From an uncultured delta proteobacterium (GTDB lineage Bacteria > Desulfobacterota > Desulfomonilia > UBA1062): DNA of 64,000 bases. The position numbers were made by a program, and so were the translations under genes. The notes under the pieces are model-generated. The model was not told the DNA's origin. It saw nothing but the letters and a program-made list of their open reading frames with translations, and did no database searches. This document shows positions 1-64,000 of the stretch, in pieces; positions within the stretch are counted from its first letter, which is position 1; the number at the start of each line of letters is the position of its first letter. The DNA is taken from contig CAWCTR010000022.1 of the NCBI GenBank assembly GCA_963798485.1, forward strand, positions 32,001 through 96,000, read 5' to 3'.

Positions 1-218
1 GGTAAGATTTGAATGGGTATGTCTTTCATCGTAAATGGTGATCCATCGAGGTATTCCCTCTGGAGTATCCATGATATCTCTTGGGGCGGGAAGCTCAAGA
101 ACAGGAGTTTCACCTGATACCACTTGGGTTTTATATCGGCCTCGATCGCCTCTATCCTTGCATATACCGAGGGCTTATTGTCGATATGGATGATCACCAC
201 ATCACCGATAGAATTCAT
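1..218 (-). CDS. Hypothetical protein, runs off the left edge of the window
   Basis: Hand translation from ATG at 218: MNSIGDVVIIHIDNKPSVYARIEAIEADIKPKWYQVKLLFLSFPPQEISWILQREYLDGSPFTMKDIPIQIL..., open to the window edge. Not in the ORF track because it is truncated. Confidence 0.6.
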   Translation of the reverse strand, partial: MNSIGDVVIIHIDNKPSVYARIEAIEADIKPKWYQVKLLFLSFPPQEISWILQREYLDGSPFTMKDIPIQIL

Positions 219-327
219 AGTGTCTGTCTATCACAAAGGGTGGAACATATCCACTTTAGATATGGTAATGAAGCATTGTTCTATATTATTTAACTTTTTA
301 TACCGGAAAGTCGATGGTGGATAAGAG

Positions 328-1296
328 ATGGCTGAAGAGATCCTATTCGTTGATGACGAAGAATATATTCTTGATATTGCTCAGCAGATCTTTGCTGAGC
401 GCAATATAACCATCCTCACCGCAGCCAGCGGCGATGAAGCCCTTGATATAATAAGAAAACATGAGATTGCCGTGCTTGTCTCCGATAACCACATGCCCGG
501 CATGAAGGGTATCGATCTCCTCTCCAGGATTAAGGCCCTTTCTCCTGATACGGTGAAGATCCTCATGACGGGATTTGCCGACCTGGAGACCGCCTTAGAC
601 GCCATCAACAGGGTGGAGGTTTTCCGGTTCATTGTCAAACCATGGGAGAATACCCAGCTTGTAGCCCTTGTAGAAGATGCATTAGAGCGCTACCGGCTCA
701 TCAAGTCCATCCTCAGGGGGGATGAAAACATGATGCGTTCCCTGGTCCATGCCCTTGAGCTCAAAGACCCCTACACTAGGGGACATTCGGAGCGGGTAGC
801 CGGCTATGCACTCATGATTGCAGAGCGCCTCGGTCTGCCGGAAGAGGCATTGACCTCGTTGCGCTACGGCAGCTGGCTGCATGATTGCGGTAAGATAGGG
901 GTCTCCGAGAATATCCTCAATAACGAAGGGCCCCTGGATGAGGCAGAGATCCATATCATCAGGAACCACCCCTTGTGGGGGGCGGATATGGCCAGGAAAG
1001 GGCACCTGACCCGTGCCATTGTAGATGTCATTCTTTCTCACCATGAGCGTTACGACGGCAAAGGATACCCGGCTGGTCTGGCAGGCGAAGAGATCATTCT
1101 TGAGTCACGAATCGTCAGTGTGGCCGACATCTATGATGCATTGACCACCGAGCGTCCTTACCGTATGCCTTATACCCGTGAACGGGCGCTTGAAATGCTG
1201 CTTTCCATGAAGGGCAATGTTCTTGACCCGGCATTGGTGGACTGCTTTGTCTCCATCATACAAGAGGATGGAAGCCAGGATATAAGCACCCAATAG
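328..1296 (+). CDS. Response regulator with HD-GYP (c-di-GMP phosphodiesterase) output domain
   Basis: N-terminal REC domain (ILFVDDE, SDNHMPGMKG, KPW) followed by HDCGKIG and HHERYDGKGYP motifs. Confidence 0.92.
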   Translation: MAEEILFVDDEEYILDIAQQIFAERNITILTAASGDEALDIIRKHEIAVLVSDNHMPGMKGIDLLSRIKALSPDTVKILMTGFADLETALDAINRVEVFRFIVKPWENTQLVALVEDALERYRLIKSILRGDENMMRSLVHALELKDPYTRGHSERVAGYALMIAERLGLPEEALTSLRYGSWLHDCGKIGVSENILNNEGPLDEAEIHIIRNHPLWGADMARKGHLTRAIVDVILSHHERYDGKGYPAGLAGEEIILESRIVSVADIYDALTTERPYRMPYTRERALEMLLSMKGNVLDPALVDCFVSIIQEDGSQDISTQ

Positions 1297-1308
1297 GGGT
1301 CGCCAATA

Positions 1309-1385
1309 GGGTTCAATGATAAGACCTGGGAATATTTAGTGTCACTCAGGTCTTGAATCTTGAACCTGGACTATAAAGACCTGAG
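1309..1385. repeat. Cluster of inverted AAGACCTG/CAGGTCTT repeats (REP-like palindrome)
   Basis: AAGACCTGGG 1321-1330, CTCAGGTCTT 1345-1354, AAGACCTGAG 1376-1385; outer GGTTCAA/TTGAACC pair at 1310-1316 and 1360-1366. Confidence 0.5.
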
Positions 1386-1602
1386 GCCTTTCTCTCCGTA
1401 ACACCTTTTTCCTCACATGCGATTTTGGTGGAAGCACCTTTTTAGTGCTATGATATCAAGGGAGATCTGTACCACCAGACCGGCATGTATAAAAATATCC
1501 TTACCCCATGATTCAAAGTGATCTATTATATAGATATAGGCATAGGCAAGATGATTAATCCTGCATTTCACCCATATTAGAATTCAAGGAAGGATATGTT
1601 AA

Positions 1603-4224
1603 ATGGAAAGTAACGATGTAATAATATATTCAGTAGTCTTTGCATTAAGCTTTATTACTTTCTACACTTTCTTGAAAATCGGTGTCAAAAAGATCGCTGA
1701 CACCGTGACGGCTAAACCACTACGATTTATCCTTCTTTCATTGATCATCGTGGGAATTCTTGGGATTGGGATTAAGAATCTAACCTTGGAACCTGATATA
1801 AAGGTTTTGCTCCCAAAGAAAATGCCTGCACTTAAAACATTCGACAAGATTGAACAGTTGTTTGGCGGCGTCGACACCGTCTATTTCTGTGTGACTGCAA
1901 AAAATGGGACTGTCTGGGACCCGCATATCCTCTCTCAGATTCGCGGGATCAGTAAAAAATTAAAGACTTCTCCTTATATAGACCAGATCCTGTCTATCAC
2001 CGAGGCAAAATCCATCTCGAACAAAGATGATATTATGGAAGTCACTAACATCGTTCCGGAAGACATGACTCTCGTTAGGCCGGAGGATGTAGGCAAGATC
2101 AGGGATAAGGTAAAAGCCAATGACATGATTTACAAGCGTCTGATAAGCCGTGATGGAAAATCAGCCCTGATTGTTGCGTCGGTCAATCTTCATGCCCTTG
2201 TAACCACGTCCAATGGTAGGAAGTCATACCGATTGGTTCAGGACAAGGAACTCTGCGAGCGTGTTGCGGATCAACCTGATAACCCTACTTTGCTCAATAT
2301 CATGGATAAATTCGCCGATCCTGCGTACAAGCTCACAGTAACAGGCTTCCCATACCTCAGATATAACCTCTGGATGCAGATGGCTTCGGACTTGAAGGTT
2401 TTCCTCATACTCGGCATCATCGTCATGCTGGCTTTTTTATATGCAAGCTTTAGAACCCTACGAGGGATGCTCCTTCCGCTAATCGTCGTATTGCTCTCAG
2501 TCACGGCATCCTTTGGTTTTATGGGGTGGATGAGAGAGAAGATAACGCTCCCTTTCGTCATCATGGGCCCGATGCTCATCGCTATTGCGCATAACTACGG
2601 TACACAGCTCATTGCAAAGTATTACGAGGATGTGCAGGATGCTCGCGGCCATCTAACCAGAGAGGATGTAAGGCACATCGCCGGAAAGGGCATCATCTCG
2701 ATCGGTGCGCCTGTCCTTATTTCTGCGATCACCGTAATCGTGGGGTTCGTGACAATGATCGCTCATCCCATCAGAGGTCTCGCCTTGCTTGGGTTATTCT
2801 GCGCCTTCGGGATCATTGCCGCATTCATCCTGACGATCCTCTTCCATACGGCGATCCTTTCCTACATCAACGTGCCGCATATGCTCATGGACAAACCCCA
2901 TGGGATGAAAACGGATAAAATGCTGAAATCTGTTGCGCAGTTCACTATCAACAGAAAGATTGAAATGCTCGCGGGTGTATTTCTTCTCGCAGCCCTTTGT
3001 ATATACTTTATCCCGAAGATAGAGGTTGATGCAAATGTGATGAATCAATTCCCGAAGAGTTCGTCGATCTACAAGGATGCAGAGTTCATCAGTGATAACT
3101 TCGGCGGATACAGCACGCTCAACATCCTTATCGAGGCAACCCATCCTGTTGCTAATGACTCACCGGAAGACGGACCCATGAAGAATCCACAGATACTCAA
3201 GTGGATGGAAGGCTTCCAGAAATATGCGCTTGCGCAAACTGATCCGAAAACGAACAAAAAGCTCATCGGTGATGCATTATCCATGTCTGATTTTATCTCG
3301 TACATGAACAGGATCATGAAGAACGACCCCAAAGAAAACAGGGTCCCGGACAGCCGTAATCTTATCGCCCAATATTTACTGTCTTATGAGAATCAGAGCT
3401 CGGGAGAATTTTCCGGTCTTGTCGACTATAAGTACAACAATACGCAGATTATTGTCAGGCTGCCCGATATGAGCACCCCCCGCCTGCACCTCCTTATCGC
3501 TCATCTGAAACAGTATATAAAGGATCATCCGAACAAAGAAATCCAGGTCTCTTGCGGTGGGACTGTCGCGATAAATGCCGAGATCGGGACCATGATCGTT
3601 GATGGGCAGATCTGGAGCCTTACGCTCAGTATTTTAATCATTATCATCTGCTATATGATATTTTTCAGGTCCTTTATCGCAGGACTGATCGCAGTTGTGC
3701 CGCTGTTTTGTGCGATAACGCTCGTCTTCGGCATCATGGGGGCCCTGCATATTCCCCTCGATTATATCACAGCAACATTGACCGGCATAAGCATCGGTGC
3801 AGGGACTGACTATACGGCATACTTCCTCTGGAGGCTCAGGGAACGGTCTCGATCACGTGGAAACCTTGAGGCCGGCTATATCGACACAATGACATCCATC
3901 GGTAAAGGGATTGTGTATAACGGATTCTCCGTTGTTGTAGGGTTTTTTGTATTCTTTTTCAGCAACTTTATACCAATGCGTTTTTTCGGCTTTCTGATCT
4001 CGTTCTCGATCCTTGCCTGCATCGTCAGTACCCTCACTGTACTTCCTGTTGTTATATTCATGGTGAAACCGAAGTTCCTTATGCAGAGAGAAACTCAAAG
4101 GCGCGAGGGTCTGGAAGGCTTGATGAGGCTGCCTGCCCAGGAACCTCAGGCTGAGACGGTGAAAGCCTCAGAGTCTTCGTATGGGGCGCCTATAGACAGA
4201 GAATTTCTGGAAGACCAATCTTGA
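1603..4224 (+). CDS. MMPL/RND-family transporter
   Basis: 873 aa with two repeated halves, each a large soluble loop plus a TM bundle; GISIGAGTDYTAYF motif. Confidence 0.85.
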   Translation: MESNDVIIYSVVFALSFITFYTFLKIGVKKIADTVTAKPLRFILLSLIIVGILGIGIKNLTLEPDIKVLLPKKMPALKTFDKIEQLFGGVDTVYFCVTAKNGTVWDPHILSQIRGISKKLKTSPYIDQILSITEAKSISNKDDIMEVTNIVPEDMTLVRPEDVGKIRDKVKANDMIYKRLISRDGKSALIVASVNLHALVTTSNGRKSYRLVQDKELCERVADQPDNPTLLNIMDKFADPAYKLTVTGFPYLRYNLWMQMASDLKVFLILGIIVMLAFLYASFRTLRGMLLPLIVVLLSVTASFGFMGWMREKITLPFVIMGPMLIAIAHNYGTQLIAKYYEDVQDARGHLTREDVRHIAGKGIISIGAPVLISAITVIVGFVTMIAHPIRGLALLGLFCAFGIIAAFILTILFHTAILSYINVPHMLMDKPHGMKTDKMLKSVAQFTINRKIEMLAGVFLLAALCIYFIPKIEVDANVMNQFPKSSSIYKDAEFISDNFGGYSTLNILIEATHPVANDSPEDGPMKNPQILKWMEGFQKYALAQTDPKTNKKLIGDALSMSDFISYMNRIMKNDPKENRVPDSRNLIAQYLLSYENQSSGEFSGLVDYKYNNTQIIVRLPDMSTPRLHLLIAHLKQYIKDHPNKEIQVSCGGTVAINAEIGTMIVDGQIWSLTLSILIIIICYMIFFRSFIAGLIAVVPLFCAITLVFGIMGALHIPLDYITATLTGISIGAGTDYTAYFLWRLRERSRSRGNLEAGYIDTMTSIGKGIVYNGFSVVVGFFVFFFSNFIPMRFFGFLISFSILACIVSTLTVLPVVIFMVKPKFLMQRETQRREGLEGLMRLPAQEPQAETVKASESSYGAPIDREFLEDQS

Positions 4225-4256
4225 TCGGGTTATAGGGCACTCGTCTTAAAAAAACA

Positions 4257-4286
4257 AAAGGGTTACGATTCTCATCGTAACCCTTT
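4257..4286. terminator. Rho-independent terminator, probably the original tRNA-operon terminator and bidirectional
   Basis: Perfect 13-bp stem AAAGGGTTACGAT-tctc-ATCGTAACCCTTT with an A-run on its left (U-tail on the minus strand), just beyond the displaced tRNA 3' end. Confidence 0.8.
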
Positions 4287-4295
4287 AATATAATG

Positions 4296-4341
4296 TGGCG
4301 TCCCCAAGGGGATTTGAACCCCTGTCGCCGGCGTGAAAGGC
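4296..4341 (-). repeat. att site: 46-bp duplicate of the tRNA-Glu 3' half
   Basis: TGGCGTCCCCAAGGGGATTTGAACCCCTGTCGCCGGCGTGAAAGGC is identical to 22351-22396. Confidence 0.97.
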
Positions 4342-4413
4342 TATCGACAGAGTAAATCCATTGACACTCAAAGCAAGGAAGCAAGCCAATTTACAGACTT
4401 AACTAATTTTGAT

Positions 4414-4485
4414 TGTTGACCGTTTGTTGACTCTTTCCAGATTTTTCATACCTTTTCAGGCAAAAGGTCAACACCGGGGTCAACA
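4414..4485. promoter_or_regulatory. Putative integrase arm-type binding sites (GGTCAACA)
   Basis: TGTTGACC 4414-4421, TGTTGACT 4425-4432, GGTCAACA 4466-4473 and 4478-4485; the same motif pair recurs at 22304-22323. Confidence 0.7.
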
Positions 4486-5519
4486 TTTTCTGTGTTCGTT
4501 TGGAGCAGATTCATGTACTGTTTCTGGTCTGTCGCAAGGTTATGAATGTATATCTCGGTGGTCTTCATGTTAGCATGGCCAAGTACCTCTTGGATAACCT
4601 TTGTAGGGGTATGACCCATAGCCAGGAGCGATGCTGTGTATCTCCTGAGTGCATGAAAGCCGAAAGGCTTCACTTTTGCTCTCTTGCACAAGCCCTTAAG
4701 GAATCTACGTCTTACCTTGAAGGGCTTTCCATAATGCGGTGAATGTGGGTTTGAGTTAACAATAAGGTACTCCGTGTTCTTGATCGGCCTATTCTTCAAC
4801 CACCACTTCAAGCTCTCATAGAGTTCATCAGACATGGTGATATACCTCGGTACTCTGCTGCCATCTTTGCTCTTCTTAGTGAAGAGTCTGATTTGTCGCT
4901 GATCCATGTGCACATCTTCGACAGCACAGTTAAAGATCTCCGAACGCCTTGCCCCTGTATGTAAGTACAAGGTAAGGAAGAACCGTTCCTCCCTGGTGCA
5001 AGCCATGATCACCCGCAGTACATCTTCAACAGGTGGAGTATACTGAGGCTTGCGGTCTTGGGGCAAGTTCTTGACCCTGGTTACAGGATTCAACTGTAAG
5101 TCGGGATACTCGTCTTTCATGAACACCCCTGCCCACTCGAACATGGCATGTAGGTTCTTCCTGTCTTTGTTGCTGGCGTTATTGCTGACCGCCTCAGCCC
5201 TTGTGGTAAGGTACTTCGACACCATAAGTGGGGTGATTTCGTTGACCAGGCATTCCACTCCCCAGGCTGCTATTAAACGATTACACACAGCAGTCTTCTC
5301 TTTGATGGTCTTCTTACTGTATCTCTGAGCATAGGTAAGGTATTCAACAGTCAGGGATAACAAGTCCAAGCTCCCTGGCTCGATCCCGGCTAGTTGCTCC
5401 CTGCGTTTCTCTTGTTCCCACTCTTGGGCTTCTCGTTTGGTTCCGAACCCGTCCCTTGTATATGTCTTTCTGTTGACCTTTACTCGGCCTTGCCAGTTCT
5501 CGCCCCGCTTCGTAGGCAT
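4446..5519 (-). CDS. int: Tyrosine integrase of the island
   Basis: N-terminal arm-binding-like region (WQGRVKVNRK...GFGTKREA); catalytic TGARRSE, HALRR, LGH and TEIY; adjacent to att. Confidence 0.95.
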   Translation of the reverse strand: MPTKRGENWQGRVKVNRKTYTRDGFGTKREAQEWEQEKRREQLAGIEPGSLDLLSLTVEYLTYAQRYSKKTIKEKTAVCNRLIAAWGVECLVNEITPLMVSKYLTTRAEAVSNNASNKDRKNLHAMFEWAGVFMKDEYPDLQLNPVTRVKNLPQDRKPQYTPPVEDVLRVIMACTREERFFLTLYLHTGARRSEIFNCAVEDVHMDQRQIRLFTKKSKDGSRVPRYITMSDELYESLKWWLKNRPIKNTEYLIVNSNPHSPHYGKPFKVRRRFLKGLCKRAKVKPFGFHALRRYTASLLAMGHTPTKVIQEVLGHANMKTTEIYIHNLATDQKQYMNLLQTNTENVDPGVDLLPEKV

Positions 5520-5673
5520 CCCTTAGACCCTCCTCAGTATAGATCAGCTTACCACCAATCCTCGATGCACCAAGATCACTCGCATGTTCATACACCCATC
5601 CGAGTGAAGCATTCAAGCGAGCAGAGATTTCTTTCGGTGTAATCACATTTATGTTCATGGTTGATCCCATCAT
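5344..5673 (-). CDS. Putative excisionase / HTH DNA-binding protein
   Basis: N-terminal ITPKEISARLNASLGWVY...RIGGKLIY resembles Xis/AlpA-type HTH. Lies between helicase and integrase and overlaps int by 176 nt. Confidence 0.6.
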   Translation of the reverse strand: MMGSTMNINVITPKEISARLNASLGWVYEHASDLGASRIGGKLIYTEEGLRDAYEAGRELARPSKGQQKDIYKGRVRNQTRSPRVGTRETQGATSRDRARELGLVIPDC

Positions 5674-7079
5674 GCAGCGGCCCTCTCTCTTGCTGAGCCA
5701 TCTTGATCTGAAAGACTTACACCAATGCTCTTGTAGGCCTTCAACCTGTCCCTGTAACTACTTCTAAGCACTCCAGGGACATCAACATAATCGTAAATCA
5801 GAGGAGTCTCTTTACCCTCGTCTATCCTGATGATACGCCCGATACACTGCTTCACCTTCCCACTGAACCGTATAGGAATTGTCAGGAAGATAGAAGAAAG
5901 GCTCTTGAGGTCGAACCCTTCTCCGATGAGCTGGGCCGTAGCCACAAGGGCTTTACCTTCACCATTATTGAGGTCTTCTATTACCTGTGCCCGTTCCTTA
6001 CTCGGAGTAGATCCCGTCAAGAGCTTTGCATCAATACCTATTGCGACCAACCTGCTGTGAAGCGTATAGCAATGATCCTTCCTATCAGAGATCACCAGGG
6101 CTGTCCCTTGCTTCTCCGTCTGATTGATAACATCCTGTATGATCATTTCATTTCTTACCGAATCATTCACGAGGGCTGTTATACATCCCTGGTAATCACC
6201 AGCAGCATCGTCATAGTCGAATTCCGTGACCCTTGGGATAAGCCGTGCACACATGATCTGCCCTGCTGCCTGGAGTTGAGCCGCAGTGATTCTGTGTACT
6301 CGGTCTCCTGTGAAGTAGTAGATGAGATTTGTGAGCCCATCATTCCTGTATGGAGTGGCAGAAAGACCGAGCATAAACCGAGTGTCGAATTCTTTTAACA
6401 CCTCGGTGAAGGTCTTTGAGGGTACACGGTGTACTTCGTCAATTATCACTTGGCCTACTTGCTTATTGACTTCGTAGGCGCACTCCTTGAGCGAGTTGAC
6501 GATTGCTATCGTGAGCTTTGACCCTATAGAGTGATGACCATCACCAATGAGTCCGATCTCTTCGGGCTTGATATCGGTGAACTGTAAGGCCCTGTCTCTC
6601 CATTGGTTCAGGAGTTCCTTTGTCCGCACAATGACAAGGGTAGGCTGCTTCCTCTCAGCAATAACCTTAAGAGCCGTAACGGTCTTACCTGAACCCGTTG
6701 GGCTCTCCAGAACACCGAAGTCATGAGACCGTATGTCACTTACCGCATTGACTTGATGAGGCTTAAGCTGCCCGGTGAAATTAATATCCATGTCAGGGCA
6801 GGTGTGTGTTTTATCGACAAGGCAGTACGGGACACCTGCATCATTAAGGCGTCTGATCAGTCTGTTAAGGTAACCCCTCGGCATGTAATGACCCCAGCCA
6901 TTCTCACTGCGGTGACAATACGTAAGCCTGGGGGAAACTTTCGTTCCCTTCCATTTGCTGTACTTGATTGTGTTCGCATACTTGGGATTATCTATGGTCA
7001 ATTCTTCCCGGATCTTGTCCAAGGGTTCGCATGGGCCATTGATCGTAATGACATTGTTCACAAGAATCTCTGTATTCAA
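5670..7079 (-). CDS. Superfamily 2 (DEAD/DEAH, ResIII/UvsW-like) helicase
   Basis: SPTGSGKT, DEVH, LSAT, EGFD and QCIGRIIR motifs. Start placed at TTG 7079, 7 nt after AGGAGG. Confidence 0.9.
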   Translation of the reverse strand: MNTEILVNNVITINGPCEPLDKIREELTIDNPKYANTIKYSKWKGTKVSPRLTYCHRSENGWGHYMPRGYLNRLIRRLNDAGVPYCLVDKTHTCPDMDINFTGQLKPHQVNAVSDIRSHDFGVLESPTGSGKTVTALKVIAERKQPTLVIVRTKELLNQWRDRALQFTDIKPEEIGLIGDGHHSIGSKLTIAIVNSLKECAYEVNKQVGQVIIDEVHRVPSKTFTEVLKEFDTRFMLGLSATPYRNDGLTNLIYYFTGDRVHRITAAQLQAAGQIMCARLIPRVTEFDYDDAAGDYQGCITALVNDSVRNEMIIQDVINQTEKQGTALVISDRKDHCYTLHSRLVAIGIDAKLLTGSTPSKERAQVIEDLNNGEGKALVATAQLIGEGFDLKSLSSIFLTIPIRFSGKVKQCIGRIIRIDEGKETPLIYDYVDVPGVLRSSYRDRLKAYKSIGVSLSDQDGSARERAAA

Positions 7080-7128
7080 GGTGTATCCTCCTAGGGATTC
7101 GGTCAATTCGATGACCGTGGGTTAAAAA

Positions 7129-7338
7129 CTTACATGCAATCTTACAGGTGCATTTCTGTAAGTGCAGAATGGTTCTGTGCCTTGATTTGCTGAGAATTTA
7201 CAGATTATCTCAATAGAGAGGGAGATATAATTATATATATCTCTCCCCCTCTCTTGTAGTATCATGTAAGAACGCTGTAAACTGGCTACTGATGCGGATA
7301 TGCGGTTACAGATAACGACCTGTAAGAATGTCTGTAAG
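7129..7338. other. Putative replication origin of the island
   Basis: Nine TTACA/TGTAA-core repeats in both orientations around an imperfect AT-centred palindrome (7216-7253), directly downstream of the primase gene. Confidence 0.6.
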
Positions 7339-7352
7339 TTTTCCTCTGTTGG

Positions 7353-9401
7353 TTAGAGAAGCGTGATAGTTTTCCCTGTTATCTTAACATCACCGAGCTT
7401 CTCAAGATTAGCCACTGCCGTTAAGAACGTCCAAGCGCCGCTTTTACGGACGCCCATCTTGCTCTTGAGTACAGACAAAAGGAGCGTGCCGTGTACCTCA
7501 AGACAAGTACGGATTCTCTCTTCCATCCGGGCTACTTTACCATCAGCGTCTATGGGACTGTGAAGCTTGCGAACCAACAGCTGCCAGTCACAAAAAGCAC
7601 AAGCCATGCGGACTATCTCCAAATCAATCTCTGTCTTCCCAGCATTGACAGCCAGTATAAGCATGAACCTCTTGCAGTTGGTATCTAATCTGATTGAATG
7701 GATTGATTGTTCTAAGGATAAATACCAATCATGGAAGAAGCTATTCGCTTCAGCGGTAAAGCTGAACACTGTGTTATCCCTGATCACAGCTTCGACCATT
7801 GCCCTTAGACGACCTTGTAAGTCAGCCTTAATGACGGGATTGACTGCTGGCGGGTTGGGCTCCCTACGCTTGCTTACTATAGGAACAATAGTGATCCTGT
7901 TTGTCAATCCGATGGACATCATTTCCGAGTCGAACATAGATTCGTATGTATCAATTGTAGACGCTCCAAGCAGAGAAAGATGAGTATTATCAGAACGAAA
8001 ATGGCTCTTTTTTGTGTGGCTCTCATAGCTATTCCCTTCATAGAAAGTATTGATAGCCGTCAGGAGCACACTGCCTTCGATCTTCATCTTCGCTGTCAGG
8101 GCCTTGAATTCGTCCAAGGAAAGCAAAATGTTGATCGGAGACTTAGGGGATATAGACAACTCCTTCCTCTTGTCGCCTATGTAACCCATCATGCCCTCGG
8201 CACTGTTAACGCCTTTGCAGACATTGAATACCTCAAGAGACTCATTGAAGAACTCCTCCGTCTTATCAATCGTAGTAGACTTCCTGGACGAACCAGACTT
8301 ACCAAGGATGAGAGTGTACAACCGTGGGTCTATCTTCTGTTCTGAGTTTATGTGTACATGCCCTGAGATCAAGCTGCCGAGGCATGCGAGGAAACACATA
8401 AACCATGCCTCCCTAGGGGCCTCCATTACCCTGGCATAGAGATCCGCATACTCACCGGCTAACCCTGAGATAACATGAGCAGGGAAGAGGACTTGAGGTG
8501 AATTCTCTTCGTTCTCCTCGGTGCTCTCTACTGATGTGGTATTCAAGCCCTTTCCTTTGTCCCATGGTTCCCGTGGCTCCCGGTCATAGGCTTGCCTGAG
8601 AGTAGCATCTATCTCCTGGTCAGTGTAGGGCTCAGCCTCTCCCTTCGTGTTCGTACCAGGGCAAGTATCCTTGAAGTCTCTCATCACAGGGTATGCCTCA
8701 TCCTTCGTGTATCCGTTGTCTCGGAGTTGAATGGCAAGGCCGAACCCTGCATTATTCCTGCCTTCACCCATTCTTACGCTCTCCAGTGCTTGCGATAGTA
8801 GCAAGCTACTTGCAGGCCTATTACTTTCCAAAATATGCTCCAGGGATGCCCGTGAAGGCTCTCCTTGTGGTAGGTCAGGCTTATCCTTTGATCCTTCGAG
8901 ATACGATCTCAGATCAGTAGGAAGGCTGCTGAACTTGATCAACTCAAGATCCCGTAATTTGGTGTATGGCCTATCAGGATTAGAGCTGTAGAATAAGGCA
9001 TATCCACCATCTCCCTTGATATCCATACCGGGATACAGCTTCCCCAACTCTGCCTTGGACTTGCCGTTCAAGGTGTGAACAAGGAATCCAGGATGCTCAA
9101 CGTACACATGATATCCTCCGCTCGGTGTCTGTATATGCGGATTAAGGCCGAGCTTCCTCATGGTGTCCGGGCCTTCCGGTTGGTCGAAGTCCAATGCTAT
9201 GGCATTGCTGACCTTGCCAGTTATTGCAGCCCATGCACAGCCTTTGTGCTGCTGATTCCACTGCTGTAACTCCTCTACTGTAGGCTTTCGATCCTGGAAT
9301 TCCTTCCAGGGTACGAGAGCCTTCTTACTGCTTGTGTCGGTCGGGATCACCGAGAGGCCAAGCTTGCTAAATGCCTCATCGGGCTTGAGCTGCTTAACCA
9401 T
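7353..9401 (-). CDS. Bifunctional primase-polymerase (Prim-Pol) fused to a P-loop/DUF3987-like helicase domain
   Basis: AEP motifs ALDFD, TPSGGYHVY and DIKGDGGY; PriCT-like GEGRNNAGF; C-terminal GKSGSSRKST and LSLDEF. Confidence 0.85.
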   Translation of the reverse strand: MVKQLKPDEAFSKLGLSVIPTDTSSKKALVPWKEFQDRKPTVEELQQWNQQHKGCAWAAITGKVSNAIALDFDQPEGPDTMRKLGLNPHIQTPSGGYHVYVEHPGFLVHTLNGKSKAELGKLYPGMDIKGDGGYALFYSSNPDRPYTKLRDLELIKFSSLPTDLRSYLEGSKDKPDLPQGEPSRASLEHILESNRPASSLLLSQALESVRMGEGRNNAGFGLAIQLRDNGYTKDEAYPVMRDFKDTCPGTNTKGEAEPYTDQEIDATLRQAYDREPREPWDKGKGLNTTSVESTEENEENSPQVLFPAHVISGLAGEYADLYARVMEAPREAWFMCFLACLGSLISGHVHINSEQKIDPRLYTLILGKSGSSRKSTTIDKTEEFFNESLEVFNVCKGVNSAEGMMGYIGDKRKELSISPKSPINILLSLDEFKALTAKMKIEGSVLLTAINTFYEGNSYESHTKKSHFRSDNTHLSLLGASTIDTYESMFDSEMMSIGLTNRITIVPIVSKRREPNPPAVNPVIKADLQGRLRAMVEAVIRDNTVFSFTAEANSFFHDWYLSLEQSIHSIRLDTNCKRFMLILAVNAGKTEIDLEIVRMACAFCDWQLLVRKLHSPIDADGKVARMEERIRTCLEVHGTLLLSVLKSKMGVRKSGAWTFLTAVANLEKLGDVKITGKTITLL

Positions 9402-9612
9402 TCTCAATCTCCAACTGCTTCAAAAGGTCTTCAAGCTTCTGCTCGATTTCAATCGGCATAGGGCTTGTCCCACAGAGCATCTGAGAGATGTAGCCACGGG
9501 TAACACCGCAGATCGTGGCAAGCTGCCACATAGACAGGTTGAACTTCCGCAGTCTCTCCTTGAACGGGTGTGCGGTTGGAACAGGAATAACAGTTCTTAA
9601 CATTTGGTGCAT
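9394..9612 (-). CDS. Small XRE/Cro-like HTH regulator
   Basis: LSMWQLATICGVTRGYISQMLCG HTH; AAAGGAG RBS before ATG 9612; overlaps the primase start. Confidence 0.75.
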   Translation of the reverse strand: MHQMLRTVIPVPTAHPFKERLRKFNLSMWQLATICGVTRGYISQMLCGTSPMPIEIEQKLEDLLKQLEIENG

Positions 9613-10139
9613 GGTTCGCTCCTTTGGTAATAATGAGGATGTTAACACGAGGGGTTTAAATAAAGCCCTAGACAAGGGCTTCAGGCCTATTTCCGATCAT
9701 TGCTAAGGGTAGAACGAAAAGCAAACACCTCCTTCACTATAGGATATGGAAAACATACGAACACACTGGTTATCCGTATGAATTGGAACAGGTCAAACTT
9801 CTGGCCTCTTGTGTTGAACTACGATGAATTTAAATTAGGATAAGATTATTTTGATTTACTTTATACTTAACCTATACGATTGAGAAGGCAGATTTGTGTC
9901 AAACAAAATAAATTAAAATGATGGCACCTTATAACTAAACGATATTACATTGATATATCTTCATGTGCGTATTCCGGACCAAAGCGCCCACCGAATATGA
10001 TTCAAGACGCCCAGTGAATATGATCCAAAGCGCCCACTTGTTATGACGAAAGCGCCCACCTAAAAGGGTCTCATGCGACGCTGGATAAATTCCATGAAGA
10101 GCCATGCTACATGCCTAGCCAAAACGGCAAGGAGTGGTG

Positions 10140-11699
10140 ATGGCGAATGTGAGGTTATCCATGCGGAAGATCAAAGAAATACTAAGTTTATGTCTGGGTG
10201 GCGGGATGTCGCCCAGGCATGCGTCACAAAGTTGTGGGATTGGCCGCACCACGATCAGGGAGTACCTGGAAAGGGCAAGGAAAGCTGGTCTATCCTGGCC
10301 CTTGCCCGATGAACTGGACGAGACATCGCTTGAGAACCTGCTGTTCCCCTCCACCGTGCCACTCTCGGCCCAGAGAAGGAACATGCCTTCCTTCGATTAT
10401 CTTCATACGGAGCTCAAGAAAAAGCATGTGACCCTGCAGCTCCTCTGGCATGAATACCGGGATAACAACCCGGACGGCTACCAATACAGCCAGTTCTGCC
10501 TGCGCTACCGGGCCTGGGTTAAGACGCTGGATGTATCGCTGAGGCAAGACTACAAGGCGGGTGAGAAGCTTTTTGTCGACTTCGCCGGCGACACGATCCC
10601 GATCCACGATGAAATGACCGGCGCCATTACCCCAGCCTATCTTTTTGTCGCGACCATGGGAGCCAGCAATTACACCTATGCACAGGCGGTGCTTTCCCAG
10701 GACCTCTACTCCTGGATCAGTCTGCACGTCAAAGCCTTCCAATTCCTGGGCGCTGTTCCCATGATCACGGTCCCGGACAACCTCAAGGCCGGCGTCACCC
10801 GTCCCTGCCGGTATGAACCGGATCTCAACCCCACCTACCAGGATATGGCGGCGCATTATGGCACCACCATCATCCCCGCCAGAGCCGGAAAACCTCGCGA
10901 CAAGGCCAAGGTGGAGTCGGCCGTGCTTATCGCCGAGCGCTGGATCATTGCTGCCTTGAGAAACCACACATTCTTCAGCATAGAGGAACTGAACAAGGCC
11001 ATCCGAGAGAAACTCGTGGAGTTCAACAACCGTCCCCTGCAGAAGATGAAGGTCTCAAGAAAAGAGCTCTTCGAAAGCATTGATAAACCAGCCATGAAGC
11101 CTCTACCGGAGAGTTTCTACGAGTACGCCGAGTGGGAAAAGCACCGGGTGAATATCGACTACCATGTTGAGGTGAAACGCCATTACTACAGCGTCCCTTA
11201 CCAGCTGAAGGGCGAACTGGTCGATGCCCGCATCACCGCAAGAACCGTGGAAATCTTCTTCAAGGGCAAGCGGGTGGCCGCCCATGTAAAGGGGTATGTC
11301 CCCTTCAAGCACACGACACTCCCAGAGCATATGCCCGAGTCTCACCGGCGCTATGTTGCCTGGACCCCTTCACGCATCATCGGATGGGCGGAAAAGACTG
11401 GGCCTTCGACAGGGGCGCTCGCAAAGGAGATCATGGAGAGAAAGACCCATCCCGAGCAAGGCTTCCGGTCATGCCTGGGTATCATCAGGTTGGAAAAGCA
11501 TTACGGAGAAGACCGGCTTGAGGCTGCGTGCGCACGAGCCCTGCTCATGAAGGCCTACTCGTACAAGAGCGTCAAATCGATTCTCGAGAAAAAGCTGGAC
11601 GGCCTGGAACTGCCTCCCGAAAGACCGGCAACTCCCGTCGTGCACGAGAACATCCGCGGCAACCAATACTATACGAAAGGAGAAGATAATGCTTACTGA
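10140..11699 (+). CDS. istA: IS21 transposase IstA
   Basis: N-terminal HTH; DDE residues in LFVDFAG, VPDNLK and DKAKVES. Confidence 0.96.
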   Translation: MANVRLSMRKIKEILSLCLGGGMSPRHASQSCGIGRTTIREYLERARKAGLSWPLPDELDETSLENLLFPSTVPLSAQRRNMPSFDYLHTELKKKHVTLQLLWHEYRDNNPDGYQYSQFCLRYRAWVKTLDVSLRQDYKAGEKLFVDFAGDTIPIHDEMTGAITPAYLFVATMGASNYTYAQAVLSQDLYSWISLHVKAFQFLGAVPMITVPDNLKAGVTRPCRYEPDLNPTYQDMAAHYGTTIIPARAGKPRDKAKVESAVLIAERWIIAALRNHTFFSIEELNKAIREKLVEFNNRPLQKMKVSRKELFESIDKPAMKPLPESFYEYAEWEKHRVNIDYHVEVKRHYYSVPYQLKGELVDARITARTVEIFFKGKRVAAHVKGYVPFKHTTLPEHMPESHRRYVAWTPSRIIGWAEKTGPSTGALAKEIMERKTHPEQGFRSCLGIIRLEKHYGEDRLEAACARALLMKAYSYKSVKSILEKKLDGLELPPERPATPVVHENIRGNQYYTKGEDNAY

Positions 11700-12441
11700 A
11701 CAGACACTGGAAAGACTTTATGCCCTGAGGCTTGTCGGCATGGCGGAAGGGATGAAGGAGCAGATGAAAAGGGCCGACATGGAAGGGCTTAGTTTCGAAG
11801 AGCGTTTCGCCATGCTGGTCGATGCCCAGTATCTTTACCAGGAAAATAAAAGGATGAAGCGCCTCCTGAAAAGCGCCAAGCTGAAGCTCGCAGCCTCTCT
11901 GGAGGATATTGATTACCGGACGCCCAGGGGCCTGGATAAATCGGTCATGATGAGTCTTGGCTCCTGCGAATGGATAAAAAGACGCCGCAACATAATCATT
12001 ACCGGCCCCACCGGCACGGGCAAGACCCACCTTGCCTGCGCGCTGGCACAGAAGGGCTGTAGGGAAGGATTTGGGGCTTTCTATGTGAAGTGCTCGAATC
12101 TCTACTACAGCCTGGCAATCGCGAAGGCTGATGGGAGCTATGCCAAGACCGCCGCAAAGCTGGCAAAAGTGCCAGTTCTCATCCTTGATGACTTCGGTCT
12201 GGCCGCGCTCACCGACCCGGAAAGGAGGGATCTCCTGGACGTGATTGATGACCGGCATGAAACGGCTTCCACCATCGTTACGAGCCAGCTCCCCGTGGAG
12301 CATTGGCATGAGACCATAGGAGACCCGACCATCGCCGACGCCCTGCTTGACAGACTCGTGCACAATGCCCACAGGATTCGTCTGACAGGCAAAGATTCCA
12401 TGCGAAAGAAAAAAACAACGTTTACTCAGGAGGAAAAATAA
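11689..12441 (+). CDS. istB: IS21 helper AAA+ ATPase IstB
   Basis: GPTGTGKT, LILDDFG, TSQ and ADALLDRLVH motifs. Confidence 0.96.
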   Translation: MLTEQTLERLYALRLVGMAEGMKEQMKRADMEGLSFEERFAMLVDAQYLYQENKRMKRLLKSAKLKLAASLEDIDYRTPRGLDKSVMMSLGSCEWIKRRRNIIITGPTGTGKTHLACALAQKGCREGFGAFYVKCSNLYYSLAIAKADGSYAKTAAKLAKVPVLILDDFGLAALTDPERRDLLDVIDDRHETASTIVTSQLPVEHWHETIGDPTIADALLDRLVHNAHRIRLTGKDSMRKKKTTFTQEEK

Positions 12442-12578
12442 GAGTAATGAAAATTAAAACCAGCGTCGCCTGACGGCTCCGATTATGGTGGGCGCTTTCA
12501 TCATATTAGGTGGGCACTTTGAATCGGAATAAGTGGGCGCTTTCATCGGAATACGCATTCATGCAAGGATCATAGAGG

Positions 12579-13043
12579 TTACTGGTTAGCCTTGATTATT
12601 GCCGAATCCAACGCTCTCACTACTGAGCTTCTTGACTTCTTAAGCTTTTTGGCAATCTCTTCTTGAGTGAACCCTTCCAGGCCCATTGCCACTGTTGCTT
12701 CTTCGATTCCAGTAAAATAACCACGTGGGAAATCTGCACTTATAAGCTGATTTCCAGTGCGCTTATAGACAGCTGTATGCTTGATGTTATCGGGTACTAA
12801 AGGTTCTACCGGGATGTTTTTCTTCTTTCTGCTGTCCCTTAAAAGATTTCTAGCCACTTCTTTTGCGTAATCAAGCATTGTTTCGGGCCTTATGCTCTCC
12901 TTGGTTCCTAAGATGTTTACCATAGTATCCTGGAGTAGATCCTCAGCATAGTTTTTACTCTTATGGTTAGCCCTTGCAAACCACTCTATCCATGGTCTCA
13001 GTTCCGTATAGAGGATCTCTATGTTCTTATTATCAAGCGCCAT
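12579..13043 (-). CDS. ECF/sigma-70-like factor
   Basis: Region-2-like AEDLLQDTMVNI and region-4-like EGFTQEEIAKKLKKSRSSV. Confidence 0.7.
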   Translation of the reverse strand: MALDNKNIEILYTELRPWIEWFARANHKSKNYAEDLLQDTMVNILGTKESIRPETMLDYAKEVARNLLRDSRKKKNIPVEPLVPDNIKHTAVYKRTGNQLISADFPRGYFTGIEEATVAMGLEGFTQEEIAKKLKKSRSSVVRALDSAIIKANQ

Positions 13044-13222
13044 CGTGTAGATTCCTTCTTAAGTTGCAGCTTGGTAGTAATATCAGAAGTTGTGAGCAAG
13101 GTCATTGCATCATTCTTGTTCATGGAATAGCTCCATCGAGCTTTAACGAGCTTAAAAGGTCTCTGGTTGACTATCCAGGAGAAGAGAGGGGGGGCAGTAC
13201 AAGACTGCCCCACAATGAAGAC

Positions 13223-13381
13223 TCAATTGATACCCTTCTCGATGTGACTGATAAAGGGGATTAGGCTGGTATACCTATCAGTCTCTTCGCAGCACATCTC
13301 TTCCAGATAGGTCTTGTAGTCTTGAAGATAGTCCAGTAGAACTTCGGTCTGCTTGCCAGTCAATGTGATTCCGCTTTCCAT
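13223..13381 (-). CDS. Small hypothetical protein (52 aa)
   Basis: Hand translation MESGITLTGKQTEVLLDYLQDYKTYLEEMCCEETDRYTSLIPFISHIEKGIN with AAGGAG RBS; below the ORF-track size cutoff. Confidence 0.5.
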   Translation of the reverse strand: MESGITLTGKQTEVLLDYLQDYKTYLEEMCCEETDRYTSLIPFISHIEKGIN

Positions 13382-13404
13382 AGTTGCTCCTTCGTAAGTT
13401 TATT

Positions 13405-14430
13405 TTACCCCAACAGTAACCCACAGGGGTTGTTCACTGCATTACCTGCCTGGAAATAGCCCAGGGCCACGGAAACCGTTCTATGACCTGACAGTTCCAT
13501 TGCGAAGCTCAAAGACATACCCTGACGCCCGGATTCCGTCAGGAAGCCTGACCTCAGCGAATGACCGCTGAAGAGTGAAGGATCAAGACCAGCAAGAGAG
13601 GCTCTTTTCTTGACAATGAGAGCAATTGCTTTGTCGGTGATATCCTCCGTGATCTTCCCACCTTTTGTTATACCCCTGAACAGTCTACCGCTGCTGATCT
13701 GCCCCGCCTTAATCCAAGTATTAAGAGCGATTGCCGCACGCCCAAGAATGGGAAGGTTCAGGCCTGCTGATCCATCTTGATCTGTCTTGCTATGACCCAG
13801 GTGAAATACAAAGCCTCCCTCGACTCTGGTAAGATCTTGCAGCCGTGCGCCTGAGATCTCCGCCCGGCGTCTTCCTCCAGAACTCCACCCCATGCAAAGG
13901 ATTGCTCGATCTCGAATACCAGAAAGAGAATCATCACATGTGGAGAGAAGAAGCTCCAGTAAGTCCCTGGTCAAAGCACTCTTCTTCTTCGGCTTCACAC
14001 CATTCTTAACGGCTCCCCTCTTGGCTTTTGATAGTAACGTGCGGACTTCCTTAGAACGGCAGGGATTGTCTACATGGAGGTTTTCATGGGCTGTACTGAG
14101 GCTAGCGATACGACGAGAGACAGTATTCAGTGAATGAGTCCCCGGCTTTGCCTTTACGCCCATTCCGCATAGGGCCTTATCTGTCTGCTCATCTAATCCT
14201 TGAAGATGATCTACAATGAAGCGAATTACCAAAGGGCAGGGAACTGGAAACCCTACCTCATAGCCTGTAGTAATCAGAGCCCAGGCCATGAAATAGCTGC
14301 AATCCTTGCGATATGCGAGAAGGGAATTCTCAGCCGTGCCATTTCGTAAGATCTCTTTCAGCCTTTGTGCTGTATCCTCAGTAATAAGGTCTCTGCTGCT
14401 TCCCTGATTGATGGTCTCTACATCCTGCAT
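13405..14430 (-). CDS. Second tyrosine recombinase, Cre/TnpS-like resolvase type
   Basis: RDRAILCMGWSSGGRRRAEI, HSKTDQ, FSGHSLRSGF and SGH...GYF motifs; no arm-binding domain. Start placed at ATG 14430. Confidence 0.88.
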   Translation of the reverse strand: MQDVETINQGSSRDLITEDTAQRLKEILRNGTAENSLLAYRKDCSYFMAWALITTGYEVGFPVPCPLVIRFIVDHLQGLDEQTDKALCGMGVKAKPGTHSLNTVSRRIASLSTAHENLHVDNPCRSKEVRTLLSKAKRGAVKNGVKPKKKSALTRDLLELLLSTCDDSLSGIRDRAILCMGWSSGGRRRAEISGARLQDLTRVEGGFVFHLGHSKTDQDGSAGLNLPILGRAAIALNTWIKAGQISSGRLFRGITKGGKITEDITDKAIALIVKKRASLAGLDPSLFSGHSLRSGFLTESGRQGMSLSFAMELSGHRTVSVALGYFQAGNAVNNPCGLLLG

Positions 14431-14456
14431 ATGAGCCCCTTTAATGGTTCCTTTTT

Positions 14457-14485
14457 GCTTCCGATAACCAAAGCTTAATGGAAGC
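14457..14485. promoter_or_regulatory. Putative recombination (res/lox-like) core site
   Basis: GCTTCCGATAA-CCAAAGC-TTAATGGAAGC: 11-bp imperfect inverted arms with a 7-bp spacer, immediately upstream of the Cre-like gene. Confidence 0.65.
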
Positions 14486-14583
14486 AATCAATGATGATTT
14501 ACATACATCATGTAATCTCAAAAGTCAAGAGCGTAGCAATCATGCTTGTTGCTCAATGGGATGATTGATGGTATACCAATGAC

Positions 14584-14787
14584 ATGAAGAAGCCCTTCAC
14601 CACACGGATAGATGAAGACTTGCTGAACAAGGTCAATGCCCTGGCTTCCATCACGGATCGAAACATCAACGACCTGCTGGAAGAGGCTCTTGCTCTCCTG
14701 CTGGATAAGTTCGGGAGAGAGGATCTTATCCAACAGTTCATGGACATCAAGGTCAAGGCTGCAAAGAAAGCCCCTTCACGGAAATAG
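14584..14787 (+). CDS. Ribbon-helix-helix DNA-binding protein
   Basis: MKKPFTTRIDEDLLNKVNALASITDRNINDLLEEAL strand-helix-helix pattern; divergent from the recombinase. Confidence 0.75.
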   Translation: MKKPFTTRIDEDLLNKVNALASITDRNINDLLEEALALLLDKFGREDLIQQFMDIKVKAAKKAPSRK

Positions 14788-15175
14788 CGAAGCCATCATA
14801 ATGGAGTAGGTCGGTAGAGCTTCGTGATTAACGAGATGGTATCGTTGGTAGGGTTGAGGTCATGAAGGCTCACAGTCGGGCCATTACGGGCTGGGATTTG
14901 CCTTGTAGGGACTGGGAAGATATCATTGCCAAGAGGGAGGGATTGTACAGGCATGAATTCCATGGATTCCTGGCCCTCAGATTGAGGGGGGGGGGGTGGG
15001 TATGCCCGAAAAAAAGGGATGGTAAGCCCCTTGACCACCCTTATGTATCCCTAGCTGTGTGTGCCTGTCTGGAGGTAACCCCAATTTTTAAAAAAATCCT
15101 GATCGAATATCTAACTCCTCAGCAAACCCCAGAGTCATTCCACAGAATACAGTGCTTTGTTATGCTCGTATTTGA

Positions 15176-15799
15176 TTATTTTGCTCGTGCCGCCTCAACA
15201 TAAAGACTTATGTGTTTGTACTCAGGGGATGCCTTGTGAAAGATCTCAAATTCTTTAGACATCCCAGGTGGAAGAGTTTCTGCACTGCCTGTGGAGCCAG
15301 TATCGAGGACGTTTCCGCTGGAGTCCTTATAGAGAGCTTTAATAGTATAGAAATATGCTGTTCTGTCGCCTACATTCTTTACTCTACCCCAGATATGACT
15401 TGAAGATATATCGTTCTTATATTCCCATTTCTGGATCTCCATCTTGCTGACATAATCACTTCTGGTGCCAGAATTATGCATGGACATGCTTATAAGAAAG
15501 ATTCCAAGGAAAATACTTGCTACCGACAACAGCCATCTCGGTTCTTTCCTAATTAGCGCTATGATTCCCGATGAAATGACAACCAAGCAGAATAATGATG
15601 CATGTGTTCTTAGGGCAAGGAAGGCCACAATAATTGCACCTAATGATATGAATTGAAATATAGCCTTCTTATGCTGTCTAGTCACAGTCTCTTTTGAGCT
15701 GTCTTTATGTTCGGGAGTCATTAGCACAAAGCCGCAGTGCGGACATGAAGGTGCTAAGTTAGACATATCATTGTAGCATTCAGGGCATTTGATTAGCAT
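15176..15799 (-). CDS. Zinc-ribbon, membrane and FxLYD-like domain protein
   Basis: CPEC...CPHCG, hydrophobic helices, and C-terminal GRVKNVG...ALYKDSSGNVLD...LPPG. Confidence 0.7.
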   Translation of the reverse strand: MLIKCPECYNDMSNLAPSCPHCGFVLMTPEHKDSSKETVTRQHKKAIFQFISLGAIIVAFLALRTHASLFCLVVISSGIIALIRKEPRWLLSVASIFLGIFLISMSMHNSGTRSDYVSKMEIQKWEYKNDISSSHIWGRVKNVGDRTAYFYTIKALYKDSSGNVLDTGSTGSAETLPPGMSKEFEIFHKASPEYKHISLYVEAARAK

Positions 15800-16033
15800 A
15801 GATGTCCTCCTTAATCTTCATATCAGATAGTGTGAACATATAGCGGTTTATGCATTGTATTTCTGAAATTATAGCAGGATGACAGAAGGTAGGCAATGAC
15901 TGTTATTCTAATGCGATACTTAGATATGGCTTTGATGCAGTCTGTATGATAGAACAATATCAATAACTTGTTACGCAACCTTGATTCCACATCAAGAGAT
16001 TGTTGATCACGTTAAATAGAGTGTGGGGGTATC

Positions 16034-16552
16034 ATGGGACTTTTAGATCGTCTATTCGGCTCGAAAAAGAAGATGTATGAGAATACCTTGAAAGACGCCT
16101 CGACTGGTGTCGATTTTGTAATAAAGGGGCTTGCTTTACACCTTTTTTCAGAGAATCAGTTTGCCCAAGATAAGGACAACTCTGCTCCCTTGGTTGTTGC
16201 TGTTGTCAACACTGTTTTCTCAAACCCACCATCAAACGAAATAGGTAGGCTTTTTATTCAAAATCAGCATAATCTTAAGAATGTGAAGCTGGTCATAGAG
16301 AATGCAATTAAGCCCAAGGAAAAACTTAAACAAATAATCACAGACGCAGTAAGAGTTAAATGTATCTTGGAGCATGCTTGGAACCCTAATCTTTCTGGAG
16401 AGGAATTTACTCGGCTCTGTAGTGAGCCTATTGAAAATCTAAAGCGGCTTGGTCTCCTGATTCCTGGCGGCTACACGCCCGACCTCAACACATTCCCGCA
16501 AATTGCATACAACTTCTACCAGGAATGCAGTGCAGGTCAAGATAGCCATTGA
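16034..16552 (+). CDS. Hypothetical protein
   Basis: 172-aa ORF with GGGGG RBS-like sequence; amphipathic MGLLDRLFG N-terminus. Confidence 0.7.
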   Translation: MGLLDRLFGSKKKMYENTLKDASTGVDFVIKGLALHLFSENQFAQDKDNSAPLVVAVVNTVFSNPPSNEIGRLFIQNQHNLKNVKLVIENAIKPKEKLKQIITDAVRVKCILEHAWNPNLSGEEFTRLCSEPIENLKRLGLLIPGGYTPDLNTFPQIAYNFYQECSAGQDSH

Positions 16553-16605
16553 TCAGAGTGAATCTTACCTAATGCAATAAAGTTGAACTTTACGAGGGAG
16601 TAAGC

Positions 16606-17121
16606 ATGCCTGAATGGCTCAAGGGACTGATCTGGGTATCATTGTTCCTAGTTTGCCTTGGGGCTTTTGGTAAGGCTTTTCACAGTAACATGCTTCTATT
16701 CTTCATATTCTGGCTGCTCTTGCCATTGATTGTGCTTGGGGCTAGGAGTCATAACTTCCTATCTCTGTTAACCCACAAAGGTATAATCTTATTCCAGGGC
16801 TTTTCTATAGGAATTTCTGTCTTAATAGCCGTTGCTCTGTTCGCAAATTACGATGAGCTTAGAGATCACTACGGTAAGCGGCACATAGAAGGATATAGCG
16901 TCAACTACTATGAGGATTCTGATGATGTCGGAAGACCTATTCAAGGTTCTAACATTGATACGAACCACTTCTCTGGGCGAGCTTTAATTTGGCTTAGCGA
17001 GTGGGTTTTCATGGCATTCTGTTTCGGAATCCCTGCCCTCACATGGAAAGCAACAAAACTCACTGTCATTGCATGGGAAGATATCAACTCAATGCAGAAC
17101 AAAGAGAGTATAGGTAAATAA
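16606..17121 (+). CDS. Hypothetical membrane protein
   Basis: About 4 hydrophobic segments; GAGGGAG RBS. Confidence 0.7.
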   Translation: MPEWLKGLIWVSLFLVCLGAFGKAFHSNMLLFFIFWLLLPLIVLGARSHNFLSLLTHKGIILFQGFSIGISVLIAVALFANYDELRDHYGKRHIEGYSVNYYEDSDDVGRPIQGSNIDTNHFSGRALIWLSEWVFMAFCFGIPALTWKATKLTVIAWEDINSMQNKESIGK

Positions 17122-17402
17122 CTAATTACAATTATGAGGAGAAATTATGGGGTTATTTTCTGCTATATTTGGAACACGTGAAGAAAGAACTGTCCGCCCC
17201 GGGTTTAAAAACGTGCAATAATGCCGGGATAAGAGTAAGCAGAAGTAACGGAATAGAAAGCTGCATGTAGTTCATATGATTCCGGAAGGAACTTGAAGAG
17301 TTCCATATAATTCATATAATTCGGGAATTATCCTTATATATCCTATCAATTTCATTACAGTTGTGGTTTGCCTGCCCGAAAGATCAGCAGGAGGTTTGCC
17401 AG

Positions 17403-17822
17403 ATGGAAGTCATCTGTTCGGGCTGCGGGAGGATTTTTGTAAGGAGCCCCAGGCACCCGGACCAGTCTTATTGCTCCAGATCGGAATGCCAGAGGAAGAG
17501 GAAAGCCCGGTGGCAGAAGCAGAAGATGATCACTGATGAGCATTACCGCCTCAATCAGAAGACAAGCCAGGATAAATGGATCAGGAAGAACCCCGGCTAC
17601 TGGAAGAGGTATCGGCAGAGTAAGCCTGAGCAAGCTCAGAGGAACCGCCTGATGCAAATGATAAGGAACAGGCAGAGGAGAAGTCCCCGGCTGATTGCAA
17701 AGATGGACGCGTCAGAAATGAGGAAGGCCCGTCCATATGGGCAGTTTTACCTGGTGCCAGTGATTGCAAAGATGGACGCATTAAAAGTTAACATCTATGG
17801 GATATCAGCGTCTTATCCGTGA
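17403..17822 (+). CDS. Basic Cys4 zinc-finger-like protein inside the IS21 element
   Basis: CSGC-x15-CSRSEC followed by an Arg/Lys/Gln-rich helical region; GGAGG RBS before ATG 17403. Confidence 0.75.
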   Translation: MEVICSGCGRIFVRSPRHPDQSYCSRSECQRKRKARWQKQKMITDEHYRLNQKTSQDKWIRKNPGYWKRYRQSKPEQAQRNRLMQMIRNRQRRSPRLIAKMDASEMRKARPYGQFYLVPVIAKMDALKVNIYGISASYP

Positions 17823-17838
17823 TTGCAAAGAAGGACTC
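17692..17838 (+). repeat. Three 19-bp interspaced direct repeats
   Basis: TGATTGCAAAGATGGACGC at 17692-17710 and 17761-17779; TGATTGCAAAGAAGGACTC at 17820-17838; spacers of 50 and 40 bp. Confidence 0.9.
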
Positions 17839-17890
17839 TATAGTCTTTTTGTCCCCATGTACCTTATCTCTGGGAACAAGGAGGCGTCTC

Positions 17891-18223
17891 ATGAAGAAGA
17901 AAGTGCTCGTCCCGGAGAAGGTAAGGAAGATTGAGGGAGGCTTCAGCTACATACCCCACCGGTTCATTACGGACGGATACCTCGAATCCCTGAATCAGAA
18001 AGAGCTGCTGCTTTACCTGTTCCTGGTGCTGGTTTCGGACCGGAACGGGTTATCATATTACAGCTACGACCGGATATGCACGACGCTGGAGATGGACATC
18101 GAAGAATACCTTACGGCAAGGGATTCCCTGATTAGGCAAAAGCTCATCGCCTTCGACGGTACGCTGTTCCAGGTGCTGGAGCTGCCCTCGATCCGGCATG
18201 AGAGTGAGGCCCGCCATGCTTGA
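17891..18223 (+). CDS. Winged helix-turn-helix protein inside the IS21 element
   Basis: GGFSYIPHRF...ELLLYLFLVLVSDRNGLSYYSYDRICTTL...ARDSLIRQKLI pattern resembles replication-initiator-type wHTH; AGGAGG RBS; stop overlaps the istA start. Confidence 0.75.
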   Translation: MKKKVLVPEKVRKIEGGFSYIPHRFITDGYLESLNQKELLLYLFLVLVSDRNGLSYYSYDRICTTLEMDIEEYLTARDSLIRQKLIAFDGTLFQVLELPSIRHESEARHA

Positions 18224-19688
18224 TCGGAGAATCGTGTTCGAGATCCACCGGCTGAAGAACCTTGGGCTGAAAAACATAAAGATAGCTCAGGATCTGGGTA
18301 TCAACCGGGATACGGTGAGCCTGTACCTCAGGAAGCCCGAGAGACGCCCTGCCGTGAGGAAGAGATCCTCCAAGTTGGACCCGTTCAAGCCCTTTATTGA
18401 CGGCATCCTGGAAGAACATGCCGGTGTGCCTGGAACAGTGATCTTTTTACGTCTGAGAGAGCGGGGTTATACCGGGGGTATCACCATCCTCACGGATTAC
18501 CTCAGGAATAAGAAGAGGGAACCCTCCACACGCAAGGCGTTCATACGCTTCGAGTCCGATCCGGGCAGGCAGATGCAGATCGACTGGGGCCACTTCGGAG
18601 TGCTTGATTACGGGAATGCTAAGAGACGGCTTTCCGCCTTCGTCATAATCGAGTCATACTCCCGGATGATCTACGTAGAGTTTACCCACAGCCAGAAGCA
18701 GGCCCTTCTGCACCGGTGTCTTCTCAATGCCTTTACCTTCTTCGGGGGTACGCCCCAGGAGCTCCTGGTCGACAACATGATCTCGGCAGTAATCGAGAGG
18801 CAGGGGCCGCTGGTGAGGTTCAACGATGCCTTCCTGGACTTCCTTCGGCCGCTGAAGATAAACCCCGTAGCCTGCAACGTGAGGTCTCCTCAGGAGAAGG
18901 GCAAGGTGGAGAGGAGCATCGGTTACCTGCGGCAGAGCTTCTGGCCGCTCAGAGAGATCTCAAGCCTTGCAGATGCCAATGCCCAGGTAAGGCTGTGGCT
19001 TGATGAGGTCGCTAACGTGAGGGTGCACGGTGGCACCGGAGATAAGCCAGCGGAACGCTTCAAGGGCGTGAGGTTAAGGCCGCTGCCCGAGAACCTGCCC
19101 GACTGCTCCGAGACGCTCAGTGTGTTCGTGCATAAGGACTTCGCCGTGAGATTCGACGGCAACGACTATACGGTGCCGCCGTGGACAGTGGGCAGGAGAG
19201 TTCTCCTGAAGGCGGACAACGATGCGGTACGCATCTTCTTCAAGGACAAGGTAATAGCAACGCATCCACGATGCTGGGAGTACAAGAAGAGGATCGAGGC
19301 TCCGGCTCATGCCGAGCAGGTCAGGAGACTGCAGAAAAGGCTCTGGCGGGATCGGGATATAGCCCTGTTCGCCTCTATGGGAGATGAAGCCGCATCTTAT
19401 CTTGAAGCACTGGCGGAAGCATCTCATCCGATCAAGAAGAACATATCGAGGCTGCTTGAGTTGAGGGATGAGTACGGGGTGGAATCATTGCTCTATGCGA
19501 TCAGGAAGGCCCTGCAGTTCAAGGCATACGGTGCTGACTACATCGAGAACATCCTCTACCAGGAGATGACCCCGAAGAGGGTGCACCCGCCGGTGAAGCT
19601 GGGCAATGAAGAACTCAACAGGATACGGCTCAGCATGCCTTCACTCGCTGAGTATGATGCTTATGCGGTCAAGAGAGGTGGCTCATGA
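18216..19688 (+). CDS. istA: IS21 transposase IstA (distinct subgroup)
   Basis: N-terminal HTH; RFESDPGRQMQIDWG, LLVDNM and KGKVERSI motifs. Confidence 0.95.
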   Translation: MLDRRIVFEIHRLKNLGLKNIKIAQDLGINRDTVSLYLRKPERRPAVRKRSSKLDPFKPFIDGILEEHAGVPGTVIFLRLRERGYTGGITILTDYLRNKKREPSTRKAFIRFESDPGRQMQIDWGHFGVLDYGNAKRRLSAFVIIESYSRMIYVEFTHSQKQALLHRCLLNAFTFFGGTPQELLVDNMISAVIERQGPLVRFNDAFLDFLRPLKINPVACNVRSPQEKGKVERSIGYLRQSFWPLREISSLADANAQVRLWLDEVANVRVHGGTGDKPAERFKGVRLRPLPENLPDCSETLSVFVHKDFAVRFDGNDYTVPPWTVGRRVLLKADNDAVRIFFKDKVIATHPRCWEYKKRIEAPAHAEQVRRLQKRLWRDRDIALFASMGDEAASYLEALAEASHPIKKNISRLLELRDEYGVESLLYAIRKALQFKAYGADYIENILYQEMTPKRVHPPVKLGNEELNRIRLSMPSLAEYDAYAVKRGGS

Positions 19689-20437
19689 TGGAAGATGTTA
19701 TCCGGAAATGCAGAGAGTTGAAGCTCAAGGCGTGGGTGGAGGATCTTGAGCGGGTCATGGACGAGGCCTCCAAAAAGAACTCCCCGGTTCAGCGCATCAT
19801 AGAACACCTTCTCGACCTGGAGATCGAGAAGAGGAGGAAGATCAGGATAGACACATGCTTCCGGTTCTCAAGGCTTGATGAGAAGCAGAGCATAGACCAG
19901 TTCGACTTCTCGTTCCATCCTTCCAGAAAAGCCAACAAGGCCAGAATCCTTAACCTTCTCGACCTGGAGTTCATCAGGGAGAGAAAAGACGTCATCCTCA
20001 TCGGCAATCCCGGAGTGGGCAAGTCCTTCATCGCCAAGTGCCTGGCTTACGCCTCGACTCAGGCAGGCATAAAAACGCTGTTCGTATCCACCATGGAGAT
20101 GATCAACCAGCTCATAGCGGCGGAGGGTGACAGGACCTTCCTGAAGAAGCTCCATTACTACCAGTCGTTCGACCTGCTGGTCTGCGACGAGATAGGCTAT
20201 CTCCCCCTCGGGTCCCAGGGTTCCAACTTCTTCTTCCAGGTCATAAGCGCCCGCCATCAGAAGAAGTCCACACTCATCACCACGAATCTGCCGTTTGCCG
20301 AGTGGGGGAACGTATTCGACAACACCACGGTCGCCACGGCTATTGCCGACAGGCTGGTACATAACTCCGAAATCATCATATTCGAGGGGCCAAGCTATCG
20401 AAAAAGAGACAGGAAAGAACAGAAGAAACCTGAATAG
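19685..20437 (+). CDS. istB: IS21 helper ATPase IstB
   Basis: GNPGVGKS, LLVCDEIGY, TTN and TAIADRLVH motifs. Confidence 0.95.
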   Translation: MMEDVIRKCRELKLKAWVEDLERVMDEASKKNSPVQRIIEHLLDLEIEKRRKIRIDTCFRFSRLDEKQSIDQFDFSFHPSRKANKARILNLLDLEFIRERKDVILIGNPGVGKSFIAKCLAYASTQAGIKTLFVSTMEMINQLIAAEGDRTFLKKLHYYQSFDLLVCDEIGYLPLGSQGSNFFFQVISARHQKKSTLITTNLPFAEWGNVFDNTTVATAIADRLVHNSEIIIFEGPSYRKRDRKEQKKPE

Positions 20438-20952
20438 GCCAGAAGGCATAAAGCTCGAAAGCCGTATTACAGAACGGCTTGAAAACCGGCCTGGCCGATC
20501 AAGTGCGGGTTCAGACATTCCCCGCTGTGCATCTTTATGCCCATCGCAACTGCCTGCCGATTTTTATCCCGGTATACTTGCCGGTTTTTAGACCGGCGCA
20601 GACAGAAAGAACATTAAAAACCTGTACAGAGCTTTACAACAAAGCAAAAAGCATGAAACCTGGAAAAAGTGAAAGGGATTATTTAAAGATTGTATTGTTA
20701 ACTAAGCCACCTTTTGATTACCAAGTTGATGGAATCATAAACGGGATTCTTGATGAATGTCAAAATATTGCAGACCTAGCAGAAATGATCTCTTATCATG
20801 GAAAACTAGGCAATGATTTATGGAAAAGTAGGGATAGAAATTTAAAGGGTGGAAGTCTTGAGAATAGGAATAGGAAGTTTTTTACCGAATTTTGGGGGCA
20901 ATAATTAACCTAGTATAACTGCACAACAGTCTAAAATAGCAGGAGATTATAA

Positions 20953-21237
20953 ATGCCACTGAGACTATTGGTATGTATCGGGATGGTTATTTATTGTATT
21001 TGGCAGGGATTTGCAGCAGCCTCAATCCCTACAAGTAATGGTCATAATTATTTCCCATTTGTCTACATAATGTGTGTTGTCCTGCTGTTTTCTGGTTTGA
21101 ATAAATTCGGCCTGATTACATGGCCTCTTGCCACAGTACTTCTTTTGTTTTACGGGCATTGGGTTGTTGGATGGATTCCGCTTGCTTTGGTTTTATTCAA
21201 TGTCTTTGGTAATAAAGTTGTTGCGAGTGAACGATAA
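20953..21237 (+). CDS. Small hydrophobic membrane protein
   Basis: 94 aa, almost entirely TM segments; AGGAG RBS. Confidence 0.65.
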   Translation: MPLRLLVCIGMVIYCIWQGFAAASIPTSNGHNYFPFVYIMCVVLLFSGLNKFGLITWPLATVLLLFYGHWVVGWIPLALVLFNVFGNKVVASER

Positions 21238-21316
21238 GTAGAAGAAAGAAATATGACAAGGGGAACAGTTTAAGAGGAAGTTGCATACTGTGAACACGAT
21301 CAAGCTCAACGGTGTC

Positions 21317-21865
21317 CTATCGACCAAGATATTTCTCCGAATGCCCCTTATGTCCATTGAAGTTCTGGATGTATCTGTCCACCAAAGGCTTGTTACCTTT
21401 CATGATCAAGAGATTCTCTGCATTGTTCTCCTCTGCTGCCCTGGTAAAGTTGAATGAACCAGTGATCAAGATGTTCCGATCTATCACCATGATCTTGTTG
21501 TGGGCTATAGCATGGGCAGAGTCGATGTACGTTGGTATTCCAGCATGGGCAACAAAGTCAGCAGAAGAGTACCCTTGAGTCTGCTGGCTTCTATCAAGGA
21601 TCACCTCGATCTTAATTCCTCTTTTCCGGGCATCGACAAGGGCCTTGGCTATTGGTTTACTGGTGAAAGAATATGCCTGGACAAGGATCTCTGACCTTGC
21701 CCCGTTGATCTCTTGTACAATGGCTTCTGTAGCACCGCCATGAGGGGAGAAGTAGGCATCGATAGTGCCAATTGCCTTGAACTGGTCAGCATAGGCCGAT
21801 CCAGGTAGGATTGAGATAATCAGGCAGCAGGTGAGAAGAATGAGTCTGGGTGCGATGTATTTCAT
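21317..21865 (-). CDS. Secreted phospholipase D-family (Nuc-like) endonuclease
   Basis: Signal peptide, YFSP, AYSFTS and a single HKD motif HNKIMVID...TGSFNFT...NAEN. Confidence 0.9.
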   Translation of the reverse strand: MKYIAPRLILLTCCLIISILPGSAYADQFKAIGTIDAYFSPHGGATEAIVQEINGARSEILVQAYSFTSKPIAKALVDARKRGIKIEVILDRSQQTQGYSSADFVAHAGIPTYIDSAHAIAHNKIMVIDRNILITGSFNFTRAAEENNAENLLIMKGNKPLVDRYIQNFNGHKGHSEKYLGR

Positions 21866-22303
21866 GGTGCGCCTCTCTCAAGATGTAAGTGTATTTGGGA
21901 TATACGATTTTACCACGGGAAGGAATAGGGGATTTCATTCGTTGACGCTGTTTCTGTCCGTAGTAACATATAATATTCCAAGCATGTCCATGAACTGGCT
22001 TCCCTGCTGATAATGTAGCAATTCACATTTCACAATATTGTCTTGCTCAAAACATGCGTAAAACTTGTCTTCATGCCATCAAGCGGTGATAAGTTTTATT
22101 GCATTTAACATACAAACTTTATTGAAGATATTCAAGATAAACCCAGTATACGCACACAAGTCATTCACATAGCTCATGCTCTTGATTGTAGATCGAGATA
22201 TGGTGCCGATTTGCGCTTAAGGTGATCACCATAACAGCAGACCTTCTCCATGTTCCTTGGGTGATATGATTGGAGTTTTAATTGAAATGCAGCGTAGGAA
22301 AAG

Positions 22304-22342
22304 GGTCAACAAGGGGGTCAACATCGAGTATGTTGAACCCCC
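22304..22342 (-). terminator. Element-supplied hairpin after tRNA-Glu, overlapping putative arm sites
   Basis: GGGGGTCAACAT-cgagt-ATGTTGAACCCCC hairpin at 22313-22342; GGTCAACA at 22304-22311 and 22316-22323. Confidence 0.6.
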
Positions 22343-22350
22343 GTAGAACT

Positions 22351-22428
22351 TGGCGTCCCCAAGGGGATTTGAACCCCTGTCGCCGGCGTGAAAGGCCGGT
22401 GTCCTGGGCCCGGCTAGACGATGGGGAC
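22351..22428 (-). tRNA. tRNA-Glu (TTC), integration target
   Basis: Cloverleaf GTCCCCA...CCGGC-CT-TTC-AC-GCCGG...GGTTCAAATCC...TGGGGACGCCA with encoded CCA. Confidence 0.97.
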
Positions 22429-22434
22429 ATACAT

Positions 22435-22507
22435 TGAGCCAGGAGGGACTCGAACCCTCGACCACCGGATTAAAAGTCCGATGCTCTACCAACTGAGCTA
22501 CTGGCTC
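22435..22507 (-). tRNA. tRNA-Lys (TTT)
   Basis: GAGCCAGTAGCTCAGTTGGTAGAGC...CT-TTT-AA...GGTTCGAGTCC...CTGGCTCA; CCA not encoded. Confidence 0.96.
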
Positions 22508-22682
22508 AGTTCGAACCCCCCTATGTCATGGTTGGTGGAAAATATCAAGGATAAAAAGCCTTCGATTGATGCAGGGAAGCCTTTGTATTGTAAGGCATCA
22601 TGATCCGGGCATAGAGCAATTACCCTTGATACTTGAATGGTGTTTTCCGTGAGACAATAGTTGTGCTATAGACTTAGGCGCT

Positions 22683-22904
22683 ATGGTCTGGGTGATACTC
22701 TATATTCCAATTGCCGTTTACATGGGCTATGCGTATGCATCACGCCTTGAGCCCATTTCATGGGCAATCGTCTTTGCCGTCATCCTCGGGTTTTGTCTTG
22801 TGGAGTGGCTGATGGTCAGAAAAGACCGTTCCCGTTCAAGGATAACCTTGGTGGTCATGTGTCTCACCCTGGCATCGCTTCTTGGGGGAATGATATTTCG
22901 TTAA
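22683..22904 (+). CDS. Small membrane protein
   Basis: 73 aa with three hydrophobic segments. Confidence 0.5.
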   Translation: MVWVILYIPIAVYMGYAYASRLEPISWAIVFAVILGFCLVEWLMVRKDRSRSRITLVVMCLTLASLLGGMIFR

Positions 22905-22940
22905 GGGATTTACTACTATTGGATCAGTTGACAATTAAAA

Positions 22941-23237
22941 TCACATGTCTTCGGAGTAGGTGTAGTCATATACCTTGGACACTCTGATCCCCTGGATGGA
23001 GAAGTAGAACTCGTCTCCTTTCTCTACCCCGCTCACCTCCGCCACACCTGATTCCTGGGCCTGGAAGATTTTGGTGTTTCCGAAATCGAAAATGGGTAAG
23101 GCCTTGCTTGTATAGGTCCAGATGGTGCCATCATCAGAAATGGTGGAAATGATATACTCACCCTGCTTCAACCATTTCTTTATACCCTGGAATTCGAATC
23201 TCGTATTTTCCCTATACATGACGGCCTCTCTCTTCAT
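22941..23237 (-). CDS. Hypothetical protein
   Basis: 98-aa ORF with AAGGGAG RBS, downstream of cimA. Confidence 0.55.
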   Translation of the reverse strand: MKREAVMYRENTRFEFQGIKKWLKQGEYIISTISDDGTIWTYTSKALPIFDFGNTKIFQAQESGVAEVSGVEKGDEFYFSIQGIRVSKVYDYTYSEDM

Positions 23238-23292
23238 TGTTGCTCCCTTTCTAATACTACTTATCGGAAGCGAAGGGAGAAGGCTTAACGTT

Positions 23293-24885
23293 TTACTTAG
23301 GGCGCCTCACCTTTTTTGAATCCTTGTAGAGTTTGTAGTCCATGCTGTCTACCAGGGCCATCCAGGAGGCCTCGAGGATGTTGCTTGATACCCCTACCGT
23401 ATACCAATGGTCCTTTTTATCCCCTGACTCGATGAGAACCCTGACCACCGATTCGGTCCCGGATCTGGATGAGATAACCCGGACCTTATAATCCAAAAGC
23501 TCGACTTCTTGGATACCGGGGTAGAACTTCTGCAGGGCCTTCCTGAGGGCTCTGTCCAGGGCATTGACCGGACCGTTTCCCAATGCGGCGGTATGCTCGA
23601 TATTGCCATCCACCTCGATCATGATGGTGGCCTCGGACATGGGGTCGGTGTCATCGCTTCTGCGTTCCGTATTTACCCTAAATCCCTTGAGATTGAAGGA
23701 GCGCATGTGTTCACCCATGGACTTCTTCATAAGGAGCTCTAACGATGCGTCAGCGCCTTCAAACTGAAAGCCGCAATCCTCAAGGTCTTTTATGATCTTC
23801 ACGATATCGTTGGCAGCCGTATCATCCTTGGACAAGTCAATGTTCAACTCGCGCGCCTTATAGAGGATGTTGCTCTTTCCGGACTGCTCGGAAACAAGAA
23901 CCTTACGGTGATTCCCCACAAGCTCAGGTAAAGTGTGCTCATAGGTTGTGGGATCATCGATCACAGCACTCACGTGGATGCCTGCTTTATGGGCAAAGGC
24001 CGATTCGCCCACATAGGGCTGGTGTTTGTTGTGGGATAGGTTGGCAATGTCGTCGAAGAACCGGGAAAGCTCGCTGAGCAGCCTCAACTTATCCGGAGGT
24101 ATGGTCTCATAGCCAAGCTTGATGCTTAAGTTGGGGATGATGGAGCACAGGTTTGCATTTCCGCACCTCTCACCAATGCCGTTTATCGTGCCATGGACGT
24201 GGTCAATGCCTGCCTGTACGGCGCAGACCGTATTTGCAACAGCAAGATCGCCGTCATTGTGGCAATGGATGCCCAGCAAGGTATTGAGCTCGCCCTTCAG
24301 GAAGCCGATGATGCCAAGCACCTCCGAGGGCAGTGTTCCTCCGTTGGTGTCGCACAGGATAATCCTGTCAGCACCGCCTGCTTTTGCCGCCTTTAATGTT
24401 GATAAGGCATATTCCCTGTTTGCCTTGAATCCGTCGAAGAAGTGCTCTGCATCAAAAAAGACCAAATTGAAAAAACCTTTCAGGTAGGCCACGGTATCGC
24501 GGATCATCCGTAAGTTTTCATCCAGAGAGCACCCGATGCCGCCGGCTCCCTTTACATGGGTGTCCCATGATTTTCCGAAGATGGTCACTCCGTTAGGTTT
24601 CGCATTAATGAGGTGCCTTATCATCCTGTCGTTTTCCGGAGGTTTGCCGGGTTTGCAGGTGCTGCCGAAGGCCATGATCTTCGAATGGGTGATTGCGAGC
24701 GACTTGATCTTGCCGAACAGGCGGTCGTCCTTGGGGTTGGCCCCCGGCCAGCCGGCCTCGATGTAGTCCAGTCCAAGCTGGTCGAGCTTGACGATGATGG
24801 AGCATTTGTCATCCATGGAGAGGCTTATGTCTTCGGCCTGGGCCCCATCACGCAGTGTAGTGTCGTAGATCTCGATCTTGCTCAA
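23293..24885 (-). CDS. cimA: Citramalate synthase
   Basis: YDTTLRDGAQ, HCHND, GERCGNA, AFAHKAGIH and GNGPVNALD motifs; follows aspartokinase. Confidence 0.9.
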   Translation of the reverse strand: MSKIEIYDTTLRDGAQAEDISLSMDDKCSIIVKLDQLGLDYIEAGWPGANPKDDRLFGKIKSLAITHSKIMAFGSTCKPGKPPENDRMIRHLINAKPNGVTIFGKSWDTHVKGAGGIGCSLDENLRMIRDTVAYLKGFFNLVFFDAEHFFDGFKANREYALSTLKAAKAGGADRIILCDTNGGTLPSEVLGIIGFLKGELNTLLGIHCHNDGDLAVANTVCAVQAGIDHVHGTINGIGERCGNANLCSIIPNLSIKLGYETIPPDKLRLLSELSRFFDDIANLSHNKHQPYVGESAFAHKAGIHVSAVIDDPTTYEHTLPELVGNHRKVLVSEQSGKSNILYKARELNIDLSKDDTAANDIVKIIKDLEDCGFQFEGADASLELLMKKSMGEHMRSFNLKGFRVNTERRSDDTDPMSEATIMIEVDGNIEHTAALGNGPVNALDRALRKALQKFYPGIQEVELLDYKVRVISSRSGTESVVRVLIESGDKKDHWYTVGVSSNILEASWMALVDSMDYKLYKDSKKVRRPK

Positions 24886-26114
24886 AGGGCGCTCCTCGGC
24901 TTGTCGAGCTCAAAGGCCTCGTGAAGAACACGCACGCCGAGCTCGATGAATTTTTCATCAATAACGCAGGATACCTTTATCTCGGAGGTGGATATCATCT
25001 GGATGTTGATCCCCACATCGGACAATGTCTGGAACATCTTGGAAGCGACACCGGCATGGGATCTCATGCCAACGCCTACAATGGACAGCTTGGCGATGGA
25101 AGGGTCGCCCGCAACATCACGGGCCCCCATCTCGCCTGCAAGATGCCTGACGATCCCAAGGGCCTTTTCAAAGTCGGTCTTGGTGACCGTGAAGCTCATA
25201 TCCGCAAGCCTTCCGTCTGCTGAGACGTTTTGGATGATCATATCCACATTGATGCCCTTTTCCGACAGGGGGGAAAAGATCTTTGCCGCTACACCGGGTT
25301 TATCCTGAACGCCTAAGATGGTAATCTTGGCCTCGTTCTTGTCATACGTAATGCCTGATAGAACCTCTTTCTCCATCTCATTATCCTCCAGGGTGGTAAG
25401 GGTCCCTCCTTCATCCGAGAAGGTGCTCTTCACCAGTATGGGAATATTGTATTTCTTGGCGAACTCCACTGAACGGGTCTGAAGGACCTTGGCGCCTAAC
25501 GATGCCATCTCGAGCATCTCGTCATAGGATATCTTATTGAGCCGCCTCGCCCTCTCGCATATGTTGGGATCGCAGGTGTATACCCCATCCACATCGGTGT
25601 AGATCTCGCAAACCTCTGCGCCCAGCACTGCGGCCAGAGCGACGGCCGACGTGTCCGACCCGCCTCTGCCGAGTGTTGTGATATCCTGGTTAAGAGTGAT
25701 TCCCTGGAACCCGGCTACAACCGCCACCTCTTTCGCCTCAAAGGCCTTTTTCAGTGCACTTGCATCTATGTCGAGGATACGCGCCTTCATGAATGCGTCA
25801 TCGGTCTTGATCCCGATCTGAAAACCCAAGAGCGAGCGTGCGGGAATACCTAGGTCCTTGAGCGCCATGGCAAGCAGGCCGATCGTAACCTGCTCGCCTG
25901 TGGAAACGATGACATCCATCTCCCTCGGGTCAGGTGAAGGGGAAAGCTCCTTAGCGAGCCTGATGAGCCTGTCCGTCTCTCCTGACATGGCGGAAACAAC
26001 CACTACTACATCGTTGCCTTCACGATACCTCTTGGCAACCTTGCCTGCCACGAACTTTATCTTTTCCAGAGAGCCGACGGAGGTCCCGCCATATTTTTGA
26101 ACAATTAAACCCAT
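24882..26114 (-). CDS. lysC: Aspartate kinase
   Basis: VQKYGGTSVG, TTLGRGGSDTSA and two ACT domains. Confidence 0.96.
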   Translation of the reverse strand: MGLIVQKYGGTSVGSLEKIKFVAGKVAKRYREGNDVVVVVSAMSGETDRLIRLAKELSPSPDPREMDVIVSTGEQVTIGLLAMALKDLGIPARSLLGFQIGIKTDDAFMKARILDIDASALKKAFEAKEVAVVAGFQGITLNQDITTLGRGGSDTSAVALAAVLGAEVCEIYTDVDGVYTCDPNICERARRLNKISYDEMLEMASLGAKVLQTRSVEFAKKYNIPILVKSTFSDEGGTLTTLEDNEMEKEVLSGITYDKNEAKITILGVQDKPGVAAKIFSPLSEKGINVDMIIQNVSADGRLADMSFTVTKTDFEKALGIVRHLAGEMGARDVAGDPSIAKLSIVGVGMRSHAGVASKMFQTLSDVGINIQMISTSEIKVSCVIDEKFIELGVRVLHEAFELDKPRSAL

Positions 26115-26115
26115 A

Positions 26116-26589
26116 TCAATTTACCTCTGTACGCCCCCGTATGTTGGTAAGGTCACTGATCCATGGGAGTTGTGTTGAGATGGTGATCTCCCTTTTATGC
26201 TCACCTGCATGATCGATAGTGATATCAACGGTTGTGCCTAAAAAAAAGCCGCACGCACGCCCAGCCCATTCGACAATGATGACATGATCCGTGTCCATGA
26301 AGTCTTCAAGCCCGAGATTTCCTATCTCTTCAGAGTCTAGCCTATAAAGATCTACATGGATTATGTCAAGCCTTGCATTGTACAGGTTCACCAGGGTGAA
26401 GCTTGGGCTGACCACTGTCACCTGAGCATAGGGGTCTATGCCTTTGACAATGCCCTTGGTGAGCAGCGTCTTGCCTGCACCTAACGCGCCACCCAGCCCG
26501 ATGATCTCTCCGCCTGTGAGTCGAGAGCCTATATGTGTCCCGAGCGAATAGGTCTCTTCAGGGGAGTTCGAGATGAAGTCGTGTCTCAT
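26116..26589 (-). CDS. tsaE: tRNA t6A biosynthesis ATPase TsaE
   Basis: GALGAGKT, SPSFTLVNLY, HVDLYRL and IVEW motifs. Confidence 0.93.
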   Translation of the reverse strand: MRHDFISNSPEETYSLGTHIGSRLTGGEIIGLGGALGAGKTLLTKGIVKGIDPYAQVTVVSPSFTLVNLYNARLDIIHVDLYRLDSEEIGNLGLEDFMDTDHVIIVEWAGRACGFFLGTTVDITIDHAGEHKREITISTQLPWISDLTNIRGRTEVN

Positions 26590-26963
26590 ATGCCCTCTAG
26601 AATCACGACTGCTACGGCGCAACCCTTGTCGTGAGATATGCTTACATGGTGTTTCACCACGTCCAAGCGGTGTGAGAGTTCATGGGCCTTACCTGATAGC
26701 GTCAGTTGCGGGGCCCCATCTTTCATATCTATGGTGATGTCCTTAAAGGGGACGCCTGAGGATCTCCCGGCAGAAAGCGCCTTGAAGGCAGCCTCTTTTA
26801 CGGCAAACCTCCCGGCAAGGCATGTTGCGGAATCGTATCTCTTCATGCAGTAGGTTATTTCATCCAAGGAAAAGACCCGCTCAAGGAAACGCCTGCCGTA
26901 TTTTTGTAAAAGGGCGTTGATGCGGGAGATATCGACGATATCAATGCCGATCCCAATGACCAC
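26586..26963 (-). CDS. acpS: Holo-ACP synthase
   Basis: GIGIDIV, AGRFAVKEAAFKA and SISHD motifs. Confidence 0.95.
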   Translation of the reverse strand: MVIGIGIDIVDISRINALLQKYGRRFLERVFSLDEITYCMKRYDSATCLAGRFAVKEAAFKALSAGRSSGVPFKDITIDMKDGAPQLTLSGKAHELSHRLDVVKHHVSISHDKGCAVAVVILEGI

Positions 26964-28181
26964 TTATGCCCCCATAACGGCCCGGATAACCGAACGCACC
27001 CTGCGTGCATGCATGCAGTTATGGACGCGCACCAGATCTACGCCACCTAGCGCGGCCCAGGCGGTAATTGTATCGGTTCCTTCTTCGCGTTGATCAATAG
27101 TGCAATCAAGGATCGTGCCGATAAACGATTTTTTCGAGTGACCTGCCATGATGGGCACGTGAAGTGACTTGAACTCGGAAATGTGACGCATGATGGAGAG
27201 GTTTCCCTGAAGGTCTTTGCCGAAACCAAGCCCAGGGTCTGCAATGATGGACTCAGGAGAGATCCCTGCAGAAAGGCATGCCTCGATGCGTTCGTCGAGG
27301 AAGGCGTATATCTCGCCGATAATGTCTTTATAGATCGTATTGTCCTGCATGGTCTTTGGCGTACCCCGCATGTGCATGAGGATAACCCCGCATCCGATCT
27401 CACGGACGAGGTCCATCATATCAGGGTCGCCCCTAAGCGCACTGATATCATTGATTATGGTGGCGCCTTCATGAAGGGCCGCCCGGGCCACTGCGGCCTT
27501 GGTGGTATCGATGCTGATGGGGATAGTAAGAGTTGAGGCCAGCTCTTTGATGATAGGGGCTATTCTTGAGGTTTCCTCCTTAGCATCCACGCTCAGAGAT
27601 CCCGGCCTGGATGATTCACCCCCCACATCAATGATTTCGGCGCCTTGCCTTGCCATCTCCAGGGCATGTCGGAGCGCCGTGCCGGGGTCAAGGTATTTCC
27701 CTCCATCGGAAAAGGAATCGGGTGTCACATTCAGGATTCCCATGATGACCGGTAATTCCGTCCACTGATGGCCTTTGCCGCAGAGGTTGAGTTTCAATGG
27801 CCCATTCTCAGAGAACACCTGTTCACGGATACTCTGCGCCAGTGGTTCCAGACCCTCCTGAAGCATGAGTTTGTCCGCCAGGAGTTTGAAGTGCCTTAGG
27901 TCACCCATGATCACGCAGTCCGAGGTTTCCACCTTTCCTGAGATCACATGCCTATGGACTGCTACATCGCCGCCTATGGAGAGCATGCCCTGCTTGATGA
28001 TGTTGGCTGCGTAGAGCTTTACCCCCTGAACCAAGAGGTTTACATGATTGAGCTTAGGAACCAGATAGGCCAGCGAGGCCGGATCGACGCCGCAAGAGAG
28101 CAGGATGCCCTCATCCGCATCATAGATCCGCCTAGCTTGCGGCAGCCCCTTCCTGGACGATCTTGTCGATCTCTGCGCCAT
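26964..28181 (-). CDS. folP: Dihydropteroate synthase, long form with N-terminal extension
   Basis: [25 protein letters not shown] and DPGLGFGK motifs. Confidence 0.93.
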
Positions 28182-29949
28182 CGATGACCTCTTTCTCCAG
28201 CAGGGTCTGGGCTATCTTGTGAAGGATGTCGAGGTTGTCCTCAACAATCCCTTTCGTCTTATTATAGCAGTCCATAATGATCGTCTTCACCTCTTCGTCG
28301 ATCTTCTGGGCGGTCAGTTCACTGTAGTCGACCCGCTTGGAGATCTCTCTGCCCAAAAAGATCTCCTGCTCTACTTTGCCGAAACTCAAGGGCCCCAGCG
28401 AACTCATGCCCCATTCGGTGACCATGTGTCTGGCCATATCGGTGGCCCGCTCGATATCGTTTCCTGCGCCGGTAGTCAGACATCCGAGGACCAGCTCTTC
28501 GGAAACCCTGCCGCCCATGAGAACGGAGATGGTGGCAAGCAGAAACTCCTTGCTGTAAGTGTGCCTGTCATCAATGGGGAGCTGCTGGGTAATGCCCATG
28601 GCTCGTCCCCTAGGGATGATGCTTACCTTGTAAACAGGGTCTGCATTCGGCAGCTTCTTGGCTACCAGGGCATGACCAGCCTCATGGTAGGCGGTGGTCT
28701 TCTTCTCCTCTTCCGAGATCACCATGCTCTTGCGCTCCACGCCCATAAGGACCTTGTCCTTGGCCTGCTCCATGTCTTTCATCATTACCTTTGTCCGTGT
28801 TTTGCGGGCGGCAAGGAGCGCTGACTCATTTACGAGATTGGATAGATCGGCCCCTGAAAAACCGGGTGTGGCCTTGGCAAGTATTGCCAGATTTACATCA
28901 TCGGCCATAGGTATATTACGAGTATGTACCTTGAGGATGCCCTCTCTGCCTTTTACATCGGGGAATGCAACTATTACCTGGCGATCGAATCTCCCCGGAC
29001 GGAGAAGGGCCGGGTCCAAGACGTCCGGACGATTTGTAGCCGCCATGAGGATGACGCCCTCGTTTGATTCGAAACCATCCATCTCTACGAGGAGCTGGTT
29101 CAGGGTCTGCTCGCGCTCATCGTGGCCGCCGCCGAGACCGGCCCCCCTGTGCCTGCCCACGGCATCGATCTCATCGATAAAGATAATGCACGGGGCATGT
29201 TGTTTGCCCTGTGCAAAGAGGTCCCTCACGCGGGATGCGCCCACACCTACGAACATCTCGACAAAATCGGATCCGGACATGCTGAAGAAGGGAACGCCTG
29301 CTTCACCCGCAACGGCCTTTGCCAGCAGGGTTTTGCCTGTCCCTGGGGGTCCTAGGAGCAGCACCCCTTTTGGTATCCGGCCTCCCAGCGTGGTGAATCG
29401 CTTGGGCTCCTTGAGGAATTCGATGATCTCCTCCAACTCCTCCTTTGCCTCATCCACGCCTGCCACATCAACAAAGGTGACCTTCATCTTGTCCTGGGTC
29501 ATGAGCCTGGCTTTGCTCCTGCCAAAGCTCATGGCCTTGGTCCCTCCGGTTTGCATCTGTCTCATGAACAGGACCCAGACTCCGATGAGCAACAGCATTG
29601 GTATCCATGAGATGAGCGCAGAGAGATACCAGGGAGATTCATCCTTTGGTTTGGCTATGATGGAGACATTCTTTGCCGTAAGACGCTCCACAAGTTTAGG
29701 ATCATCCGGGGTATAGCTGTCAAAGAGCTTTCCGGTTACCAGCACCCCCTTGATTTCATTGCCCTGGATGGTGACTTCTTTTAATTCGCCTTTATCCAAG
29801 ACCTTGAGGAACTCGCTGAAGGATAGGGTGGAGGTCTGTTTTGCGGGCTGATTGAAAAGGTGGAAGAGCATCACCCCGATAAGGGCGATGACCACCCACA
29901 ACGCCACGGTCTTAATCATGCTGGTGTTTGAGTTCATGAGAGGACTCAC
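28132..29949 (-). CDS. ftsH: ATP-dependent zinc metalloprotease FtsH
   Basis: Two TM helices, [18 protein letters not shown] and HEAGH motifs. Confidence 0.98.
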
Positions 29950-30599
29950 TGTTTTGCATTCAGCTTCGCTGATGGTGAGGTTCCAAGAGAGGCCAGCAAG
30001 GTTTTGGCCATCTCGGAATAGTTTTCAGAAACGGCGCTTAAACATTGTCTCGCCTCACCACCTTTCCCGAGCGCAATCAATGCATTGGCCTTAAGGAACA
30101 GGGCCTGATCCTTAAGGTCTTTGGATGCGCTCTCGATACAGGTATCCAGTATGGGCAGGGCCTTGGCAGGCTCATTTTGCTGTATGTATGCACTGGCGGT
30201 TAAAAGGATAGCCTGCCAGTGGAATGCATCCTTGCCTGCCCATTTGTTAATGAACTCATCTGCATAAGCCAGGGCCATCTTCTGGTTACCTTGCTCTAAA
30301 GACATTCGGGCCAGTCTCAATTTGGCGAGCTTGCCGGCCTTTGTATCGGAATACTCCTGGGCGACCTGAAGAGACATCTGGGAATTATTGGAAGCCCTCA
30401 TGTATGCATTCATTCCGTCGAGCTCCCTGTTGGTCTTCCAGTAGTAAACCCCATATCCTCCAGCCAAGATGCAAACAAGGGCAACCGCACCGATGATGAA
30501 TTGCTGCGGATGCTCTTTTATCCAGGCAAGTACGCTGCTTGTCGTGGTTATGAATTCATCTGGTGTATTGAGTATGTCTTTGCGTGTTATTCGTGCCAT
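29946..30599 (-). CDS. Membrane-anchored TPR protein (YfgM-like)
   Basis: Single TM followed by TPR-like helices. Confidence 0.7.
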
Positions 30600-30677
30600 G
30601 TATATTCAACCTCCGAGTAGATAGGAAGTATATAGTAATTCTAACAGGCGTATGTCAATTGTGTATTATCCTAAATT

Positions 30678-30724
30678 AAAGATAAAAAGCCCCTGCACAT
30701 ATTGTGCAGGGGCTTTTTATCTTT
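30678..30724. terminator. Rho-independent terminator after pilQ
   Basis: Perfect 22-bp inverted repeat AAAGATAAAAAGCCCCTGCACA-tat-TGTGCAGGGGCTTTTTATCTTT. Confidence 0.9.
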
Positions 30725-30758
30725 GTCATATTCTATCGGTATTGCCTTGGTTAACTGA

Positions 30759-32621
30759 TCATTGCATGGCCACCGGCTCGAGGATCTGGGGAGTTATGAA
30801 GATCAGGAGCTCTGTCTTGCTTTTTGTTTTTTCTGCTCCCTTGAAGAGATAACCTATTATAGGGAGATCGCCCAGGAAGGGGACCTTTTGAATATTATCC
30901 GTTTCCGATTCCTCAATAATGCCACCGATGACGGTTGTTTCACCATTCCTTACCAATACTTCCGTTATTGCCTCACGGTTATCTATGGAGGGGTCACCCA
31001 GAGAGTTCTTGACGGAGCCGAGTGCATCGCGTTTTACGCTGATCTCCATGTTCACGCTCCCGTCAAAGGCGATGCGAGGTGTCACATCGAGCTGGAGGTC
31101 TATGTCCTTCAGATCCGTAGAAAGCTGTCCTTCCTGGTTACGGACTATGTACGGATATTTTTGACCCTGTTTGATAGTCGCCTTTTTGTTGTCCATGGTG
31201 ACAACCTTCGGTCTGGAGAGCACATTGATGCTACCCGTGGTCTCTCCGATGTCGAGACTCAGGTCAAGAGAGGCAGAGGTGTTGCCAAGCCGTCCTACGG
31301 TAACGCCGAAGCCTGCCGCCTGGTTGGTCGGGAAATTAACTGCCAGGCTTGGGGCAGGGATAAGCGTCGTCGTCGCTGTCTGCCATCCGGTTCCAGTTGC
31401 ATTTATGGGACTCGTGAGAAAAGTACTGGTATTGGAGGTATTAGTACTAGCATTGGTGTTCCCCCCTGAGAGGCCGAAAAGCCATTTACCGCTCTGATTA
31501 TTTGTAGCGCCTCCCCACTGGATACCAAGACCCCTGGAGAAATTGTTGTCTGCCTGCACTATCCTGGCTGATATGAGGACCTGCGGGGTGGGTTTGTCCA
31601 GCCTCTTCACCATGGCGCTGATATCATCCACGCTCTTGCGGATGTCTTTGACAATGAGCACATTGGTCCTGTTATCCGCAGTGATGTTACCGCGATCCGA
31701 AAGCAGCCCCACTTCCTTTCCTTTGATAGTAGAAGTGATCTCTGATGCCTTAGCGAAATTGACGGGGATAACCGAGGTGACCAGGGGCTCCAACTGCTCC
31801 AGGGTCTTTTTTGAGGCGAGTTGGCGCTCCTGGGCTTGCTTGATCTTATCCGCCGGTGCAATGCGCACTACATTGCCCATGGCCATCTTATCAAGGTCCT
31901 TACTTTCCAGGACCACATCCAGGGCCTGGTCCCACGGGATGTCCTTAAGCCTGATGGTGATGGTTCCCTTGACTTCGTCCGAGGTCACAATATTGAGCCC
32001 GCTCACGTCAGCGATGATCCTTAAGATATTGTGAATGTCGGCGTTCTGGAAATCCAGGGTGATCTTTTCACCTTTGTATTTGGGAGAGGTATCAGTGTTG
32101 ATGATGTTGCTCTGGAAGGCGGGTTCCGGGGAAAGGCCTTTCACATAGGGCTGTTTGGAGGGTTCAGAGTATCCCGAGGTTTGAACAGACGCCGTAACCG
32201 TATCGAGAGCGACGGCCTTTACCGTTTGGACCTTGTTCTTGACCTCATCGGGGATATCGAAGTCCATGATAAGGAGCTTGTTGTCCTGGGACACAAAGTA
32301 GGGGGTCATCTGCTTCATGGCGATATCAAAGACCACGTCCTCTTTGTCCTGTCTGGGAAGGATCTCCTGAATCGCTGTTGCAAACTCGGATGTGATATAA
32401 GGCCGTGCAAGGCGGTTCGGGATTTTCGCCTTGTTGATCCGCAGCACCACGCTGTTGCCTTCCCGGTTCACGTCGTAGGTGGCCGGTCCATCAAGGCTGA
32501 TCTGGAGCCTTGATTTGTTCTCCACATTCATGAAGTCCACACTCTTAATGGTCAATCCGAATGCACAGTACGGCATGGCCAGCAATCCGATTATGAATAC
32601 TAGGATGGTATGTTTCTTCAT
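30759..32621 (-). CDS. pilQ: Type IV pilus secretin PilQ
   Basis: AMIN-like N-terminus, ITLDFQNADI, PWDQALD and VPFLGDLPIIGYLFK...ELLIFITP. Confidence 0.95.
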   Translation of the reverse strand: MKKHTILVFIIGLLAMPYCAFGLTIKSVDFMNVENKSRLQISLDGPATYDVNREGNSVVLRINKAKIPNRLARPYITSEFATAIQEILPRQDKEDVVFDIAMKQMTPYFVSQDNKLLIMDFDIPDEVKNKVQTVKAVALDTVTASVQTSGYSEPSKQPYVKGLSPEPAFQSNIINTDTSPKYKGEKITLDFQNADIHNILRIIADVSGLNIVTSDEVKGTITIRLKDIPWDQALDVVLESKDLDKMAMGNVVRIAPADKIKQAQERQLASKKTLEQLEPLVTSVIPVNFAKASEITSTIKGKEVGLLSDRGNITADNRTNVLIVKDIRKSVDDISAMVKRLDKPTPQVLISARIVQADNNFSRGLGIQWGGATNNQSGKWLFGLSGGNTNASTNTSNTSTFLTSPINATGTGWQTATTTLIPAPSLAVNFPTNQAAGFGVTVGRLGNTSASLDLSLDIGETTGSINVLSRPKVVTMDNKKATIKQGQKYPYIVRNQEGQLSTDLKDIDLQLDVTPRIAFDGSVNMEISVKRDALGSVKNSLGDPSIDNREAITEVLVRNGETTVIGGIIEESETDNIQKVPFLGDLPIIGYLFKGAEKTKSKTELLIFITPQILEPVAMQ

Positions 32622-32622
32622 G

Positions 32623-33147
32623 CTACTTTACCCCCTCTTCCTTCTTGAGAGCCAATACAACTTCTCGGGTGGTTACGCGACCCATGTAGTCTTTGAAGTG
32701 TTGTTTAATGGTAATGCCGTCTTTTGCAACCTTTGTGACAATTCCATTATTTTCGCCGATAAGCGTGCCTTCGGTGATAATGTATCCCATTCCCGATGAA
32801 TCCTGGATAAGGGCCCGGTTCTGTTTGGTGAGGATGATCCCGACGAGGTAAATCTGCGAAATGGATATCCTCTGGAGCGCATCCGGACCCTTATCACCAC
32901 CCTGGCCTATCTCACCCGGGTTGATACCCCCGAAGGGCTGGAAAGGATCACGGACCCCGATTACTTGGTATTCCGGTTTCTTCTCTTCCTCCTGGACAAG
33001 CACCGGCGCAACCAGTTCAGCCTTCTTCTTAGTTGTGGGATGCAGGGGCTGACCTGTTGTCCCTGTCGATGGCTGATTGCAGCCGGGCAAGGCGAAGAGC
33101 ACTCCGATGAAAAGCACGATCAGGAAGGAATAGATAATTCTTTTCAT
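32623..33147 (-). CDS. pilP: Pilus assembly lipoprotein PilP
   Basis: Lipobox LPGC, RDPF motif and operon position. Confidence 0.88.
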   Translation of the reverse strand: MKRIIYSFLIVLFIGVLFALPGCNQPSTGTTGQPLHPTTKKKAELVAPVLVQEEEKKPEYQVIGVRDPFQPFGGINPGEIGQGGDKGPDALQRISISQIYLVGIILTKQNRALIQDSSGMGYIITEGTLIGENNGIVTKVAKDGITIKQHFKDYMGRVTTREVVLALKKEEGVK

Positions 33148-33761
33148 TTCTTCCCTCCTTTGTCTGAACCCACACCTGATGGTTCGGCCTTTGTCGTTTC
33201 AATGAACTTATAGGTAACTGCCTTGCAAGATGTGGACACCATCGTACCGCCTGCGGGGTCCTTTTTAGGGGTGCCTGTAGAGATGTCCAGGATGTTGACT
33301 ATCCTGGGCATCTTGGAGACATTGTTAAAGAAGGTGACTATGTCACGATACTTCCCCTCAACCTGGATATCCACCGGGATCTCTGCGAAAAAGTTTTTGG
33401 CGACCTCGGGCAAGGGCTTGAAAAGCTTGAACTCCAATCCCGCTGCCGTACCCAGGGAGGAGACATTTTCCAGCAGTGTCGGTATTTCGCTTTTATCAGG
33501 GAGTTGTTTCAATGCGATGTATAGCTTGGCCCTGGTTTGCTCAAGCTCGGCAAGGTACCTGGCTTTTTCCTTTACGATCACCTTTTTGGCGGCAAGCTCG
33601 GACTTGAGTTGGTTCAACTCCGGCTCGATGGTCCTGATATCACTGAGCACGGGTTTGTAGAATACCTGCCAATAGATGCCGAGGATTGCGGCCAGGATGA
33701 CCACGAGGACAAGCACCTTCAAAAGCGGCTTCTGTCGTAAGAGTATATCGATTACATTCAT
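33144..33761 (-). CDS. pilO: Pilus assembly protein PilO
   Basis: QLPDKSEIPTLL, FFAEIPV and MPRIVNI motifs. Confidence 0.92.
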   Translation of the reverse strand: MNVIDILLRQKPLLKVLVLVVILAAILGIYWQVFYKPVLSDIRTIEPELNQLKSELAAKKVIVKEKARYLAELEQTRAKLYIALKQLPDKSEIPTLLENVSSLGTAAGLEFKLFKPLPEVAKNFFAEIPVDIQVEGKYRDIVTFFNNVSKMPRIVNILDISTGTPKKDPAGGTMVSTSCKAVTYKFIETTKAEPSGVGSDKGGKK

Positions 33762-33769
33762 AATCCACC

Positions 33770-34303
33770 TCAGGCTGACAACTTAATCTTGCACGTGATG
33801 GAGAACTTCTGTTTGCCCCCTTCTTGCTGAGAGAGCACAAGGGTCACATTATCGAAATGCTTGGATGCCTGAAGCTGTTTCATGAATGTGGCGATGGTCG
33901 TATTGTCCACTGCCTGACCTTCGAGCACCATGCTGTCACCATTGTTGCTCAGAGAGGTGAGCCATGCCTTATCGGGGATGATTGTGCTCAATTCGTCCAA
34001 GACTTCCACTGGTCCGGTCTTTTTGGCATTGAGGTCCTGGATTACATCGAGCTTTTTCTCCAGCTCCTGTTTTTGCTGCTTGAATTTCTCTATCTCGCCG
34101 GCTTCAGCCGTGAGCTTCTTGATCTCTACCTTTGTGGCTGCAACCTCCCTTATAAGGGATTCCCTCTGTGATACTATAGTGGTCTGGATGAACCATTCAA
34201 AGATGAGCGTGAGAACGACACAGAGGCCAATAAGGACTATATGCTCCACCAGGGCCTTCTTCCTCAGTTCCAGCCGGATGGGTAACAGATTTATCTTTAC
34301 CAT
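33770..34303 (-). CDS. pilN: Pilus assembly protein PilN
   Basis: INLLP N-terminal motif, TM helix and coiled coil. Confidence 0.92.
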   Translation of the reverse strand: MVKINLLPIRLELRKKALVEHIVLIGLCVVLTLIFEWFIQTTIVSQRESLIREVAATKVEIKKLTAEAGEIEKFKQQKQELEKKLDVIQDLNAKKTGPVEVLDELSTIIPDKAWLTSLSNNGDSMVLEGQAVDNTTIATFMKQLQASKHFDNVTLVLSQQEGGKQKFSITCKIKLSA

Positions 34304-35355
34304 TTATAGTCGGCCCTCCTTAATGCAAGGCCCACGGCCACAGCCAACTGTGGTGCGATATAGGCCATATATTCCGGGTCAAACACCCTGTCGTCCCATT
34401 TAATATTATTAAAGGGATTGACCATCTCAACAGGGATCTCCATCTGTTTCTCCAGCAGCTTGATAAGTCCCGGTATCTTGCTGGATCCGCCACTCATGTA
34501 GATCTTCTCGATATTCTCATTGACCATGGTGGACAGGAAAAAGTCCAGTGTACGCCTTATCTCCTGGACATAGGTTTCCGACGCCATCTTAAAGATGTAG
34601 TTGATTTTCTCAAGGTCAATGCCCTCGATGTTCGCCCCGGTCTTAATGTTCTCGGCCCGTTCGTAGCTCACGCCGAATTCGCGCTGGATTCTCTCGGTAA
34701 GCTGCCTGCCACCCATGGAGATGTCGCGGGCGAAGATCGACATGCCGTCTTTAATGACGTTGATGTTGATCATGGAGGCGCCGGCATTCACGAGCGCCAC
34801 AATAGATTCCGTAGCATCCGGGTAGTTAACTTCATACATACTCTCAAGGGAGAAGACGTCGATGTCCATGAGCATGGGTTTTAAGCCTGCGTTCTTTACG
34901 GCTGAAGAGTAATCATCAACCAATTCTCTCTTGGCGGCTACGATGAGCACATCCATCATGTCGGTGCGCTCCAGGCTCTCGCCCAAGATGAAGGAATCAA
35001 AATAGACATCGTTAATATCAAAGGGTATATACTGCTCGGCCTCAATGGGGAGTGTCTGTCTGAGCTCGGCTTCGCTCTGGAGGGGAAGCTCGGCCTTTTT
35101 CACAATGACGGAATGGCCGGATATTGCAGTAGCTGCGCCGCGGGACCGGACCTTCAGGTTTTCCCTAAGGTTCTTGATGGTATCCACCACGGTCTCAGAG
35201 TCCATAATATCCTTGTCCACGATACACTCGGCAGGGATCAGGCCAAGCCCTAAGGCCTTAAGATGGTAGCCGCTCCGTGTCTTGGCTATATCCACCATCT
35301 TGATGGATTGTGAGCCGATATCCAAACCCAGCAGATTCTTTTCAAAAAACATCAC
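34297..35355 (-). CDS. pilM: Pilus assembly protein PilM
   Basis: GLDIGS actin-like fold, EAEQYIPF and AVAVGLALR. Confidence 0.94.
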   Translation of the reverse strand: MMFFEKNLLGLDIGSQSIKMVDIAKTRSGYHLKALGLGLIPAECIVDKDIMDSETVVDTIKNLRENLKVRSRGAATAISGHSVIVKKAELPLQSEAELRQTLPIEAEQYIPFDINDVYFDSFILGESLERTDMMDVLIVAAKRELVDDYSSAVKNAGLKPMLMDIDVFSLESMYEVNYPDATESIVALVNAGASMININVIKDGMSIFARDISMGGRQLTERIQREFGVSYERAENIKTGANIEGIDLEKINYIFKMASETYVQEIRRTLDFFLSTMVNENIEKIYMSGGSSKIPGLIKLLEKQMEIPVEMVNPFNNIKWDDRVFDPEYMAYIAPQLAVAVGLALRRADYKW

Positions 35356-35367
35356 ACCACCCCGCGA

Positions 35368-35691
35368 TCAAGACTTTTTCTTTTTGAACACTACGATGGT
35401 ATCTCCGGATCTCACCAGGTTCAACTCCTTTACGATCACATGCTCGATGTATGCCATATTGTCTTTGAGCATGGTGGCTTCCCGCGTCAGCGAAGCATTT
35501 TCCGTTTCGAGCGCGGCAGTGCGGCTTTTCAGCGTAGTAAGCTCGCGATGGAGTTGATAACCTCGAATGATCCCTTTTTCGCCTGGAAGAGTGAACACGA
35601 GCAGTAACGCAATAACCAAGATCAAACCAAAGGTTAAGGAATGCGTAACTGTCATTGCGTGTATCATACTCCATTTGTAATGGGATCGCAT
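35368..35691 (-). CDS. ftsB: Septum formation initiator (FtsB/DivIC family); start uncertain
   Basis: TM helix, GEKG, coiled coil and IEHVIVKELNLVRSGD. Confidence 0.75.
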   Translation of the reverse strand: MRSHYKWSMIHAMTVTHSLTFGLILVIALLLVFTLPGEKGIIRGYQLHRELTTLKSRTAALETENASLTREATMLKDNMAYIEHVIVKELNLVRSGDTIVVFKKKKS

Positions 35692-35844
35692 TAAAAATCA
35701 GTTCTTCCCTAAGCATAGCCTATCTATCGGGAAGGGGAAAGTGAATCTTTAGGAAAATATCAAATTGGTAACAGGAGTTGTCAAAGACACAGGAATTTGG
35801 CTTATAGGGTTACGATCTCGTAATGAGAGTTCCCATTGTGGAGA

Positions 35845-36498
35845 TCATCGTGAGAACCGGTAATGTATCCCTGTGGCCAAACCCAGAAGAAAGCCGCCGA
35901 TATGGGAAAACCATGCCACCGAACTCTGAGAGTTCATACTTATGTATCCATTCACACCCTGGATGAAAAACCAGATGAGGATGAAGATGATGGAAGGGAC
36001 CTCGATGACCTCAAGCAGCAGGATCAATGGGATCAAGGTAAGGATACGCCCCTTGGGGTTGAGGATGAGATAGGCCCCCATAACGGCTGCAATGGCGCCC
36101 GACGCGCCCACTACCGGGACGGATGACTGGGGGTTTATTAAGGTGTGAGCATAGAAGGCGGCAAAGATTGCTACAAGATAGAAGAGTATGAAGCGAATTA
36201 CCCCAAGATTTTTTTCCAAGGGAGGGCCGAAGACTGATAAGAAGATGAGATTGCCGAGGAGATGGATGTAGCCCGAATGGATGAACCCCGAGGCAAGAAT
36301 GGCCGTGTGTATCTTCAAAAAACTGGTATTGCCTACGATGAGGTATCCGGTAATGTCGGCAGGGCTTACACGAAACATATGAAATATCTGTTCGCCGAGC
36401 CTGATCTCCTCAATGAACATAGCTAGGTTCAAGATTATAAGGCAGGCGGTAGCTGGGGCAAAACCCCTAGGGGCGCTTGTGTCCCGGACGGGGATCAT
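35845..36498 (-). CDS. Rhomboid intramembrane serine protease
   Basis: MIPVRD start, HLLGN, GASGA and SHIGGF motifs. Confidence 0.9.
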   Translation of the reverse strand: MIPVRDTSAPRGFAPATACLIILNLAMFIEEIRLGEQIFHMFRVSPADITGYLIVGNTSFLKIHTAILASGFIHSGYIHLLGNLIFLSVFGPPLEKNLGVIRFILFYLVAIFAAFYAHTLINPQSSVPVVGASGAIAAVMGAYLILNPKGRILTLIPLILLLEVIEVPSIIFILIWFFIQGVNGYISMNSQSSVAWFSHIGGFLLGLATGIHYRFSR

Positions 36499-36611
36499 GG
36501 GTGAGGCTTTATCATGAAAAGATCCATAGGGCAAGATGGTCGAAGTGAAGAGATATTCATGTAAAGCCCTATCTTGCCGCTTCAGTACTTTATGATATAT
36601 AGGGACTTGCC

Positions 36612-36830
36612 ATGAGACAATTCGGGACCCCACTTATCTTTGCCGGCATCATAGCGATCCTTCTGGGCATCTTCTTTAGTATGGGAGGCGGCTTATCCTG
36701 GCTGGGAAGGCTGCCCGGCGATATCAGGATCGCTAGGCCGGGCTTCAACCTCTATTTTCCCATCACAACGTCCATATTCATAAGCATCATAGTCAGCCTG
36801 GCACTGTACCTTATCAGGCATTTCAGGTGA
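36612..36830 (+). CDS. DUF2905-type small membrane protein
   Basis: LGRLPGDI...YFPITTSI motif. Confidence 0.85.
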   Translation: MRQFGTPLIFAGIIAILLGIFFSMGGGLSWLGRLPGDIRIARPGFNLYFPITTSIFISIIVSLALYLIRHFR

Positions 36831-38098
36831 GTGACGTGTCTCTAGACAATTTCATAGCATGGTTTGTCCGCATGAGTTCAAAGGCCTGCTTTAGCTTTGA
36901 TGCAGGGAGGAGTGCATTTATTCCTATAGCACCTTCTCAACCGATTCATCTCTACATTCACATCCCCTTCTGTGTGCAGCTCTGCCCGTACTGCTCATTC
37001 CACCGGTTTTCTTTTGAAGAGGGTGCGGCCCGGGAATACTTTCTGGCATTGAGACAGGAGTTGCAGCTCTATGCCAATAAGGGTTTTCGTTTCTCATCGG
37101 TCTATATCGGGGGCGGCACCCCGACGGTCCTCATGGATGAGCTTTTTATAACCATCGGGCTCATCAATACCCTGTTTTCGCCCTCAGAGATCTCTGTGGA
37201 GACAAACCCGGACCGCTTGGATAAAGGGCTCCTGGCTTCTCTTGCCGATGCAGGGGTGAGAAGGGTATCGGTGGGCATCCAGAGCTTTTCCGACGATATC
37301 CTGAAGGCCATCGGGAGATATGAAAAGTACGGCAGCGGTCAGGAACTGGCCCACAAGGTCGCAGAGGCAATAGGTTTTGTAGAAACATTGAATGTGGATA
37401 TGATATACAACTTCCCCATCCAGGACTCCTCCATGCTCGAACATGACCTCAAGACTCTTCTGAAGATTCTTCCGGACCAGGTCACCTTCTATCCCCTTAT
37501 GATATCTCAGGCCACCCGCACTCAGATGGAAGGCATCATGGGCAGCGTCAGCCCTGAGATGGGGAGGTCTTTTTATGCCATGATTACCTCGGCCCTTGAA
37601 TCCGTCTATACACCGAATTCAGCGTGGTGCTTTTCCCGGGGCGGGGCGCCCATGATCGACGAATACGTGGTCGGCGGTCAGGAGTACGCAGGCGCCGGGA
37701 GCGGTGCCTTTGGCCTGGTGAATGGGGTGATGTATGCGAATACCTTTTCACTTGGGGAGTACGTGAAATCGATAAAATCCGGTAGCCTGCCCATCAAACA
37801 CGCCAAGGTCTTCTCGCGCCATGAAATGGCCCGCTACTATCTTCTCATGACCCTTTTCGGACTCAAGCTTGACCTTGATTTATTCAGACAACGTTTCGAC
37901 CATTCCGTGTGGAGGCTGCTCGGGCCGGAGATACTCTTTTTTATTCTGGCCGGGGCCCTTCGCATAACCAAAGGACAGATAAGCCTGACCAAGCGAGGGC
38001 GCTATTACTGGGTCATTATGATGAGAGAGTTCTTTACCGGTGTGGACAATTTTCGTGATGCAAGCAGGGAGGCCGCCACCCTCTGGCCAGTCACCTGA
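36827..38098 (+). CDS. HemN-like class C radical SAM enzyme, probable menaquinone methyltransferase (MenK/MqnK)
   Basis: YIHIPFCVQLCPYCSF, YIGGGTP, QVTFYPLM and DEYV...GSGAF motifs. Confidence 0.75.
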   Translation: MSDVSLDNFIAWFVRMSSKACFSFDAGRSAFIPIAPSQPIHLYIHIPFCVQLCPYCSFHRFSFEEGAAREYFLALRQELQLYANKGFRFSSVYIGGGTPTVLMDELFITIGLINTLFSPSEISVETNPDRLDKGLLASLADAGVRRVSVGIQSFSDDILKAIGRYEKYGSGQELAHKVAEAIGFVETLNVDMIYNFPIQDSSMLEHDLKTLLKILPDQVTFYPLMISQATRTQMEGIMGSVSPEMGRSFYAMITSALESVYTPNSAWCFSRGGAPMIDEYVVGGQEYAGAGSGAFGLVNGVMYANTFSLGEYVKSIKSGSLPIKHAKVFSRHEMARYYLLMTLFGLKLDLDLFRQRFDHSVWRLLGPEILFFILAGALRITKGQISLTKRGRYYWVIMMREFFTGVDNFRDASREAATLWPVT

Positions 38099-38110
38099 AG
38101 TCAAAAGTCA

Positions 38111-39457
38111 TTAAGCCGACTCGCTGTCGAGCTTCTCGATGAGAAAATCTATCTCCCGCTTCACCTTCAGGTTCTGTGTGTACTGGGCCTCAATGGTCTC
38201 TAAAGAATGGATGACCGAGGAGTGCTTCCGGGAGAAGGCCTCGCCAATGATCTGCAGCGGCTCCTCGGTATAACGTCTGCACAGGAAGATAGCCACCTGG
38301 CGTGGATATACGATGTCCTTCTTCCGTGAAGGCGAGACAATCTTGTCTTTGGGTATGGAAAAATTCTTCGAGATGAAATCAAGGATATAGGGGATGTTTA
38401 TCCGATGCTGCTTTTCCAGCGTCCCCTCTAGGAGCTCACGGGCGAGCTCCAGGGTGATCGTACGCTTCATGAGCGAGCTCATGGCGGAAATGGTCATGAC
38501 CGCACTCTCCAAGTCCCTGATGCTGGTATGGATGGTATTGCTCATGAACTCCACCACCTCTTCAGGCATGCTTACTCCGTTCTTTTTTGCCTTGTGGCGG
38601 ACAATCTTGGCCCTCGTTGCCTTATCAGGGCGCTTGATATCGATAACGAGCCCCGAAGATAACCGTGACCTGAGTCCCTTGTCGATCTGGGGTATTGAGG
38701 TAGGGGGACGGAAGCCCGAGAGGATCACCTGCTTGCCTGCACTGATGAGGTCGTCAAGCACATGGCACAATTCAACCTGGGTCTTTTCCTTATTCTTGAA
38801 GAGGTGGACATCATCGATGAAAAAGATATCCATGTTCTGGCTGCGGTATGAGCTCTTGAAGGAGCTGAGAAAATTGTTTCTCACCGAGTGGACATAATCC
38901 TGCGTAAAGTCCCTGGCTGTCGTGTACCGCACACTGGTCCCATTGCGTAATGAAACGAACTTGTTGCCTATGGCATGGGAGATGTGGCTCTTGCCGAGAC
39001 CCACATCGGAATAAAAGTACAAGGGGTTATACCGGCGCAGATCCCCTTCTGAGACCGCAAGTGCCGCCTCATAGGCAAAGGCGTTGCATTTGCCCACTAC
39101 AAACTCGTCAAAGGTGAATTGGGCATTGAGTCCGGATGAGGCCGGGGTCGGAAGATGTGATGGCAGGCTCATCTGAATGGGACGGCCATCAACCTGTACC
39201 GGCCTCAGTTCCTGATGCTCGCTTAGAGGATTTACGCAGAACTCGACGTCTGCCGGTCTGCCGAGGTGAGACCTGACAGATGATATGATAAGGTCCTTGT
39301 AAACCCGAGAGAGGTGCCTCTGGGCAAAGACATTGGGACAGCGTACAAAGACAGTGCCATCCTCTTCACAGATATCGATCTGGTCTATGAGCGCCCTGTC
39401 CGATGCGGCATGCGACATTGAGAGTATAGATTCTTTAATAATTGCAAAATGATCCAC
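38111..39457 (-). CDS. DnaA-family replication initiator protein (divergent, probable paralog)
   Basis: LNAQFTFDEFVVGKCN, YNPLYFYSDVGLGKS, IDDVH, LRSRLSSGL and a C-terminal domain IV. Confidence 0.88.
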   Translation of the reverse strand: MDHFAIIKESILSMSHAASDRALIDQIDICEEDGTVFVRCPNVFAQRHLSRVYKDLIISSVRSHLGRPADVEFCVNPLSEHQELRPVQVDGRPIQMSLPSHLPTPASSGLNAQFTFDEFVVGKCNAFAYEAALAVSEGDLRRYNPLYFYSDVGLGKSHISHAIGNKFVSLRNGTSVRYTTARDFTQDYVHSVRNNFLSSFKSSYRSQNMDIFFIDDVHLFKNKEKTQVELCHVLDDLISAGKQVILSGFRPPTSIPQIDKGLRSRLSSGLVIDIKRPDKATRAKIVRHKAKKNGVSMPEEVVEFMSNTIHTSIRDLESAVMTISAMSSLMKRTITLELARELLEGTLEKQHRINIPYILDFISKNFSIPKDKIVSPSRKKDIVYPRQVAIFLCRRYTEEPLQIIGEAFSRKHSSVIHSLETIEAQYTQNLKVKREIDFLIEKLDSESA

Positions 39458-39715
39458 AAAAACCCCCCAGAGAGAGAAAATTCATAATGAACGGGTGACA
39501 TAATGGGTCGAGTGAAAAAAAAGGTCAAAGGTGAAACACCCCGGTTATAGGTAGAGCGTGTTCATTTTGCGTAAATGAAAATAACGATAGTAATATTAAT
39601 AAGATATATGGAAGATTACGACATTCAGGGCATCTGGTGGCACCCGTTCAGGACTCTGGTCGCACCTGGTTCCGGAAGTCTTATCTACATTTTGTAGAAA
39701 ACTGATGAGCTCCGA

Positions 39716-41149
39716 TTATCTTGATCTTTCTTTGAAAATTTTGAGATTACGATAGATGAGTGAATACTGCCCGGCAGGTTTTGCCCAGCTCACATCCTGT
39801 TCCATTGCATTGCTTATCATAGCATTAAGCAGGTCCCTCTCATCTTTAAAGATTCTGCATCCCTGTGAGACCGCATCGAGCAGCGCCTCCGTGCTGGGAT
39901 AGGTTACCCGCAGTCCGTTGGGTTTATCCCCTTCGCCAAGGGCAGTGACCGTATCCCGTAAGCCCCCTACACCGGTGACAATGGGGATGGTGCCATAGCG
40001 CATGCTGATCAGCTGGTTAAGCCCGCACGGTTCGAACCGGGAAGGCATGAGGAAAAAATCGGATCCCGCCTCTATGGCATGGGCCTTTGCCTCATCGAAC
40101 CCTATGAAGATGCCGACCTGTCCGCCGAGTTCTTGGTGGAGTTCCTTGAGCCTGCGTTCAAAGGCAGGGTTCCCGTTTCCGAGGATGACTATCTTGGCGC
40201 CCATGGCCGCTATCTTCGGGATGGCATCCAGTACGCAGTCGATGCCCTTCTGCTCAACGAGGCGGCTGATGAGCCCGAATACGGGGGCGTCACCACGCGC
40301 CAAGGAAAACATCTCCAGCAGTGCCCTCTTGCACTTGGCCTTGCCCGTCAAGTCCCTAGCGGAATACCCTGAAGCGATGAGGCTGTCTTCAGCCGGGTTC
40401 CAGGTATTGATATCTATACCGTTGGCAATACCGGTGAGCTTAAATGATATGGCCTTGAGGAGCCCATCGAGGCCGCTTCCGAACTCGCTTGTCTGGATCT
40501 CTTGGGCATAGGTGGGACTCACGGTGTTCACTGCATCGGCAAATACAAGCCCCGCCTTCATGATGTTTATCCTTCCATAATATTCCATGACATCAGGCTG
40601 GAATAACTCGTGAGGCAGGAAGAGCATCGACCAGAGTATGGCATCGAACAGACCCTGGTAGGCGAGGTTATGGATGGTGAACAGGCTGCCGACTTTCTCG
40701 ATGCCTGCGTCTTTCATGTAGGCCAGGACCAGCGCTGTCTGCCAGTCATTGCAGTGGACGATATCCACATCACCCATGAGCCTGATCATCTCCACACATG
40801 CCCGCGAGAAGAAGGCGAAGCGCTCGAGGTTATCGGGGTAATCGTAGCCCGCAAAGGAATACAGGCCAGTCCTGTCAGAGAACAGCGGATGCGCGATAAA
40901 GTAGGTCGTGCCGTGCGAGAAGATCTTCGCTTCCGAAATCCCGGTTCCGGTGAGGACCGCTATATCGCCATGGGGCTTCAGTGCGAGTCCCATGTTCATG
41001 ACCTCGCGGTACAGCGGCATCACTACGGAACAATCAATGCCCTGCCGGTTGAGCTCGGCAGGCAGGGCCGCGCTTACATCCGCCAGTCCCCCGGTCTTTG
41101 CATACCCAGTGACCTCGGATGAACATACCAATACCTTCATTTGAGCCAT
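39716..41149 (-). CDS. glgA: Glycogen synthase
   Basis: KTGGLADV, HCNDWQT, TIHNLAYQG and PSRFEPCGLNQ motifs. Confidence 0.96.
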   Translation of the reverse strand: MAQMKVLVCSSEVTGYAKTGGLADVSAALPAELNRQGIDCSVVMPLYREVMNMGLALKPHGDIAVLTGTGISEAKIFSHGTTYFIAHPLFSDRTGLYSFAGYDYPDNLERFAFFSRACVEMIRLMGDVDIVHCNDWQTALVLAYMKDAGIEKVGSLFTIHNLAYQGLFDAILWSMLFLPHELFQPDVMEYYGRINIMKAGLVFADAVNTVSPTYAQEIQTSEFGSGLDGLLKAISFKLTGIANGIDINTWNPAEDSLIASGYSARDLTGKAKCKRALLEMFSLARGDAPVFGLISRLVEQKGIDCVLDAIPKIAAMGAKIVILGNGNPAFERRLKELHQELGGQVGIFIGFDEAKAHAIEAGSDFFLMPSRFEPCGLNQLISMRYGTIPIVTGVGGLRDTVTALGEGDKPNGLRVTYPSTEALLDAVSQGCRIFKDERDLLNAMISNAMEQDVSWAKPAGQYSLIYRNLKIFKERSR

Positions 41150-41290
41150 ATTTTATACCATACACTAAGAATGGTCAGACAGTAAAGACAAGGGAGTTAC
41201 AAAAGCCGGTGAAGAACAGATAAGCAAGAAGACAAATGATTTCTGAACGCAAGGTTTACTTTTAGCATGCTATCGGGTTAAGCTGAATTC

Positions 41291-41884
41291 ATGACCAGGG
41301 AGGATTTCGAAATCACGCTTAAGGAGTTCGAGTCGCAGATCAAGAAGAAGCTCCCCTCCATGATCAACAGCTACCTCATGAATCGAGGGAACCGTGAGTT
41401 TGAGACGGCCTTCATCCATCTCTTGGAGACCTTGGGCAGACAGAGGAAGACCCTCCTGAAGGACCTTACCAAGGTGGCCAGGCTCGAACAGAAGACCCGG
41501 TACTTCAATGCCGCCAATAATATGGATTCCCAGCTCAGGAGCATGGGAAACAGAGAGGCCTTGAAACAACAGACAAAATTACGGAAACATCGCGTCCATG
41601 CACCGCTTATCTATGACCTCGGGGCAGGCCCTGTTGAGGGTGACCTCCTGAACGCCGATGATTTGGGCGTCCTGCTGGAGACAACGGAAAAGGTGTCCAT
41701 CGACCATGAGGTGAGGATAACCCTCTCAGGGAAGAAGGCGCACGGCAAGGCCATGTGGTCCATCCCTGATGAAAAAGGCCGCATGGAGACGGGGGTTAAA
41801 CTCCTCAATGCATCTGATGATTTCATGGAAGAAATCAAGAAGATTATCAGGAAGCCTGCAAAAAAAGCAGAGAAATCCTCATGA
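41291..41884 (+). CDS. Hypothetical protein with possible C-terminal PilZ-like domain
   Basis: Helical N-terminus, then RKHR...NADDLG and a beta-rich C-terminus ending GVKL. Confidence 0.55.
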   Translation: MTREDFEITLKEFESQIKKKLPSMINSYLMNRGNREFETAFIHLLETLGRQRKTLLKDLTKVARLEQKTRYFNAANNMDSQLRSMGNREALKQQTKLRKHRVHAPLIYDLGAGPVEGDLLNADDLGVLLETTEKVSIDHEVRITLSGKKAHGKAMWSIPDEKGRMETGVKLLNASDDFMEEIKKIIRKPAKKAEKSS

Positions 41885-41922
41885 TTGACACCCATACGGG
41901 TGCATAGTATTCCTTTAAGGAT

Positions 41923-43128
41923 ATGAGATTCGCCATCCTCACCTTAGGATGCAAGGTCAACCAATATGAAAGCCAGCGGATCAGGCAGGGGCTTGTAACG
42001 GCAGGCCACATCGAGCAGGCCTTTACCGAACCCGACGCTGACTGTTACATCATCAATACCTGTACCATCACCCATAAGTCCGATGCCGAAACGCGCAGGG
42101 TAATCCGCAGGGCGTTGAAACTAGGCGGCAGGGTAATCGTAACAGGCTGCCAGGTTGTTGTAGATTCCAAAGGTATCAGGGATGTCTCCGAGGCTATTGA
42201 GATTGCCAGGCCGGATCATCTCTCCGAGATACTCCAGGTAGACCTGCCATCCATCATCACCGGCTTCGGCGATCACCACAGGGCCTTTGTGAAGGTCCAA
42301 CAGGGATGTAACAAGTATTGCGCGTACTGTATCGTGCCTTTTGCCAGGGGAGGGCCTGTAAGCAGGCCTTGGCAGGAGGTCGTCACCGAGGTGAGGACCC
42401 TTTACGACGCACGCTATCAAGAGGTGGTGCTTACCGGGATCAATATCGGTCTTTATGAGGGGGGGCTAACTCGACTTGTGGAAAGGGTGCTTTTCCATAC
42501 TTCAATCCCAAGGTTGAGGATAAGCTCCATTGAACCGTGGACCGTTGAAGACGGCCTTATCTCTATAATCAAGGACGACCCCAGGCTATGCAAACATTTT
42601 CACCTGCCGCTGCAGCACGGAAGCGATTCCATTCTTCGCGCCATGGGCAGGCCGTATACGGCCTCATACTTCCGCTCACTCATAGACCGGATCAGGAATG
42701 CCGCACCTGAGGCCGCAATAGGCCTGGACGTCATCGTGGGTTTCCCGGGCGAGGATGACAAGTCCTTTGAGGAATCCTACAGCCTTATCGAAGACCTTTC
42801 TGTTACCTACCTCCATGTCTTCCCCTTCTCGCCAAGGCAAGGCACTGCCGCCGCCCTCCTGCCCGGACGTCCGGGAGATGCGGTTACCAAGCAGAGGTCT
42901 TCCCTCTTAAGGGCGTTGTCCAGGGAAAAGAGGCATGCCTTTGCCTGTTCACGGCAGGGCATGGTTGAGGAGGTGCTTGTCACCGGGATTTGTGAAGGGC
43001 ATTTTTATGGGGTTACCTCGAATTATCTTAACGTTCAGGCCAAGGGAAGCGTACCGGCGGGAAATATTGTGAGCGTACTCCTTAAAAGTATGGAGGGACA
43101 GACCCTTACAGGAGAGCTCCTTGGATAA
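41923..43128 (+). CDS. mtaB: tRNA methylthiotransferase MtaB
   Basis: TLGCKVNQYES, INTCT and RAFVKVQQGCNKYCAYCIVPFARG motifs. Confidence 0.88.
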   Translation: MRFAILTLGCKVNQYESQRIRQGLVTAGHIEQAFTEPDADCYIINTCTITHKSDAETRRVIRRALKLGGRVIVTGCQVVVDSKGIRDVSEAIEIARPDHLSEILQVDLPSIITGFGDHHRAFVKVQQGCNKYCAYCIVPFARGGPVSRPWQEVVTEVRTLYDARYQEVVLTGINIGLYEGGLTRLVERVLFHTSIPRLRISSIEPWTVEDGLISIIKDDPRLCKHFHLPLQHGSDSILRAMGRPYTASYFRSLIDRIRNAAPEAAIGLDVIVGFPGEDDKSFEESYSLIEDLSVTYLHVFPFSPRQGTAAALLPGRPGDAVTKQRSSLLRALSREKRHAFACSRQGMVEEVLVTGICEGHFYGVTSNYLNVQAKGSVPAGNIVSVLLKSMEGQTLTGELLG

Positions 43129-44848
43129 CAGCACCATCATTGATGCCTTGCTTGAGATGGCTTTTGCCCTTGAGTTCCTGGACGATAACCCTTTCAAGGC
43201 AAAGGCGTATGAGAGGGCTGCACGATCCATCTCCGGAATTGCCACACCCATCGAAGATCTCATCGACACCGGTGGGATAAGCCATATAGAGGGAATCGGA
43301 AAGGCCATTGCAGCAACGCTTACGGCCTGGGTGAAGGATCATGATTTTTCTACGCTAAAAGATCTGCAAGCCAGACTGCCGAGTGGGTTCGAAGAATTGA
43401 TAAAGGTACCGGGGCTGGGGATGAAGAGGTTGAAGGTGTTGTTTAAAGAGCTTAACATCTCTACACTCGATGAGCTTCTTAACGCAATAAACACCGGCAG
43501 GCTTTCATCCGTGAAGGGTTTCTCCGATAAAAGCATTGCCAAACTCAGGGGCTCCGTGCAGGCTATCCTCGATTACCGGGGATGGTTTCTGCTTGATACC
43601 GGATGCGACTGGGCGGCAACCTTTGTTTCACGCTTAAAGGATTGCGGACTGAATGTGCATCTCAGCGGTGTCTGCCGCAGGTCCATGGAGATTATCCCTG
43701 CAATCGACCTCCTCGTGGAAGATGGCCCCGGCATGCATGACGCACTTGTCCAAGGCATTACCTCGATGCCTGATATGCAGATTGCACACGATGGGACAAT
43801 ACTTGTGGCGACATGCCCCGGCAAGCCCCCTGCCAGGATACACACCGTATCTCAGGGGTTCGTTGTGCCTGCATTGTTTATCACGACCGGCTCACAGGCC
43901 CATGTGGACCTGGTGAACGGGTATGGGGCTCTCCGATCCGTCCGGGTCAGTCAAGAAGGGGTTTATAAAGACGGGGTGCGTGTGCCTGTCAAAGATGAGG
44001 CGGAGATCTATGATCTGTTTGGCATGCGCTACCTCCCACCCGAGGTCAGGGAGGGCAGGCCGATCGAAATGGACCTGGCCTTAAGCGGAAAGGTGCCTGA
44101 GTTTATAACACAAGAAGACCTTAAAGGTCTCATCCATGTCCATTCCACCTATAGCGACGGAAAGGCAACGCTGGCCGACATGGTGCAGGGTGCCCATGAG
44201 CGCGGTTATTCATGGATCGGCATCTCTGATCACAGCAAGAGCGCCTATTATGCGCTCGGATTGAGCGTGAAGGACCTGAGGCGGCAGTTCGAGGAAATCG
44301 ATGAGCTCTCTCAGATATTCCCTGGTGTTACGATCTTCAAGGGGATCGAATCCGACATCCTGCCCGACGGCTCGCTGGATTATCCTCAAAGCGTGCTCAA
44401 GCAGTTCGATTTTGTCATTGCAAGCATCCATTCCCACATGGATATGGACAGGGCATCCATGACCGAGCGGATCATAAAGGCCATAGCCAATCCCTTCACC
44501 ACCATACTCGGCCACCCCACAGGCCGGGTGCTGCTTGCACGCAGGCCCTATGAGGTGGACATGGAGGCGGTGCTGGCAGAGGCGGTAGGTTGTGGTGTCA
44601 TGGTGGAGCTCAACGCCAACCCATTGAGGCTCGATCTGGACTGGCGTCTTATGCCGGGCTTCACATCAAAAGGCGGGCGTGTTGTCATAGCGCCTGATGC
44701 CCACAGCGTTTCCGGGCTTGACGATATGCGTTACGGCCTGGCCATTGCCAGGAAAGGCCTGCTCTTAAAAGACTCTTGCATGAATGCATTCAGTGCCCGG
44801 GAAGCGAGGGAGGCGTTTAAGACCAAAAAGGAAAATTCCCGCGAATGA
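43121..44848 (+). CDS. polX: DNA polymerase X / PHP protein
   Basis: NPFKAKAYERAA, HhH motifs and YLPPEVREG; PHP motifs HVHSTYSDG, SDH, GHPTGR and DAH. Confidence 0.9.
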   Translation: MDNSTIIDALLEMAFALEFLDDNPFKAKAYERAARSISGIATPIEDLIDTGGISHIEGIGKAIAATLTAWVKDHDFSTLKDLQARLPSGFEELIKVPGLGMKRLKVLFKELNISTLDELLNAINTGRLSSVKGFSDKSIAKLRGSVQAILDYRGWFLLDTGCDWAATFVSRLKDCGLNVHLSGVCRRSMEIIPAIDLLVEDGPGMHDALVQGITSMPDMQIAHDGTILVATCPGKPPARIHTVSQGFVVPALFITTGSQAHVDLVNGYGALRSVRVSQEGVYKDGVRVPVKDEAEIYDLFGMRYLPPEVREGRPIEMDLALSGKVPEFITQEDLKGLIHVHSTYSDGKATLADMVQGAHERGYSWIGISDHSKSAYYALGLSVKDLRRQFEEIDELSQIFPGVTIFKGIESDILPDGSLDYPQSVLKQFDFVIASIHSHMDMDRASMTERIIKAIANPFTTILGHPTGRVLLARRPYEVDMEAVLAEAVGCGVMVELNANPLRLDLDWRLMPGFTSKGGRVVIAPDAHSVSGLDDMRYGLAIARKGLLLKDSCMNAFSAREAREAFKTKKENSRE

Positions 44849-44927
44849 TGCTTTAAAGCCACGTCCCGCCCTGTATAACCCTTTTGTGTATTGACTAATA
44901 CCACCTTCGGTCTTAATCTAATGCGTT

Positions 44928-45458
44928 ATGAAGGATACACCCATGTCGAGCTTTGTTGAAATGAAGGTGGCAGGCATTGCGCTTGACCCCACCAACAATG
45001 CCCCTATCGTGGTCCTTCGCGACCTCAATGGCAAGTTCATCCTCCCCATCTGGATCGGCATTATGGAGGCAAGCGCCATAGCCTCGGCCCTTGAAGGGGT
45101 TCAGTATTCAAGACCCATGACCCATGATCTCTTCAGGTCTTTCATCGAAACGTTAGGCGCCACCATTGAAAAGATAGAGGTAGTGGATATCAGGGACAAT
45201 GTTTTCTATGCACTTATCACCATCATCCATAACGGAAACCGTCTTACCATTGATGCGAGGCCGTCGGATGCCATAGCCATAGCGCTACGCACCAAGTCCG
45301 CCATCTTTGTGGCAAGTCATGTGATAAAAGACGCCATCCACCTGGACTCCAAGACAAGCGCCGGCAAGGTCATGGTGGGGTTCGAGCAGGACACCGAGAA
45401 GCTCAAGGAGATCCTTGAGAAGATGAACCCCGAGGACTTCGGTAAGTTCAAGGCCTAA
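44928..45458 (+). CDS. Bifunctional nuclease family protein (DUF151)
   Basis: LPIWIGIMEA, RPMTHDL and DARPSDAIAIALR motifs. Confidence 0.92.
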   Translation: MKDTPMSSFVEMKVAGIALDPTNNAPIVVLRDLNGKFILPIWIGIMEASAIASALEGVQYSRPMTHDLFRSFIETLGATIEKIEVVDIRDNVFYALITIIHNGNRLTIDARPSDAIAIALRTKSAIFVASHVIKDAIHLDSKTSAGKVMVGFEQDTEKLKEILEKMNPEDFGKFKA

Positions 45459-45517
45459 CCCAATAGGCACCTTTTATATTGATAGACTTGGCTGCATCGT
45501 GTATTTTCCATGGATAT

Positions 45518-47833
45518 ATGCATGCCCATGACACTGCTCATCAAAAGGCGAAGAAGATCAGCAAGGCCATCTTCGAGACCATTGTCGAGATGGCGTATGA
45601 GGGCATCTTTGTCTATCAAGGCCACAGGTTCTTCTATGTAAATCCCGCGTTTGAACGCATGCTTGGATATTCTGCAGAGGAACTCGAGGAAATGGGTTTC
45701 AAGGATGTGCTGCATACAAGCTCTTCTGTCCTTATGGAACAGCGTTATCTTGCCCTGATCAGGGGTGAGGAAATACGCCCCCGGCGCGTGGACGTGATCT
45801 TCCGGACCAAAACCGGACAAGAACGCATCATCTCGCTCTCCACATCAGCCATCACCCTGGTGGGGGGCATTCCGGCCACCCTGAATATCGCCCGCGACAT
45901 CACCAGGCGCAAAGGTATGGAACAAAGCTTGGAGTCCACCAACAAGTTCCTGGCCGGTCTCATTGCAAGCTCGTCCGATGCCATCGTTGCCTCCGACCTG
46001 AAGGGCAGGGCACTTATCTTTAACAAGGCCGCCGAGGAGATCACGGGTTATAGCGCCGAGGATATGCTCAACCACAAATCCAACATAGCCGATTTCATGG
46101 TGGCGGGCGAGCGCGACCGGATCATGGCCATCCTCGATGAGGGCACCGAGGAGGTCCCCAGGTGGGTCGTGGGGGAAGAGACCTCTGTGTACCACAAGGA
46201 CGGGACACTCATCCCTATATCGATTTCCGTGTCCTACCTGTATTCCGAACAGAAACCGGTGGCCGCCATAAGCGTCTTCCGCGACCTCAGGCCCTTAAAG
46301 AAGGTTGAAGACAAGCTTCGGGAGTCGGTGCAAAAATACCGGATGCTTGTGGAGAAGACCCAGGACGGAATTTTCGTCTTACAGGATCATCTCTTCACCT
46401 ACACCAATCCTGCGTTCAGGGAGTTGCTTGGTTATAATGAAGAGGAACTCCTGCACATGGGCCTTAAAGATATTGTGAGGCCGGAACTGGCGCGGATGAT
46501 CGAGGCGCGTTATACAAAACGAATCCGGGGTGAAACGGTACCGGACCAGTACGAGATTGCCCTTTGCAGCAAAGACGGCAACTGGCGTGCCTTTGAGATC
46601 ACCCCTTCGGTCATCGAGTATGAAGGCGAAGTTGCAACCCAGAATGTCATCCGGGACATAACCCAAAAGAGAGAGGCCCAGAAGGCGCTTCGCGCCAGTG
46701 AGTCCAAGTACCGCGCCACCGTGGAGCATACCGGCACTGCCATGATGATCCTGAATGAAGACTACACGATAACCTTTGCGAATAACCAGCTGGAAAAGCT
46801 CAGCGGTTACACCAAGGAGGAGATCGAAGGCAAGATGCACTGGACCGATGTGGTGCATCCTGATGACGTGGAGCGCATGAGGGGATACCACATGGCCAGG
46901 AGGCAAGGGGATAAGGATGTCCCATCCCAGTATGAATTCAGGTTCATGGACAAGGCAGGCAATATCAGGGACTCCTTCCTTACCATAGGCATGATCCCCG
47001 GCACCAGGCAGAGCATTGTCTCCATCATGGATATTTCAGGAATCAGGCAGATGCAGCGCGAGCTTGAGCAGACCAGGAAGATGGCCATCCTCGGTGAGAT
47101 GTCCGCCCATGTTGCCCACGAGGTAAGAAATCCGCTCCAGAAGATAAAGACCGGTGTAGAGTTGTTGTCCAACTCATTATCGGTGGATGAGCGGCAGCGC
47201 AGGCAGCTCGATGGCGTGAAGCACGGGGTGGACAACCTGGAAAAGTTCGTCACCCAGATCCTCGAGTGGACCCGCTCGGGCGAGCTCAGGCCCAGGCCCC
47301 ACCGCATCAGCAATATCATTGATGGCCTGCTGTTCAACCTGGAGGATGCCTTCAGGCAAAAAGGGGTGAAGGTCCGGAGCACCTATGACCCGGATGCCGA
47401 CGTTGTAGTAGTGGACGGCATCCAACTCCGGCAGGTCTTTGGAAACATCATAGATAACGCGCTGGATGCCATGCCCCATGGAGGGTCATTGAACATCTCC
47501 TCATCACTCGTTCCCAGGCATCCCTTCGCCAGAGGGAAAGAGGCCGTCACCCTGGATGCCTCTGAGATACGCATAACAGATACCGGCAGCGGCATTGCCA
47601 AGGAAGACCTGGGACGTATATTCCAGCCGTTCTTTACAAAGAAGGCCAAAGGAACCGGGCTTGGTCTTGCCCTGGTGAGGAAGGTCATTGACATGCACCA
47701 GGGCGAGGTTGAGGCCTTGAGCACCTTAGGCAAGGGCTCTGAATTTATTATCAGGATTCCCTGTGAGAAGGCCGGTTCTCTCCAGGTATCAGGCAAGGAG
47801 ACAGACGCGGTTGATAGAAAGCGCACAAGCTGA
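45518..47833 (+). CDS. Multi-PAS sensor histidine kinase
   Basis: Four PAS-like repeats, AHEVRNPL H-box, NALDAM, DTGSGI and GTGLGL. Confidence 0.93.
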   Translation: MHAHDTAHQKAKKISKAIFETIVEMAYEGIFVYQGHRFFYVNPAFERMLGYSAEELEEMGFKDVLHTSSSVLMEQRYLALIRGEEIRPRRVDVIFRTKTGQERIISLSTSAITLVGGIPATLNIARDITRRKGMEQSLESTNKFLAGLIASSSDAIVASDLKGRALIFNKAAEEITGYSAEDMLNHKSNIADFMVAGERDRIMAILDEGTEEVPRWVVGEETSVYHKDGTLIPISISVSYLYSEQKPVAAISVFRDLRPLKKVEDKLRESVQKYRMLVEKTQDGIFVLQDHLFTYTNPAFRELLGYNEEELLHMGLKDIVRPELARMIEARYTKRIRGETVPDQYEIALCSKDGNWRAFEITPSVIEYEGEVATQNVIRDITQKREAQKALRASESKYRATVEHTGTAMMILNEDYTITFANNQLEKLSGYTKEEIEGKMHWTDVVHPDDVERMRGYHMARRQGDKDVPSQYEFRFMDKAGNIRDSFLTIGMIPGTRQSIVSIMDISGIRQMQRELEQTRKMAILGEMSAHVAHEVRNPLQKIKTGVELLSNSLSVDERQRRQLDGVKHGVDNLEKFVTQILEWTRSGELRPRPHRISNIIDGLLFNLEDAFRQKGVKVRSTYDPDADVVVVDGIQLRQVFGNIIDNALDAMPHGGSLNISSSLVPRHPFARGKEAVTLDASEIRITDTGSGIAKEDLGRIFQPFFTKKAKGTGLGLALVRKVIDMHQGEVEALSTLGKGSEFIIRIPCEKAGSLQVSGKETDAVDRKRTS

Positions 47834-47841
47834 GGAGACGT

Positions 47842-49284
47842 GTGGAAGATAAAAAAAAGGTCCTGCTCGTCGATGATGAAGAGGTGTTTCTCGAACAACT
47901 CAAGGACGCCCTTGAAAATTCGAGCCTTGACCTCCAGATAGATACCGCATCCGATGGTGTGGAGGCCCTGGAGAAGATAGAGGCTGCCCGCCATGACATC
48001 GTGATCACAGACGTCAAGATGCCCCGAATGGACGGGTACAGCCTCCTGAAAGAGATCCAGAACCGCTTCCCCTCCACATATGTGGTGGTGATCACCGCCT
48101 TCGGGAGCATATCCGGGGCGGTCGAGGCCATAAAGTACGGGGCATATGACTTCCTGGAAAAACCGTTCAACATGGACTCGCTTGAGATATCGCTGACCAA
48201 GATCCTCAGGCAGCACGAGATCCTCAAAGAAAATATCGAACTCAAGGGCCGGATTCAACAGCACACAGAGGGGCTGGACCAGCTTGTGGGGTCGCATCCC
48301 AAGATGCAGCGACTCTATGAGCAGATACTGACCGCATCCGAGACGGACCTCACCGTGCTCATCTTAGGTGAGACCGGCACCGGGAAGGAGCTCATCGCCC
48401 GATCCATCCACTCCAGGAGTGACAGGCGCTCCAAGCCCTTTGTCGTCATCAACTGTGCCGCCATACCGGAGAACCTTCTGGAATCGGAATTCTTCGGCCA
48501 CGAGAAGGGGGCCTTCAGCGGCGCCATTTCCCAGAGGATCGGCAAGTTCGAAAAGGCCCATACCGGCACGCTCTTCTTGGATGAGATAGGCGACATCCCG
48601 CTGGACCTCCAGGCCAAGATCCTTCGCGTGATAGAAGATCACAAGATCACGCGCATCGGCAGCAACCGCGAGATGGATCTGGACTTCCGGGTGATCTGCG
48701 CCACGAACCGGCCCATCCAGGACATGATCAAGAAGGAGCTTTTCAGGGAAGATCTTTACTACCGCATCAGCGTCTTCCCCATCATCGTGCCCCCCTTAAG
48801 GGACCGCAGGGAAGATATCTCGCTGCTCTCCGGCCATTTCATCGCCAAGAACGCCAAGAGGCTCAACTCCTCGGTAAAGGGGATCTCACCGAAGGCCATG
48901 GAGCAGCTCACCGCATACCCGTGGCAGGGCAATGTCAGGGAGCTGGAGAACAGTATCCAGCACGCCATGGTCTCCACCCGCGCCGAGCTCATCACCTCCT
49001 TCCCCGAACTGCGGAATGCCGCCATGGGCACACAGGCCGCACCGCCCATCTCGTTCACAGAGGAGCCCACCATATGGGTGGAAGCCGGCGAAGGGAACGA
49101 CTATCATACCATCAAGCAGACCCTGCTTGAGCAGTTCGAGCGGAAGTATCTTGCCCATCTGCTGGAGAAGCACGGCGGCGTCATTGCCGAGGCGGCCCGC
49201 GAATCGGGCCTGAATTACAAGACATTCTACCTGAAGGTGGAAAAGTATCAGCTCACCAAGAAGCGGGAAAGAATACCGCGATAA
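47842..49284 (+). CDS. Sigma-54-dependent response regulator (NtrC family)
   Basis: REC domain, GETGTGKE, GAFSGA, LFLDEIGD, WQGNVREL and a C-terminal HTH. Confidence 0.95.
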   Translation: MEDKKKVLLVDDEEVFLEQLKDALENSSLDLQIDTASDGVEALEKIEAARHDIVITDVKMPRMDGYSLLKEIQNRFPSTYVVVITAFGSISGAVEAIKYGAYDFLEKPFNMDSLEISLTKILRQHEILKENIELKGRIQQHTEGLDQLVGSHPKMQRLYEQILTASETDLTVLILGETGTGKELIARSIHSRSDRRSKPFVVINCAAIPENLLESEFFGHEKGAFSGAISQRIGKFEKAHTGTLFLDEIGDIPLDLQAKILRVIEDHKITRIGSNREMDLDFRVICATNRPIQDMIKKELFREDLYYRISVFPIIVPPLRDRREDISLLSGHFIAKNAKRLNSSVKGISPKAMEQLTAYPWQGNVRELENSIQHAMVSTRAELITSFPELRNAAMGTQAAPPISFTEEPTIWVEAGEGNDYHTIKQTLLEQFERKYLAHLLEKHGGVIAEAARESGLNYKTFYLKVEKYQLTKKRERIPR

Positions 49285-49424
49285 TGCCTGTGTCTTGCTG
49301 GTCGAGCCTCTTCAATAATAATATATATTCTGGAGACGGGACCCATAAAGCCCTTGACAGATAGAGCCCTCCCATATATTAAGATTCACCTCGTAGCCGT
49401 GATACTAAGGAGGAGACAGAGTTA

Positions 49425-49691
49425 ATGGCAAACCATGCTTCAGCCCTGAAGAGACAGCGCCAGAGCGAGAAACGGCGCTCGAGGAATAGAGGTCACAAGT
49501 CCGCTATCAATACGACCGTCAAGAAGGTTCTCACTTCTATAAGCGCCAAGGAAACGGATAAGGCGCGCGAATTATTCCGTGAGGCCGTGGCCCGTCTGGA
49601 CAGCGCCGTCACCAAGGGTGCGCTGCACAGGAGGACCGCTTCCCGGAAGATCTCCCGGCTCACCAAGATGGTGAACGCCCAGGTTTCTTAA
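49425..49691 (+). CDS. rpsT: 30S ribosomal protein S20
   Basis: MANHASALKRQRQSEKRR...KGALHRRTASRKISRL. Confidence 0.97.
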   Translation: MANHASALKRQRQSEKRRSRNRGHKSAINTTVKKVLTSISAKETDKARELFREAVARLDSAVTKGALHRRTASRKISRLTKMVNAQVS

Positions 49692-49694
49692 GGC

Positions 49695-50690
49695 TCAAGA
49701 CCGGCCGGATATCCTCCCCTCATTCCTGGGGGAAAGCACAAGCCGCCCGATCATCTCGGTCAGGGCGGCATATACGTGTATCAGCGAGCCCGATTTTAAC
49801 CTTTGTTCTATCCCGCGGACATCCATAAGCAGGGTGGTAAGCTGCGCAATGCTCCATGAAGACTTCCGTCTCATGGCCTTGTCCGCAACGAACTCGTGTA
49901 TCTTCATCTTCTTCCAGTCCCTGCCGGAAAGCACTACATAGTGGTTGATAACCTGGTTTTCTATCCTGCTGATGATCTCCAGCTCGGCAACCCCTGAGAG
50001 CTCCAGTTCATAGAGGCGTGACAGGGCATCCTTTCTCCGGTCGAACAGCGCATCGAGGAATGCAAATATGGCGGGTTCATGCGTGCGCATGACCGCCTCA
50101 TGGACATCCCTGCCGGTTATGGAGGGGCTCTGGTTGGCGTAAAGGCACAGTTTCTGTATCTCGCTTTCCAGATACCACATGCTGCTTCCCCCGGTCATAT
50201 CGGCAAGCAGCACGGCGGCATCCTTGTCGATCTTCTTCCCATAGAGAGGCGCCCTTTCCATGATCCAGTTGGTCCGCGCGCCCCTGTTCTTGAGGGACTC
50301 GAAACGGACTATTCTGGCCTTGCCGTCGAATCTCTTGATAAGCTTGTTCAGTTCATTATCCGTCTTCTCAATTTCTATGATGAGGATTAAGGTTGTGATC
50401 TCGCATGGGTTCTCGAGGTAGAGTAACACCTGGTCCAGCTGTTTAATGGTAAGCTTCTGGCCGTTTTTGATGATGACCACCCTTTGGTCAGAGAGGAAGG
50501 GCATGGTGTTGCACAGGCCTATGATCTCATTCATGGCCGGGTCTTCTTCGGCGTTGAAGGCCGCCCAATTCATGGATATGTTCTCGCCGAGCTGTTGTTT
50601 TAATCGTGCAAGCTCTTCCTCAACAAGGAACATCTCCTGGGCTATGAAAACGGCATTGGATAACCTACTCGATAGTTTCTGAGCGCTCAT
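49695..50690 (-). CDS. holA: DNA polymerase III delta subunit
   Basis: TMPFLSDQRVVIIK and SEIQKL motifs; leuS-lptE-holA synteny opposite rpsT. Confidence 0.85.
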   Translation of the reverse strand: MSAQKLSSRLSNAVFIAQEMFLVEEELARLKQQLGENISMNWAAFNAEEDPAMNEIIGLCNTMPFLSDQRVVIIKNGQKLTIKQLDQVLLYLENPCEITTLILIIEIEKTDNELNKLIKRFDGKARIVRFESLKNRGARTNWIMERAPLYGKKIDKDAAVLLADMTGGSSMWYLESEIQKLCLYANQSPSITGRDVHEAVMRTHEPAIFAFLDALFDRRKDALSRLYELELSGVAELEIISRIENQVINHYVVLSGRDWKKMKIHEFVADKAMRRKSSWSIAQLTTLLMDVRGIEQRLKSGSLIHVYAALTEMIGRLVLSPRNEGRISGRS

Positions 50691-51163
50691 AGCTGCAGTA
50701 CGGCAACGGCCCGGGCGATCTGCAGGGAGACCTGCCTGCATGCCTCATCGAGGGCGTCTTCGTCCTGGCCTCCTTCTGAGAAGGTCCCGGTATCGGAAAA
50801 GGTTGACTGCCAGAGGGTCTTGCCCGAGGCATCACTGAGTTTTGCAAGCACATTGATGGTAAGCCGGTAGCGGTTCCCGCTCTTGAGCGTGATCGAGGTG
50901 ATCGTCTCACGGGATGAAGATACCATGGAGCACATGAGCCGGTATTTTGCGTCCTTGTTTGATATCATCCCCATGGAGGCGAAGGACTGCTCCAGGAAGG
51001 AATCCAGCACGATGCCGGCCTCACGGAGGTGGGTCTTGTTCGTGCTCGGGTCGAGCGTGATCTTTCTGCCGCCCGCTACCCCTTCCGGCAGGAACCCGTA
51101 CCTGCAGGAGATCAGGCTACTTGCCAGCAGCAACAATAATATTAATGATCTTATTCGGAACAT
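50687..51163 (-). CDS. lptE: LptE-like lipoprotein
   Basis: Lipobox ISC-RYGF; position between leuS and holA. Confidence 0.7.
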
Positions 51164-53600
51164 AGATGACCTTGCGGATGGATACCCCTTCCATGAAGCG
51201 CTTCACGTTCGTGTCGGAATATGCAGCGGTTTCCGCCTCAGCCTGAGGCGTATCCTTGGGCATTTCGATGGTGGCGCGGAGCCTGCCGTTCACCTGTACC
51301 GCGATGGTTACCTTCGAGTCCTGGGCCCACCCTGCGTCGAATTCGGGCCAGGGGTGCTCGAAGAGCCGGCCGGACAAGCCAATCGTTTCCCACAGCTCAT
51401 CGGCGATATGAGGGACAAAGGGCGAGAGCATGATGAGCAGCTGCTCGATGGAATACTTCAGCACAGCCGCCTCTTCTTTGTCTGTAGCCGCATCTTTTGC
51501 CTTATAGAGCTCGTTGATCAGCTCCATCATGGCGGCTATGGCCGTGTTGAACCGGAAGCGCTTGTCTATGTCCTCAGTGACCTTGCGGATGGTCTGGTGT
51601 GTCTTCCTCATGATGGGCTCTACGGATTCCGGGACCCGGATGACCTCTGATGTCCCCTCCATTGCCTTGATGTCCATGGCGAGCCGCCAGAGCCGGGTCA
51701 GAAAACGGTAGGTCCCCTCAATACCCTGGTCGCTCCAGTCCATGTCCTTCTCGGGCGGGGCGGCAAAGAGGGTGAAGAGCCTGGTGGCATCCGCGCCGTA
51801 GCGTGCTATCATGTCTTCGGGGTCAACCACGTTACCCTTGGACTTACTCATCTTGGCGCCGTCCTTGATGACCATGCCCTGGGTCAGCAGTCTCTCAAAC
51901 GGTTCGCCAAAGTCCACATGACCCAGGTCGCGGAGCACCTTGGTAAAGAACCGTGAGTACATGAGGTGCAATATGGCATGCTCGATACCGCCGATGTACT
52001 GGTCCACGGGCATCCAGTACGCCACCTCCTTGGCATCAAAGGCCTTGTCCTTGTGGTTGGGGCTGGCATAGCGGATAAAGTACCAGGACGACTCCACAAA
52101 GGTGTCCATGGTGTCGGTCTCGCGCCTGGCCTTGCCGCCGCAAGAAGGGCACTTCGTGTTCACGAATGCCTCAACCTGGGCTATGGGCGACTCCCCGGCG
52201 CCGGTGAGCTTCACGTCCTCGGGCAGGATAATGGGCAGGTCTTCCCTTTTCACCGGGACCGTTCCGCACCTTTCACAGTGCACCACCGGGATGGGCGCGC
52301 CCCAGTAGCGCTGTCTTGATATGCCCCAGTCACGAAGCCTGAAGTTGACCGTGGGCTCGCCCCTGCCGATGGTCCGGAGGTGTTCGGTGATGCCTTTCAT
52401 GGCCTCCGTGTTCTTCATGCCGTTGAACTGCTGTGAATTCACCAGCACACCTTCGCCCTCGTAGGCCGCTTCCATGGTCCCCGCCTTGAGCTCCTCGCCC
52501 TCAGGCTGGATGACCACTGTGATGGTAAGGCCGTATTTTTTGGCGAACTCGAAGTCGCGCTGATCGTGAGAGGGCACGGCCATGACTGCGCCGGTGCCGT
52601 AGTCATACAGCACGAAGTTGGCCACATAGATGGGCATCAAAAAGCCGGTGAGCGGATTGATGCAGTATTTACCCGTGAATACGCCCTCTTTTTCATAGGA
52701 ATCCGAGGTGCGGGTGATCTTATCTTCTTTGAGGGTCTTGTCTATAAAGGCCTGTACCGCCACTTCCTGATCGGTCCCTTTGGGCAGGGTCTTTGCCAGG
52801 GGGTGCTCCGGCGCGATACTCATGAAGGTGGCGCCGTAGAGCGTATCGGGCCTGGTGGTGAAGACCTCGATGTCATCGTTGGCGCTCTCGATAGCGAACC
52901 TGAGGAGCGAGCCGGTGCTCCTGCCGATCCAGTTCCTCTGCATGGTCAGCACGCGCTCGGGCCAGCCTTCTTTGAGGCGTTCGATATCATCTAAAAGCTC
53001 CTGGGCGTACTTGGTGATCTTGAAGAACCACTGGTCGTATTCCCGGAGGTACACCTGTGTGCCGCAGCGCCAGCACGCCCCTGCTTCCACCTGTTCGTTG
53101 GCCAGCACGGTCTTGCAGCTGTCGCACCAGTTCAGAAAGGTGCGGTCTTTATAGACGAGGCCCTTCTCGAACATCTCTATGAAGAAGAGCTGCTCCCACT
53201 GGTAATAGTCCGCATCACAGGTGGCGATCTCCCGGTCCCAGTCATAGCTGAATCCCATGCGCTTGAGCTGGACCTTCATGTATGCCATGTTCTCATACGT
53301 CCATTTCTTGGGGTGCACCCCGCTTGCAATGGCGGCGTTCTCGGCGGGCATGCCGAAGGCGTCCCATCCCATGGGATGCAGCACGTTAAAGCCCTTCATC
53401 TTCTTGTACCTGGCCACCACGTCGCCTATAGTGTAGTTGCGAACGTGGCCCATGTGGATACGGCCCGAGGGGTAGGGGAACATCTCGAGGAGATAGTATT
53501 TCTGCTTGGAGTCATCGGCCTCCACCTTGAAGAGCCCGCTTTCTTCCCAGCGCTTCTGCCACTTGGCCTCGATCTCCTGAGGTCTGTAGTCCGTCGTCAT
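51117..53600 (-). CDS. leuS: Leucyl-tRNA synthetase
   Basis: [13 protein letters not shown] and KMSKS motifs. Start placed at ATG 53600 after GGAGG. Confidence 0.98.
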
Positions 53601-53720
53601 ACGTTCCTCCGCATCAATAATGACTGCACAATTAACACAACACCTTTCCTTCGTCCAGTACCGGTTCCCGCAGTCTTTGCGCTTGCATTTCATGACCATA
53701 TTGATATGTAAGGGGACACT

Positions 53721-56162
53721 ATGAGATGGCTCAAATTCTTTCTTCTTATCATGGTCATCGTCACTGCCCTGTGCGGTGCGGCGATCTATGTATTCGTACT
53801 CAGGGGGCTTCCTTCCCTTGAAGAACTCAAAAGCTCCGAGGTGACCAAGCTCAGCAAGGTCACTGCCGCCGACGGCACACCCATCGGCTACTTCCCGCCC
53901 GAAGGAAGGGTCGTTATGAACGGGCACAACATCCCCATCACCCTCAAACAGGCCATCATCGCCGCAGAAGATTCCACCTTTTATGACCATGTGGGACTTG
54001 AGCCGCGCAGGATCATAAGCGCGTTACTCGCTGATATCAGGGCAAACTCCTATGTCCAGGGTGCATCTACCATAACCCAGCAGGTTGTCAGGTCGTATCT
54101 GCTCACCAATGAAAAGACCCTTGCCAGGAAGTTCAGGGAGATCGTTCTGGCGCTACGCATCGAACAGGCCCTGACCAAAGAGCAGATCTTAAACCTGTAC
54201 CTTGACCGCATCTACCTTGGCAGCGGCGCCTATGGCGTCCAGGCGGCCTCGTTGCGTTATTTCGGCAAGGAGTGCAGAGAGCTCGAACTCTCGGAGATGG
54301 CGCTGCTTGCGGGGCTTGCCCCTGCGCCGACGAGATATTCTCCGCTGAATGACTTCACTGCGGCGAAAAGAAGGCAGTGGTATGTCCTTTCCCGTATGGT
54401 GTCCGAGGGTTACATTACCGGGGCCGAGGCCCGTGAGGCATACAAGGATCCTTTAAGGATCATAGCCAAGGATGTGGCCCAATTTTCCGAATACCCCTAT
54501 ATCACCGACTATGTGAAGACGCTGGTGACCAAGCAGTTCGGCGAAGACATCTTCAACAAAGGGATCATTATCCGCACTTCAATAGTCCCTGAGCTCCAGC
54601 GCTCGGCAATACTCGCCGTCCGCAAGGGGGTTATCGAGCTCGAGATGAGGCAGGGCGCATATCGCGGCCCTATAAAGGATATACCCCAGGGCGATGGGAC
54701 GCTTAAGCCACTTAATCCTGCCGAAAAGGATCGCATCTTTGCATTGCAGTCAAACCAGCTTGCATGGAAGGGCTACGAACCCTATGAACTCTATTGGGCG
54801 GAGGTGACAAGGCTGGATCCATTGACGGTAAAACTCGGCGTCAGAAGCCTCGAACTCGGCCCGGGCAGTTACGCCTGGATCAACCCCAAGGGGAGTTGGC
54901 GGCCCGGCAGCGTGCTGAAGCCCGGCGATCTCATACAGCTCTGTTCTACGCCCGGCGGTTTTGTGATCTCGCAGCAGCCGCAGGTCCAAGGGGTGCTTGT
55001 GGCCTTTGATCTGGAGAAGGCAGGCATTCTTGCCATGGTGGGAGGGGTTGACTATGCCCAGAGCCAGTTCAACAGGGCCGTATACGCAAGGAGACAGAGC
55101 GGATCGGCAATAAAACCCTTCATCTATGCGGCGGCTATTGACAAGGGCCTGACGCCTGCCTCCATCATCTTCGACTCACCGGTAACCTATAAGGCCGGTG
55201 CGGATGAGGAAATGTGGCAACCCAAAAACTACGAAAACCGCTTCTATGGTGCAACCACATTGAGGACCGGCCTGGTCCTTTCCAGGAACGTGGTTACCAT
55301 TAAGATCTTAAACGAGATCGGCCTTGATTATGCCATCTCGTATCTCAAACGGTTCGATATGCAGTCAGAACTGCCTCGAAACCTTTCCCTGGCCCTGGGT
55401 TCAGGTTCGATAATACCTATTAACCTTTTTAAGGGGTATGCAGAACTGGCCACCTATGGCCAGAAATTCGATCCCCATATGATCGAGAGCATTGTCCAAA
55501 GCGGGAAGGGGACCATCTTCCGCGCCCCAGCAGGCCCTGCAATTTTTGCATCTCCTGTGGCCCCTGCTGTGACTGCCGGCACAGGTGGCATTACGACGGA
55601 TGCAGCTGCTCAGGCAGAGGCAAACATCCCGACAGATGCACTCACTCCGGCAGCTGCCCCCCAGGCTGGTGCCGACGTAATTACGCCAGTGCAAGATCAC
55701 AGGGTCATCTCATCTCAGACGGCCTTCATCATCACGAACATCCTCAAGGACGTGGTGCAGGTGGGAACAGGCTGGCGTGCAAAGGCCCTTATGCGGCCAA
55801 TTGCGGGGAAGACAGGCACCAGCGATGACTGCAAGGATACCTGGTTTGTCGGATACTCCCCTGATGTCTTATGCGGTGTGTGGGTCGGCCATGACAGCAT
55901 GACTTCGCTCGGCGCAAATGAGACAGGGGGCAAGACTGCATGCCCCATCTTTGTCGACTTCATGACGACAGCGTTACGCGACAGGCCTGTGCGCGACTTC
56001 AGGGTTCCTGCAGGTGTGGTATTCGCCAGGGTCAACTCCAAGACAGGCAAGGGGGCGAGTGAGGATTCACTGGAATCACGGTTTGAGGTCTTTAAGCAAG
56101 GCAGCGTACCTGCAGCCGAGAGGGCCGTTAATGATGATCAATTGTTAAAGGAGGTCTACTGA
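53721..56162 (+). CDS. mrcA: Penicillin-binding protein 1A
   Basis: AAEDSTF and GASTITQQ transglycosylase motifs; SAIK, SRN and KTG transpeptidase motifs. Confidence 0.92.
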
Positions 56163-57913
56163 TGCATGTCCGTGCGGTCTTTCTGCTGGCCATCCTGATC
56201 GCATACTCGCTGAGTTCTTTTGCTGCGGACATCACCCTTGTCAAGCATGCAAGGAGGGCCAAGCCCCTTGGCGCGAGTCAGTATATGGTGAAGGAAGGCG
56301 ATACCTTGCGAAGGATACTGATGGAGGGATACCATGCAAAGGAGGGAGACCTTCCTAATCTCTATAAACGGTTCAGGCAGGAAAATCCGGGCATAGTAGA
56401 TCTCGATTACATACCGTCCGGCACCAAGATCGTAATCCCCATAAAAGGGGAGCCCGCCATTGTTGCCGAGCGGAAGAAACCTGTAGAGGGGCTTGAGGTG
56501 AGGGAGGCTTCTCCTAATGAATATGTCATCAAGCAGGGTGAGTATCTCGCCAGGATCATGAGGAAGGTCTATGGTGTCTCGGATGATCTCATTTATCATG
56601 AGTACATGGACCTCGTAAAAAAATTAAACCCCGAGATCAGCAACCCGAACCGAATCAAGGCGGGTCAAAGGCTTATACTGCCGGACATCAAGCGGGTGGT
56701 GGCCAAGGCAAAGAACGCACAGGGCCCTGTTGCCGCTCCGTTATCGGTTTCAACCACGGGCGTACCCCCGCAAGAGGTGAGCAAGACACCTCCGAGCCGG
56801 ACAAGTAATGCAATAACACCTCCGGCAAAGCAGGATATTATCGCAACGGAACCGCCTCCCGAAGCGGCCCCTGCAGCGCCCAGTGCATCACCCCCTGCAA
56901 CGCCCGGCGTGAAACAGGTGAGTAATGACAAATCGCCGGGACCCGGGAATGCCGAGGGTGTGAAGATGGTCAAAGGCGCAGTCCTGCCGGCCCTGAAGGA
57001 CATGGGGGGTACGAAGAGGGACAAAGGGATATATTATATGCCTACCTCGGGAGGCACCAGCCTCTCCATCAACACCTCCGAGATCCCTGTCATGGAACTG
57101 GATACCGGGAAGAAGATTATTTTCGACATGAATAAGACCATCAGTCCAGAGGTTAAAGGGTATATCGAGAAGGCCTTCCCGTCTTTCACCGTGGTCTCAG
57201 GTTCGCAAGGTGACCTGGAGAGGCTTATGGACAAGGTCTTAAGCGTTTCCGGCTATTTCTCCATTAACAAAGACTCAAGCCCGCTTCTTGTGGGATCAGA
57301 AGAAAAACTAAGATTTTTCGGCAAGTGGATCGTATACAAGGATTTCTCCCGAAACAACGTGTTTGTCGTTAATCTCTTGGGCAAGGAAGAGCAGAAGACG
57401 CCTGGCGGAATTAGAAATTATGCCAGGCATTTTGGTATCGATCTCATTGAAATCGGCGGTAAAGATACAGGGGGCGCACTGAAAAAAACCGCTCAAATTA
57501 TTGACCTGAAGCACTCGTACCCGGTCCTTTTGGGCCGTCTCAAGGTCCCTTATGATGCGAATAAGGAGATAGACCTGGTAAAAAGCGGCGAGGTGAAGAT
57601 AACCTACAAGGCCCCGATGCTTATGGGTAATGTCGTATTGGCCGATGTCATGCCTGAAACGGATATGGCCGCCCTGCTTCATGAGAAGTCATACGAATTG
57701 CTGAATACCGGCACGGCAGGGCCTGATGAGGTGCTCAAGGCACTCGGGCTGGAATTCGAAGGCCCCCCCCTGAAGATGACAATAGCCCAAGGCAGGACGG
57801 AGCTGGAGATCCCTGGAATACGTCTGGGAGACAATATCATCCTCTTAAAGACGATCGATAAAGATATAACGGCCTATCTCGCAGCTTCAGGGATGAAGGT
57901 GATGGCCTGGTAG
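56162..57913 (+). CDS. LysM-domain protein
   Basis: Signal peptide, two LysM-like units (YMVKEGDTL, YVIKQGEYL) and a Pro-rich linker. Confidence 0.8.
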   Translation: MHVRAVFLLAILIAYSLSSFAADITLVKHARRAKPLGASQYMVKEGDTLRRILMEGYHAKEGDLPNLYKRFRQENPGIVDLDYIPSGTKIVIPIKGEPAIVAERKKPVEGLEVREASPNEYVIKQGEYLARIMRKVYGVSDDLIYHEYMDLVKKLNPEISNPNRIKAGQRLILPDIKRVVAKAKNAQGPVAAPLSVSTTGVPPQEVSKTPPSRTSNAITPPAKQDIIATEPPPEAAPAAPSASPPATPGVKQVSNDKSPGPGNAEGVKMVKGAVLPALKDMGGTKRDKGIYYMPTSGGTSLSINTSEIPVMELDTGKKIIFDMNKTISPEVKGYIEKAFPSFTVVSGSQGDLERLMDKVLSVSGYFSINKDSSPLLVGSEEKLRFFGKWIVYKDFSRNNVFVVNLLGKEEQKTPGGIRNYARHFGIDLIEIGGKDTGGALKKTAQIIDLKHSYPVLLGRLKVPYDANKEIDLVKSGEVKITYKAPMLMGNVVLADVMPETDMAALLHEKSYELLNTGTAGPDEVLKALGLEFEGPPLKMTIAQGRTELEIPGIRLGDNIILLKTIDKDITAYLAASGMKVMAW

Positions 57914-57961
57914 AGGGCTCTGGGGAGAACCCCTTGCAGGGGGGTAAGAAAAATCTCCCCT

Positions 57962-57987
57962 GTCCCCTCCTTAGAAAGGAGGGGGAC
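57962..57987. terminator. GC-rich hairpin between convergent genes
   Basis: CCCCTCCTT-aga-AAGGAGGGG stem. Confidence 0.5.
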
Positions 57988-58068
57988 TAAGTCTCACAAT
58001 CGTGCCATTCTTGATCCCTCCCATCCTTAAACAGGGTTACTTCCTGCTCGTCGAGGTAAATTGCATGA

Positions 58069-59370
58069 TTACATCCGGGCTGACGAGATGAAACAGCCGC
58101 CGCCGCTGCTGCCTGTGGAAGGGGGTTCCGCCTCGGTGGTGAAAGAAACCGGATAGCTCGATGCCAGGGCATTCCCTGCCAGGTCTTTCACGCCGTTACT
58201 GCCTCCTGTGACGGTAATCGTATAGGGTGTGGAGTATGAATCATCGCCGCTTACGCTCAACGTCATGCCGTCACTGGACAGGCTCACTCCTCCGGAGACT
58301 ACGGTAGATCCGGATTTCATGATGACCGTCGAGCTGTTGATGGTTTTTGCGTTCATCTTCTCGGAAAATAAAAAGGTTACGGGGGTCGATATATAGGCCG
58401 TGCCGTCATTATTCTTTGATATCTTATAAGAATTGATCACGGGTGGGATGATGTCGTCTCTGGAGTAAATAAGGATTGTGCCGTACTGGCCTGCAAAATA
58501 AACCTTGCCCGAGGTGCTGCCCCAGATGGCATCGATGTTCGAGCCGAAAAGCCCGTTGTTCGACAGGCTGCTCCAGGAATGTCCGTCATAGTGGTAGACG
58601 TTACCGACCGCTCCTGCAGCAAAGACATCATCAGCAGCGCTCCCCCATAAGGCGTAGAGAGCAAGACCGCTCATACTTTTGGCTGTCCACGCAGACCCGT
58701 TGTAGTGGAGGATATCTCCTTCTGTATCTGCGGCATAGATGTCTGAGCCGGATGACCCCCAGAGGGAGCGGAGGTCTTGATAGGTGGGTATCGATGATAC
58801 GGCTTTCCATGTTGTCCCATCATAGTGGAACATTGTACCGTTTTGGCCACCGACATATATGTTATTCCCGGTGTCGTCCCCCCAGATGGAATAGAGGTCG
58901 GTCTCATTTGTTATTGATGGGGTCGCATCTCCCCATGATATCCCGTTGAAGGACAAGATTGTCCCCAATGACCCCACTGCATAAATGTTTGTTATGGACA
59001 ATCCCCACAGTGCGTTGAGGCGGCTGACGGTATTTGTCGCGAACGAGATCCATCCGGTGCCGTCATTCATCAAGATCGTCCCATTGTCGCCTGCAACGAA
59101 TACGGCAGTCAGGGGCGTTTCCCACACTGATGTCAGGTCCTGTGGGGTATTGATAGATATATCATGCCAGGTGACCCCATCGAAGTGAATGAGCGTGCCG
59201 ACCGCACCGGCGACATAGATGTCGCTGTCCGAGGAACCCCATACGGCATAGAGATCCTGAGAGACGGGAAGAGAAGCCTTCTGCCAACTATCGGCATAGC
59301 TGAGAGAGCTGTATAACAACAAGGAGAGGATGAAGGTGGTGATCACGAAATATAAGGTATGTGTTCTCAT
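58069..59370 (-). CDS. Surface beta-propeller and Ig-like (Big_5) protein with a GGGCFI C-terminal tag
   Basis: Signal peptide; about 7 repeats of LxxxWGxSxxxIYAxG; FSEKMN...DLAGNAL...FTT; ends SSGGGCFISSARM. Confidence 0.8.
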   Translation of the reverse strand: MRTHTLYFVITTFILSLLLYSSLSYADSWQKASLPVSQDLYAVWGSSDSDIYVAGAVGTLIHFDGVTWHDISINTPQDLTSVWETPLTAVFVAGDNGTILMNDGTGWISFATNTVSRLNALWGLSITNIYAVGSLGTILSFNGISWGDATPSITNETDLYSIWGDDTGNNIYVGGQNGTMFHYDGTTWKAVSSIPTYQDLRSLWGSSGSDIYAADTEGDILHYNGSAWTAKSMSGLALYALWGSAADDVFAAGAVGNVYHYDGHSWSSLSNNGLFGSNIDAIWGSTSGKVYFAGQYGTILIYSRDDIIPPVINSYKISKNNDGTAYISTPVTFLFSEKMNAKTINSSTVIMKSGSTVVSGGVSLSSDGMTLSVSGDDSYSTPYTITVTGGSNGVKDLAGNALASSYPVSFTTEAEPPSTGSSGGGCFISSARM

Positions 59371-59561
59371 ATGTTTCCTTTCAGGGCAGGATAAAGATAA
59401 GATGCAGTATATTATAAAGGGGACAGCAGGTGTTTTCAATATTGCGGGTACATCCTCCCATTATTGCCGACATACACCTGCTTGGAATCCTTTCTTGCCA
59501 GGCCTTTAAAGCAATGAACCCGCCAGTGAACGGGCGTGCCCGGTATCACCTCTCTAAAGGC

Positions 59562-60953
59562 TTATTGATGATGAATGGTCAGTTTGTCGCCGGGCTTGAT
59601 CTGTGCGGTAGAGGTCAGCTTGTTCCAGCGAAGGATGTCCATGGTGGAGACATCGAATTGTTTTGAGATCCCCCAGAGGGTATCGCCTTTCTTAACCTTA
59701 TATTTTGTAGACTTCACATGCGCCTGCTTGCTTTGTGCAGAGGGGATGATCAGGGTTTTTCCTAATATCAGGGCTTGTTTTTTGGAAATCCGGTTCGCCT
59801 TGGCAATGGCATCAACGCTTGAGGAATACTTCCTGGCAAGGGAATACAGGGTGTCACCCTTATGCACGGTGTGATGAACGTACGCGGCGGATTCATCGCT
59901 GGTATCCGGCTGGGTGTCAAGGCCTTTCTTTGATGATTTCGGTGTGTTTCTACGGACCTTGTCCCCACCATTTTTTATTGACACAGACTGAGCGTCTGTA
60001 ATGAATTCAGGGTTGTTTTCCGCCAGGGACTCATTAGGGCTGCTGCTTGATCTTGCGATTGCATCCAGATACTCAGGGCTATCCACTGTCTCGGGTGTGC
60101 CCTTTACCGTGCCCTTCGGGGGATTCGGCAGCCCATAGGCGCTGCGGTTTTTGGCCAGGATGACCGTGGCGATATATTTCGGCACATAATCGATAGTCTC
60201 AGGCTTTATGTTCATGGAATTGTTTATGTCCCAGAATGTGTATACATCATGGTTTTTCATGAGGCGGATGAGCGTCCCTTCTCCTGCGTTGTATGCCGCA
60301 ATTGCCAGGTACCAGTCGCCGAAGATGGAATAGAGGTGCCTCAGATACAGTGCTGCAGCATGTGTGGACTTCTCCAGGTGTTTACGCTCATCCACATATC
60401 TGTTCACCTGCAGTCCGTATTTTTTTGCGGTATCCGGGATAAATTGCCAGTAACCCGTTGCGCCTGAGCTTGAAACCGCATGCGGATTGGCGTTACTCTC
60501 AACCAGACATAGGTAGACCAGGTCCTTGGGGATGCCGTGTTGTTTGAATATCCGCTCCATAGTGGGTCGTATCTTGTCAAGTCTGGCGAGAGAACTCCTG
60601 AATGTATCGCGGTCGTTAACCGAGAGGCGTTCGATCCAGAGTTGCACTATTGTATTGATCTCATACATGCTGTCCGAGGTCTTTTTTTTCTGAGGTTTCC
60701 CCTTTTTCGTGGCAGGGTCATCCACCAATGGTGTATCCTGGATTATTACCTGGGGTTTTTCTTGGATCTGGGGTAGGCTGATTTCTGCGAGTGGCTGCTC
60801 TGTCGGTGTTGAGGGTTCCTGGATAGAGCTTAAATCCAGGACCGGACTGGGCGGATGTGGCGGCGGATAGTTGTAGTGGAGTGTGTGTGAGCATCCAAGC
60901 AGTGCGAACACAAGGGTAAAAATGAGTGTTGCCCTGAATGAACCCATTCTCAT
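59562..60953 (-). CDS. Lytic transglycosylase lipoprotein with LysM domains (MltD-like)
   Basis: Lipobox LLGC; LVES, ATGYWQF and AAYNAGEG SLT motifs; two C-terminal LysM domains. Confidence 0.9.
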   Translation of the reverse strand: MRMGSFRATLIFTLVFALLGCSHTLHYNYPPPHPPSPVLDLSSIQEPSTPTEQPLAEISLPQIQEKPQVIIQDTPLVDDPATKKGKPQKKKTSDSMYEINTIVQLWIERLSVNDRDTFRSSLARLDKIRPTMERIFKQHGIPKDLVYLCLVESNANPHAVSSSGATGYWQFIPDTAKKYGLQVNRYVDERKHLEKSTHAAALYLRHLYSIFGDWYLAIAAYNAGEGTLIRLMKNHDVYTFWDINNSMNIKPETIDYVPKYIATVILAKNRSAYGLPNPPKGTVKGTPETVDSPEYLDAIARSSSSPNESLAENNPEFITDAQSVSIKNGGDKVRRNTPKSSKKGLDTQPDTSDESAAYVHHTVHKGDTLYSLARKYSSSVDAIAKANRISKKQALILGKTLIIPSAQSKQAHVKSTKYKVKKGDTLWGISKQFDVSTMDILRWNKLTSTAQIKPGDKLTIHHQ

Positions 60954-61089
60954 CAACCTCCGGATTGTTGTTTTTTACTTGGATTGGATGAAACCTTCAA
61001 CCCTTTTTTTCATCTAAAAATACGGATTGTTGGTGCCGATAGATTTAATTTACTATTAGGTCATATCTTATAAAGGAGATAAATGATAA

Positions 61090-61947
61090 ATGCAACTCCC
61101 AATTGTACACAATAATGCTGTTGCGACGCTCATCGGCAAATTCGATAGAATACCTGCACTGAGCAAAGAGGAAGAATTCGACCTGGCTTTGCGCTTAAAG
61201 GAAAAAGGCGATATCGATGCCGCACAGAGGCTTATCACTGCAAACTTGCGGAACGTTGTCCGTATCGCCATGGATTATAGCGGCTATGGGCTTCCCATGG
61301 AGGACATCATCCAGGAAGGCACTATCGGTTTGATGATAGCCGTGAAAAAGTTTGATCCCCATAAGGGATACAGGCTCATGACCTATGCCGTCTGGTGGGT
61401 TAAGGCCATGATACACGATTACATACTCAGGTTCTACTCACAGGTGAAACTGGGAACCACCAAGCTGCAGAAGAGGCTCTTCTACGGGCTTAACCGGATG
61501 TCGGCCGAGGAGGATGTCGTTGACGAGCACATAACCGAGAAGTCCCATGCACTTTCGGCCAGACTCGATGCTGATCCCCACGCCATCGAGGAAATCATAT
61601 CGCGCCTGACCAACAGGGACCAGTCGCTCGACAGCCCCATGACCGACGGGAGTGACTCCAGTTTTATGGATTTCCTGGTGGACACAAGGGCAACCCCCGA
61701 GGACAGGGTCATGGAGTCCCAGCGGGCGTCTTTTGTGAAGGGCCAGATTGATACTGCCCTGGAAAAGCTATCGCCACGCGAGCAGGATATCGCCCGGCAA
61801 CGCCTTATGGCAGAGAACCCATCGACGTTAGAGGACTTGGGCAGGCAATATGCCATATCCAAAGAGAGGGTGAGACAGATCGAGAATAACGTGAAGGTCA
61901 AGCTCAAGAAGGCCCTTGCCGGCCATCTCGACCTCATGCTGCCGTAA
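61090..61947 (+). CDS. rpoH: RNA polymerase sigma-32-type factor
   Basis: DIIQEGTIGLM, RpoH-box-like QVKLGTTKLQKRLFY, and SKERVRQIE. Confidence 0.85.
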   Translation: MQLPIVHNNAVATLIGKFDRIPALSKEEEFDLALRLKEKGDIDAAQRLITANLRNVVRIAMDYSGYGLPMEDIIQEGTIGLMIAVKKFDPHKGYRLMTYAVWWVKAMIHDYILRFYSQVKLGTTKLQKRLFYGLNRMSAEEDVVDEHITEKSHALSARLDADPHAIEEIISRLTNRDQSLDSPMTDGSDSSFMDFLVDTRATPEDRVMESQRASFVKGQIDTALEKLSPREQDIARQRLMAENPSTLEDLGRQYAISKERVRQIENNVKVKLKKALAGHLDLMLP

Positions 61948-61965
61948 AGATCAAGGGGTATTTCT

Positions 61966-62412
61966 ATGACAACCCGCAAGAAGGCGCTTGCAGAAGACCT
62001 CCTGCTCCTTCAGGACAGGATGAACAGGGTTTTTGAGGAGAGTCTGAGGGAAACCGGCATCTCCCGGAATCCCGGCCAATGGATACCCCATGTGGACATG
62101 TTTGAGGATGATGTATCCCTCATCCTCAAGGCCGAGCTCCCTGGGGTGAGGCGCGAGGATATCGGGCTCGATATCACTGAGAGCATACTCACCATCAGCG
62201 GGAAGAAGCCCTTTGAACATGAGGAAACAGCTGAGAGCTTCCATGTCATGGAACGGCAATACGGGTTTTTCAAGAGATCTTTTACCCTGCCCGGGTCAGT
62301 GGATGTTGAGTGCATTGAAGCCGACTATCATGCAGGCGTCCTGGAGGTGGTCCTTCCAAAACCAACCGACACGAGATCGAGAAAGATACCCATTATCAGG
62401 CAAGGCGATTGA
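61966..62412 (+). CDS. Hsp20/alpha-crystallin small heat shock protein
   Basis: AELPGV, ERQYGFFKRSFTLP and GVLEVVLPK motifs. Confidence 0.93.
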   Translation: MTTRKKALAEDLLLLQDRMNRVFEESLRETGISRNPGQWIPHVDMFEDDVSLILKAELPGVRREDIGLDITESILTISGKKPFEHEETAESFHVMERQYGFFKRSFTLPGSVDVECIEADYHAGVLEVVLPKPTDTRSRKIPIIRQGD

Positions 62413-62938
62413 AGATCGCAAGGTTCAGAACATGCTTCGCACTCTTTTGCGAGATGATCCGGGCTAACTCAAAGGGTTGTGCGAGTTCAGGCGTGCCGGC
62501 GGTAAAAAGGTAATACAGCCTCCCTCTTGGTTTGAGGATCTTCAGACAGACATCTACTAAAGTGCTCAGAGGTGAAAACGACCGGGCGAGGAGGGCATCG
62601 AATCGCCCGATATCATCATGGAGGGGGTCATTGGGGAGGATCTCCACACCAGTAAGATTAAGTGATTCGATTGTATGCTGCAAGAAGGTGCATTTCTTGA
62701 CGGATCGCTCAATCAGGCAGATATGCGAGTCCGGATGGAGGATTTTATACGGGATTGCAGGAAGCCCTGATCCTGAGCCAAGATCGGCAAGGACAGGTTC
62801 TTCTATCCGCCTGAGCAGCGGCAGCATGACTTCAAGCTCATCTCCAATCCCTCTAAGCATGGAAGGCCCCATCAGATGGAGCTTGTCGTTATAACGCCTC
62901 AACTCACTGATCCATGTGTTAAGCTTCTCGTCCATCAT
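62396..62938 (-). CDS. rsmG: 16S rRNA m7G527 methyltransferase RsmG (GidB)
   Basis: DLGSGSGLPAIP, IERSVKKCTFL and ARSF motifs. Confidence 0.85.
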   Translation of the reverse strand: MMDEKLNTWISELRRYNDKLHLMGPSMLRGIGDELEVMLPLLRRIEEPVLADLGSGSGLPAIPYKILHPDSHICLIERSVKKCTFLQHTIESLNLTGVEILPNDPLHDDIGRFDALLARSFSPLSTLVDVCLKILKPRGRLYYLFTAGTPELAQPFELARIISQKSAKHVLNLAIFNRLA

Positions 62939-64000
62939 TTCCCGATGCAGAAACGGGAGAATATCCGCTCAAGGATGTCTTCATCAGCGGTCTCGCCGGT
63001 CATTTGCCTGAGATGATCCAATGCATGCTTCAGATCGATAGTGAGCACATCCGGGGTTAAACCTTCCCGGATGGTCTTCAGGCAGGAGTTAAGGCTGTCA
63101 AGGGCCTTGCCAAGGAGATATGCGTGCCTGTCCAAGAACACCAACGGCTGGTCGTGGGGGAATGCCCTCCTCATGGCGGTTAACAATTCGTCAAGGCCGT
63201 GAGCGAATTTTGCCGAGATGCATACTGTATCATACCCCGGGGCAGGATTAACCGCTCCTTCAACAAGATCCTTCTTATTCATTACCACGATAGTCTTGTC
63301 CGCCAGGTCCAGCCACTGTCTTTCATGGGGTTTGATCCCTTCACGGGCGTCCACTACATAAAGGACAAGGTTTGATGACTTCAAGGTCTCAATGGTCTTT
63401 TCCACCCCGATCCGTTCAGGTCCTGATGTAGTTTCCCTGATTCCGGCGGTGTCGTGGAATACGAAGTCTATGCCGTCCAGATTCAGATGCTCGCTGATGA
63501 CATCCCGGGTCGTTCCTTCCTCGTGGTGAACAATGGCCCTGTTATATCCAAGGATAGCGTTGAAGAGCGATGACTTGCCCACATTGGGCAGGCCTGCAAT
63601 GGTTGTTACAAGACCTTCATAGATCCCCTTGGCCTCTGTAGCGTCCTTGAGAAGCCCTGAGATCCGTGACGTGATATCGGTAAGCTTCTCGATCAGTACA
63701 TCTTGCCGGATGGATTCATCCTCAATGATAAAAGATGCCTCAATATCCGCGAGAAGCCCCATGATAACCTCGACTATAGCCTTGATCCGGCCTGAAAGCT
63801 CGCCTTTCAGCAGTGCATGCGCCATCTCGCAGCCTGCAGGGCTTGAAGAGCCGATCAGTGCGCCGACGGCCTCGGCCTGGACCAGGTCCATCTTGTGGTT
63901 TAAAAAGGCCCTCCTGGTGAATTCTCCCTTCTGCGCCAGGCGCGCAAGGCCGGTCGATGAGATCGTTCCCATGATACTGTTTACCACCAGCGGGTTGCCG
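62935..64000 (-). CDS. mnmE: tRNA modification GTPase MnmE, 5' end outside the window
   Basis: GEFTRRAFLN, GLPNVGKSS, DTAGIRE, NKKD and terminal FSRFCIGK. Confidence 0.97.
   Translation of the reverse strand, partial: GNPLVVNSIMGTISSTGLARLAQKGEFTRRAFLNHKMDLVQAEAVGALIGSSSPAGCEMAHALLKGELSGRIKAIVEVIMGLLADIEASFIIEDESIRQDVLIEKLTDITSRISGLLKDATEAKGIYEGLVTTIAGLPNVGKSSLFNAILGYNRAIVHHEEGTTRDVISEHLNLDGIDFVFHDTAGIRETTSGPERIGVEKTIETLKSSNLVLYVVDAREGIKPHERQWLDLADKTIVVMNKKDLVEGAVNPAPGYDTVCISAKFAHGLDELLTAMRRAFPHDQPLVFLDRHAYLLGKALDSLNSCLKTIREGLTPDVLTIDLKHALDHLRQMTGETADEDILERIFSRFCIGK

Follow-up and report, generated by a model that had tools for sequence, protein, structure and literature searches.

A 19-nt motif repeated at the 3′ end of a zinc-ribbon gene in an IS21-family element is conserved at the nucleotide level

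Introduction

A sequence of 19 nt is found three times at the 3′ end of a small zinc-ribbon gene in the window, the whole 64 kb stretch of DNA analysed here. The question raised by this locus is whether the repeats encode a repeated peptide or form a nucleotide element, and, if the latter, what recognises them. The sequence TGATTGCAAAGATGGACGC occurs twice exactly and once with two mismatches, always on the + strand, with spacers of 50 and 40 nt, and the scan of the window thus agrees with the initial annotation.

17403..17822, +, zinc-ribbon / basic helical protein gene, 139 aa from ATG, 3′ end bearing the repeats
17692..17710, +, repeat copy 1, in-frame IAKMDA of the zinc-ribbon gene
17761..17779, +, repeat copy 2, in-frame IAKMDA, 69 nt past copy 1
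17820..17838, +, repeat copy 3, AAG for ATG and T for G, 59 nt past copy 2

No further match with up to three mismatches was found on either strand of the 64 kb, and the chance expectation is 0 (0 matches in 100 shuffles). The repeat is slightly longer than 19 nt, with 26-nt copies sharing 88% and 73% identity. Copies 1 and 2 are read as L/V-IAKMDA in the ORF 17361/17403-17822, and copy 3 lies in another frame because its first three bases, TGA (17820-17822), are the stop codon of that ORF. This difference in frame had been described correctly in the initial annotation, which took it to point to conservation of DNA or RNA rather than of protein.

The element that holds the repeats

The repeats lie within a complete IS21-family insertion sequence, at element positions 502-648, which is ~500-650 bp from its left end.

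17183..17190, no strand, left target-site duplication GAAAGAAC, 8 bp (right copy 20605-20612)
17191..20604, +, complete IS21-family insertion sequence, 3414 bp, with TGTCC...GCAGACA ends
17191..17242, +, left terminal inverted repeat (left ends of related elements align from TGTC)
17293..17320, +, sigma-70-like promoter candidate TTGAAG-16-TATAAT, 10/12 consensus match, upstream of the zinc-ribbon gene
17891..18223, +, small winged-helix (wHTH) gene, 110 aa from ATG, RBS GGAGG, PF13730 HTH_36
18216..19688, +, IstA transposase, ORF open from 18198, ATG 18216 in agreement with homologue starts
19685..20437, +, IstB AAA+ ATPase, PF01695 IstB_IS21 (E 5e-63), start overlapping the istA stop
20554..20604, +, right terminal inverted repeat (inverted-repeat search and ends of the second copy)

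Membership of the IS21 family is shown by an IS21-type IstA (NCBIfam IS21 transposase model NF033546, 257.9 bits against a cut-off of 160, with rve and Mu-transpos_C_2 domains), an IstB directly downstream, and TG...CA inverted ends with a short target duplication. The genes are ordered zinc-ribbon gene, wHTH, IstA, IstB, and tblastn matches to IstA start near residue 4-7. A second copy of the element, 100% identical and with the same end bases, is present at G000:C14:180808-184221; the 8-bp target-site duplications differ between the two copies (GAAAGAAC vs TACCTAGA, on both sides). Within the element the G+C content climbs from about 0.40 to 0.50-0.60. The element surrounding the repeats had gone unrecognised in the initial annotation.

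The termini form an imperfect inverted repeat (17202-17242 / 20554-20594; 41 nt, 76% complementary). On visual reading, a CCGGG-containing unit appears twice in the left terminal repeat, ~25 nt apart, which suggests an L1/L2-like doubling. The inverted-repeat search and the alignment of left ends thus account for IstA sites at the termini, as in prototypical IS21. The promoter candidate at 17293-17320 sits among subterminal CATnTnATTC repeats seen in the alignment of related left ends; by consensus match only, the scanned region holds two sigma-70-like matches vs 1.5 expected.

The wHTH protein matches PF13730 HTH_36 just above threshold (E 7.4e-6, 26.1 bits, cut-off 25), and copy 3 lies 53-71 nt upstream of its ATG. 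In the window copy the wHTH frame is open back to GTG 17819 by accident only, and the IAK frame of copy 3 enters the wHTH ORF in only three listed loci (the window, L027 and L038).

A large family of zinc-ribbon proteins

The zinc-ribbon gene belongs to a large, unnamed family. Its protein matches no Pfam or NCBIfam family above cut-off; 131 homologues were found, and there are at least 2475 clusters at 50% identity (E<=1e-3). In plasmid records the homologues are labelled 'hypothetical protein' in 5/7 cases, and in the other 2/7 there is no feature beneath the match. Searches of the ESM Atlas returned unnamed clusters only.

The AF2 model of the protein has a pLDDT of 82.8, with the first IAKMDA peptide in an apparently disordered part that scores below 50. 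The alignment and the model contain a conserved basic helix of the RNRxxQxxRNR type, which we take to resemble arginine-rich RNA-binding motifs. Foldseek against the PDB gave nothing at E<=0.001, the best match being the YacG zinc ribbon at E about 1. The best VIA-align (wide) match among 48161 chains has a Z of only 4.0 and therefore indicates no family, and neither the zinc-ribbon family profile (A1) nor the wHTH protein had a PDB sequence match at E<0.8. As modelled, the protein thus matches no known DNA-binding fold in these searches. The predicted complex of two copies scored 0.03 (mark 0.42).

Conservation of the motif

The comparison of synonymous sites across homologous loci, which the initial annotation had proposed as a check, gave a clear result. 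In a codon alignment of 48 distinct zinc-ribbon ORFs the motif is fixed at synonymous sites: the Ile of the repeat is ATT in 45/47 and 46/47, and its Ala codons are GCA in 42 and 46 and GCG in 40 and 37. The third position carries 1.45-2.0 bits of information in the repeat Ile and Ala codons, and 0.00-0.14 bits at the invariant residues R74, R91, G116 and V132 outside the repeats. These loci were found by a peptide pattern in which codon choice was no selection criterion. Because the pattern contains IAKMD, the presence of copy 2 was itself a selection criterion in them; the unbiased sample is a six-frame profile search of 401 genomes. A de novo 12-mer repeat search of 30 profile-found loci missed arrays with more than one mismatch; on relaxed search L072 and L084 have arrays, and L086, L087, L089, L090 and L095 are N-terminal gene fragments with at most one motif copy.

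Copy 3 is conserved irrespective of frame. Relative to the zinc-ribbon ORF its frame is 0, 1 or 2 across loci, it is usually untranslated, and its translations across the family are IAKKD, DCKDGR/DCKERT or LQRWT/LQRRT tails. In 27/36 related loci its TGA is in the zinc-ribbon frame and ends the ORF. Each locus has 2-4 copies, and every copy in every locus examined is on the sense strand. Copies 1 and 2 are 69 nt apart in 21/46 loci and 81 nt apart in 19/46, copies 2 and 3 are 59 nt apart in 25/36, and spacings overall vary from 58 to 89 nt without being multiples of the helical repeat. The sites share the consensus (T)GATTGCAAAGATGGACGCGT, in which the 5′ block, TTGCAAAG, is conserved and the 3′ block, roughly one turn of the helix further on, varies more.

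MAGs labelled as belonging to many different phyla, and Betaproteobacterial plasmids, carry the 19-nt motif unchanged. Within the host genome (4.3 Mb) the motif is confined to the two copies of the element and one single 1-mismatch match, which argues against a host regulon, and viral contigs gave no exact match to the 19-mer. The three repeats are a nucleotide-level cis element, with selection acting on nucleotides, and the earlier proposal of DNA- or RNA-level conservation is strongly supported by the synonymous sites and the frame-independent copy 3. The conservation of amino acids with free synonymous drift that marks a peptide tandem repeat was not seen. That the repeats are simply a repeated peptide, with similar DNA as a consequence, can be set aside, even though an alignment of 31 proteins shows no variation at I98, A99, K100, D102, A122 and D125: synonymous positions are fixed, the first IAKMDA peptide is in the low-confidence stretch of the model, and for copy 3, conserved out of frame, this explanation is refuted. 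Copies 1 and 2 may have a peptide role besides their nucleotide role.

Other details of the array did not prove general. The initial annotation had noted TATGGG in both spacers and CGTCCAT, complementary to the repeat, in spacer 1. These are present in the window (17736-17741 and 17796-17801; 17731-17737) and are incidental, as TATGGG is found in spacer 1 of 2/46 related loci and spacer 2 of 1/36, and GTCCAT in spacer 1 of 1/46.

Partners of the motif and subfamily variants

Downstream of the same motif lie, in different loci, wHTH+IstAB, ParB-like+IstAB, three tyrosine recombinases, or a serine recombinase. A ParB-like gene replaces the wHTH gene in L044-46, L049-53, L055, L057, L059, L062 and pHRM2a, and the IstA of these ParB-like elements is only 21-29% identical. 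In L027 and L028 the motif is found with a wHTH gene and three tyrosine recombinases, and in a Betaproteobacterial plasmid it stands before a serine recombinase and ParB/RepB, with no wHTH annotated. In the window, as in most class-A loci, the gene after the array is the wHTH gene.

More distant relatives keep three copies at ~69 nt with a different motif in every copy. L010 has GATTGTAAAGAACAAC three times, directly upstream of IstA with no middle gene; L091 has GTCTTGATATACAAG three times (array motif of the L091 type: CTTGATATACAAG) and L092 the close variant ATCTTGATATACAAA three times; and L093 and L096 have GCGTTACAAGAT three times, two of the L093 copies with one mismatch. All of these arrays are spaced 69/69 nt, and wHTH homologues occur with quite different motifs too (L091-L096). 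Subfamilies within one phylum have different motifs, changed in all three copies. At the peptide level, where the first copy departs from the consensus the second is identical to it in 62/96 cases vs 3.2 expected, a figure uncorrected for relatedness. The copies change in concert between subfamilies, the layout is conserved, and the array is independent of the type of recombinase.

The occurrence of the motif with other partners, in a layout that is kept, therefore speaks against IstA terminal sites, iterons of the wHTH protein and a repeat-spacer RNA array. The repeats are internal, the minus strand and the region near 20554-20604 hold no copy (up to three mismatches), and the repeats are not tied to a cognate IstA, given the 21-29% identical IstA proteins and the tyrosine and serine recombinases that share the motif.

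Of the two roles suggested in the initial annotation, neither held up as well as the conservation itself. The repeat-spacer small-RNA array finds no support: the spacers are conserved coding sequence, alignable across the family (G116, F, L, P119 in G-x-F-x-L-V-P; KVNI), there are 2-4 copies, and neither the variable spacers nor the conserved structure of a CRISPR-like or structured small-RNA array was found. Rfam at E<=10 returned two chance-level rows, none better than E 0.49, the single-sequence fold of the array gave no signal (z = -0.03), and RNAalifold over the alignment gave trivial pairs only (-3.9 kcal/mol). The other role, iterons or operators for the downstream HTH_36 protein, is disfavoured and has become improbable. 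The wHTH gene does follow the array in many loci, and direct repeats beside such a gene recall iteron-Rep pairs, but the motif is identical where a ParB-like gene replaces the wHTH gene or where a serine recombinase follows, L010 has the three-copy layout without a middle gene, and wHTH homologues go with other motifs.

What might recognise the motif

Since the repeats are preserved base for base in distant bacteria, they most likely serve as docking sites of a regulatory protein rather than as a mere repeated peptide. Our best reading, to which we give a probability of about one half, is that they are operator-like DNA sites through which the zinc-ribbon protein controls the downstream recombination genes. 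The zinc-ribbon gene, with a 2-4-copy motif array inside its own 3′ end, would be a portable accessory module, here placed as the first gene of an IS21-family element and directly upstream of the transposition genes. The element-encoded protein would bind the ~20-bp sites on double-stranded DNA and, when bound, set the amount of transcription into wHTH-istA-istB. One possibility is that it blocks or represses read-through from an upstream (or junction) promoter as a roadblock or repressor, another that it regulates a promoter just past copy 3 in those subgroups that have one.

Comparison of the loci makes the basic zinc-ribbon protein the best candidate binder, whether of DNA or of RNA. Copies 1 and 2 necessarily co-occur with the zinc-ribbon gene because they lie inside it, and the case for this protein therefore rests on the exclusion of IstA, the wHTH protein and ParB together with the concerted changes of the motif. 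That the first IAKMDA peptide lies where pLDDT is below 50 is in keeping with a DNA motif of which the peptide is a by-product. We infer the identity of the binder, DNA rather than RNA as its target, and the sign of regulation.

Some observations weigh against operators. The zinc-ribbon protein has no counterpart among known DNA-binding folds in the searches above, the sense-strand-only copies are explained equally well by an RNA target, the spacings are variable and not multiples of a helical turn, and no promoter is detectable after copy 3 in the window (best 6/12; the promoter scan is empty there) or, by promoter scan, in L022 and L025. On the supporting side, across loci a -35/-10-like pair of at least 8/12 follows copy 3 in 12/37, copy 1 in 1/37 and copy 2 in 4/37, against 7% of random positions, which is a modest enrichment by looser scoring. 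A sigma-54 promoter (TGG..N..TTGCA at copy 2), considered by eye, was rejected, as its spacing is one base too long, copy 3 lacks TGG, and the upstream TGG is coding with free third positions. A frameshift site was also rejected, since an A-AAA-AAG-like run is found in few copy 3 variants only and the IAK frame mostly closes after ~13 codons.

The strongest competitor, which we regard as possible at clearly lower odds, is that the motif copies are single-stranded sites on the polycistronic mRNA for the arginine-rich zinc-ribbon protein. Binding, possibly co-translational and therefore in cis, would control mRNA stability, termination or downstream translation. The invariable sense orientation, the presumed likeness of the basic helix to arginine-rich RNA-binding motifs, the frequent ending of the zinc-ribbon ORF at the TGA of copy 3 and site spacing unphased to the DNA helix are all consistent with this. 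However, there is no stable or conserved structure and no Rfam family, the next ribosome-binding site is 50-100 nt downstream of copy 3 and not covered by it, and a ~20-nt site with two blocks about one helical turn apart probably suits duplex recognition better.

A more speculative 'cis-lock' is somewhat less likely again. The zinc-ribbon protein would be captured, while it is being made, by the sites in its own gene, on DNA or nascent RNA, and therefore each copy of an element would gate only its own recombinase genes; elements with DDE (IS21), tyrosine (three-in-a-row) and serine recombinases, spread over many phyla, would have taken up the cassette independently of one another.

We consider it doubtful that the array is an internal, enhancer-like part of transposition architecture, assembling or orienting the transposition complex and not regulating expression. 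The three sites extend over ~150 bp between the left end and the Mu-like IstA/IstB genes, and IS21 transpososomes are described as trapping supercoil crossings (PMC10122671). On the other side, no copy lies near the right end, and the same array is shared by DDE, tyrosine and serine recombinase elements. As the synaptic complexes of these recombinases are unrelated, it is easier to envisage a generic role in regulation. Sites bound by a host factor common to many phyla are very unlikely. The motif is indeed identical in MAGs of many phyla and in Betaproteobacterial plasmids, but subfamilies in the same phylum differ in all three copies and the motif is, bar the one 1-mismatch match, unused elsewhere in the host genome.

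Comparison with known systems

The array resembles several known systems in part. Phage Mu has an operator, also an internal activation sequence, with sites O1-O3 that are bound by the repressor c and by the transposase and that stimulate synapsis. Like it, the present array is internal, its three sites coming after the left end and ahead of Mu-type transposase/ATPase genes, beside a small, putatively regulatory gene, and by positional analogy it could couple regulation with transposition. Unlike the Mu operator, the sites are embedded in the coding sequence of the putative regulator itself, no relation in sequence or fold was found, and the module also serves tyrosine- and serine-recombinase elements.

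In the res sites of the Tn3 family, three resolvase subsites, pairs of inverted half-sites, extend over ~120-150 bp and take part in autoregulation. The present locus likewise has three candidate protein-binding subsites just upstream of transposon recombination genes; it differs in that an asymmetric site is repeated directly, that two of its three copies are coding, and that the IS21 forms have no resolvase. Plasmid iterons recognised by wHTH Rep proteins are spaced about 22 nt apart. The repeats here also adjoin a winged-helix gene, but their spacing is 59-81 nt, the motif is independent of the wHTH gene, and there is no sign of a replication origin.

InsA of IS1 and OrfA of the IS3 family are HTH proteins that bind terminal repeats or the promoter and limit expression of the transposase. 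The zinc-ribbon gene is similarly the small first gene of an insertion sequence, and its product a candidate regulator binding the element's DNA. Unlike them, this product is a zinc-ribbon protein from a family that has no name, and its candidate sites lie in the interior of the element, within its own gene.

In IS21 the IstA sites (L1/L2, R1/R2) lie inside the terminal inverted repeats, ~23 bp apart, at both ends and in inverted orientation (PMC10122671). Those repeats and the ones described here are short direct repeats in an IS21-family element, several on one strand. Unlike the terminal sites, the present copies are 500-650 bp inside and 59-69 bp apart, none is found at the right end, and the motif also occurs in elements without any IstA.

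Significance

Structural work on ATPase-coupled transposition uses IS21 as a model system (PMC10122671; PMC11208146), and our full-text literature searches found no description of an extra first gene in a large branch of the IS21 family. Here ~20 bp within coding sequence are under near-absolute nucleotide selection across phyla and three classes of recombinase. The motif array offers a precise handle that can be tested. Binding of the array by the zinc-ribbon protein would make this a compact case of a regulator whose own gene contains its operators, and would add a new layer to the control of transposition. Without such binding, some other cause, of no less interest, must account for the conservation. 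Should capture at the protein's own gene prove true, the cassette would be a general device, so far unrecognised, for the control of mobile DNA in bacteria.

Repeats and the element that carries them

The 19-mer TGATTGCAAAGATGGACGC occurs exactly at 17692-17710 and 17761-17779, and with two mismatches at 17820-17838, always on the plus strand. No further copy with up to three mismatches was found on either strand of the 64-kb window, and 100 shuffles also gave none. The copies, numbered 1 to 3 from 5' to 3', start 69 nt (copies 1-2) and 59 nt (copies 2-3) apart, and a repeat search lengthens them to 26 nt, the second being 88% and the third 73% identical to the first. Copies 1 and 2 are translated as (L/V)IAKMDA in an ORF ending at 17822, that of a zinc-ribbon (Zn) gene, the stop codon of which is the TGA that opens copy 3. 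The initial annotation had described the three repeats, their IAKMDA reading and the position of copy 3 over the stop accurately, as a new search of the window confirmed. Its spacer details, a TATGGG in both spacers and a CGTCCAT in the first, were also correct, but are not conserved in relatives (2/46, 1/36 and 1/46).

Rather than a free-standing gene, the repeats occupy an insertion sequence of 3414 bp (17191-20604). The host genome, G000, has a second copy (G000:C14:180808-184221) that is 100% identical across exactly the same span, and the 8-bp duplications flanking the two copies differ (GAAAGAAC in the window, TACCTAGA at G000:C14). The ends, TGTCC...GCAGACA, make up an imperfect inverted repeat of 41 nt, G+C is higher within the element, and four genes on the same strand fill it. 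The element is a bona fide member of the IS21 family.

Genes of the element
17403-17822, plus strand: Zn-ribbon/basic protein, no family above cut-off
17891-18223, plus strand: small winged-helix (wHTH) protein, HTH_36, barely over the Pfam cut-off
18216-19688, plus strand: IstA (transposase), NCBIfam IS21 model, 257.9 bits against a cut-off of 160
19685-20437, plus strand: IstB (AAA+ ATPase), PF01695, E 5e-63

Adjacent genes overlap at two junctions: codons 2-3 of IstA, which probably starts at ATG 18216, share bases with the stop codon of wHTH (TGA, 18221-18223), and the IstA stop overlaps the IstB start (19685-19688). This suggests that wHTH, IstA and IstB form a translationally coupled operon. 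In related elements the left ends align from TGTC, with the Zn gene first in every case, 210-300 nt inside.

Short repeats of a second, subterminal set (17262-17345; CATATGATTCC, CCATATAATTC and ATATAATTCG, general form CATnTnATTC) lie past the left terminal repeat and ahead of the Zn gene, overlapping a promoter-like site. Repeats like these occupy that place in related elements too, and the wHTH protein or IstA is a candidate binder of them. A third, partial relative in the same genome (L003, G000:C25:22771-23478) shows 90% identity to the last 707 bp of the element only. The element splits a small host ORF (parts 17148-17190 and 20605-20904), which begins MGLFSAIFGTREER... at 17148 and resumes ...LKTCTELYNKAKSMKPGK... 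to 20904; the duplication GAAAGAAC falls inside it. Two neighbouring minus-strand ORFs look, by translation only, like a tyrosine recombinase (13405-14487; HSLRSGF...GH motif region) and an HKD/phospholipase-D-type nuclease (21317-21865; HNKIMVID).

Conservation of nucleotides and of peptide

A word-indexed search returned 131 homologues of the Zn protein, and a profile search 2475 clusters (50% identity) at E<=1e-3, 1373 of them at <=1e-10. IAKMDA is near-invariant at two places in the protein alignment. At the nucleotide level, ATTGCAAAGATGGACGCG recurs almost letter-perfect in 52 genome-contig loci, with protein identity to the window as low as 36-45%. Codons were aligned for 48 distinct ORFs, from loci found by a peptide pattern containing IAKMD, which selects for the presence of copy 2 and not for codon choice. 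The repeat Ile codon is ATT in 45/47 and 46/47, the first Ala codon GCA in 42 and 46, and the last Ala codon GCG in 40 and 37. Third-position information at these codons is 1.45-2.0 bits, whereas invariant residues elsewhere drift (R74 0.00, R91 0.03, G116 0.01 and V132 0.14 bits), and Cys, Gln, Asn and Tyr codons elsewhere in the Zn ORFs are about evenly split.

The frame of copy 3 relative to the Zn ORF is 0, 1 or 2, depending on the locus. Its IAK frame mostly closes after ~13 codons and enters the wHTH ORF only in the window and in the related loci L027 and L038. Among 149 representative proteins from the profile search, copy 3 is translated as C-terminal tails in all three frames (IAKKD; DCKDGR/DCKERT; LQRWT/LQRRT). 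Since copy 3 is kept while its frame changes, the constraint acts on the nucleic acid, and on these alignments the third copy settles that the repeats are constrained as nucleic acid and not just as peptide. A plain peptide repeat is ruled against by the fixed third positions together with the varying frame of the third copy. Conservation at the DNA/RNA level, which the initial annotation had proposed and suggested checking at synonymous sites of homologous loci, is thus borne out. In an AF2 model of the Zn protein (pLDDT 82.8), the first IAKMDA falls in the sole stretch below pLDDT 50 and the second in the loop of a beta hairpin.

Array layout and concerted change of the motif

Clustered copies are present in 46 distinct loci, as three in 36 and two in 10, a count that drops an extra degenerate copy found in some loci 21-24 nt upstream of copy 1. 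From copy 1 to copy 2 the spacing is 69 nt in 21/46 and 81 nt in 19/46 (59, 72, 78 or 89 in the others), and from copy 2 to copy 3 it is 59 nt in 25/36 (otherwise 58, 60, 71, 72 or 80). In 27/36 loci the Zn ORF stops at the TGA of copy 3. The repeat-spacer small-RNA array that had been suggested found no support: an Rfam search matched no family, there was no fold signal (z = -0.03), and 14 loci gave no consensus RNA structure (-3.9 kcal/mol). By a membership test, the repeats also fall outside CRISPR-like arrays.

At locus L085 (G409:C24, minus strand, ~1765-1860), the usual Zn-gene tail gives way to four tandem ~23-nt units with the core AAACTGACCA, followed immediately by an IstA-like gene; the place of the array is thus taken by repeats of another layout. 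Several module copies are interrupted by or lie beside other transposases (DDE_Tnp_1, DUF772, IS110-type), as nested insertions (L029 5841-7556; L033 6753-7859; L083).

When 401 genomes of the phylum were searched in six frames with a profile, which is not biased towards the motif, 31 gave matches. Distant family members found in this way keep the three-copy layout, but their copies all carry a motif other than that of the window: GATTGTAAAGAACAAC three times in L010, GTCTTGATATACAAG three times in L091, its close variant ATCTTGATATACAAA three times in L092, and GCGTTACAAGAT three times in L093 and L096 (1 mismatch in two L093 copies). L091, L092, L093 and L096 are all spaced 69/69 nt. L067, L069, L076 and L077 carry CTTGCAAAGATGGAC, and L080 and L094 two copies of other variants. 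Two peptide copies are present in 251/269 family proteins. Where the first departs from IAKMD (96 proteins, at least 16 variant types), 62/96 have an identical second copy against 3.2 expected if independent, a count that ignores relatedness and takes copy pairs by best match. Such joint change of all copies, with near-invariance within subfamilies, is what co-evolution with one cognate element-encoded binder would predict. Outside the two IS copies, the host genome has one single match to the motif, with 1 mismatch. Because the motif is confined in this way and differs in distant members, a universal host factor appears unlikely as the binder.

Partner genes

IstA of IS21 binds terminal repeats, two per end and ~23 bp apart, according to PMC10122671. 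The element has IS21-like terminal repeats where such sites would be expected; the array is internal, its motif is missing from the right end, and the membership test did not place it among IstA terminal repeats.

The motif is followed by wHTH and then IstA/IstB in the window and in L015-L043, and by wHTH and three tandem tyrosine recombinases in L027 and L028. A ParB-like protein (ParB_N + HTH_ParB), then an IstA of 21-29% identity only, follows in L044-46, L049-53, L055, L057, L059 and L062, and the annotated Desulforapulum plasmid pHRM2a has the same order. L061 combines the motif with a large serine recombinase and two ParB/RepB genes, and in L010 and L094 IstA directly follows the array with no middle gene. 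The Methylibium plasmid RPME01, which is of the serine-recombinase type, carries GATTGCAAAGATGGACGCG twice, 81 nt apart, and a half copy 67 nt further on. As the following gene varies while the motif is constant, these gene orders exclude IstA, the wHTH protein and ParB alike as the common partner. The earlier proposal of iterons or operators for the downstream wHTH protein is unlikely, since the motif is unchanged where a ParB-like protein or a serine recombinase stands in the place of wHTH, and the membership test likewise went against iterons. The sole gene present in every case is the Zn-ribbon gene; since it contains two of the copies, part of this co-occurrence is inevitable.

ParB-type elements have a fifth gene after IstB and are larger than ordinary IS21. 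It encodes DUF3991/Toprim in L044 (6031-6894), and in L097 (pHRM2a; 7664-8200) is annotated as a CHC2 zinc-finger (primase-like).

Possible role of the array

The motif forms a site of ~20 nt with two blocks about one helical turn apart, a spacing that would let a bipartite protein read two consecutive major grooves. Most subfamilies have the 5' block TTGCAAAG, also TTGTAAAG, in common (L091-L096 and L094 show just a looser TTG..AAG theme), and the 3' block varies. Copy 3 sits 50-100 nt upstream of the next ribosome-binding site (RBS), not over it. A -35/-10-like pair (>=8/12) follows copy 3 in 12/37 loci, the same score being reached after copy 1 in 1/37, after copy 2 in 4/37 and at 7% of random positions, and one subgroup has a TGATAA block conserved at a fixed distance. 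The bipartite site, the position of copy 3 off the RBS and the promoter-like pairs after it favour a DNA target, and we put the probability that the array comprises DNA operators of the Zn protein at about 0.5.

On our preferred reading the Zn-ribbon protein, as the first product of the element, would bind the array in the 3' end of its gene and, once bound, limit (or in some subgroups set) the transcription that enters the recombination genes. The window has its lone promoter-like site (17293-17320) ahead of the Zn gene, and there a roadblock giving negative feedback on read-through into wHTH-istAB would fit best.

The repeats might instead be RNA sites for the same protein, which would suit the placement of all copies on the sense strand, the arginine-rich helix of the Zn protein and spacings without helical phasing. 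Against DNA operators, a standard promoter scan after copy 3 found nothing in L022 and L025, the window itself scores only 6/12 there, and structure and PDB sequence comparisons allowed no known nucleic-acid-binding fold to be assigned to the Zn protein. However, RNA sites sit poorly with a third copy that does not lie on the RBS, and we regard them as unlikely. A Mu-like architectural or enhancer role is more doubtful again, and all remaining readings are less probable still.

Transposon-encoded regulators with operator sets include Mu c with O1-O3, Tn3 resolvase with res, and IS1 InsA. The array may be likened to these, but it lies within the coding sequence of the presumed regulator itself, with a period of ~23 codons, belongs to an unnamed Zn-ribbon family and is common to three recombinase classes. 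Full-text searches of the literature turned up no description of the Zn-ribbon and array module, and the Zn protein is labelled 'hypothetical' in each annotated feature (5/7 plasmid records). Judged from sequence comparison, the nucleotide-level conservation of the array is real, striking and widespread.
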